A stretch of 64,000 nt of DNA from Podarcis muralis (lineage: Eukaryota): assembly GCF_964188315.1 (NCBI RefSeq), contig NC_135667.1:24304001-24368000 (forward strand). The letters run 5' to 3'. Of the stretch, positions 1 through 64,000 are shown one piece after another (position 1 is the stretch's first letter; the number at the start of each line of letters is the position of its first letter). The notes under the pieces are model-generated. The model worked only from the letters and a program-made list of their open reading frames with translations. It ran no database searches and was not told the origin of the DNA. Both the position numbers and the translations under genes were made by a program.

Positions 1-12100: not shown

Positions 12101-13599
12101 AAACAAACAAACAGGAACAGTTGAAGCCATCTGGGAAGGAGGTGAAGAAAGATAGTCTGCATGGATGAACTGGGGATTTTAAACCTTCGGACTAATGCAA
12201 ATGACACTAATCAGGAGACTATTTTTCACATAGCTAATATTAGTATAGGGGCAGCACACACAACAGTCTCTTGTGAATAAAGAAAACATCAGGCTGGACA
12301 CAAGTTGGTTGCCATTCAGGGCAGTATGCCAGACAGAGTCTTGTAGCAAAATGAAGTATTGAGCTAGATGCAAAGCTATGGTGCCCCAGAGGGGACAGTC
12401 TCCTGTTTGACAGAATTGAAAAAGACTGTGCTGTTGAAACAGATTTTTTTCCCAACTGGTGTTCTGCTTTCAGATTTATATTTCTATTCTCTAACATTGC
12501 TTGCTTGGGGGTTTCAGAGCTGCCTTTGGCTGTATCTGCAACAGGATTGTAGTGCACCTCTTTTTATCTTTATTGGTGTAGTTTATGCTATATATATTGA
12601 GTACAATGCAATACCTTTATATAATCAAAATATAGTTTTTAAACCAGCTGTATACTCTTCTATCTTCTGGTGTGCTAGATATCTGGCTGCATGACATACA
12701 TATATCATACCTGCTCTGCACACAATTTGTGGCCTATGAAACTGAACTCTGCTCACCAGCCAGGGATGTGAGGAACCTCCATTTTATTCTGGGTCTTAGA
12801 CAATGGTGGGGAATGACATAGCATGACATGACATATGGCTAGTTGGCTGGATTTGTCTGGGGGGTTTCAGAGCTGCCTTTGGCTGCATCTGTAACAGGAT
12901 TGTAGTGCACCTGTGTGAGGTCATGATGTGCCCCCATAGCTTAAAAAAAGATCACAGTGCTCTGCTGAAGAAAGAACATTGGTAGACACGTGCAGTGCCT
13001 AACGTTGAACCAAAACAGAGTTAGTGTGAGTTTTTCATTGTCTTTTTAAAGAGGTTCATCTATCATTTACATAATAAACACAAGAAAGGAAAAAAAAGAG
13101 CCTTCCACTGAGCACAGTCCCAGTGCTTTTCAGATATGAATATTTCTCTTTCAAATACAAATACCTTCCAAAATGTTTTCATGACTGGTGGGCTATAGCC
13201 ATGTTCTTTTGAAGTCGAATAGAAAATAAAGCAGAAACATGCTTTAAAAAACTTTTCTGATTTGTGTTATTTCTTTGGTTTTCAAACTTGTGAGTGAATC
13301 TTTTCCATTAGTATCAAGTCCCGCACCAGTATAATGGTGTATAATTTCCATGGTCAAGGAGCATCTCGTCTGCCCACACACCCACAAAAACCTCTTGGCA
13401 CTTTTAACATTCAGAAATTTATTGTGGCATAAGCTTGCATGAAGTGTCAACCTCCGTGGGGAGATACATAGGATGGGTGGGAACTGCTTTTAAGTAGGAC
13501 TCTTCCATATGCTGGACATGTAGTGTGTGCATGCTGCAATTATATGGTTATCCACAATTTGAGGGATCCTGTCTACTAACGGTGGTGTTTTGCCTATCA

Positions 13600-14351
13600 A
13601 TGCTTCCCTAATGGTGAAGGGATTTCCCCAATGCCTAGCAAGGATTCTTAGGAGCTGCCATTGCATCAGCCTCTGCAACAATGTCACTGTTGAATTAATT
13701 CCCTTAATTACTTAAACACTGCAGTTCCCCTGCCCCCATTCCATACGGGTATGATAAGAAACAGAAGTGGAATCCTTGCCTGGGTCTCACTGTGCATGCA
13801 GCATGAGAAAGACAGTATGAGAAAAGTAGACAGTATCAGCAATTCATGATGAGAGATAGCCTAGCCTAAGACTGAAAACTTTGAAGGTGGTCTATTGCTC
13901 TTAGAAAAGTGACCTATTTTGGCAGTGGCTCTGGGCTGTTAGTGCTGTGCAATTCGGGGGAAGAAGGAGGTAATCTTTAGCGACCATCAGAAGTCAGCAG
14001 CATACTTCCACCATCAAATAAGTCTCCCCTCTTAGTGCTTTTAAAAGACGCTTTTCCTCTAACATGCACCTTAGATTGTAAATTTTGGTCTTTTGCTTCT
14101 GTTTTTTTGGCAGTGGATGTGGGCTGTTAGTGCCATGCTATTAAGAGAAAGAGGGAGCTAATCTTTAGCAACGAATATACTTCCACTATCACATTCATCT
14201 GCCTCTCTCGGTGCTTCTTTAAATAACCTTTTCTTCTAACATGCACCTGTGAAGCAAAAGGAGCTGTGAATCCAACAGAGAAGAGACTGCGATGGATCTC
14301 TCATACTGGCATGAAATGTGAGGAGACAGCTTCTAGGAGCCACAGGTGAGA
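13600..14351 (+). promoter_or_regulatory. Putative OR promoter / non-coding first exon module (copy upstream of the OR4 relic and OR2)
   Basis: Non-coding block conserved upstream of OR4 (25810-26369), OR5 (30540-31141) and OR6 (34320-34935); ends in donor CAG|GTGAGA at 14346. Confidence 0.5.
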
Positions 14352-15290
14352 GCTGAGTGCATGGTGGGGACCAAAGGTGGAGAAACTACCCCAGAAAGGA
14401 GCATGATGTGTCCCTCACCAGATATACTCCCCCTCTCCGAACAACTTCTTCTACTGTTCTTTTAAACCCTGTACACAGTATGGGATTTATGCTATTTCTT
14501 TCCGAAGCTGATACATTGCATGTTAGACTGATGAGGTAAGAATGGGAACAGAAATAATAGCTAGTGAGTCAGGAGTTTGAGGAATCACTTGCAGCTTAGG
14601 ACAATATGGTAAAGTAAACTCACAAGAATCGTATTGACTTGGATCTTTGAGAAATAAAATGAATAGGTTTCCAGAAGAAATGTTTCAACTCGTTCCATTC
14701 TCCTTTTCTGTGACCCTTGAGAAGCCACTTTGTGGAAGGGGCTCCTCACAACATGGGTCCCATGCCTTTGCTATTTTATTTATTTATGAACCTTTTGCCT
14801 TTGAAAAGATCTCAGGGTGGCCAACATATGGTTCAGTGACACTCTGCCTTCCAGGTAGTGTTCATAGCGAAACCAGTTTAGCTTCAGGGTATTTTCTGAG
14901 CACCAAAACACAACAGGCATTCTATCAACCTAATGTCTGAATATTGTTTTAAAGACTAAAGTCTGAAACCAGGGAAGTGTGAGGAGATCTGTGCCTGTAC
15001 AGTAGGACTTTCCTAGGTTGCTTTCCTCACTGCAAACCACTGAACTCTCTGTACTGAAGGACCCTTAGAAATGCAATGTGAAGAGACTCAAGTTGGCTGC
15101 AGGTGGTTGGGGACTTATTAGTGGAAGTGCCTTTCTGTTGACGCAAAATGTGTTTGGATCCAGTAAAAAGCTACATTGGGAAAACTGAAATTGTGATATC
15201 ATTCATTTAACAATAAAGTAATAAAAAATATCATACATGGAAGTAAATATAATTCTAACATTAATGAAAAAATAAGACTTTAGAATGAAC

Positions 15291-15386
15291 ATTAACAATT
15301 TTCTACTACTGGAAATTTTGAGGGACCAAGAATGGCAAATTTTGCACTTTGTGATCTTCTTAGGAGTATACCTGACTATTCTGATG
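15291..15386 (+). pseudogene. 96-bp relic of a deleted OR4 paralog (N-terminus and TM1)
   Basis: Reads INNFLLLEILRDQEWQILHFVIFLGVYLTILM versus OR4 codons 7-38 IDNFLLMGFSGDQEWQFLHFVIFLAIYLTILM (27575-27670), at the collinear position in the duplicated block. Confidence 0.9.
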
Positions 15387-15568
15387 TTGCTATTTTGTAG
15401 TGAGAACACACTTTAAAGAAATGCTGTATTGAATGTTCAGACAATATAAGTTAATATCTATGAAGATTAATGGTATTTCCCCCCCCCCCCATTCTATAGG
15501 TTTCAATTCCTGGCTTCTGATGACTGGCAATCTGTGCTACTGTACCTCTTGAGCATGAGGGAGAAGTA

Positions 15569-16519
15569 ATGTCTAATATAACAATAATCAATGATTTCCT
15601 GCTTCTGGGATTTTCTAACCAACGAGAGTTTCAACTTTTACAGTTTGCAATCTTCTCAGCAATGTATCTGGTTATACTTACAGGAAATCTGATTCTCATA
15701 ATTCTAGTAGCCCTCAACACCAACCTTCAGACCCCAATGTATTTCTTCCTTGTCAATTTATCAATAGGAGAACTTGGCTCCACCTCTGTCATTATTCCCA
15801 AATCAATGGCCAATGCGCTCATGAACTCAACACTGATTTCATATTCTGAATGCGTGACACAAATGCTTTCCTTTGTTTTTTTCCTGTCATCGGATGTGTT
15901 CCTCCTCACGGTGATGGCCTATGACCGATATGTGGCCATCTGCCACCCACTGCATTATGCGTCTGTGATGAAGTGGGGAAGATGCATCCAACTGGCAGGC
16001 GGATCGTGGATGGCAGGTTTGCTTAACGCTGCTGTGCATACTGGCACTATTTTTTCACTGCCCTTCTGTTCCAACGTTATCAATCAGTTCTTTTGTGAAA
16101 TCCCACACCTAATGAAGATCTCATGCGCTGATTCATACCTCAATGAAATTTGGACACTGCTCTTCAGTTGCGCATTAGGTATTGGCTGCTTTGTGTTCAT
16201 CGTCTTGACCTACGTGCAGATCTTCAGCACAGTGTTGAGCATGCAGTCCATGGCAAACAGGCAAAAAGCCTTCTCCACTTGCATTCCCCACCTCATTGTT
16301 CTCTCTGTCTTAGTTGGCACCATTCTTTTTACTTATCTCATGCCAGCCTCCATCTCTTCATACAAGCTGGACCAGATGCTTGCTGTGATATATTCTGTGG
16401 TTCCTCCAATGATGAACCCAGTAATCTACAGCATGAGGAATAAGGATGTCAAAGCTGCCCTGGGGAAGCTGTTTTACTGGAAGATTTCAAGCAAGAACAC
16501 CATGCTTCCTTTTCACTGA
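15569..16519 (+). CDS. Olfactory receptor OR2, family 14-like, 316 aa
   Basis: All OR motifs intact (PMYFFL, MAYDRYVAIC, KAFSTCIPHL, PMMNPVIYSMRNKD). Confidence 0.96.
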   Translation: MSNITIINDFLLLGFSNQREFQLLQFAIFSAMYLVILTGNLILIILVALNTNLQTPMYFFLVNLSIGELGSTSVIIPKSMANALMNSTLISYSECVTQMLSFVFFLSSDVFLLTVMAYDRYVAICHPLHYASVMKWGRCIQLAGGSWMAGLLNAAVHTGTIFSLPFCSNVINQFFCEIPHLMKISCADSYLNEIWTLLFSCALGIGCFVFIVLTYVQIFSTVLSMQSMANRQKAFSTCIPHLIVLSVLVGTILFTYLMPASISSYKLDQMLAVIYSVVPPMMNPVIYSMRNKDVKAALGKLFYWKISSKNTMLPFH

Positions 16520-17347
16520 TAACCCTGCTGCTTACTCGTGTTAAATTATGGAATAATTTAACATAAAACTTATGACATTTCCCGCTTTATTTTCACTGTA
16601 TTGCATTTTAGCATTGCATAATATATCGAATTCAAATTGTGAGTTATTATTAATATCACTGGGAATGTAAAATGTTTGTGTTGTATGCACGGTAAGTCCT
16701 ACTTAGAAGTGACACCTTAAAAGTAATAAACATAAATTGGGGTAATTGATTTTAATGCGTTACTCCAAATAAAACTGAACTGAACACAACCCTAACTCTG
16801 CTTCAGTGTAGTCCCCCCCCCCCCCTAATCACTTAAAGTGGAAGCAATATTTCCATATTGGACAAGCATTTGTTTCTGGGACAACACTTTCATGCAAAAG
16901 CCACTTGTTATTGTTTTCTGATTTTTGTGTGTGTGGGGGAATTTCAATATTATTTTAAAAAATGGAAATATAATACATAACCTTTGAGTCTATGCTGCCC
17001 CTGGGGTAGGTATCCTTGTTGCTCTACCTAGTTATATAGTTTTCAAATTGTTTTCAGAAAGTTCACAGAAGAACAAATTTATGGTGACATCATCATTATC
17101 AACAACTAACAATAACAATAGCAACAACAACAAAAGGATGGGCTTCACAAGGACTGTAGCTGCTGTAGAGGACTGTAGCTCAGCAGAGAGGGCTCCTCCT
17201 TTAAATTTATTTTTATCTGTGGCATTTTAAATTATGGGGTTTTTGTGTGTGTGTTTTTCTTTGTTGGGGGGTGGGATGGACATTTGGGTGGGACTGGGAA
17301 TAGGTTTAGTTTTAATGTAATTGTAAATTGTTTTTCTTATTATTAGT

Positions 17348-17398
17348 TTCTTCTTCTTCTTCTTCTTCTTCTTCTTCTTCTTCTTCTTCTTCTTCTTC
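17348..17398. repeat. (TTC)n microsatellite
   Basis: Direct reading. Confidence 0.95.
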
Positions 17399-17419
17399 TG
17401 TATAGTTCGTGTTTTGCTT

Positions 17420-19402
17420 TTAAGGGGAGAGGGTCAGGGCTGCCTGGGAGTGGGCCCCAGCCAACAGAATGGCTGGGGCAGGTTCCACGGGAGGATGCAC
17501 TGGGACACCCGATCTCAGTGATCATGGTTAGGAGGAGGAGCTATGCTAAGACCAGACCATGTCATTACCCAGGAGGCGGGTTTAGTCATTATTTGAAGAC
17601 TATCCCTGCCTCCAGGTCTGGGCTTGATCGGAAAGATACCAGAATCAATGACTTGATTGGGGATGGAGGACTTGACATGGCATGTGTAACAGAGACTTGG
17701 TTGAATGAAGCAGATGGGCCTGTTCTTGCCACTGATTGTCAACCAAGTTTCTATTACACACAGAAACCCAGATCATATGGACGGGGTGGGGGTGGGGTTG
17801 CTGTGATTTTTAGGAAGTCATTAGCTTGCACCAGGCATCCTATTGGGAAGACCCAGTTTTCTGAGTGTGTGTTCTGGAAGTTGGGCAATAGGGGCAGTAC
17901 AGGATTCCTTTTGGTGTACCAACCTCCCCACTGCACCAAGGATTCCTTGCCCGAGCTGCTTCAGGTTGTGGCGGATGTTCTCCTGGAGACACCTAGTTTG
18001 GTTGTCCTAGGGGATTTCAACATGCCAACATGACCTTACAAGGGGTACCTCGGGACTACGTGGAAAGCATGGCCTCCAAGGGGCTGTCCCTGGATATGTT
18101 TGGCCCAACTCAGTCACAAACATGCTTTAGACCTGGTGTTCACCTCTATGGATGTGGGTGATCTGACACTAAATAAAAGCAAAACAAAAGAAGTGTCATG
18201 GTTGGATCACTTCCTGGTGCACCTGGACTTCTCCATGACCCTTCCCCTCTGCAGGGAGGTGGGCCCAATTCAGATGGTCTGCCTCTGCCACTTAATGGAT
18301 CCAAATGCTTTCCAGAGAGTGGTAGGAGATGTTTTATCCCATGTTAATAGCCTTTCAGCTGATTCCCTGGTGGCCCGCTGGAATGTGGAGTTAACCAGGG
18401 CTATCGACTGTCTGGCTCTGAAGCGCCCTCTCTGATTGCATGGAGCCCAGACAGCTCCATGGTTTTCCCCAGAGCTGAGGGCAATGAAACAATTGCTGAG
18501 ACGGCTAGAGCGCCGGTGGCAGAAAACTCATTCTGAATCTGACCGGACACAGGTTAGAGCTCAACGTTAAGCCTACCAAGTGGCGATAGCAATGGCAAAG
18601 AGGATCTTCTTCACTGCCTCTATTGTATCTGCAGAAAACAGCAGCAGGAGACTCTTTCAGGAGGTTCACAACCATCTTTGCCACCAGGGCCTGGTAATGA
18701 CCCCAAGATCTCCTGCAATGATTTTGCAATGATTTTTGCAAATAAAGTCACTTAGATTTGGAAAGAGGTACACCCCACCATGGGAACAGGTCCAGGGCGG
18801 AAGAGTCCTAGAGTTTTGTCTAGTCAAGTTGCATGGGATCAATTCCAATCTGTTGCCTCCAAGAATGTGGACAGGCTGCTTGGATGAGTGAAGCTGACCA
18901 CCTGTCTCCTTGATCCTTGCCCATCCTGGCTCTTAAAAGCGAGCCAGGAAGGGCTGGGTGATAGGCTCCATGGGGTGGGGAATGCTTGCCTCTCCTCTGT
19001 GAGGGAGACTTCCCAGACCCGCTGAAAGAGGCGGTCATTAAACCACTTCTTTAAAAAACATCTTTGGACCTGGCCAATATGGCCAACTATCGCCCAGTCT
19101 CATATCTTCCATTCTTGGGCAAGGTGTTTGAGCAGGTGGTTGCTGAACAACTCCAGGCATGCCTGGAGGATGCAGACCATTTGGATCCCTTCCAATCGGG
19201 ATTCAGGCCTCATCAGTGGACTGAAATTGCCTTGGTCGCACTGGTTGATAATCTCTGGCAGCCTAGGGACAAAGGTGAAAGCTGTTTCCTAATTCTGCAT
19301 GTCTCTCTCAGCAGCCTTTGATACCATTAATCATAACATCCTTCTGGACCATCTAGGGGAGCTGGGAGCTAGGGGCACCGTTATACAGTGGTTCTGCTCC
19401 TT
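17420..19402 (+). mobile_element. Degenerate L2/CR1-group LINE (APE endonuclease plus N-terminal part of RT), 3'-truncated
   Basis: CVTETWL, GGGVAV, LVYQPP, VLGDFN (endonuclease); YRPVSYLPFLGKVFE, DPFQSGFR, SAAFDTINH (RT); multiple stops and frameshifts. Confidence 0.88.
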
Positions 19403-20491
19403 CAGCACAATGCAAGAATAAGGGCCTTGTATGATGAAAAATGCTTCAAAGGAGTGCATGTAAGAGTGACACTGTTTTGTCTCTAGGGCTTTGCTGCAGA
19501 GTTGCACAGAACCTTCAGGTAGTTAATCCCTAGGAACTATTCTTACACTTCTTATCCCTTTGCTCACACTCCTTAGCACTACTAGTTCTGCTTGTACCTA
19601 GCAAGACACACAGCTTATGCTTGCACAACGACAGGTTGCTTCCTTCAAACGTCAAAGAAATAGGAATTTAATGTAAGTACATTAAGTAAATATGGACATT
19701 CTGTTTGCTGCCCTGAATAATGAATGGTAGATGAAAGGATGATTGAAGGAGTGGATGGATGGAAAAAGTGATAAATATCATGTTATATGGCAAGTTAAGA
19801 TTCAGGGAGAATTTCCAGCATCCAGCTGGAAAATATTTGTAGGGAAAGACAGATTTAAAACTGTTATCAAACCTCTCTCTTTCTCTATGGTTTCCTTTGC
19901 CTCAGTATTTAATTTTACTTTTGCATTTCTGTACATGTCTATTTCTGATCCCCCGCAAACCTCCTTCACTTCTAATCAATCCAGATCCACTCTATACATC
20001 AGTGTATTGTGTGAATCTAATCCCTTAGTGATCCCCTGTCATGCACTTTGATCTTCTTCTGACATAAGTGCATTTAGCTGACATTGTATTTTCACTCCTT
20101 TCTGAGTGCCTGTTCTCAGAAGGCATGTTATTTGTGGGGTTTGCAAACTGCAGCCAAGCAGACATCATGCTCCATTTGACATTTACCATGCAATTTCCTT
20201 TCATGCCTCAGCATGGGCTCATGTATTGTGTAAATATTGTGGGGATAGTAATGGATAGCAATACATACTTCTGCTAAGCATGTTTTCCTTTCTTAGGCAT
20301 CCTGAGCTATTTCTGTCCAGCTCTCCATGGTGCGATATTTGCCAATTGACTATAGGCGAGAGTTCTGATACAGCAAGAACCAGTCATTTACGTCTATTGA
20401 AATCACAAGGTTTAAAACACAGTTAAACAGGACTGTTGATTACAGTGAAACTTGAGTGCAATTATTTTGTGAAATTTTGGTTCATCTAAGG

Positions 20492-20626
20492 CAGTGGTTC
20501 TCAACCTGTGGGTCCCCAGATGTTGTTGGACTACAACTCCCATCATCCCTGAGCTCTGGCCTTGCTAGCCAGGGGTGATGGGAGTTGTAGTTCAACAACA
20601 TCTGGGGACCCACAGGTTGAGAAAGG
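20492..20626. mobile_element. Palindromic hAT-like MITE
   Basis: Long internal inverted repeat (tctcaacctgtgggtccccagatgttgttg ... caacaacatctggggacccacaggttgaga); absent at the paralogous site near 8990. Confidence 0.82.
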
Positions 20627-20631
20627 TATTA

Positions 20632-21267
20632 CCCTGGTGGTTCCCTCACTGCGAGAAGCAAAGTTACAGGAAACATAGGACCCTTGTACCTATGGGACCG
20701 CCTCTCCTGGTATGCCCTGCAGAGGACCTTAAGGTCCATAAATAACAACACTTTGGAAGTCCTCAGCCCCAAGGAGGTTAAATTGGCCTCAACCAGCGCT
20801 AGGGCCTTTTCAGCTCTGGCCCCAGCCTGGTGGAACGCGCTACCGCAGGAGATCAGGGCCCTGCAGGATTTGACATCTTTCTGCAGGGCCTGCAAGACGG
20901 AGCTGTTCCGCCTGGCCTTTGAGCTGAATTCAGTCTAACCCCCCCTCCTCATTTATTTATTTTTGATGGAACCCCTTATATGGGATTTTTATATAAATTT
21001 TCCCTCGCTCTTTTTGCTGGCCCATGTAGGACCAGCATGGATAGTTTGGCCCCGGTGAATAGTTGATTTTTTCTCCTCTTATGGCAGTGATCTATAGGCT
21101 ACCACTAAAATGAAGCTGCATTTTAAGCTGCATTTAAAACTATATTCTAACATATTTTAATCACCTTTTTTTTTGTTTTTTGTTTTAAAAATGTTTTTAC
21201 TGTATTTTACTCAGTGTTAGCTGCCCTGAGCCCAGTCTTGGCCGGGGAGGGTGGGGTATAAATAAAA

Positions 21268-21310
<43 letters not shown>

Positions 21311-21541
21311 CAAGCAGACGGCCTTCTCGGTAGTGGTGCCCGCCCTGTGGAACACCCTCCCATCAGATGTCAAAGAAATAAACATCTGACTTTTAGAAGA
21401 CATCTGAAGGCAGCCCTGTTTAGGGAAGCTTTTAATGTTTAACAGACCATTGTATTTTAATATTTTGCTCGAAGCCACCCGGAGTGGCTGGGGACACCCA
21501 GTCAGATGGGTAGGGTATAAATAAATTATTATTATTATTAT

Positions 21542-21555
<14 letters not shown>
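20632..21555 (+). mobile_element. L2 family B 3' fragment (20632-20674 plus 21311-21555) split by a nested L2 family A 3' fragment (20675-21307)
   Basis: ORF 20684 has the L2 C-terminal motif RAFSALAPAWWNALP...KTELFRLAF and an (ATT)n tail. The host element resumes after a 3-bp AAC overlap and ends in (ATT)n(ACT)n. Confidence 0.8.
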
Positions 21556-21574
<19 letters not shown>

Positions 21575-21713
21575 CATAGTATGGATTTTTCTCATGGTTA
21601 ACTATGGCTACCTTTGCTTATTGTATAACTGTAGTTGGATCCTGGCTATAGTCTCTTTCATCCCAAACTGCACCCGAGTGAAGCAGAAACAATGGGTATT
21701 ATTCAATGTTTGT

Positions 21714-21962
21714 TAGGCTGACCATATGTCTGGGAATTCCTGGACATGTTCTCTTTTGGGGGTCCTACATGCCCCCCAAGGTAATTTTACATTTTAAAGC
21801 AAATGTCCCAGATTTGGGGGGGGGGGGGGTTGTGTGTGCTTGGGCAGCTCTGGTTCAGGCAGGGACTCTGGTGCAGGCAATCTGGGCTCTGGCTCTGGTT
21901 CTGGCATGGCAGAGGGGCTATGGGATGTCCTGATTTTTACCTCTGGAAATATGACAAGCCTA
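21714..21962. mobile_element. Non-autonomous hAT-like element; left-deleted paralog at ~9079-9279
   Basis: Imperfect TIRs taggctgaccatat / atatgacaagccta. Confidence 0.5.
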
Positions 21963-22842
21963 AATTAGTCCTCCTCAGATTAGACCTGTTGAAATGCGTG
22001 GGGTGACTAAATTAGGTGAATTAATTTCAGTGAGTCTGCTTTGAGTAATCCTTAGTTGAATATTTCCCACATGAATTTAAACAAATGCTGATATGCAGCC
22101 TTTCATAGATTTCCCTGATTCAATGACATATTAGATTGAATCAGTGTTTAATAGAATATAGATATATATATGCATTAAATCAGAGACAGATAGTAGGAAA
22201 AAGAGATAGACTGCAGGTGCATATGAACAATGATGGTGGGTCAGAGCAGTGATGCCTTCAGCTCAGCATAGTGTCTCTCCTCTGCCCCAAACAAGCTTGA
22301 TGCAGATGAGAAATGCACACAGACACTATGAAAGGCATGGATATTCCCTCTTGTTTCACTCTGACAGTCAGATCTATACTGCTTCTGAATATAAAGCAAA
22401 TCATTCCTAGCTTTCAGGAAATAACCCCACTTAGCAGGGAATAAGCCCTATTGTCTTAATTCTGAGTAGATGTGGTGAGGTTTTTCAAACTGCTCTACAG
22501 AAAGTGGAGATTTCAGGAAGAGGCTGTATGTGAAAATTGGGGGTCAAACTGTTTGTTATTTAGCTGTGCTGTTCAGTTTAGGGATTTTTATTTATTTTTT
22601 ACACAAATGGTGAGCATGCTGCAACCTCTACCTTACAGTTGTCTCTAAAAATATCACTAAGTTAGAATATGTCTCTAGACCCTCCATGTGCCCATATTTT
22701 CCAGCGACAGTCCTGGATTTAGAGAAGCTGAGACTTCCAGTGGGTATTGAGTTGGCCATTGCTAGATACTGGATGGAACCATATTCTTGCACAAGCAACT
22801 TTTATAATGGTCTCTGTTATTCCCCCAACAGACTGAGAAGAC

Positions 22843-23784
22843 ATGTCTAATGTAACCATCATAAGAGATTTCCTGCTAATGGGATTTTCAGAGCAAAGGG
22901 AACTCCAGATCTTACACCTTGCAGTATTCACAGCAATGTACATGGCAATTCTCATTGGAAACTTCCTCATCATCATTCTGGTAGCTAGAACTACCCACCT
23001 TCAGACCCCAATGTATTTCTTCCTTGTCAACTTATCAGTTGTTGACCTTGGATCCACAACCGTCACCATTCCCAGATCAATAGCTAATGCCCTGATGAAC
23101 ACAACACGTATTTCTTATTCTGAATGTGCTGCACAAATGCTATTGTTCCTCTTCTTCATGTCATCAGACATTTTCCTCCTCGCTGTCATGGCCTATGACC
23201 GGTATGTGGCCATCTGTCACCCACTGCACTATACCTCTGTGATGAAGTGGGGAAGGTGTATTCAGCTGGCAGGTGGGGCATGGGCAGCAGGCTTCCTTAA
23301 TGCTGCTCTGCACACAGGTACCATTTTTTCACTGCCCTTCTGCTCCAACATCATCACTCAGTTCTTCTGTGAAATACCACACATGATGAAGATATCCTGC
23401 TCTGATCCATACTTCAGTGAAATGTGGGCCCTTCTCTTTAGTTCAGCCTTAGGTCTTGGCTGCTTTGTGCTCATTGTCACATCCTACGTGCAGATCTTTA
23501 CTGCAGTGCTGAGAATGTCCTCCAAGGCAAGCAGGCAGAAAGCCTTCTCTACTTGCATTCCCCACCTCACTGTTGTCTCTCTCTTACTTAGTACAGGTAT
23601 CTTCTCCTATGTCATGCCAACCTCCAGCCCTTCATATAATCTGGATGAAGTGCTTGCTGTGATATATTCAGTGATTCCTCCAATGATGAATCCGTTAATT
23701 TACAGCATGAGGAATAAGGATGTCAAAACAGCCCTGTGGAAGCTGTTTTACCAGACACTTCCAAACAATAAATCAGTTCCATAG
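22843..23784 (+). CDS. Olfactory receptor OR3, family 14-like, 313 aa; duplicate of OR1
   Basis: OR motifs intact; near-identical to 10610-11551 and has the same acceptor context (cccaacag|actgagaagacATG). Confidence 0.96.
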   Translation: MSNVTIIRDFLLMGFSEQRELQILHLAVFTAMYMAILIGNFLIIILVARTTHLQTPMYFFLVNLSVVDLGSTTVTIPRSIANALMNTTRISYSECAAQMLLFLFFMSSDIFLLAVMAYDRYVAICHPLHYTSVMKWGRCIQLAGGAWAAGFLNAALHTGTIFSLPFCSNIITQFFCEIPHMMKISCSDPYFSEMWALLFSSALGLGCFVLIVTSYVQIFTAVLRMSSKASRQKAFSTCIPHLTVVSLLLSTGIFSYVMPTSSPSYNLDEVLAVIYSVIPPMMNPLIYSMRNKDVKTALWKLFYQTLPNNKSVP

Positions 23785-25809
23785 TTTAAAAACTACCACT
23801 GCCACCACTACCACTGAGGTGTATGCCCTTTCTATACCTGCTTAAAATATCAAGGAAATGGGTGGTTAAGGCACTTTATTGTTCACACCCCTTAAACAGG
23901 GAACACTTTCTCAAGGGTTGCCTATTATGCTTGCTTACAAACTTGGTACTATGCATCAATGCTTTGCCCTGGCTTTTGGGATGGGGGAGGAGACATGTAT
24001 CCAGAAAAAAATCCACAGGTGCAGCAGCTTCCTCAGTCACATGCTTCATATAGCCATGATGAATTCCTGCCTGAACACATCTGTTTAAGGCACTTCGCTT
24101 CCCTGCCACAATCACAATTGTAGAGAATCTCCAGGCAAGAATTCTACAGGTTAGCCACTTTCCCAATCCCTTGCTACAGACGTAGATGATGAATTTCTGC
24201 CTTTGACATCTGTACAAGGCACCCTGCTTCTGGCACATTCCACCTACTATAGTAAGTGTGGCAACCCTATGTGACAACATTTAAGTGTAATGGTAGTGAC
24301 CATCCCCTGCTTGCATCCGCATTTCACCTGCATGCTGTCCAAAGCATATTTTTCTAATGTACCACCTCAGTGCCTCATTCATACATATATACATATAGTG
24401 GTTCTTATTGGCATGCAGTCTCCTGTTTGACAGAATTGAAAAAGACTGTGCCATTGAAACAGATTTTTTTCAACCTTCAGATTTATATTTCTATTTTCTA
24501 ACATTGTTTACTTGGGCCTCGTTTTATCTTTATTAGTGTGGTTTATGCCTTATATATTGAGTACAACATAGTACCTTTATATAGTCAAAATGTAGTTTTT
24601 AAACCAGCTATATCCTCTTCTGTCTTCTGGTGTGCTAGAAATCTAGCTTCATGACTTTCTTATATCAGACCTGCTCTGCACACAATTTGTGGCCTATGAA
24701 ACTGAACTCTGCCCACCAGCCAGGGATGTGAGGAACCTTCATTTTATCCTGGGTCTTAGACAATTGTGGGGAATGACATAGCATGACATGACATATGGCT
24801 AGTTGACTTGATTTGTTTTGGGGGTTTCAGAGCTGCCTTTGGCTGTATCTGCAACAGGATTGCACCTCTGTAGAAATGTGCCTGCACATGAAAGCTCATA
24901 CCAAGAACAAACTTAGTTGGTCTCTAAGGTGCTACTGGACAATTTTTAATTTTTTAAAAATATATATTTCTACTGTGTCAGACCAACACGGCTGCCTACC
25001 TGAATCTAGAACCAAGGATTACAGTGTACCTGTGTGAGGTTAAGATGTGCCCCTATATCTTAAAAAAAGATCACAATGCTCTGCTGAAGGAAAGAACATT
25101 GACAGACACGTGCAGTGCCTAAAGCTGAACCAAAACAGAGCTAGTGTGAGTATTTTATTGACTTTTTAAAGGGGTTCATTTATCATTTACATAATAAACA
25201 CAAGAAAGAAAAAAAGAGCCTCCCACTGAGCACAGTCCCAGTGCTTTTTAAATAACACTAGTGTCTCAACAAATGAAACTGATCTGTAGAAAATGTAACT
25301 TGAAAAAGAGACATTGCACATACCTTTGCAAACCAAGAAATCTCTAATTAAAAATATATATGAATATTTCTCTTTCTAATACAAATACCTTTCAAAATGT
25401 TATGACTGGTGGACTATAGCCATGTTCTCTTGAAGTTGAATTGGAAATAAAGCTGAAACACGTTTTACAAAACTTTTCTGATTTTGTGTACTTTCCTGGG
25501 TTTTCAACATTGTGAGTGATTCCCCCCATTAATATCAAGTCCCACACCCATATAATGGTGTATAATTTTCATTGTCAAAGAACATCTCATCCACCCACAC
25601 ACCTACAAAAATCTCTTGGCACTTTTAACATTCAGAAATTTATTGTGGCATATATCTCTGTGGGGAGATACATACTGTAGGATGGGTGGAAACTGCTTTT
25701 AAGCGGTGCTCTTCCATATGCTGGACATGTAGTGTATGCATGTTGCAATTCTATGATTATCTGCAATTTGAGGGATCCTGCCTACAACGGTGGTGTTTTG
25801 CAGGCCTAT

Positions 25810-26369
25810 GATTGCTTCCCTAATGATGAAGGGATTTCCCCAATGCCTAGCAGGGATGCCGAAGAGCTGCCATTGCATCAGCCTCTGCAACAATGTTACT
25901 GTTGCATTAATTACTTAACCATTGCAATTCCCCCGCTCCAATTCCATATGGGTATGATAAGAAACAGAAGAGGAATCCTTGCCTGGGTCTCACTGTGCGT
26001 GCAGCATGAGAAAGATAGCCTGAGAAAGGCAGACAGCAGCAATTCATGATGAGAGATAGCCTAAGACTGAAAACTTTGAAGGTGGTCTATTGCTCTTAGA
26101 AAAGTGACCTATTTTGGCAGTGGCTCTGGGCTGTTAGTGCTGTGCAATTCGGGGGAAGAAGGAGGTAATCTTTAGCGACCAACAGAAGTCAGCAACATAC
26201 TTCCACCATCAAATAAGTCTCCCCTCTTAGTGCTTTTAAAAGACGCTTTTCCTCTAACATGCACCTGTGAAACAAAAGGAGCTGTGAATCCAACAGAGAA
26301 GAGACTGCGATGGATCTCTTATACTGGCATGAAATGTGAGGAGACAGCATCAAGGAGCCACAGGTGAGA
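25810..26369 (+). promoter_or_regulatory. Putative OR4 promoter / first exon module
   Basis: TAATGA homeodomain-type site near 25820; donor CAG|GTGAGA at 26364. Confidence 0.5.
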
Positions 26370-26549
26370 GCTGAGTGCATGGTGGGGACCAAAGGAGGAT
26401 AAACTACCCCAGAAAGGAGCATGACGTGTCCCCCACCAGACACATTCTTCCTCTCCAAACACCCCATACATACCACACGACTTCTACTACTTTTGTTTTA
26501 AACCCTGTACATAGTATGGAATTTCTACTATTTATTTCCTAATGTGATA

Positions 26550-26783
26550 CAGTGGTACCTCGGGTTAAGTACTTAATTCGTTCTGGAGGTCTGTTCTTAA
26601 CCTGAAACTGTTCTTAACCTGAGGTACCACTTTAGCTAATGGGGCCTCCCGCTGCCGCAGCCGCACAATTTCTGTTCTCATCCTGAAGCAAAGTTCTTAA
26701 CCCGAGGTACTATTTCTGGGTTAGTGGAGTCTGTAACCTGAAGCGTCTGTAACCTGAAGTTTCCCTAACCTGAGTTACCACTG
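26550..26783. mobile_element. Tc1/mariner (Tigger-like) MITE
   Basis: TIRs cagtggtacctcgggtta / taacctgagttaccactg; TA TSD on both sides; empty TA site at ~14512 in duplicate copy 1. Confidence 0.9.
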
Positions 26784-27556
26784 TATATCCCCTGTTAGGC
26801 AGATGAGGCAAGATTGGGGACGGAGATAATGGCTTGTGAGTCAGGAGGTTAAGGAATCACCTGCCGCATAGGACCATATGGTAAAGTAAACTCACAAGAA
26901 TCATATTGACTTGGATCCTCAAGATTGATAAAATTAATATGTTTTCATAAGAAATATATGCCTATCCTTGCATCTGTCTGTGACCCCTGAGAAGCCTCTG
27001 TGCCATTTTGTAGAAGGGGCTCCTAATAACATGGGTCCCACACCTTTGTAATTTTATTTATTTATGACACTTTTGTCTTTGTGAAAGAACTCTGGGTGGC
27101 CAACACATGATTCAATGACACTCTTCCATCCAGGTAGTGTTCCTAGCGAAACCAGTTCAGCTTTCTGAGGTGCGAGGAGATCTGTGTCTGTGCAATAGGG
27201 CTTTCCTATGCCTTTTTCCACACTGCTAACACCACACTCTCTGTACTGAAGGACCCTTAGAAATGCAATTTGAAGAGACTCAAGTAGGCTGCAGGTGGTT
27301 GGGGACTTATTAGTGGAAATGCCTTTCTGTTGGCACAAAATTTGTTTGGGTCCAGTAAAATACTATATTGGGAAAACTGAAATTATGAGGTCATTCATTT
27401 AACAATAAAGTAATAAAAAGCACCATACACGGCAGTAAATATAATTCTAAAATTAATGGGGGGGGATAAGACTTTAGAATGAACACACATTGTGTTATGT
27501 GCACGGGATCATTATTTTTCTGCTCTTCTTTCAGCAGCCAAAATCTTATAGATGAC

Positions 27557-28513
27557 ATGTCCAACATAACAATCATTGACAATTTTCTACTCATGGGATT
27601 TTCGGGGGACCAAGAATGGCAATTTTTGCACTTTGTGATCTTCTTAGCAATATACCTGACTATTCTGATGGGAAATCTTCTTATCATTATCCTCATAGCC
27701 ACCAACAGTCACCTGCACACCCCCATGTATTTCTTTCTTGTCAACCTATCAGTGCTTGATGTTGGGTCAACCACTGTCATTATTCCAAAATCAATGGCCA
27801 ATTCCCTCATGAACATAAAGCTGATTTCATATTCACAGTGTGTCACACAACTGTTTTTATTCATCCATTTCCTGTCATCGGACTTCTTCTTCCTCACTGT
27901 CATGGCATATGACCGTTACGTAGCCATTTGTCACCCTTTACACTATTCGTCTATGATGACATGGAGTAGCTGTATCTGGATGGCAAGTGGAGCCTGGATG
28001 GCAGGCTTCCTTTATGCTGCTTTGAACACTGGTACTGTTTTTTCACTTCCTTTCTGCTCCAATGTCATCCACCAGTTCTTCTGTGAAATTCCACACCTAC
28101 TGAAGATCTCCTGTTCTGATTCATACCTCACTGAGATTTGGGCTCTTCTTTTGAGTTTCACAATAGGTCTTGGCTGCTTTGTGTTCATTATCATGTCCTA
28201 TGTTCAGATATTTACTGCAGTGTTAAGAATGCCGTCCATGGCAAACAGGCAGAAAGCCTTCTCCACTTGCATCCCCCACATCACTGTTATCTCCATATTA
28301 GTCAGTACTGCCATTTTTACCCATCTTATTCCAACCTCTGACTCAGAATATAATTTAGATCAAGTGCTTGCTTTGTTGTATACTGTGGTGCCTCCACTGC
28401 TGAACCCAATAATTTACAGCATGAGGAACAAAGATGTCAAAATTGCCTTGGGGAATTTGTTGGGTTTTATTCTTGCTAAAAAGAATAAAAATATGGCTCT
28501 GATTCTCCTATGA
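27557..28513 (+). CDS. Olfactory receptor OR4, family 14-like, 318 aa (start MSNIT at 27557)
   Basis: OR motifs intact. The first 26 codons of ORF 27479 cover a polypyrimidine tract and CAGCAG acceptor (27532-27537); MSNIT matches the paralog starts. Confidence 0.94.
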   Translation: MSNITIIDNFLLMGFSGDQEWQFLHFVIFLAIYLTILMGNLLIIILIATNSHLHTPMYFFLVNLSVLDVGSTTVIIPKSMANSLMNIKLISYSQCVTQLFLFIHFLSSDFFFLTVMAYDRYVAICHPLHYSSMMTWSSCIWMASGAWMAGFLYAALNTGTVFSLPFCSNVIHQFFCEIPHLLKISCSDSYLTEIWALLLSFTIGLGCFVFIIMSYVQIFTAVLRMPSMANRQKAFSTCIPHITVISILVSTAIFTHLIPTSDSEYNLDQVLALLYTVVPPLLNPIIYSMRNKDVKIALGNLLGFILAKKNKNMALILL

Positions 28514-29759
28514 GTTTTCTTCTTCCAACTTGTCTTGTGATGCAGCTTAAGATTATTGTCTTGTAACATTTGTTTTGTTATGCAAAAATACATTGTGCTT
28601 CCTATGTATGTATATCTTTCCCTTCCATAGTCTAAAGAAGTGAATGGAATGAGAAACTTGTATAATAAGTAAATAACAAATAAATACTATATAGTATTTA
28701 CTTTCCTTCTGTAGTGAAGAAAATTGAACGTGGTGTTGAAAGTGTATGCTGGACTCTATATGAAAACAGAGAGCTTCTTTATCCATATGCATTCTTCATT
28801 TCATTAGCTGTCCAGGTGCTTAAAGGAATGTGCAAGTGGTCTGGGACACCCCCCCCCTCGGTTTACAAGAAAGCCTTAAAAGTGAGAAGTAACCTATCTA
28901 TAGGTTGAAATTTGTTTGTTTCCCTGATGAGCTTAGACTATTTTGCCACGTAATGTAGTATCCTTGCTTGCCCCCCCACCTAATATCCTTTTTATTGCAC
29001 ATTCCTGATCATATCTGCTCATGTTGCTATTGAGAGGATCATGTGTGATTTCTCATTCAATACTGTTTGTAGCTGAAAATGCTTTGGAGTGATTATGCTG
29101 CTTCATTTCTTGTTAGTGCTTCTGCTGAAACCCCATAATTTTTCATATCACACATTTTCTGGTTTATTTTTGTTTTACTGTGACCCCTCTGGACAACAAT
29201 AATGTGGCAGCATTGGAAAAGCATTACAGAGCAAACTAAAGCTGAACAAATTACCACTTCTGCACTATTAATGTGTCAATATATTTGCAGAATACACACT
29301 TAATAAACCACCAATCTTGGGAGATGACCTTTGTAAAGTAACATTTGTTCTACAATTATGCCGTTGATTTGAAATTTGTATCCCAGAATAGAATGTACTG
29401 CATTCAATGTTCCTGAACTCAATATTATATCCACATCCCTATGCTAGATAGCTCTATCTGACATCTAGCTGTCACCACTACACCATTTGTGGAAAGTGTG
29501 GTGGGACATAGCTCTCAGCTGACCTCCCAGAAACTGAGTTCCTGCTGTTTACTAGGAATGAGAGGAGGAGAGGTGAGGAGATGATGAGGTTGACAAGGGC
29601 AGAAATACCTGAAATTATGAGATTCTCCTTCACTGGAATGTTAGGAGAGCACTACTCCTTCAACACACCACCTACAGCTTCACTGCACTACCCAGAACTC
29701 TTTAAGATACATTTAGGAATGGACTGAAGGAACTTTAAAGCCTTTGACAATAGCCCAGT

Positions 29760-30355
29760 ACAAGAAGCAAAGATGGCAAACATATCCACAACAGGTAATT
29801 TGTTTCCTTGGCACCTAGGTATACTGGTATAAAGGAAACCCAGACAATGAAAAACACCAGTGTACTGAAGATGATGAAGTCAACTAGGAAAGCTATGGTG
29901 AAATTGATGATGGCTACAAAAATTGATTGGCAGAATAAATTACTAGAATTGGCCAAAATGGCACATATGACTAACAGGCTGAGAGGCAATACAAATCAAA
30001 GCTTTATTAAAAAATGGGACATGTTCAAGAAATATTTAAAGAAATACAACAGCGGTGTGGCATCTATGGTAGCATTTGAATGATTTCTGTGTTTATCAAC
30101 AACAACAAAAAAGCAAATGGTTGTAAAAGGTGTAAGAAATTATAGGATTATATAAATAGAACAAAGTAATAATTATTTGTATAACTGAATAAGTAGAATT
30201 TGTAAATACACTGGGGTGTGACGGGCAGTCTTATGTAGTCAAGCAAGAAGGTATGGTGATTTGTATTGTATAGGAATGAACTGACTTCTATTTGTAACTT
30301 CTGAAATACTACATATGTCTGTTATGTTATCAACTAAATTTAATAAAGCAGAAAA
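29760..30355 (+). mobile_element. Old L1-clade 3' fragment
   Basis: WQNKLLELAKMAHMTNRLR...KKWDMFKKYLK resembles the ORF2 C-terminus at 7030 and 44514. Confidence 0.55.
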
Positions 30356-30539
30356 CACTGGGGGGAAAGTGTGTGTGTGTGTGTGGGGGGGGAGAAACTG
30401 ATGATGGCCACAGTAGAAAATGGTGTTGGAGCCTTCATTGCACTCCTGAATAATTGTCAGCTATAAGGGTACGAGTCCTTTGCTTTCATGGCTGTATATT
30501 TGCTTCCCTAATGTTCAGCCATGTTTCATGGCTGTATAT

Positions 30540-31141
30540 TTGCTTCCCTAATGTTGAAGGGAAAATCGCTTTTCAGTCTACAATCGACCACCCTCCGAGC
30601 TGCAATCAGGTATCCCAATTGTCTAACTTTCTTCTGCTGTATACTCAATGAGACCCAGAGAGACCTTCCTCTTCTGTTTCTAATCATTCTCATATGCAAC
30701 AGGAAGGTAATGTTTAAGTCATCGACCCAAGAGAATAAATGCAATAGTGAAATGGTTGCAGAGGCTGATGCAGTGAGAACTCTTAAGAATCATTACTGGG
30801 AATAGAACATTTAATTGACACTGGCACTGGGCCATTAGTGCTTTCAGGGAAAGTGGGAGTTAAGCTTTAGAGACCAATAGGAGTCAGATTTATATTTCCA
30901 CCACCACATAAGTCTGTCCCTTTTGCTGCTGTTTGAAATAAGCCTTTCCTTCTGTGTAGCCTGAGGAGATTTTGAACCCGACAGAGGAGAGAGTGAGAGG
31001 AATCTCCCACAATTGCATTTAATGTGAAAGAAATATAAATCTGAGGAAAGAAAAAGAGAAGGGAAGATATCTAATTGTCTTGCTTGTACTTCACTGAGGG
31101 GGAACAAAATAATAGAGACATCTAGAACAATCAAGGTAAAT
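30540..31141 (+). promoter_or_regulatory. Putative OR5 promoter / first exon module with an internal 240-bp inversion
   Basis: Homologous to 34320-34935; donor AAG|GTAAAT at 31136. Confidence 0.5.
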
Positions 31142-31747
31142 AGAAACAATTTTGCTAATAAAGGATCTGGAGCAGAATTGCAAATATCAACTTGATAAAA
31201 TCTATGAGAAAATAAAGTAAGTCTTATATCTTTGACCTCTAATTTTTTTGGAGATTTTTTCTTCATCCCCCCATTTCTCCTTCATTGACACCATTTAAAT
31301 CACTCAGCTTAATTCCATGCATTCATCCCCCCCCCCAGTTAAAATATTATTATTGTTATTATCTATTAGTTATTACTTTCTTTTTCTAACTTATTATTCC
31401 TTCGGGTATACAATCTGCTTTCCCAGTTATTCTCTATCCCACATAAACTGTGGCTTAATGATGTATGCTCTGTTATTTCCACTTCTTTCCTGACAACATA
31501 GTTTTATTCTCTCCCCCCCCCCCATACATTTGCATTAGTTTTCCATCATAGAGAGAAGAATATGAAATGGAAGATAGTATAAATAAACAACTACGACATT
31601 AACACAGAACAGAATTGGTATACGGATCAGGGCTGTCCTCAAAGGGGATCCAAAATATAATGTCAAAAGAAATCAAATTGGGTTCAAATAACAAAGAGAC
31701 TGAGACACAGGAGAATGTTAGGTGTGTCTTTCTTCATTGGCATAAGA

Positions 31748-31879
31748 CAGGCTTCCTCAACCTCGGCCCTGAAGATGTTTTTGGCCTACAACTCCCATGA
31801 TAGCTTGCAGGACTAGTGGTCAGGGATGATGGGAATTGTAGTCTCAAAACATCTGGAGGGCCGAGGTTGAGGAAGCCTG
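31748..31879. mobile_element. Palindromic hAT MITE in the putative 5' intron of OR5
   Basis: TIRs caggcttcctcaacctcggccc / gggccgaggttgaggaagcctg; 8-bp TSD GCATAAGA / GCATAAGG. Confidence 0.9.
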
Positions 31880-32178
31880 GCATAAGGCGAGTGCAGCAGG
31901 TGGTGGAAATCACTAGAATTTGAGGGTGTGGTTAAGTGGAATGTTTTTGTTTGTTTTGTTTTTGCTGCTGTAACATGTGTATGGGTCCAAGCCAAGGAAG
32001 GAAAACAATTCAATGGGAAAGCTAAAATGGTGGTATCATATATTTAACAAAAAAGTAATAGAAATAAATCCTACATGAAAGTTTATAGAATTCTGAAATT
32101 GATGGAAAAAATAAAAAATGTAGATTCTTTTATGTGCAATGAATTGATAATTTTTTTCTGCTCTCCAATAGTCAAACT

Positions 32179-33147
32179 ATGATGGAGGCTGTGCCCAACA
32201 TAACTGTCATTGAAAATTTTCAACTTCTGGGATTTTTGGGGGACCGAGAATGGCAAATTTTGCAATCTTTGATCTTCTTAGCAATGTACCTGGCTATTCT
32301 GATGGGAAATATTCTGATCATTATCCTGATAGCTGTCAACAGGCACCTGCACACACCAATGTACTTCTTTCTTCTCAACTTATCAATTCTGGACCTTGGA
32401 TCAACCTCTACCATCATTCCCAAATCTCTGGCTAATTCCATCATGAACATAAGGCTGATTTCATATTCACAATGTGTCGCACAAGTGTTTTTCTTCATGT
32501 TTTTTGTGTCATCAGACTTCCTCCTCCTCACTGTCATGGCCTATGACCGATATGTGGCCATCTGTCACCCTTTGCACTATGCATCCGTGATGAAATGGAG
32601 TAGTTGCATCCAGATGGCAGGTGGAACATTAATGTGTGGTTTGTTCAATGCTGCTTTGCACACTGGTACTGTTTTTTCACTTCCTTTCTGCTCCAATGTC
32701 ATCCACCAGTTCTTCTGTGAAATTCCACGCCTACTTAAGATCTCCTGCTCTGATTCATACCTCAATGAAATATGGGCCCTTCTTTTTAGTACATCAATTT
32801 GTCTTGGTTGCTTTGTGTTCATTGTCATGTCCTATGTGCAGATCTTTACTGCGGTCTTGAGAATGCCCTCCATGGCAAACAGGCAGAAAGCCTTCTCCAC
32901 TTGCATTCCCCACATCACAGTTGTCTCCATATTATTCATCACTTCTGTCTTCACCTACTTAATGCCAACCTCTAATTCTCCATACCATCTGGATGAAGTG
33001 CTTGCTGTGTTATATACTGTGGTGCCTCCACTGATGAACCCAATAATCTACAGCATGAGGAACAAAGATGTCAAAACTGCCTTGTGGAAGTTGCTGAGTT
33101 TTAATTTTGGTAAGAAAACTAAAAAGATGCCTCCCATTTGCCTTTAA
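32179..33147 (+). CDS. Olfactory receptor OR5, family 14-like, 322 aa
   Basis: OR motifs intact; acceptor ctctccaatag 7 nt before ATG. Confidence 0.96.
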   Translation: MMEAVPNITVIENFQLLGFLGDREWQILQSLIFLAMYLAILMGNILIIILIAVNRHLHTPMYFFLLNLSILDLGSTSTIIPKSLANSIMNIRLISYSQCVAQVFFFMFFVSSDFLLLTVMAYDRYVAICHPLHYASVMKWSSCIQMAGGTLMCGLFNAALHTGTVFSLPFCSNVIHQFFCEIPRLLKISCSDSYLNEIWALLFSTSICLGCFVFIVMSYVQIFTAVLRMPSMANRQKAFSTCIPHITVVSILFITSVFTYLMPTSNSPYHLDEVLAVLYTVVPPLMNPIIYSMRNKDVKTALWKLLSFNFGKKTKKMPPICL

Positions 33148-33181
33148 TCCTGTTCCTCTTTGATCTTATCTTGTAATGCAG

Positions 33182-33184
<3 letters not shown>

Positions 33185-33223
<39 letters not shown>
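33185..33223. repeat. (AAT)n microsatellite 3' of OR5
   Basis: Direct reading. Confidence 0.95.
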
Positions 33224-33225
<2 letters not shown>

Positions 33226-34118
33226 AATATTATTATTAATATAGAAGCTTATCTCTGTAACAACAGTTTTCTGCAGTAATAAATTATATTGCCATTTTGC
33301 AAACAGAAACTTGAGAGATCCTTCTTTCTGTATTTCGTGTCCTGGAAAGCATTATGACTTATACGTGTTTTATCTACCTCTATATGTAGACAAACCCAGT
33401 TTTTTGACACGATTTTTGTGTCAAAAAAACATCGTCCAATACACGGAAAAATAGGGTAACTACTCTACACATGACTATGGCTGCAATCATAACCTCATTT
33501 ACCTCAGAGCAGGCCAACTGATTATAACAGGGCTTACTCCCACCCCCTTTTAATCTTTCTGGATGCAGAAGCTGTCCCTTCTTATTCCTTATCTTCTCGT
33601 GTAATAGCCTATTTATTGCTTGCTAGGCACCCCACTTTTCAGCCTTCTGAAGCAAGCTTGCTCTATCCAGCGTTTCTACCCAGCATATCTGCTCCTGCAC
33701 TTCTCTGGAATATAAACCTTTCATTCATAGAGGGCTGTGTTTCATGATGTAACCCTCCTTGCTACTATATCTAAACATAATTTTGTTGCCATGAGATGTG
33801 GTGAATTTAACACAGTTTTATAAATGATCAGGCAATTCAGAGAAGAAATGATCTCTCAATAGCTACTAGTAATGATGTCCATCACAACTTGCAAGTTCAG
33901 ATACCTTCAAGTACCAGTTGCATGAATGGGTTCTGCTTATGGGTTTCCAAAAACATCTGGTGGTCTGCTTTGGAAAATAGGATGCTGGCCTAAATAGACT
34001 TTTGGTTGCATCCACATAATATCTTCTTTTGCTCTTATATTCTCTTGAGGGGAAGGATATTTCTGATGCTATTACCCCAAGTTACTTTAATGCATGTGTG
34101 TGTGTATTGCAACTAAAT

Positions 34119-34252
34119 TAAGGTTACCAGATTTTTTTCCAATGAATCTGGGGACACTTTTCAACTTCAGTAGAAATGGTAGGATTTTGTCAGGGGGCTG
34201 ATTTGTAAATCCGGGGACTGTCCCCGGGAAACGGGGACATCTGCTAACCTTA
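34119..34252. mobile_element. hAT-like MITE
   Basis: TIRs taaggttaccagat / atctgctaacctta (13/14 match); internal gggactgtcccc motif. Confidence 0.65.
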
Positions 34253-34319
34253 AATGGTTGTCAGAATTTTTCTTGGTGTTCCCTAGTATCTTTGATTATT
34301 TGTGGGTGTACAACAATTT

Positions 34320-34935
34320 ACCTAATGATGAAGGAAAATCTTCCATTCCTTAGAATGATGCTAAAGAGCTGGCATTGCCTCAGCCTCTGCTACAATTCAG
34401 CTATTACATTTGTTCCCTTGGGTGGATGACTTAAACATTGCCTCCCTATTCCATGTGGGGATGTTTGGAAACTCAAAAGAGGAGCTCTCTGGGTCTCACT
34501 GAATATTGACAATTGGAAAATGCAATGCAACATAGCCTTAGATTGCAAACTTTGAAAGTAGGCTATTGTAGTCAGAAAAGTCAGCATTGTAGCCACTCTG
34601 TGCCATTAATGCTGAGCTATTCAGTGAAACAGGGAGTAAATCTTTAGAGAACAAAATGATTCAGGTAGATATGTCTCCTATCACATAAGCCTGTCTCTTT
34701 TACTGCTGTTTGAAACAAGTTCTTTCTCCAAGACACACCTGTCAACCCAAGATGAGTTGCTGTGATCTGAGAGAAGAAAGAGAGGAATCACTCACAATTG
34801 CATGGGATGTGAAAGAATTATGGCAAATCTGAGGAAAAAATGGAAAATATACACCTGATTTGTTCACACTTTACTGAGTGAAAGATTTAAAGGTGTCAGA
34901 AAAAGAGAGAGACACCTAGACCAACGAAGGTAAAT
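34320..34935 (+). promoter_or_regulatory. Putative OR6 promoter / first exon module
   Basis: TAATGA near 34324; O/E (EBF)-like TCCCTTGGGT near 34414; donor AAG|GTAAAT at 34930. Confidence 0.52.
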
Positions 34936-36074
34936 AGAAACCATTTTGCTGATAAATCATTTGAAGCAGAATTGCCAAAGAAATATATAGAAAAATACAG
35001 TACCCATTTTATCTGTGTCCTTCAATCTTGTGTCCTCAGATCTCCTTTGCTGATATTTCTTTAATTTCTTCCACTTAATTCTATTCCACTTTTTTTTTTT
35101 GCTTTTTTCCATCTTTATTTTTTAAAATATCATTGCTATAACATTGTTATTATGTTGCTGCTGCTGCTGTTGTTTTCTTTTTCTAGGTGATTATCCCCTC
35201 ATTTGTATGTTCAGTATCCCCAATCCTGCTCTATCCCACTAGAACAGTGGCTTAATCATGCACCTTCTCTTATTTTCAATCTATTTCTTCTGAGATGGAT
35301 AAATAAATTGAAGTTCAGAGAAGCAGCATCTATCCTTCTATCGTCCCCAATGTATACACTTGCAACCTCTGAAATGCCTCTCTGGAAGTTTGGGGAGGAG
35401 GCTGCTAACAAATCGATGGCTGCTAGGGAGAGGTAGGGATGGGAAAATTCCTCTGGCAAAATGAAGTTATCATAGGATCCAAGGCATTATAATTTTATTT
35501 CTGACCTGTATGCTCCAGATTTGTCCCCAAAGATCTCAGAGTGGTTATGGTTCCTTGACACTCTTCCATCCTGATAACATTCATGACCAAACCTGATTAG
35601 CCTCAGGCATGGATCTGTATCACACACCTTTAGGCTATTTTCTAAGCACAAGAACACAGAGTTAGAATTACACAAATCTGGACTGTGAGTTTTGCCTTAA
35701 AGAGTTTTGACTCAGAGAATTGGGAATGAAACACTGGTTGCATAGTGGGGCTTCTTCTCCCCATGGCAAACCCCTGACATCTCAGGATGAAGGACAGTTA
35801 AGAAATGACATTGGGTGGGCTGGGGAACAAGCGTGCTACAGCTGTTTGAAGGAATCACTAGAATCTGAGGGTGCTGTTTGTTGGAAGTGCCTTTTTGCTG
35901 GTGCAAAATACAAACAAACGAACAAAAACAAACAAACTACAACCAGGAAATGGGGGGTGGGGTGGGGTAAGTAGCAAATTACAGGGAGACATTTCAGAAT
36001 TTATAATAAAGACACCTTCTTCTATGTGCAAATGAATTAATCAACACTGTTTCTCTTCTTCCAACAGTCAAAAT

Positions 36075-37043
36075 ATGATTCATGCCATTCTCAACATAAC
36101 AATGATTGAAAATTTCGTACTTCTAGGATTTTCTGGGGGTCGAGATCTGCAGATTTTACACTTTGTGATCTTCTTTGCAATGTACCTGACTGCCCTGGTG
36201 GGAAATCTTCTGATCATTACCCTGGTTGCTGTCAACAGTCATCTGCACACCCCGATGTATTTTTTTCTTGTCAATTTATCAATCCTTGATGTTGGCTCAA
36301 TCTCCGTCATCATTCCCAAATCCATGGCAAATTCTCTCATGAACCTAAGACTGATTTCATATTCACAGTGCGTTACTCAAACGTTTCTCTTCATCCTTTT
36401 TGCATCATCAGACTTCTTCCTCCTCACTGTCATGGCCTATGACCGATATGTAGCCATTTGTCACCCTTTGCACTATGCATCTATGATGAAATGGAGCAGC
36501 TGCATTCAAATGGCAGGTGGAGCATGGATGTTTGGTTTGTTCAATGCTGCTTTGCACACTGGTACTGTTTTTTCACTTCCTTTCTGCTCCAATGTCATCC
36601 ACCAGTTCTTCTGTGAAATTCCACGCCTACTTAAGATCTCCTGCTCTGATTCATACCTCAATGAAATTTGGGCTCTTCTATTTACTGCTGTGTTAAGTCT
36701 TGGTTGCTTTGTGTTCATTGTCATGTCCTATGTTCAGATCTTTACTGCGGTCTTGAGAATGCCCTCCATGGCAAACAGGCAGAAAGCCTTCTCCACTTGC
36801 ATTCCCCACATCACAGTTGTCTCCATATTATTCATCACTTCTGTCTTCACCTACTTAATGCCAACCTCTAATTCTCCATACCATCTGGATGAAGTGCTTG
36901 CTGTGTTATATACTGTGGTGCCTCCACTGATGAACCCAATAATCTACAGCATGAGAAACAAAGATGTCAAAACTGCTTTGTGGAAATTGCTGGGTTTTAT
37001 TTTTGGTAGGAATAATAAAAAGAGGCCTCCTGTTCACCTATAA
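36075..37043 (+). CDS. Olfactory receptor OR6, family 14-like, 322 aa
   Basis: OR motifs intact; acceptor cttccaacag 7 nt before ATG. Confidence 0.96.
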   Translation: MIHAILNITMIENFVLLGFSGGRDLQILHFVIFFAMYLTALVGNLLIITLVAVNSHLHTPMYFFLVNLSILDVGSISVIIPKSMANSLMNLRLISYSQCVTQTFLFILFASSDFFLLTVMAYDRYVAICHPLHYASMMKWSSCIQMAGGAWMFGLFNAALHTGTVFSLPFCSNVIHQFFCEIPRLLKISCSDSYLNEIWALLFTAVLSLGCFVFIVMSYVQIFTAVLRMPSMANRQKAFSTCIPHITVVSILFITSVFTYLMPTSNSPYHLDEVLAVLYTVVPPLMNPIIYSMRNKDVKTALWKLLGFIFGRNNKKRPPVHL

Positions 37044-39011
37044 GCCTGTTTTTTGCGATACAGCTTTTTTTTTTAAAAAAAGCACTGAGCTCACCTTACA
37101 TAGCTTTTTCCTGTAATAATAGTCTTCTGTAACAATAAACTTTGCTACCTTTTTACAATAGTTTAGTTTACAATAGTTTAGGCATTCCTCGTCCAGGGAG
37201 GCCTAGCTATTTTAATCTCTGATGACCTTCTTGGCATCTTAAAGCATCTTAATTAGATGCTTATTAATGTTTCAACTAACTTGTTTTATGGCTTTATTTT
37301 GCTTTGTATTTTATTACTGTTCTGCCATATTTTATTATATTTTATTGTATTTGCTTTATTGATGACATCTACTTAATTTATATTTGGTGGAAAGTTAGAA
37401 TACAAACACAAGAAATAAATAAGATTTTGTTTGTTCAGAATATTCAGAATATTTTACCTTCCTTCGTCAACACAGTCACATACTTTCAGGTCTCAGCCAC
37501 ACCTCTGTTTGTCCTGCCACATTCTCCCAAGGAAATCCAATCTTTAGAGCTGAATCGGAACAAACAGAAACTGTGCATTCTGCAGATGGCTGTTTGTTCT
37601 TGTTTTTGTTCTTGTCTATTGTTAAAGAAAGGGTTTTCTGGGGGAAAGCAGCATGCCATGGCAAAATTGCTTGGACCTATATCCTCGAAAGCATGGGACA
37701 AGTGGAAAACCACTCTGACGTGCACAGGAGACAAGCAGATGTGTGGATGAGCCCTTGCTTCAATTTGTTTTGTTTTGTTCAGTGTGATAGTGCATATTTC
37801 TCAGTGAATGTTGTTTGTAATTCATTCCATACATTATTATTTGTCACATATGTGGCACATGAGACGTACTGAGCATTCTTGAATGCAGCAGGCTGGTGGA
37901 ACTTAAGCCTGTATAAATTATGCCGGATTCACACCCTGTAAATGTCCAGCACTAGCCTAGTCAAGCTAAAAGGAAGTACCACAACACAGAGAGCCAGCTC
38001 ACCTGGCATTACCTACCAGGGAATGGGGTGCACTTGTGACACACAAGGAGAGTTTCCAAATCCCTTGATCAGGTGTGCATGAACTGTACAGATAGCTCAC
38101 CCAAAATGGCTCATAATTGCCAGTGCAGGAATACAAACAAACTGGGCACAGAGTGCACACAGAGTCTCTAGCAGTGCTCATTGGGGCAGGCAATCAGCAC
38201 AATGTGTGTGCCACACATCAGCACATGCTCTTCTTATCACACAGGTATGTGCACCAACAGCATGGGACAGTGTGGCCAGGTAAGCAAGCACACGGGAGCA
38301 CACCAGAACACCCATGTTGCACCCACATTACACCCACTGCACAGACCCCAAACATCCACCTTATCCAGCATTGCAATCCCACTCCACAAGAATGCACAGC
38401 ACACACAGAGAAATCCTAAAGATAGTTTATTGAATGCACCCTAAAAGTTGCACATGACCTCAGGCACTAAGCAGGCAGTGAGCAGGTAGGAAACTCAGAC
38501 ACAAGCTGCCCCAGAGTCCTCAGGGGCTGGTGCAGAGGGCATGGCCCCAGCGATAGGCACATCCTCCTCCAATGTCTCTTCTTCCTCTGTGGTGGTGGCA
38601 GAAGTTTTTGACTGCAACTTGCTTAATGTCTTACCTGACGGGTCATTCCTCGACCTTTTGCAGAACACATAAGGGTCTACAAACCTCTAAAAACAGAAAG
38701 ATTTGCTTTTTCCTGACACATTTGTAATTAGGCATATTCCTTTTATGTGTAAAGGGACTGTCAGAGATAGATTCACATATGCTCCTTGCATAAAGCTTAG
38801 ATATAGAACCCCAATGTGATATTAGGCAAGAATTCAGGATTCCCACACAATGTCACTCCACAACAGGTTTTGCTTTCTGAAATATAATGAGGAAAACTAG
38901 TTTAATTAATGACCTCTTTATTTCCACTTAACCTTTGTTCATTCCCATACCCATTGTATGCCTCTCCCGTCTGCTGCATAATTTGTTTGGAAGTGGGGGA
39001 CAAGCAGGACA

Positions 39012-39159
39012 TTGTTGTGGGGAGGAAGGGAAAGGAAATTGTTAGCCGCTTTGAGACTCCTTAAGGTAGTGATAAAGCGGGATATCAAATCCAAACTCCT
39101 CCTCCTCCTCCTCCTCCTCCTCCTCCTCCTCCTCCTCCTCCTCCTCCTCTTCTTCTTCT
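39012..39159 (+). mobile_element. LINE 3' tail with (CTC)n(TTC)n microsatellite, in the OR7 3' UTR
   Basis: gttagccgctttgagactcc...gcgggatatcaaatccaaa followed by a trinucleotide tail. Confidence 0.55.
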
Positions 39160-39220
39160 ATATGGGACAATTTGGAAAAATGAATCAAGATTCCATCTCT
39201 CCAAGTATGCGTCAACAATC

Positions 39221-40177
39221 TCAGGCCTCACTTTGCAAAATGGTCTGCAGTCTTCTCAATGCATCTCTCAGTGTTTCCTTCACGGTCTTGTTCCTGAAGC
39301 TGTAAATAATAGGGTTTAGCAATGGGGTCACTACTGTGTTGAATACTGTGGCTATTTTGTTGAATTCCATTGAAGAGCTGCCAGCTGGCTTGATATAGAT
39401 GAAGATGGAGCTGCCATAATAAAGTGATGCCACAGTGATATGCGAAGTGCATGTGCTAAAGGCTTTCTTTCTGCCTTTAGCAGAGGGTATCCTAATCACA
39501 GTGACAATGATGCAGATATAAGAGATTGTTGTTACAGATACAGAGCTGAGAAGCATGAAGCAGGAAACTGCCAAATCTAAGGCCTGGAGAAAGCGAACAT
39601 CAGCACAGATCATTTCCAAAAGAGGGCCACTGTCACAGAAAAAGTGGTCAATAACATTGGAGCCACAGAAAGGCAGTCCTGCCTTCAGCACCATGGAGGC
39701 AGAGATGGAAAAGAAGCTGCACAACCAACAAGACAGGACCATTAGCACGCAGACACGGGAGTTCATGATAGCAGTATACCGCAGAGGGTTGCAGATAGCC
39801 ACATAGCGATCCACTGACATAGCAGCCAAAAGGAGGACTTCAGTGGAACCAGCAACAAAGTAGATATATCCTTGCAAGGCACAGGCAACAAAAGATATGG
39901 TGTTTTCCTTTGAGATAAGTAGGGTGAGCATCTTCGGAGTGACAGTTGTAGTGATGATGATCTCCAGCCAGGAGAGGTTCTTGAGTAAATAGTACATTGG
40001 TGTATGCAAACGGTGGTCCACATGGATCATGACGATGACTAAAGTGTTCCCAATCAAGGTCAGTATGTACATGACAAGGAAGAGGAAGAAGAGTGGTTTT
40101 TGAAACTGGTGGAGATTAGAGAAGCCAAGTAGGACAACCTCAGTGACAATTGTTTTAGAGATGTTTCTGAAGGTCAT
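39221..40177 (-). CDS. Olfactory receptor OR7, family 6-like, 318 aa
   Basis: LHTPMYYLL, MSVDRYVAICNPLRY, FCGSNVIDHFFCDSGPLL (family 6-type), KAFSTCTSH, PLLNPIIYSFRN. Confidence 0.95.
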   Translation of the reverse strand: MTFRNISKTIVTEVVLLGFSNLHQFQKPLFFLFLVMYILTLIGNTLVIVMIHVDHRLHTPMYYLLKNLSWLEIIITTTVTPKMLTLLISKENTISFVACALQGYIYFVAGSTEVLLLAAMSVDRYVAICNPLRYTAIMNSRVCVLMVLSCWLCSFFSISASMVLKAGLPFCGSNVIDHFFCDSGPLLEMICADVRFLQALDLAVSCFMLLSSVSVTTISYICIIVTVIRIPSAKGRKKAFSTCTSHITVASLYYGSSIFIYIKPAGSSSMEFNKIATVFNTVVTPLLNPIIYSFRNKTVKETLRDALRRLQTILQSEA

Positions 40178-40344
40178 CTTACCAACATAAGTTCCTTCTG
40201 AAAGAAAGTGGAATATTTAGTATATAATTAAAATAAATTAAGAAAAATCATTCTAGAAAAATCAGAGATATGTTTCCTTAGCGACTAATTTGTTATTTTG
40301 GTAAGAGCTCCTGTAGTTAAAGACCTAGGTTTCTAGGAAAAGTC

Positions 40345-40532
40345 AAAGCTCAGTAGTGGAATAACTGTTTTCCATGCAAAAGCTCCCAAATTCAGTCCCT
40401 GGCATCACCAAGTAGGGCTGGGAAGGTCTTCCCACCCAAAAAATCCTGGACAACCACTGACAGCAAATGTATATAACACTGAGCTAGATGAACTAGTGGT
40501 TTGACTCAAAATAAGGCAACTTCTCACATCCT
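40345..40532 (+). mobile_element. Old tRNA-derived SINE with CR1-like tail
   Basis: gctcagtagtgg...ttcagtccctggcatc...gagctagatgaactagtggtttgactc...aaggcaacttc. Confidence 0.6.
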
Positions 40533-40707
40533 TCCGATGCTCCTAAACATATAACTAATGCTATAACCCCCCTAATTTCAGTTTTCCTTTGTAGCATGAA
40601 GAAAGAGTTGCAGTTTGGGGAAAGAGTTTAAAGATGATAAGTCCACAGAAAAATATACTAGTTTAGTTAATTTTCCTTTTACTCATTTTATTTTATATTA
40701 TTACTGC

Positions 40708-40922
40708 AATTATATCCCACCTTTCCTCTAGGGAACTCCAGGTGGCATAAATGGTTCCCATCTTATCCACACAACAACCACATGAGACAGGTGAGGCTAA
40801 GAGACTGTGGGTGGCTTAAGGTCACTCAGTCAGCTTCACAGGTGAGTGGAGATTTTAATCCTGCTATCCAAGGATCAGTCCAACGCTAACTATGTCAGTC
40901 TAACTATGACACCACATTGGCT
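40708..40922 (-). mobile_element. Old CORE/MIR-like SINE
   Basis: ttatccacacaacaacc...aggtgaggc...aaggtcactcag...gcttcac, a typical CORE-SINE antisense pattern. Confidence 0.55.
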
Positions 40923-41699
40923 TTTAGAACAGTAGCAATAACTGACTGTGGTGTCAGACTGCTAAACACATGTGCTGCTAGAACAGCTGAAACATTTCCA
41001 AATCTTGAAATATTCATTCAGGAGCTAGATGGAAATGGGAAGCTTTTCAGTTGTTTTCAAATGGTTTATTTTACTACATCTACTCCAATTATGGCTTCCA
41101 AGTTGGTCTGTTGGGACATTCTCCAGAAACATTATTGTGATCTTTTATCTGATTTGATGAAACCAAAATGTCCCCTTTTTAACAGAGCCCTCTTCCTTCC
41201 AACTCTCACCAGATCATTGCTTATACATATCAGCACACCAGCCGTTACCTACAATAGAATTTCTGAGCTCAGCTCCCAAAGGTAGATGGCCCTATTCTCC
41301 TTGTCACAGATTGCAGTGCAATCAGCGAGGTCAGTATTTGATTTTGATGGAAAAATTGATGGGTGAAAAATGTACCATTGTAAATGCGTACACTCCCAAC
41401 AATAAGTAATCAAGAATTTTCAAAGCACTCTTAATTTTTGGAAGTATGCATTACTCATGCAGATGATCTTAATTGAGTTAGTCTTCATGGAGTAACGCCT
41501 CAAGGTTTTATTATTTTTAAATAGATAGTTGCAGGCACAGGTAATCAGAGGGCAATGATATACTTTCTATTTCAAAACACACTTTTATTCAATCATTGGT
41601 TATTATTATTTTTCAGATTTGTACAATATATTAATAGTGCACTCTGAATAATATAAGAACAATAGATTAGCCCTGGTGAATCAGGCCAAGCCAAAGGCT

Positions 41700-41870
41700 C
41701 ACCAGATGTCAAAGAGAACAACAACTACCAGACTTTTAGAAGACATCTGAAGACAGCCCTGTTTAGGGAAGCTTTTAATGTTTGATGTATCACAGTATTT
41801 TAATATTCTTTTGGAAGCCGCCCAGAGTGGCTGGGGAAACCCAGCCAGATGGGCGGGGTATAAATAATAA

Positions 41871-41908
<38 letters not shown>
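41700..41908 (+). mobile_element. L2 3' end (family B) with (ATT)n tail
   Basis: gaagccgcccagagtggctggggaaacccagccagatgggcggggtataaataataa(att)n. Confidence 0.8.
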
Positions 41909-41909
<1 letters not shown>

Positions 41910-44369
41910 TAGTCCACCATCCTTTTCTACTATGTTCTCTCAAACAGAACCTGAGTGCAACATTGCTCTCTCCGCTTTTGAACCCTAGCAACTGGTATCC
42001 AGAGGCAAACTCAGTGCTATTTTTTCTAGAAAAAGAGGTGCCAGAACTCACCATGAATGCCTCCTTTAGTTCTCTTATAGTGGCAATGGCACCCACCTGA
42101 GAAGTACTAGAACTGAGGTCCGGTGCGTTCCAGCTTTTAAAAAAGCCTCTAACGCTGGAGCTAGATCGTAGCAATCACAACTAGTAGCCCCTGATAACGT
42201 TATACTTTGTGATCATAATAAATTTGTGGTTATTCTTTAGCTTTAATAGTTCATCCTTATTTTTATTCCTTCTTTTAACATATTTTCACAACACTCATAC
42301 CCATTACAGTCATGTTTTCCCCTCACCATATCATAATCCTTGCTCATTAAAGTCTTAATTCTGCAATGCCCCTTTTGCCTTCCAAAGGATTCTCTCCAAT
42401 GTCGTATTGAGTGTCCATGGTAGCATTTCCTATTCTACTTACACCTTTCCTTCATTATGGTGAGTCCCAGGTCAAAGGCAGATGCTGTGTTTCTGTAGTT
42501 ACATGCTTTGCCAGTCATGGAAGAGCTGATTTTTTATCCCGGAAATGGATCCTATCTTTTTGTCTCTGCTGGGGAAATTTCAGTCAATCAGTCAGGTCAG
42601 CTGCTGTGCTAAATGATGTAGATGGATCACATAACTTTTACAGAAGAACCAGCCTCCCTCAGTTTAACTTCAATAATAATTGGAAGTCTCTGGTTGCAAT
42701 CTCTCCTCAGCCATCTTCCCATGACATGCTCACTCAGGCTTGTATGTGGTGAAGCTAAATGGACATTAAATTGAAAGCAACCTGAGCAAATATATATCCT
42801 GTGAAATATGTAGGGCTATATGCACCTAATGTGCTATGTATTTTATTTAGCAGTCATCCTGGTATGTTAGTACGCTCATTTAGTTTACAGAAGCAACTCC
42901 AATTAAAGTTGGGAGATCAGGAAACTTGTACAGTGGCATCATGGCCCTATGGGAGAAACCCAATTGAGACTCATTAAACATAGGTATCACCCAACTTTCT
43001 GGGGGGGAAAAGAACAATAGCAGACACACACCCCAAGCTGCTATTTTGGATCTAGTACAGTAAAGTGGATAGGGTTAGGATTTTGGACTTTGACTTGGGT
43101 TCAAACCCATCACTGTCAAGGGCCCATACTGTGACCTTGAGCAATTCCAATTTGTAGCAGCTGTAAAATGGGGCTTATTGTGAAGGAAAAGAATAACATT
43201 TGTAAAGCCCTTTAGGCATCCAAAATAATGCATAAAATATTGTTTCGACTTTTCCCTTCTAAAGTTCAGTTTTGCACAGCTGCTTGCTTTGACCACATTC
43301 TACCAAGGTGGTGACTTGAAGTGCAACTTTCTCATAACTGTTAGGTGGATTTGTAGCTAGCTGATTGACTAAACCCCAAACTAATGACTGGAGAAAAACT
43401 AGTCACATAAATGTAAATTTATCTTATTACCTATAAGAAAATCAAATTAATAAAATGCTTGTGGTTGGATGTGATTGACCCTATGCTTCCGGAGATTATG
43501 AAAGTCTGAATAGTCATATCTAGTGGTATAGAGTAAAAAACAATTTGAATTAAAGAAATGAATGACCAAGCCTGTTAGATAGATTCTATTCATTTATACA
43601 TATTTCTGCAGCATGGACCTCCTTTTAACATAAATTGTAGATCTTTTAACATAAGTTGTAGATCCTCATGTCTACCATATAATCCCACCTAGTATTTATT
43701 GCACTTCATATCCATTTATTCTATGCAGCTGAAATATCACCATAAAGAGACAGGTAGTACTGGGGGAGCATTGCAGAACCAACTAAAGCAGAATGGCTCT
43801 ATCACTAATGCACAATTATTGTGTTAAGAATATGTTGCAGAATACACCTGCAATAAAAGACCAGTCTGGAGGGGCCCTTAGTTTGGACGCAACCCGTTAT
43901 TTTTTCAGTGGCCAAAGCAGAGTTAAGCATGCTTAAGCCCACTGAGATCAACAGCCTTTGTCACATTTGTCTTGGACTGTGGTTATTGATTTTTAAATTA
44001 ATGATGTATATCCTATCAGGAAGGCTCAGGTGGGCAAAAAATAAAATTAAAATAAGAGTCCCCATGATAGCAAAATAGGGGAAAAAATTTAATCACTTGT
44101 AATGCACCATGTTTGGGATTTATGTTTATGGGTCACTCAGATGCAAAATATTAAGGTGAAGGGAGTTGAAGGCAGCATGGAATGGTACTTGGGACAGGAG
44201 CATCATTTGAAAATTGGAAGAACTTGCTCCCTACTTGAAAAATATTGCAGGCACCCATGGTCACAAGTTCCTATGCCTAATATGAACTTGCTTATTGCTG
44301 CTCTGAATGCTGCTCTTTCAAAGTTCTGCTAAGACCACAAGGGTTAAATTTACTTCACCCTTGTAAAGT

Positions 44370-44952
44370 AACATGTAAAGTAGTAAAAGAATTCTGGGAA
44401 ATGATACATAATGAACTGAAAAAAATGTTTAAAATAAATTTTTCTAAAAAACCCAAAACTTTTCTTTTAGGAATTTAGGTGCTGAAATTCCAACGGATCA
44501 GAAAAGACTATTTATGTATGCAACCACTGCTGCCCAGATGTTACTAGCCCAGAGATGGAAAGAAGATCCTACCAGAGAAGAATGGCAGATTAAGTTGATG
44601 GACTATGCTGAAATGGCAAAAATGACCAGAAGAATCAGAATTCAGGAAGACCAAATTATTAATAAGGAATGGGGAAAATATATAATTTACCTTAAAACCA
44701 TTGTAAGCAATTCAAATTATTAGTAGGATTGGAGTACCACTTATAGTTTAATGTTGAATTTTGGTTATAATGGAGATTTAATAGATTTGGATTAATAGGC
44801 AAGATGAGGGAGGAAAGGTTAATATAAGGACCCACAAAAGGGAGGAGGGAAGCCCAGGAGATTCTTCAGAATTCTCTTTCTATGTTTGTTGTTTGTAAAT
44901 TGTTTGTAAATTTTAAAATCTGAAAAAAAAGAATTAAAAAAGGAAAAGAAAA
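44370..44952 (+). mobile_element. L1-clade 3' fragment with A-rich tail
   Basis: CKVVKEFWEMIHNEL...MYATTAAQMLLAQRWK...WQIKLMDYAEMAK. Confidence 0.78.
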
Positions 44953-45495
44953 TTTACTCCACCCTTTCTGGATATAGATAGATAAAGATATAGATATGGA
45001 TGATATAGATATAGATAGATGCATGCGATGTGAAATCACATGTTTAAGTTACACATAGGCCCTGATAGTGATCTTAGCTGTCTACCCCCCTACTCCCCAG
45101 ACCTTAGTAAGATAACTCTAAGATGGGGCTTGTTATTTATTGGCTGAGTTTTTATTTTTTCATCTTTCCCTTGCTAGTCACAGCAAGGAATGGTTGACAC
45201 TTTGGTAAGAGTTATGGGAGTGCAGGAATATAATAATATTGCTCCTCTCCCTCTGTCTTCACTCATTCTTTGAATATTTAACAATATCTGCAGATCTCAG
45301 TTTTGGGGTGTTACTAATATAGTCACTACTGTATAGTGGTTCAGGAGAATTTAGCATTTTTTACTTTGGAAAGTGAGCTAAATAATAGATGGAAAATCTT
45401 CTTTATTAACTGATGTTAATTTGATGTTTTGCAATTTAGCACAATCCCCAACTTGTCTGTGGAGAGAAAAATCTGAGCTTTCAGAATGCAACGTG

Positions 45496-46422
45496 TTATT
45501 TCTTTCCAAGAACGTTCAGAAATGCAACTTGCATTTCCCTGTTTCTGAAGCTGTAGATGAGGGGATTCAGAAAAGGAGTGATGATGGTGTATAACACAGA
45601 GATCAAGCGCTCCTGTTCCATGGAGCGGCTGGAGGCAGGAGACATGTAGGTGAAGATGGCTGTGCTGTAGAAGATGCTCACCACAGTAAGATGGGAAGCA
45701 CAGGTTGAGAATGTCTTGATCCTACCCTGTGCTGAATGAATTTTGAGTACAGCTGAGACAATGAGGATGTAGGAGAGTACAATCAAGGAGACTGTTGTTA
45801 TCATTATGCTTCCGGAGATTATGAATGTCACCAACTCAGCGAGGGAGGTATCCGAGCAGGAGAGGTGCAGGAGAGGTGGGATGTCACAAAAGAAATGCAT
45901 AATCTTATTGGAGCCACAGAAGTTCAGGGAGAATATAAAAGATGTGTTGACAATGGCATTGATATTTCCAATGGTCCATGAAGAAGCCAAAAGCCACCTG
46001 AGGATCGGCTGGCTCATGAGCAAAGTGTAGCGCAGTGGGTGGCAGATGGCGGCATAGCGATCATATGCCATGACAGAAAGGAGGGCGCCTTCCGTGGCAG
46101 CTGTGGTTAGAAAAAAATACATCTGGATCACACAGCCTGCAAAGGAGATGGTCTTGTCCTTGGACAGAAGGTCCCACAACATCTTTGGCACGGTGGTGGT
46201 GATGTAGCAGATCTCTGTAAATGACAGGTTGCTCAGCAAGAAGTACATAGGAGTGTGGAGGTGCTGGTCAGCCTGTATTAAAATAATGATGGTTAGATTC
46301 CCTGTTAAGGTGATTACGTAGATCATCAGTCCAATAGCAAAGAGGAGGCTCTGGAGTTTAGGGTCATCTGACAGTCCCAAAAAGATGAATTCTTTCAGAG
46401 TGGTTTGGTTTTTCCTTTCCAT
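45496..46422 (-). CDS. Olfactory receptor OR8, family 5 (5V1)-like, 308 aa
   Basis: LHTPMYFLL, MAYDRYAAICHPLRY, FFCDIPPLLHLSCSDT, KTFSTCASHL, PFLNPLIYSFRN. Confidence 0.95.
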   Translation of the reverse strand: MERKNQTTLKEFIFLGLSDDPKLQSLLFAIGLMIYVITLTGNLTIIILIQADQHLHTPMYFLLSNLSFTEICYITTTVPKMLWDLLSKDKTISFAGCVIQMYFFLTTAATEGALLSVMAYDRYAAICHPLRYTLLMSQPILRWLLASSWTIGNINAIVNTSFIFSLNFCGSNKIMHFFCDIPPLLHLSCSDTSLAELVTFIISGSIMITTVSLIVLSYILIVSAVLKIHSAQGRIKTFSTCASHLTVVSIFYSTAIFTYMSPASSRSMEQERLISVLYTIITPFLNPLIYSFRNREMQVAFLNVLGKK

Positions 46423-49400
46423 TTTGCCATGGATGTCTATCTCCAGAAGGCATCAGGACTCCTCAGAGGGCTTCCTTCACTGTACAAAGAGCTGCACATT
46501 CAGGAGAGTGGGGGGGGAGAGACATAATAAGAGGGGTTAAGTATTGACAACTGTTTAATGGGACTTTAAAGTCTGACACAGCTACTGATAAAATGTTAGG
46601 TAGCACTGACTGCACTTCATAAAAATGGCTATTGGGAAGACTCCATGGATGGATTTCAATCATGCTGAGTGACTGATTGTGGGGCCTAGATATATTTCCC
46701 TCCAAGCAGAATGGATAACAACTTCTCAAACATCCTTGTCCTGTAACAAGTGACGTGGCTTAATTGTTTGTGTCATGTGAACAATTTGTTCTCCAGGCAT
46801 TGTGTTGTCTTGCACCTGTGTCTCTCTATCTTTGTGTTCCATCATTATGTGTTGATCTATGAGGTTCTGAAAGAAGGAAATAGGAAGCCAAATCTCTCTG
46901 ATTAAGTTCATTTCCTCTATGCCTGTCAATTATGTGGAGACAAACTACTGTGCTACTGGAGCTAAATCAGGGTTAGTGTGAGTATAACACAAAAGGAGAT
47001 GTCACTTCCCTCCTTCCAACTGAGAAGACCTATGGATTCAAAAATTTAGTGTCAGAGACCTCCTGGTGAGCCCTTACTCTTTGAGCTTCAGACTTTTGCT
47101 ATCATTAGATCTCATCCTGTTTTGTTTATTTGCTGTACTGTTACATCCAGCCTAGCACTATGCATTTATCCCTTCTCCCTGTAAGTCACCACTGAGGTAA
47201 TTGGCCTCAGACCTTCTCCAGCTTTTTCTCGGTCTTCTTACTTTCCCTCCATTGCAATGGCTACCAACTCTGCTTCTCCTAGTCTCCTCTTGTTCCTTCC
47301 CTCTCTTCTACCATGTCATGGCCTCCAACTCCTGGTCTATCCTGACTGACCAGTTGAGACCAAGATTTAAAAAGAAGCAGACCACTTGCCTCAGCACTAC
47401 CTCTCTATGTTTGGATTAAATAGAACAAATGTGTATTGATATATTGGTTATCCCTTCTGTATTCTATTTTCCCATATATCATATAAATTCCTCCAATGAC
47501 CCCTTTGTTAGTTTCTCTTTGGTCTAACAACTGCTACTGAATGAAAGCAAAGGACTTTGCAGCTACACAAGCCAGCCACTATTGTTAAAATCCATGTTAT
47601 TTTACAGTTATCAGGGATTCACTCAACACTATATTGAGTTATTAATGAGCCTACTATTCCATGTGTTGTAATATTCTTGATTTACCAGTTACACTGATGT
47701 ACTTCAAATTATGACAGTGGCAACTCCTACACATATTTGAAAGCTACACATTTTGCAGCTACAGCATCTCAGATCAAGTTAATCCACACTCATTCCAGTT
47801 TCATGAGCATCCCAGGAGCCCTTACTACACACCAAGCACATATTGGGATAAAGCAGTGAATCTACTGTTCAAAGGGGGAGGGGGAGGAGAAGCCAGCATT
47901 TCCTTTAGTGTGCCCAAGTTCTTGAACATGCCTAAATAACCCTGTTGGATCCTAGCCATAAACTCTTCAGGCTCAAACTAAACATAAAGGCTCCAGATCC
48001 ACCCCTTTCAGTGGGGGAAGGGTCTGTCTAAAATCATATGAAGCAGGGGAAGGAAGTCCAATTGTGAGAGTTAAAAGAGAAAGAGAAACAAACCTCATTC
48101 CATTGCTAAGATGTCAATTCTGAAGTCATACAGTAAATGAATCAACATTTCATTTTGGGTGCCTTTTTATTTGCTGTCCAGCACCTCTTCTTGTTGACAA
48201 CTGCATAGTAAGATGCTTGTGTTATGCTAACTTCAGATTATTTCACCGTGGGGCTGTTGAAATTAGTCCCATTGAGGAATGTAAAGAATCTACTTGAGTC
48301 ATTAAAATATTCTCAAGTGGGAGCAGCTCAAAGAGCTGAGGGAATAAGTACAGTGGATATCTATCGGAAAGGCCATGAGACAATTTTGTGTTTTTACATT
48401 TCCTAATCTTAATTTAAAGCATTCCAAAATTCTAATAGAAACATACAAAAATGTGGTTTATGACCAGTTCAGAAATCCTTAATGATATGTTTGAAGAGCA
48501 AATATGTCATGCCATGTATTTTTATACTTTTTGTCCCTAAATTGTTTTTGTTTTTAAAAAGCGGAATTGTTTTTATAAAGCGGAATTGGAATGCTGTAAT
48601 GTAAGTGGAGTAGCAACAATGCTTTCTCCCTCCTGCCATTTATTGCCATGGCAGAAGTTTGGGTGGAGGACACTGAGAAGAAAATGGTGGTTTTAAACAG
48701 TCGCAAAAGGTATGAATAAAGGAGAGATGAAGGGACATTGAGAGGTTGTATTTTTTTAAAAGAAAAAACCCAAACATAACAGTTTTTAACAATGAGAAGT
48801 ATAACACAGATGATAACACCAAAAAGTGAAAACAACTGAGCCTTTCCAAACACCCTCCTTACTGTACTGAAATGTTGTTTTAAACAATCACTTCCCCTCT
48901 CAGTGTCATCCCTTGCAAACTCCACACAAACCTCTGCCATTATTTAAAATGGCTACTTTTTTCCTTTCAGAGTCCCTTCCTTCTTGCTGTACTCAAAGTT
49001 CTCCTTCTTCCATTTATCAGCTGCCTCATGTGAGATAGATAAAGGATGTGGAGCCCTCAAATATTCCATAGTACTTTACTCAAACCTCTGCCATTGCTTA
49101 AAACTGACACTTTGCTCTAAGTTCTCTACATTCGTGCTTTAAATTCTTCTGCTGTTTTAAACCACAACTTCCCCCCTCTCAGTGATTTTCCATTCTCGCT
49201 CCTGTACCACAGCCACTGCTGTTGTACAATCTGCCTTCATTTTTGCTCCCCTATCCTACTCTGCCTTCATGAAAATTCAGGACTGTGAAGAGGTACTACA
49301 AATCCTCCAATAGGGGTGAATGATGACAGCCTTACATTTTTATTACCGGTATATATAGAGAAATATGTAACAAAACAAATTTCTTTAGTACATTGTACAT

Positions 49401-50181
49401 TAAGGTGTGTAATAAACGAGAGAGTTTTCTGAAAGAAATCAGCCAGCGTTGCGTCTTCAAATTTTATCAATTTCTAATCTCCAATATCTAATGCTTTCAA
49501 CCACCATTTATCAATGTAGGTGAAAAAGATTTCTATCCACGAGCTAATACAATTTTAGCTGCTACATAGGAATTCACAATTCAAATGCCCCATAAAAATA
49601 AGCATCTCAGGAGCTGAATATATTATTTTCTTGGTGTTTTGAGAGCTTGTCCACAATCTTTGAGGATATCCAGCCAAGTCTCAGTCAGCACAGACCCATT
49701 GAAATCAATTAAGCCCAAAGGCTCAGTTCCACATATGACGAATATTGGATGCACCTCATTTGTAGGTCTAAATTGAAAAGTTGCAGCAAAATCCTTCCTT
49801 TTGAGATGGTAGGGGAAGCTCAAAGTGATTTAATTCTTCTGAAACATCCACCTCAATTTCAGAGTGATAACCAGTAACTCTTCAATGCCTGTATCTAGTG
49901 GTTCAGGGTGGATTCTGTTGGGTCTACATACCAAAGCCAATGTTCAAACTTGTCCACATGCTAAAAGCTCTCCAGCTTTTTCAACCATAGAGGACGGTGG
50001 GCTGACTCCCACTTCACAAAGCCACTGATTATATATGCAAAGCTCTCTATTATCTGGTTTTCCTCCTCAAAAATGAGAAGGTTGTTGGACTTGTTGGGAG
50101 TGGGAGAACCCATGTCACACAGAAAAGGAGAACTGCCTCAGGTTTCCTTGGACAATGATCCTGGACCTTAAGGCTGTATTG

Positions 50182-50313
50182 CAGGGGTGGGGAGCCTATG
50201 ACTCTCCAGATCTTACTGAACTCCAACTTACATCAGTCCCAGATAGAATGATCAAAGGGCTATAGGAGTTGTAGTCCAGAAACAACTGTAGGGCCACAGG
50301 TTGCCCACTTCTG
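50182..50313. mobile_element. Degenerate palindromic hAT-like MITE
   Basis: caggggtggggagcct ... aggttgcccacttctg; internal ggagttgtagtcc motif. Confidence 0.65.
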
Positions 50314-50488
50314 CTGGGTTGGGTTATCTATTTTTGTTATTGATAGGAATAAAAAAGAGCATTAATAGTGACAAATAAATATAACAAAATGTGTAAACAT
50401 TCACATGGATAAAACATTTCAAATATTTTCCAACTTGTGTTACTGATTTTCTTTTGCTGACTTGTTCAAGATTCCAGGCCCATTTTCT

Positions 50489-51424
50489 CTATGTGTTTGT
50501 TCCAAACAGTCTACGAAGAGCACTTTGCACATCCTTGTTCCTGAAGCTGTAGATTAGAGGATTCAGCAGAGGGGTGATGATGGCATAGAGCACAGAGACC
50601 AGCTGCTCCTGTTCAGTGGAATGGCTGGAGGATGGAGTTAGGTAAGTGAAGATGATGGTTCCATAGAAGATGCTCACCACAGTGAGGTGGGATGCACAGG
50701 TGGAGAAAGCTTTGATCCGACCCTGAGATGTACGTATTTTGAGCACAGTGAAGACAATGAAGATGTAGGAGAGTAGAGTTAGGAAGAAGGACATGGTAAT
50801 GCCACATCCAGAGACTGTAAAGGTCACCAGTTTGCTCAGTCTTGTGTCAGAGCAGGAGAGGTGCAAAAGGGGAGGAATGTCACAGAAAAAGTGCTCTATT
50901 TGGTTTGAATTACAGAAGTCAAGGGAGAAAACCAAGGCTGTGTTGATGATAGAGTTGAAGTTGCCAACAGTCCATGAAACTGTTAGCAATCCTTTACAGG
51001 TTGGCTGGCTCATCAGCACGGTGTAGCGCAACGGGTGGCAGATGGCTGCGTAACGGTCATACGCCATGGCTGAGAGGAGTACACACTCTGTGCCTCCTAA
51101 AGTGACAAAGAAATACATCTGGAGAGCACAGCCAGTGAAGGAGATGGTCCTGTCTCCTGACATGAGGTTCCAGAGCATCTTTGGGACAGTGGAAGAAGTG
51201 TAGCAGATCTCAATGAATGAAAGGTTGCCGAGGAGGAAGTACATGGGTGTCTGGAGGCACCGGTCCACACAAATCAAAGTCATGATGGCTAGATTTCCTA
51301 CTAAAGTTAGCAGATAGATTAAAAGTACTAAGGAAAAAAGAAGTTTCTGTTGGGCTGGATCACTGGATAAGCCCAGGAGGATGAACTCTGTGAAAACCGT
51401 GTGGTTCACTTTCATTCTGCTCAT
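50489..51424 (-). CDS. Olfactory receptor OR9, family 5 (5V1)-like, 311 aa
   Basis: PMYFLLGNLSF, MAYDRYAAICHPLRY, KAFSTCASHL, PLLNPLIYSFRNKD. Confidence 0.95.
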   Translation of the reverse strand: MSRMKVNHTVFTEFILLGLSSDPAQQKLLFSLVLLIYLLTLVGNLAIMTLICVDRCLQTPMYFLLGNLSFIEICYTSSTVPKMLWNLMSGDRTISFTGCALQMYFFVTLGGTECVLLSAMAYDRYAAICHPLRYTVLMSQPTCKGLLTVSWTVGNFNSIINTALVFSLDFCNSNQIEHFFCDIPPLLHLSCSDTRLSKLVTFTVSGCGITMSFFLTLLSYIFIVFTVLKIRTSQGRIKAFSTCASHLTVVSIFYGTIIFTYLTPSSSHSTEQEQLVSVLYAIITPLLNPLIYSFRNKDVQSALRRLFGTNT

Positions 51425-52178
51425 CTTTGAACATCTTTTATGATAGGGCTATAAGACTCCTTGTACCTGAAGCACAACAGCAGATGTTATAAATGTACAC
51501 TATTAGTGAGAAACAACATCGAGAAGTTAATTTAGAATTTTCTAGGTTTCACCAAATAAATTTCTGGAGAATTATGGAACTGATTGTAGCCAGCAGGCGC
51601 ATTGCTAGGTACTTAAAGCACTTAGGACAGAGAGACCAGTGACACCATTTTGCAGAAATGTAAACAATACCTCTGGGCAAAATAATATCATAGGTTGTTG
51701 GGATCTCACCGGCAATGCTCTTTACAGTGTGTCCACTTGCCCTGTAAGCATTTTTTTAAGCATAAAAGAAATGAAACATGAAGCATCCAAATATATAAAT
51801 GCCCCACCTTTTTAGAAAATCTGAGATTCCTGTCTAACAAAGCTGCTTTAAAAGGGACTTGTAGCATGTAAAGCAAAGCACATAGAACCATAGGGAGTGA
51901 GGTTGTGACCAGATGATTTCGAGATCCCTAGCTGTTCTTATTATGGTTCCTTAATTTTTTTAACCAGACTTGGATCAGACAGCTTCTTAAAGAGAGAACT
52001 CCCTAAAACCAAGGACTATCTTAGGGATCACTGGATTTTGCACACCTTCCTCTGTGAGCAGAGAGAGAGAGGTCTGTCCTTGAAAGCCTGTTCCTAGCTG
52101 CTGTGGAAAAGAGTGCCACAGTTGGTGCACTAATGGTGGAGAAGGGGGAAAGGAAACATTCTGGTGTGTGTTTGTGCA

Positions 52179-52254
<76 letters not shown>
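52179..52254. repeat. Compound microsatellite (TC)10(TG)8(AG)20
   Basis: Direct reading. Confidence 0.97.
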
Positions 52255-52258
<4 letters not shown>

Positions 52259-53475
52259 CTTTGGGTCATCTGGATCCAAAACTCTCCCATTTCTCCAACA
52301 CTCTAGCCACCTCTCACTCTAGCCACCCATCTTCTGTCATGACTGAAGCAAGACCAGTAGAGCTAAGGATTTGGCAGAATCACAGATTCTCCCTCCCCTC
52401 CCCTGCTACAGAGGAGTGCTCCGTTACAGTGCAACCTCATATATGTATCCACTGAAGTAAATCCTTTTGTGGTAAGTGGATATACTGTTGTCATCTAAAA
52501 TTACTTACCATATACTGAGTTATTTTTAAAAAATGATTTCATTTGTAAATGCCAAAAAATGATAAATAACAAAGTGCAATACTAAAGATCTCACCAAGCT
52601 TTAAGTACGTCTTTACCTGTGCCATGCTCTTTATGCTTTTGTTTAATTGCAAGGAGTCATCCCTTTTGTAATCTCATTCCAGAAAAAGATGTAGATAAAG
52701 ATAGTATTTTCTTAAATCTCACAGACCAGTTTCAGTAGCTTGCTGGTCTACTTCTGCCTCCTCCACGATGCAGCTGCAAACTACATTACACCAGGTGTAG
52801 TAAATAATGCAGCAAGGTGTTCCTAGGGGATTGTGCAAATGTCTACTACATAAGGTCTTGATCTCTACAGACAGAATTAGTAGTTACTCGTGGAAGGTTT
52901 CCTCTAAGGACAGCTTAATATACTGTACAATCAGCACTGAGGATCTTATCAGACCTTTTGCTAACCACTGAAACACAAAATTGACATTGGGATTTTCCGT
53001 CAGCCTGTATTGTCATGATAACTTTGTTGTTGTAGAAACAATTGGAAGATAAATAGCTGGATATCCTGTACTTATAACTTCAGTAGCATTAGGCTAATTT
53101 GTCCAATAAGGCTCATGGCAAAAGGAATTCTGTACACTGCATTGAATTTTTAGATCTACCTTCTGATTTGTAAATGTTATTAACTATTCTACATGTCACA
53201 CTTGGCGTATCTAATAAAAATATCTTGTTCCTTGATTTCAGTAGGACTTGGTACAGGAGAAGTCAAAGTGATGTCATCATGGTGTTGTTGGAATCCAACT
53301 CCCAAAATCCACAGTCAACATGGTCAACAGTCAGAGATGAGACTTGTAGCCCAGCAATATCTGGAGAGCACCATGTTGGCCACCCTTGACTTAGGATATC
53401 ACCCAATGTCTTTTAAACTAATCTGATGAATTTTGTGGTGGATCTTAACTTTTCAATTTACTGGTCCCATATCTA

Positions 53476-54423
53476 TCATCTGTTCTTCCCAAGTGCTCTC
53501 TGAAGTGCTCCCTGCACTTCCTTGTTCCTGAAGCTATAGATCAGGGGGTTGAGCATGGGAGTGATGATGGCATACAGCACAGAAACTAGGCGGTCCTGTT
53601 CCATAGAATGAGTGGAGGAGGGCCGTATGTAGGTGTAAATGATAGTACCAAAGAAGATGCTCACCACAGTGAGGTGGGAAGCACAGGTGGAAAATGCCTT
53701 GATTCTACCATGAGCTGTGCGGATTTTGAGCACTGAGGAGACAATCAAGGCATAGGAGAGAAGGGTCAGGCAGAATGGCATAATGATAACACACCCAGAG
53801 ATGGTGAAGGTTATGAGCTGGCTGACAAATGTGTCAGAACAAGAGATGTGCAGAAGGGGGGGTATGTCACAGAAGAAGTGGTCAATCTCATGGGAGTGGC
53901 AGAAATTTAAGGAAAAGACCATTGCTGTGTTGACCATGGAATTGAAGTTGCCAACAGCCCATGAAACTGCCAGCAGACTCCTACGTACTGGTGGGCTCAT
54001 GAGCAGAGTGTAGCGCAATGGGTGGCAGATAGCTGCATAGCGGTCATATGCCATGGCTGAGAGGAGCACACACTCTGTGCCCCCCAATGTGACAAAGAAA
54101 TACATCTGCAGTGCACATCCTACAAAGGAGATTTTCTTGTCTCCCAACAAGAGATCCCACAGCATCTTGGGGACTGTGGTGGAAGTGTAGCAGATCTCAA
54201 TAAAAGAGAGGTTTCCCAGGAGGAAGTACATGGGTGTGTGGAGGCTCTGGTCCACACGAATTAATACAATGATGGCCAGATTCCCCGACAAAGTCAATAG
54301 ATAGGCTGAAAGTCCTAAGGCAAAGAGAAGCACCTGATTCTTCACATCAATAGAGAATCCCATGAGGATAAACTCTGTGACACTTGTTGTATTCTGTCTT
54401 CCCATAGATTTGAGGGTGTCCAT
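53476..54423 (-). CDS. Olfactory receptor OR10, family 5 (5V1)-like, 315 aa (or 309 aa from Met7)
   Basis: OR motifs intact; close paralog of OR9; acceptor cttcttatttacag ends at 54498. Confidence 0.95.
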   Translation of the reverse strand: MDTLKSMGRQNTTSVTEFILMGFSIDVKNQVLLFALGLSAYLLTLSGNLAIIVLIRVDQSLHTPMYFLLGNLSFIEICYTSTTVPKMLWDLLLGDKKISFVGCALQMYFFVTLGGTECVLLSAMAYDRYAAICHPLRYTLLMSPPVRRSLLAVSWAVGNFNSMVNTAMVFSLNFCHSHEIDHFFCDIPPLLHISCSDTFVSQLITFTISGCVIIMPFCLTLLSYALIVSSVLKIRTAHGRIKAFSTCASHLTVVSIFFGTIIYTYIRPSSTHSMEQDRLVSVLYAIITPMLNPLIYSFRNKEVQGALQRALGKNR

Positions 54424-55550
54424 CTTTGGTCAGGATAGTGAGCCTTCCTAAGTGGGAGGGGAGGTCACAGCAGTTTGATCTGTTAATGCTGGTAGTTCTG
54501 TAAATAAGAAGCAGTGAGTCAGTTAGACTGTTTGCAAATAAGCTTTTATTGTTCAACAACAGTTGTCATTGTAATTTCACAGAATGTCTAGGCCAGGGCA
54601 GAAGGCAGCCTGTGGGTAACTGCAGTCAAATATAACTAGCTAGCTTAGGGCTAGTTAATGCATGAATGGGCTAAGACCATAGAATTGTATTCTTAGACTC
54701 AGTTAGGTCACACACCCCTCACCTCTGGTGAAGTGAAACTTCCTTCTTCACTTGCTTTCACCATGTGAATTCATCAAGATAGGATGTGATTGAACTTGCT
54801 CTCTAAAAACTCAGACCATGTGCTTAGACCTATTTCACTATTTTTGTATACTATTCTGGTGTTATTTGCTTCCAGAAAAAAAATCTGTTTGCAAATAACA
54901 AGAAAATATGTGTTAAATCTACAATATATTCCACCATATTTCCAGAAGCGGCTGTTATGTTGTGTGAAATATCCAATACAATGTGGCAGTTAATAGTTAG
55001 TGAAGCAATGGGAAAATAAAATAAACTGCTGTATCAATGCAGAGTAGACTACTTGAAATCAATGGCATTAAGTAACTTCAGTCCCTTGATCTTAATGGAT
55101 CTATTCTGGGTATGCCTATGTACTGATGGGTATGCCTATGGCAATGTACTGATGGAAGCATTAAAATGCAGTTCCCATAGGATAAAAAGTATTAATGCTA
55201 AATAAATCAGGAAAGATGATTACAGGATAATTCTGTAAAATTACTCTAGAAATCTATGCACATTGTAAAGCAAACCTAAAACATTTGCAAATCTTTAAAC
55301 TAGAAATACAAGGAAACATTTAAAATGTAAAAAATAATCAATAAACAATTCATGATTCCAAGGCTAGTAAGAAAATCTTAAGTGCCAGAAAGCCATACTT
55401 GAACAACTCCCCTTTCTCTGCTATATAGGATGCTAAAAGGGCACTTATAGAGGCAGGTTTCATTCCTAGTCAAGGGTTGGTATGCAGCTAAAAGGTTCAG
55501 AACAAGTTCTGCATGGTTCCTACCCACTTCTACAAATGAACAACCAGTTA

Positions 55551-56553
55551 CAGTGGTAACTCGGGTTACATACTGTCAGAGACTGCCTCCAGGTCCCAGC
55601 TCACAGAGGACCCACGCTAGCCAGCGGTAATATACAAAAGTCTTTATTAAAGTACATTATCCATTTTCAAACCCTAGCGTGCGTCTCTACGTCTAGACAC
55701 TAGACCGGCGAAGCTCCGTCTGAGTCTCCGCCCCCTGTACACCAGCTTAAGACTCTAGCCTTACTCCACCTTTTCCGTCTCTCCTTCCGCCTCTGGGTCC
55801 TACCGCCCCCCGGGGTCCCTTCCTTCCTGGACGCTTCGGAGGCGGACCCCTCGGACTCTTCCCCCTCCCTTCGGCGGGCTTTAGGACCTGGCTCCCTATC
55901 CGGGCTGCTCATTGCGCCACCCTCTTGTACATTTGAACTTGGCGCGCGCGCGCTGCCTCCGACCTTCCTTTTGACCGTTTCCTCGCTTTCTGATGCAGGC
56001 GTGGCTAACCCTGACTCATGTCCTTCCGCTGACGGAAGGCTGCCTGATGCCGATGCCTGGGACTCCTCCCCCCTACTGCTCTCCGGTGGGGAAGCTGGTC
56101 CCGATTTCCAGCTGCTGCTCTCTGAGTCCCCTCTGGCCCCTCCTTCCTGAGGTGTTCCCTCTGGCAACCCCCTAGCTCTGACCACGGGAGCCCCTTTCTG
56201 TGAATCCTCCGATTCGCTGGAGAGACTTAGAGACCTCGGGCGGCTCTCATCGCTCACTTCTCCCTCGGATTCCTCCCCCTCAGTCTCTAATTCCTCCCTT
56301 TCCTGTCCCTCTGCTCCTGAGCCCCTGACACATACGCTTCAGGTTACATACGATTCAGGTTACAGACTCCGCTAACCCAGAAATAGTACCTCAGGTTAAG
56401 AACTTTGCTTCAGGATGAGAAGAGAAATCATGCTCCGGTGGCATGGCACAGTGGGAGGCCCCATTAGCTAAAGTGGTGCTTCAGGTTAAGAACAGTTTCA
56501 GGTTAAGAACAGACCTACAGAACGAATTAAGTACTTAACCCGAGGTACCACTG
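55551..56553. mobile_element. Tigger-like MITE (55551-55573 plus 56331-56553) interrupted by a solo LTR
   Basis: Same family as 26550 and 60193; TA flanks at 55549-55550 and 56554-56555. Confidence 0.88.
55574..56330 (-). mobile_element. Solo LTR (757 bp) of an LTR retrotransposon or ERV
   Basis: TGTCA...TGACA termini; perfect 5-bp TSD CATAC at 55569-55573 and 56331-56335; minus-strand AATAAA at 55643-55648; CpG-rich. Confidence 0.9.
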
Positions 56554-57398
56554 TATTACCAAGAACAAAAAGGCATTCCATATTTCTGACACAGATGTCC
56601 TATGTCCCTCTCCAGGAACCCAAATACAGACCTCTTCCACAATTACATGAATATGCTGTTCATGAGGGTTTGGGGAGAGGGACAGGACTGGAGAGGAGCA
56701 GTTCCCTTGGTAAGTGCATATGATACCTATAAGCTATTCTGGTATGAACTCCAAAACTTTTATTTAGAGCACAATGCTACCTCCCTCCCTCCAATGTTAA
56801 TGGGTGGTGTGGTGTCCGGATGCTGTCAGTGGCTCCTGGCTGGTTGCCCAGGAAAGTATAAAGACAAGGAAAGGTTTCTTACCATCCTTTCTTATCTCAA
56901 TATTTACAGAGAGAGGCTATAGAACCCAGCCTCTTGGATAATGGTGTTGTCCTGAGTGAATCTCCACCCCCGTCTCTCTCACTTCACCATTTGGCACTTC
57001 TACGGGTGTTGCTATGTGCCCTCTGTCTTTGAGCTCTTTGCTCTCTTACTTTCAAGGCTCACCGGGTTCTGGGAGATGGATGGTCTGGGATGCTTTCTAA
57101 TGACACTGTGTCAGCCAGCCACCGTTCCCCTTCTGCCTCCTCCTCCTCCTCTCCCATTATTTCCCAACTTTCCCCCTCATCTGCCTCTGAGCTGTGACCT
57201 CCCGCAAACCACTGTTGTAAATCTACACTGTCTTTCTCTTCCTCCTCCCTGGAAGGGTCAGGAAGGGGAGGCGGTCTCCACCATTCCCCCTCTGCCCAGT
57301 CCCTGACAGGTGGGTATGTCTACTTGGTGACAACACTGAAGTTAAGAAGAAGGAAGGGTTAGTTAGCTTGCCTCCCCCCTTCCTTTTCATGGTGCAGG

Positions 57399-57617
57399 CA
57401 GTGCTGGATTACCAAATAGGAAGAGTAGGTGCCGGCCTATGGACGCCATGCCTGTTAGGGGCTCAGCGACAACAGATAAAAATAATATTGATTTGATCTT
57501 GAAATTGGTTTATTAAAATTGTTGGTTGGTAAAATCAAAAACCTATTAGGAAATAATTTGTGAGGGGCCTGAGATTTTGACTGCCCAGGGACCACCACAG
57601 GGTTTAATCTGGCACTG
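57399..57617. mobile_element. Non-autonomous DNA transposon fragment
   Basis: Imperfect TIRs cagtgctggatta / taatctggcactg; no clear TSD. Confidence 0.45.
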
Positions 57618-58100
57618 GACTCAGGCTATAGCCTATATCTGCTGCCCTAGTCAGGGTGATGGGAGTTGTGGTCCAGCAGTCTCCAAAGGGCCACAGGTTT
57701 CCCATCTCTGGAGTAGACCTTTATTTCCTTTGCCCACAAAGGACTGTACACACTACAAGAAGTCTGTCTCCAACTATTAAAACATCTGTTATATTGGCCA
57801 ATAGTTAAATAAGAAGTATGTTTATTAATAAAACAAAAGATGGCATTTGTAGAAGAGTGAAAATAGAAAGAGACACCTTAAACAGGATCACATTTTATAT
57901 CTCAGAACAATCCCTGAAGCTGCCCACTGAGCTGCTTTCACAGTCCAGAAAACATGAGACGAGCCATAGTTGAACAGGTAAGAGCCTCATTTCTTACCTG
58001 TTACTATGTATGCTGCTTCAGAATGTAAAAGAGATATTAGTGTTGCCATGTTGCCAGCCATTTCCAATGGGTGCTTCTTTCTTGGTACTGGAATTATCTC

Positions 58101-58101
<1 letters not shown>

Positions 58102-58148
<47 letters not shown>

Positions 58149-58260
58149 TTTTTATTTATACCCCGCCCTTCCTGGTTCAGAAAACTGGGCTCAGGGCGGC
58201 TAACAACAAATTTAAAACACTTAATTGTAAAAGCAGCATAAAATACAGTATAAAAACATG
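58102..58260 (-). mobile_element. L2 family A 3' tail with (AAT)n
   Basis: Reverse complement of the tail at 21220-21307 (tttatttataccccgccc...ctgggctcagggcggct). Confidence 0.7.
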
Positions 58261-58688
58261 AATAACAATAAAATTCTCATCACCTTGAGAAGTCAAAGTT
58301 CTTCCTGCCCTAGGCCCCAGTTGTTCTGGGGTGGCTTTTATCTATTATCTGAGAACCTTCATCTCTTCCATTCTGCCATTGAATATCTACTACAGCCATC
58401 CTTTTGCTGTTTTTCTTTTTTAAAACCAAGACTATTTCCTCTGGGGCTGCAGGTATAATGGGCATGAAGAAAAAGAGAGCACATGGATGATCATTAGCTT
58501 TGCCTCCTGGGAGAGGGAAAAATAAGTTGATGCAGAAATAATAAATAATGTTTGTGGCCTTGGAAGTAAACTAGACTTGGGGCTGCCAAGTTTGTCAATA
58601 ATTGCTCCCGGGGGATACTGTGAATCAAAGAGGACTACATCTTCCTTTAAATGTTTGGCTGCTGCTCACTGATTTCTCCCATGGTGTT

Positions 58689-59039
58689 AAAGGTAAAGGG
58701 ACCCCTGACCATTAGGTCCAGTCGTGACCGACTCTAGGGTTGCGGCGCTCATCTCGCTTTATTGGCCTAGGGAGCTGGGGTACAGCTTCTGGGTCATGTG
58801 GCCAGAATGACTAAGCTACTTCTGGCGAACCAGAGCAGCGCATGAAAACGCCATTTACCTTCCCGCTGAAGTGGTACCTATTTATCTACTTGCACTTTGA
58901 CGTGCTTTCGAACTGCTAGGTGGGCAGGAGCAGGGACCGAACAATGGGAGCTCACCCCATTGCGGGGATTCGAACTGCCAACCTTCTGATCGGCAAGCCC
59001 TAGGCTCTGTAGTTTAACAAACAGCGCCACCCACGTCCC
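58689..59039 (-). mobile_element. Sauria SINE, full length
   Basis: Reverse complement of the family at 1698 and 59221; B box at 58966-58976. Confidence 0.93.
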
Positions 59040-59220
59040 GTTTCACAGTAGTATGTACTTAAATCAGCACTGCCTTATGATGTCATTTTGCTCAATGGCT
59101 CCCAATCACATCTCTGTGTATTGGTGACAGCTTGTGCACGGGAGAGGGGCATACAGTTTTGGAGAAACTCCAAACACAATGGTGTCACATGGATTTTATG
59201 ATACACTACCAGGAGTAGAA

Positions 59221-59563
59221 GGGACGCGGATGGCGCTGTGGGTTAAACCACAGAGCCTAGGACTTGCTGATCAGAAGGTCGGCGGTTCGAATCCCCGCGA
59301 CGGGGTGAGCTCCCGTTGCTCGGTCCCAGCTCCTGCCAACCTAGCTGTTCGAAAGCATGTAAAAGTGCAAGTAGATAAATAGGTACCGCTCCGGCGGGAA
59401 GGTAAACGGCATTTCCGTGCGCTGCTCTGGTTCGCCAGAAGCGGCTTAGTCATGCTGGCCACATGACCTGGAAGCATGACCTCGGCCAATAAAGCGAGAT
59501 GAGCGCTGCAACCCCAGAGTCGGTCACGACTGGACCTAATGGTCAGGGGTCCCTTTACCTTTT
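59221..59563 (+). mobile_element. Sauria SINE, full length with a small internal rearrangement
   Basis: Perfect B box GGTTCGAATCC at 59284-59294; 12-bp TSD TACCAGGAGTAG at 59207-59218 and 59564-59575. Confidence 0.94.
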
Positions 59564-60192
59564 TACCAGGAGTAGCCATACAGTGAAGGCCCTGACAAGG
59601 ACCTGTGGTCCATCTGATGTTGCTTTCCTGATCATTAGGGCTGATGGGAGTTGGAGTCCAATGACATTTGGAGAACACAGATTCTTGCCTCTTCATTATA
59701 AATTCTTGTAAGGCTATTTTTATTTTATTTTACCAGAACAGAATGCAGTTTACACTTATGAATTTAATGGATTTATTATCAACCCTTTACCATAAGATCC
59801 CAGGGTAAGTTTACAACCATATAATAATAAACTATTAAAATAAACTTAAAAGTTTACATTCTGATATTAAATATTAAAATAAATTAATTTAACACCGCAT
59901 TAGTAGCCAACAGTGTTACCAGCATAAAGCAAGTCAGTGTGATGAAGCTGGCATAAATTTACACCAGAGCCAAACCCCTTTCAGCATCAGGGATGTTGTC
60001 GCTGCTGTTCTGCCAAAGGTTGGCAGAGGGGAAAACAACCTTTTCAAATAGTGTCCTAGACCAGCTTGTCAGGTCATGTAACTGAGCTGCATGGGCTTAG
60101 AAAACAGACCCCAACTCTCTGGTTCCACACCAAGAAATGGCAACTGAAGCATAATTTAGCAGTTTCTATTATTCTGGATAGTATTTCAGGTA

Positions 60193-60434
60193 CAGTGGTA
60201 CCTCGGGTTACAGACGCTTCAAGTTACAGACACTTCAGGTTACAGACTCCACTAACCCAGAAATAGTACCCCTGATTAAGAACTTTACTTCAGGATGAGA
60301 ACAGAAATCATGTGGTGGTTGTGCAGCGGTAGCAGGAGGCCCCATTAGCTAAAGTGGTACCTCAGGTTAAGAATAGTTTCAGGTTAAGAACGGACCTCCA
60401 GAACGAATTAAGTTCTTAATCTGAGGTACCACTG
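60193..60434. mobile_element. Tigger-like MITE, intact
   Basis: TIRs cagtggtacctcgggtta / ttaatctgaggtaccactg; TA on both sides. Confidence 0.92.
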
Positions 60435-61234
60435 TACTCAAGTGGTTAACACTAAGAGAGGTGATACAGCTGCTGGGATGAAAACTTGCAAAAGGCATTT
60501 GGATTTGAAAGCAAGCATTCTCACTGTGCCTGGATGAGAGAGTTGTTTAAATTAAAGCTTGAATCCAAGCATGTTTTTGTTGTGGAAAATCCATTTGATT
60601 TCCCATTATATGAGAACATATAAAAAAGAAAGCTGGCAAAATATTGCAGGAATGCTCTAGGGAGCTCTTCAGGGGCCCTTTACAAAGACATTTAGAATTT
60701 TGGAGGAGCATGCAAATTATATTGTTTTCAAATGGAAAAAGTTAAGCAAGAGATCTGAGTTTCCTATTCACAGCCATGAGATGTTAAAGTAGCTAACTTT
60801 GGCTGGGCCATACCCATTCACATCTGCTTAAAATGGATAACTATCTTTTTAAAAAATCCTTATTGGCATGATTCATCTTTCCACATTCCCTTTCTCTTTT
60901 GTTTATACTCAATGTAAGTTGCATGGGTGCACATACCTGTCTACACACTAGCCATTATTCACAAAGGGAGGCTTGTGTGCATTTCGTATGGAATGATCCA
61001 AGAGCAAAACAGACTTTCACACTTTCAATTGGCTTCTCTGCTTTAGTCAATGACAACAATATTTATGAACACTGTAAATATTGCTTAATATTTTAATGTG
61101 CCCACTCACTGGCATTCCAAGCAAAACAGAGCTTCTCGTTTTTTTGTCATGAAGTGTAACCAAGACCTATCTAAAGAAAAAAGCATGGGAAACTGACAGT
61201 CATGTGGGTTCTGAAAATTCAGCGCCTTCTTCTA

Positions 61235-62176
61235 TCAAGTCCTTTGCATGACTTTTCGGAAAGCCCCTTGCACATCCTTGTTTCTCAAGCTGTAGATGAT
61301 TGGATTAAGCATTGGGGTGAGGATCCCATAGAGCACAGGCAATGCCCGGTCCTGCTCCTGGGAGTAAGTGGAGTTGGGACGGATGTATGTGAAGATGATG
61401 GTACCAAAATAAATGTTGACTACAGTCAAGTGTGAAGCACAGGTGGAAAATGCCTTGAGCCGCCCTTCTTTGGTGCGGATCCTTAGGATGGTCAAGACTA
61501 TGTAGACATAAGACACCAGAGTAACCAGGAAGGAACCCATGATCACACCTCCACCCACCACAAAAGTAGCAATCTGATTGACCTGAGTGTCAGAACAGGA
61601 GAGCTGGAATAGGGGTGGGATGTCACAGAAAAAGTGCTGGATGACATTGTCCCGACAGAAGGACAAATGGGACATCAGGCCCGAGTGCACACCTGAGTTA
61701 GACAAGCCAAGGATCCAAGCAGCTGCTGCGAGCCAGGCACACACTTTTCGGCTCATGAGCACACTATAGTGCAGTGGGTGGCATATGGCTGCGTAGCGGT
61801 CATATGCCATGACACCCAGCAGAAGGCACTCGATGCCACCAAAGGAGATGAAGAAGTACATCTGAGAGAAGCAGCCAGCTAGGGAAATACTCTTGTCCTG
61901 AGAGAGGTAATTCATCAGCATCTTAGGGACTGTGGAGGTTGTGTAGCCAATGTCCACTACAGAAAGATTGGCCAGAAAGAAATACATGGGGTTGTGAAGT
62001 CTGTTGTCCAAACTGATTATGAGAAAAATTAAAATGTTTCCAAAAAGAGCCACCAGATAAATTACAAGAAAGATGCCAAAGAGAAGGACCTGAATCTCAG
62101 GATTGTCAGAGAGTCCTAGGAGGATAAATTCTGTGACGGCTGTTTCATTCAGGATCATCTGTGATGGCAGTGTCAT
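61235..62176 (-). CDS. Olfactory receptor OR11, family 5 (5V1)-like, ~313 aa
   Basis: LHNPMYFFL, MAYDRYAAICHPLHY, KAFSTCASHL, PMLNPIIYSLRNKD. Acceptor gtttcttcacag sits immediately before the ATG at 62176, so the upstream 28 codons of the ORF call are probably intronic. Confidence 0.94.
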   Translation of the reverse strand: MTLPSQMILNETAVTEFILLGLSDNPEIQVLLFGIFLVIYLVALFGNILIFLIISLDNRLHNPMYFFLANLSVVDIGYTTSTVPKMLMNYLSQDKSISLAGCFSQMYFFISFGGIECLLLGVMAYDRYAAICHPLHYSVLMSRKVCAWLAAAAWILGLSNSGVHSGLMSHLSFCRDNVIQHFFCDIPPLFQLSCSDTQVNQIATFVVGGGVIMGSFLVTLVSYVYIVLTILRIRTKEGRLKAFSTCASHLTVVNIYFGTIIFTYIRPNSTYSQEQDRALPVLYGILTPMLNPIIYSLRNKDVQGAFRKVMQRT

Positions 62177-63169
62177 CTGTGAAGAAACACGGATGTAGCA
62201 TTTTTCAGGTATTTTGTTTTTCATTACAAATTTGAGATCTGAAATGTAAGACTTAGTCACACAATAACATGTGCAAGTACAGGCACTTTCAATGCACTAC
62301 AGCTCTGATTAGTTAATACACAGGAGCTTTGAGGCTGATTTCAATTCTTTTCACTTTTCCCAACTCTGCCCATCTCCCCATCCTAAACTCTTAGCTCTTT
62401 TATTTCTTTAGTGTTCCATGAATAAATGGAACACTTCCTTGCAGAAACCTCAAATAAATCTCAGCATAGGAATATCTGATCCAGTCCGAGGGTTTGTGGA
62501 AGGAAGGGGCTATATTTCTTCTTGGGGAATTAAAGGTCATTCAAGGAGTAGAAGTTCAGAAGGGGGACAGGAACAGTCACAGATGGAAGAGTTTGCCTCA
62601 CATCTCCCCGAAGATATATTTCTTAATGAGAAAATTTCTGAGAACAATAATCTTTTTCATTTTCTCTTCCCAAAAAATATTTTGGAAAATGTTCATTGAA
62701 TGTTCTCCCACTTTCTGCAATGGCTCCCATCCCACCACGCCTGACCTGTTTCTTCCCCTAGAAGGCTCCATTGCAGAATTTCTCTAAATATTCTACACCA
62801 CTTTTTGTGGCATGCACTATCCTTTTATCCAACAGCACTTGCATAATATTCTGTTGCAACATGACCTCTTATTCCACTTTCCCGAGCAGCTTGACTTTGC
62901 AAGGATGGCTTCATTATGCAGTCTGTCTCCTCTTTCTGATTTAAAAATGAAGCATTGTGAAGTTTGCTGCTAAGGCTACTGCATGTTTGTCAAAAGCAAA
63001 TTAACTGCAGCTTGCTCTGAATACCCAAGTTAACAAACAAAAAAAGAAAGAAAAAGAAAGAAGACCTATCATTTCGGTGTCTATCTGTATGCTGCTGTCT
63101 AATTTCTTGCAATAGATCATGACTAGCATGATCCACAACTCAGTTAAATTCAAATACTTGAATTTAAAA

Positions 63170-63304
63170 CAGGGGTAGGGAACCTGTGACCCTGCAAATG
63201 TTAATGGACTCCAACTCACATCAGCCCCTGTTATGATGGTCAAAGTTCAGGAATGATGAAAGTTGTAGTTCAGCAACATCTGCAGTGTCACAGCTCCCCT
63301 TCTG
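63170..63304. mobile_element. Degenerate palindromic hAT-like MITE
   Basis: caggggtagggaacctgtg ... gttgtagttcagcaacatctg ... ccccttctg. Confidence 0.6.
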
Positions 63305-63653
63305 CCGATAGAAAACAATTTTGGGGTGACATTGTAAATGGTATTACCTTTTGTGTGAAAGACCAATATATAGCAGTAATGAATCCCTTTTTACAAAAAT
63401 GGAGCATAGGCAAGCATTCCAAATTCTCATTGGATTTTGAAAGCAGCAAGACGAAAAGTTGAGTTAGTTGTGCTTTCGTTCAACATTAAGTCTCCCACTG
63501 TTCCCAGCCAGCCAGATATTCATAAACAGGATTTGATACAGCTGGTGCTCTATGCTACCAGCATTTGTTATTAAGCAGTATACTGCCCATACATCTGGAG
63601 GTTCAATTGTTCTGTTTCTAGTGTTTGAACTGTGACTTATTTCTTTAACAATG

Positions 63654-63658
63654 CACAC

Positions 63659-63724
<66 letters not shown>
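63654..63724. repeat. (CA)n(GA)n microsatellite
   Basis: Direct reading. Confidence 0.95.
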
Positions 63725-63727
<3 letters not shown>

Positions 63728-64000
63728 TTAATTGTAAACAAAACCTCTAAACACTTGCAAAGAATAATTTTTAAAAATACATTGAAACTGTCAGTAAAAA
63801 CCAAAGCTTTAAAACAAGTTTGTTTGTTTTTTTAAAATCAGAATATGGCAAGTCAGTGCTTGATGGTGGAATCATTTAGAGAAAAATGCATGTCTGAAGT
63901 AAACATTGCGCTGGGACTGAGGAGACGCCAAATTCAGTCTTGAGCTTAAAGACTCACACAGTGTCTATGGGGAAACTCACTATCTGTCAACCTCAGATGC

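What the first reader, a model, noticed from the sequence alone, without database searches (positions are those of the whole stretch)
15291..15571. Possible promoter capture: OR2 sits behind the upstream region of a deleted OR
Seen: copy 1 follows the OR4 upstream sequence of copy 2 until ...tagaatgaac (15290). It lacks the 90 bp holding the OR4 acceptor and ATG (27485-27574), keeps only codons 7-38 of an OR4 paralog (15291-15386), and then reaches the OR2 acceptor (attctatag|15500) about 110 bp later and the intact OR2 CDS. Inference: deletions removed one receptor and probably most of the original OR2 upstream region. The OR4-type first exon (donor 14346 or 14536) would then splice onto OR2. 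This would rewire receptor identity to a different choice probability or zone without changing the protein.
Basis: partly seen in the sequence, partly recalled or inferred. Interest (0 to 1): 0.75.

Follow-up and report, generated by a model that had tools for sequence, protein, structure and literature searches.

The report
Smell-receptor gene behind borrowed upstream region
In a wall-lizard smell-receptor cluster, an intact receptor gene sits 182 bases behind the upstream region and first 38 codons of a different receptor type. This layout is real and shared by three lizard genera, but whether the borrowed region drives the gene could not be tested, and the idea has a known mammalian precedent.

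Summary
Window 7663-15386 (copy 1) is a paralogue of 19211-27670 (copy 2). It ends in a 96-bp piece of an OR4-like gene (codons 7-38, 89.7% identical). It lacks the 89 bp that carry the OR4 acceptor and ATG. A unique 182 bp and the intact OR2 follow.

- The fragment|OR2 junction is not a recent rewiring. Podarcis raffonei, Lacerta agilis and Zootoca vivipara all have it.
- Only the 89-bp loss is a proven deletion, and it is confined to Podarcis.
- The break at codon 38 is more simply the edge of a partial duplication. Copy 1 starts in the middle of a LINE reverse-transcriptase frame that runs unbroken through copy 2. A complete OR4 paralogue probably never stood here.
- The donor at 14346 is conserved in every copy and species. 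The donor at 14536 is GT only in this genome.

OR2 is under purifying selection, so it is expressed. The only upstream DNA common to all intact OR2 genes is the borrowed module plus the 182 bp. That makes promoter adoption plausible (about 45%).

The closest precedent is human OR51E2 splicing from the first exon of the pseudogene OR51C1P.

The parts
7663..15386 (+). Copy 1: derived paralogous segment (LINE-RT stub, OR1, intergenic DNA, OR4-type upstream module, OR4-like stub)
   Evidence: 80-91% identical to 19211-27670. Its left end lies inside a LINE RT frame that is continuous only in copy 2.
10610..11551 (+). OR1, intact, paralogue of OR3 (22843-23784)
13601..13811 (+). Upstream block shared by the OR4, OR5 (inverted) and OR6 modules
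   Evidence: Matches 34318-34501 and 30803-30627 at about 70%.
13866..14071 (+). Recent copy-2-type patch that locally duplicates the TATA/TSS-proximal segment
   Evidence: About 99% identical to 26060-26266 against about 85% for the flanks. Absent from P. raffonei copy 1.
14217..14225 (+). TATA-like motif of the OR4-type module
   Evidence: Conserved in all copy-1 orthologues. Variants occur upstream of OR4, OR5 and OR6. Prediction only.
14241..14345 (+). Putative non-coding first exon of the OR4-type module; donor CACAG|GTGAGA with GT at 14346
   Evidence: Block 14230-14346 is 94-96% identical between copy 1 and copy 2, against about 80% for the flanks. The donor is conserved in all eight sequences. 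Its start is inferred.
14536..14537 (+).
   Evidence: It is GC in P. raffonei, both Lacerta copies, Zootoca and copy 2.
15160..15290 (+). A/T-rich proximal block conserved upstream of OR4-type coding exons; a possible alternative promoter
   Evidence: 87-90% identical to copy 2. Positions 15174-15275 match 32011-32114 upstream of OR5 at 80.8%.
15290..15291 (+). Site of the Podarcis-specific 89-bp deletion that removed the OR4-type acceptor, ATG and codons 1-6
   Evidence: The missing bases are present in copy 2, OR5, OR6, Lacerta I and II, and Zootoca. They are absent in the window and P. raffonei.
15291..15386 (+). OR4-like stub, codons 7-38, decaying
   Evidence: 89.7% identical to 27575-27670. 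Of its 10 differences, 9 change the amino acid, and the LLGFS motif is lost.
15387..15568 (+). Native OR2 proximal region, with branch-point-like TTAAT, a C-rich tract and a candidate acceptor TAG|G at 15499|15500
   Evidence: Unique in the window. Conserved in all five orthologous copies. The acceptor is predicted only.
15569..16519 (+). OR2, intact OR14-family receptor
   Evidence: 316 aa. 99% identical to the P. raffonei XP_053215993 cluster, which carries PF13853. dN/dS is 0.08-0.45.
17518..19404 (+). LINE remnant (endonuclease and start of RT) between OR2 and OR3; the copy 1/copy 2 boundary (19211) falls inside its RT frame
   Evidence: Pfam Exo_endo_phos E=4.9e-12 and RVT_1 E=7.5e-6 (below the curated cut-off). 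Alignment A3.
19211..27670 (+). Copy 2: the original context (OR3, intergenic DNA, OR4 upstream module, first 38 codons of OR4)
27557..28513 (+). OR4, intact

Best explanation
An old partial segmental duplication copied 19211-27670 and placed the copy 182 bp upstream of the OR2 start codon. The copied stretch held a LINE stub, OR3, the OR3-OR4 spacer, the OR4 upstream module and only the first 38 codons of OR4. The OR4-like stub is therefore most likely the truncated edge of that duplication, dead on arrival, and not the remains of a deleted receptor. The event predates the split of Podarcis, Lacerta and Zootoca. It cut OR2 off from whatever lay upstream of -182. OR2 nevertheless stayed intact and under purifying selection in all these lizards. 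The inferred mechanism is that OR2 is transcribed from the captured OR4-type module: a TATA-like motif at 14217, a first exon of about 100 nt ending at 14345, and an intron of about 1.15 kb spliced to 15500. In Podarcis a later 89-bp deletion removed the stub's own acceptor and ATG, which would otherwise compete as a splice site and open an upstream reading frame. Shown here: the anatomy, its age, the direction of copying, and selection on OR2. Inferred: which promoter and splice sites OR2 uses.
For: The junction is shared by P. raffonei, both L. agilis OR2 copies and Z. vivipara. Copy 2 is the original context: the LINE endonuclease and RT frame run across 19211 only in copy 2, and Rhineura has an OR2-flank-like element (16946-17068) next to the OR3 upstream region. 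OR2 groups with OR1/OR3, not OR4. OR2 dN/dS is 0.08-0.45. An argument by elimination also applies. Zootoca has lost 5848-12630, including OR1. In Lacerta the intact OR2 copy lies behind two further ORs. The only upstream DNA common to all intact OR2 genes is therefore 12631-15568. The exon-1 block is 94-96% identical between the paralogous copies, against about 80% for the flanks, and its CAG|GTGAG donor is conserved in all eight sequences. The same TATA-like motif and block lie about 1.1-1.3 kb upstream of OR5 and OR6. A precedent exists for an OR splicing from the first exon of a neighbouring OR pseudogene (PMC7055050).
Against: There is no transcript evidence at all. Among copy-1 orthologues the exon-1 block is no more conserved than its flanks (7-8 differences in 117 bp between the window and Lacerta or Zootoca). 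Its high similarity between paralogues could therefore come from gene conversion. Conversion is active here, as shown by the 99% patch at 13866-14071 and a 3-site copy-2-like patch at 14273-14281. The 182 bp contain a TATA-like motif and TAAT cores and could hold OR2's own start site. An O/E-motif scan was uninformative. Duplication edge against later deletion cannot be settled without an earlier-branching lacertid.
Confidence: 0.5

Rival explanations
1. One reading: a complete OR4 paralogue once stood between OR1 and OR2. A deletion running from its codon 39 to 182 bp before OR2 removed it together with OR2's own upstream region.
For: Deletions do occur at this spot, for example the 89-bp loss in Podarcis and the 5.4-kb loss of OR1 in Zootoca. 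No species sampled shows the state before the junction, so the model is not excluded.
Against: It needs a non-tandem insertional duplication of a longer segment plus a later deletion. No trace of OR4 codons 39-318 or its 3' flank survives in any of four species. A simple tandem version with its junction at 19210|19211 is contradicted by the LINE RT frame running across that point.
Confidence: 0.25
2. The captured distal exon is a relic. OR2 starts transcription close to its coding exon. The start site would lie either in the native 182 bp or just downstream of the A/T-rich OR4-type proximal block (15160-15290), giving an unspliced or minimally spliced mRNA.
For: The 182 bp carry a TATAAG-like motif and TAAT cores that are conserved in all orthologues. 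The proximal block is conserved upstream of OR4 and OR5. The exon-1 block shows no excess constraint among copy-1 orthologues.
Against: Every OR in this group keeps a good acceptor just before its ATG, which points to spliced 5' UTRs. The 15499 acceptor with its branch-point-like TTAAT is conserved in all five copies.
Confidence: 0.3
3. OR2 still uses a far-upstream original promoter, in the V2R-OR1 spacer 5165-7662 or beyond, and splices across copy 1.
For: If copy 1 was inserted, 7662 and 15387 were once adjacent. Long 5' introns are known in OR genes (PMC7055050).
Against: Zootoca has deleted the distal part of that spacer together with OR1. In Lacerta the intact OR2 copy lies behind OR1, another OR2 and another OR3-like gene. 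OR2 nevertheless stays under purifying selection in both.
Confidence: 0.1

Closest known systems
OR genes that share or borrow the 5' UTR exon of an upstream OR, e.g. human OR51E2 splicing from the first exon of the pseudogene OR51C1P (Barnes et al. 2020, PMC7055050)
   Same: An intact OR lies downstream of a dead OR that keeps its own upstream exon. The proposed splice goes from that exon to the intact gene's acceptor. Upstream reading frames in OR 5' UTRs are common (55-86% of genes), so the uATGs here are no obstacle.
   Different: In the mammalian cases RNA supports the junction and the pseudogene is a full-length locus. Here the junction is only predicted and the dead OR is a 32-codon stub fused 182 bp from the gene. 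The host gene also appears to have no other upstream region of its own left.
Standard vertebrate OR gene layout: short non-coding 5' exon(s), a kb-scale intron, and a single coding exon
   Same: OR1, OR3, OR4, OR5 and OR6 each have a good acceptor 7-23 nt before the ATG. OR4, OR5 and OR6 share a TATA-like module about 1.1-1.3 kb upstream.
   Different: OR2's candidate acceptor lies 69 nt before its ATG, and its upstream module comes from the other subfamily.
Partial (5'-truncating) segmental duplication that creates a new promoter-gene combination
   Same: The end of the duplicated segment falls inside a gene, so that gene's promoter and 5' end are placed in front of the next gene.
   Different: No chimeric protein is predicted, because the stub is out of frame and separated from OR2 by non-coding DNA. 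Only regulation would change.
Two-exon (split-CDS) OR genes reported elsewhere in this genome by this scan (s1-172992, s1-188867, s1-184744)
   Same: The OR4-type first exon holds an ATG (14311 in copy 1, 26329 in copy 2). Through the predicted splice this ATG is in frame with the OR4 start, as worked out.
   Different: For OR2 the same ATG is out of frame and would only open an upstream reading frame. No annotated OR4 orthologue carries the extension.

Membership tests
Olfactory receptor, class II, family 14 (Pfam 7tm_4) | Matches the 7tm_4 / 7tm_1 profiles | tested here: met
   The near-identical cluster representative P0001 (99%) carries PF13853 and PF00001. All best hits are named OR14-like.
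Olfactory receptor, class II, family 14 (Pfam 7tm_4) | Uninterrupted single coding exon of about 310-320 codons, kept by selection | tested here: met
   The ORF 15569-16519 has 316 codons. dN/dS is 0.08-0.45 against the P. raffonei, Lacerta and Zootoca orthologues, with codons 114-130 left out.
OR that borrows the 5' exon of a neighbouring dead OR (OR51E2/OR51C1P type) | An upstream dead OR on the same strand that retains its own upstream module and first exon | tested here: met
   The stub is at 15291-15386. The module with a TATA-like motif and a conserved CAG|GTGAG donor is at 14217-14346.
OR that borrows the 5' exon of a neighbouring dead OR (OR51E2/OR51C1P type) | RNA reads or cDNA that join the borrowed exon to the intact gene's exon | not testable with these tools
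No RNA holder is on record.
OR that borrows the 5' exon of a neighbouring dead OR (OR51E2/OR51C1P type) | A usable acceptor in front of the intact gene's ATG | tested here: inconclusive
   TTAAT, a C-rich tract and TAG|G at 15499|15500 are conserved in five orthologous copies. An alternative alignment instead places the OR1/OR3-type acceptor at about 15553, where CAG has become CAT.
Partial segmental duplication junction | A paralogous segment with abrupt ends, one end inside a gene, and the other copy continuing past both ends | tested here: met
   Copy 2 continues leftward as LINE RT and endonuclease, and rightward as OR4 codons 39-318. Copy 1 stops at both points.
Partial segmental duplication junction | A pre-duplication state seen in an outgroup | tested here: inconclusive
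   All three lacertid genera already have the junction. Rhineura has only an OR1/3-type gene followed by an OR4/5/6-type gene, with an OR2-flank-like element upstream and no OR2 within 10 kb.

The most novel reading that the evidence does not exclude
A natural promoter swap between OR subfamilies. For tens of millions of years OR2 has been chosen and transcribed through an OR4-type promoter and first exon acquired at a duplication junction. In Podarcis an 89-bp deletion later removed the decoy acceptor and upstream ATG of the stub. Lacerta (module, stub and OR2 duplicated as a unit) and Zootoca (all other upstream DNA deleted) act as natural deletion and duplication experiments. Together they would let promoter identity be tested against receptor identity in OR choice.
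Probability: 0.4. Interest if true: 0.55.

Novelty: new member of a known kind. Interest (0 to 1): 0.4.

Why it matters
What decides the frequency and zone in which an OR is chosen is still argued: the promoter, the coding region or the cluster context. A receptor of one subfamily that has lived for a long time behind the promoter module of another would be a ready-made natural experiment. Related species carry informative variants of it. Without transcript data it remains a well-documented structural case, and the principle is already known from mammals.

Tried and rejected
- **Reads:** After that, no letters of 15909-15958 were sent to any search tool. OR2 was searched only through its C-terminal piece 15959-16516. 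Those places were masked or left out in local scripts. Full-length database orthologues were used only by their ids.
- **Sequencing runs:** DNA holders come from four studies, and no RNA holder is on record.
- **Simple tandem duplication of 7663-19210:** rejected, because a LINE RT frame crosses 19211.
- **OR2 as a diverged positional copy of OR4:** rejected by the tree.
- **Homology searches for 15387-15568 and 16520-19210 inside the window:** nothing found.
- **Remnants of a lost OR2 copy upstream of copy 1 in Zootoca or Lacerta:** none found.
- **Constraint test among copy-1 orthologues:** no power.
- **O/E motif scan:** below the shuffle expectation.
- **Alignment of OR2's proximal region to the OR1, OR3 and Rhineura acceptors:** ambiguous.
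- **Joined exon-1 plus coding-exon model:**
- **Large representative protein search, structure tools and Rfam:** not needed.

Full report
**What the window is.** It is a reptile chemoreceptor cluster. Two V2R exons lie at 692-1573 (ANF_receptor) and 4241-5164 (7tm_3). Six same-strand ORs follow: OR1 10610, OR2 15569, OR3 22843, OR4 27557, OR5 32179 and OR6 36075. Further ORs lie on the minus strand. The OR2 pieces are identical to an unnamed NCBI protein, P0122. They differ at one residue from the P. muralis protein and at two from the P. raffonei protein. The genome is therefore a Podarcis wall lizard. A protein tree gives (OR2,(OR1,OR3)) against (OR4,(OR5,OR6)).

**The observation.** Self-BLAST shows that 7663-15386 (copy 1) is paralogous to 19211-27670 (copy 2) at 80-91% identity.
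- Near the right end, 14974-15291 matches 27167-27485 and 15290-15386 matches 27574-27670 (89.7%).
- Copy 1 thus lacks about 89 bp that in copy 2 hold the acceptor (exon start 27535) and the OR4 ATG (27557). It keeps codons 7-38.
- Of the 10 nucleotide differences in the stub, 9 change the amino acid, and the LLGFS-type motif is destroyed. This is what a decaying fragment looks like.
- Positions 15387-15568 and OR2's 3' flank 16520-19210 match nothing else in the window.

**Age.** I fetched the orthologous loci through OR2's database orthologues: L001 P. raffonei, L002 and L004 Lacerta agilis, and L003 Zootoca vivipara. I then extended to OR3/OR4 with L005-L007.
- In all three species, window 15290-16685 aligns as one block. 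The stub|182 bp|OR2 junction is therefore shared.
- Lacerta (both OR2 copies) and Zootoca keep the 89 bp, while P. raffonei lacks them. The 89-bp loss is a true deletion, and it is Podarcis-specific.
- In Lacerta I the stub's ATG has become ACG. In Zootoca the stub has an early stop.
- Zootoca has also deleted 5848-12630, including OR1, and has no OR4 or OR5.
- Lacerta has an extra tandem unit, so two OR2 copies each lie behind a module plus stub.

**Direction and origin.** The left boundary (7663 in copy 1, 19211 in copy 2) lies inside a plus-strand LINE.
- An endonuclease domain is at 17518-18030 (E=4.9e-12). An RT frame at 19064-19321 matches RVT_1 (E=7.5e-6, below the curated cut-off), and the match spans 19211.
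- The RT frame is continuous in copy 2 of the window and of Zootoca. Copy 1 starts abruptly within it.
- In the amphisbaenian Rhineura (L008), an element like 16946-17068 (OR2's 3' flank) sits next to the OR3-type upstream region. Only an OR1/3-type gene followed by an OR4/5/6-type gene is present.
- Copy 2 is therefore the original context and copy 1 the derived copy.
- The simplest histories make 15386|15387 a duplication junction. One is a template-switch insertion. The other is a tandem duplication of 15387-27670 followed by loss of the upstream OR2 copy.

**Is the module functional for OR2?** OR2 is under purifying selection, with dN/dS 0.08-0.45, so it must be expressed.
- Given the Zootoca deletion and the Lacerta duplication, the only upstream DNA common to all intact OR2 genes is 12631-15568. 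All of it except the last 182 bp is OR4-type sequence.
- Within it, 14230-14346 is 94-96% identical between the paralogous copies, against about 80% for the flanks. It ends in CACAG|GTGAGA in all eight sequences.
- A TATA-like motif precedes this block. A related TATA-like motif and block lie upstream of OR5 and OR6.
- The GT at 14536 exists only in this genome and is GC elsewhere.
- The candidate acceptor at 15499, with a TTAAT about 26 nt upstream, is conserved in all five orthologous copies.

Several results weigh against a functional module.
- Among copy-1 orthologues the exon block is no better conserved than its flanks.
- Gene conversion between the copies is active. Positions 13866-14071 are about 99% identical to 26060-26266 and are absent from P. 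raffonei copy 1. Three sites at 14273-14281 carry the copy-2 state.
- An alternative alignment places the ancestral OR1/OR3-type acceptor at about 15553, where CAG has become CAT.
- An O/E-motif scan was uninformative.

**RNA evidence.** I worked beside those places afterwards. The central claim is therefore untested.

**Comparison with what is known.** Barnes et al. 2020 (PMC7055050) document 7 human and 7 mouse OR loci that share 5' UTR exons with an upstream gene. One example is OR51E2 splicing from the first exon of the pseudogene OR51C1P. They also report upstream reading frames in 55-86% of OR genes. The mechanism proposed here would be a further example. It is unusual in that the borrowed module seems to be the only upstream region the gene has, and it comes from another subfamily.

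**Verdict.** It is a new member of a known kind and of moderate interest.

Noticed in passing
window 13866-14071 vs 26060-26266: A patch of about 205 bp in copy 1 is about 99% identical to copy 2, against about 85% for the flanks. It makes a local tandem duplicate of the TATA/TSS-proximal segment and is absent from P. raffonei copy 1. This looks like a very recent copy-2-to-copy-1 transfer.
   Followed up: partly
window 14311-14345 and 26329-26363 (with 27535-27559): The OR4-type first exon holds an ATG. Through the predicted splice it is in frame and open with the OR4 start, giving a possible 19-residue N-terminal extension. In Zootoca copy 1 the third codon is a stop. No annotated OR4 orthologue carries the extension. 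The joined model was not searched.
   Followed up: partly
window 692-1573 and 4241-5164; L001 1-6193: V2R exons lie just upstream of the OR cluster. The P. raffonei annotation holds a 489-aa gene call that joins a V2R NCD3G exon to the OR1 coding exon.
   Followed up: no
window 17518-19404: A plus-strand LINE remnant (endonuclease and start of RT) lies between OR2 and OR3. It seems absent at the matching spot in Rhineura.
   Followed up: partly
window 26544-26785 (also 56337-56559 and 60191-60436): A SINE-like insertion lies in the copy-2 module just upstream of the GC version of the second donor. It is shared with P. raffonei and absent in copy 1, Lacerta and Zootoca.
   Followed up: partly
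window 19409-19910 and 22075-22418 (copy 1: 7873-8348 and 9397-9745) vs L008 5248-5718 and 7833-8177: Non-coding blocks upstream of OR3 and OR1 are about 70% identical to the Rhineura locus. They are candidate promoter, 5'-exon or enhancer elements of the OR1/OR3 type.
   Followed up: no
L002/L004/L007 (Lacerta agilis) and L003/L006 (Zootoca vivipara): Lacerta has an extra tandem unit (stub, OR2, spacer, OR3-like), probably formed by exchange between the two modules. Zootoca lacks OR1, OR4 and OR5.
   Followed up: partly
window 13631-13811 vs 30803-30627: The OR4-type upstream block occurs in inverted orientation upstream of OR5. This agrees with the scan's note on an inversion there.
   Followed up: no
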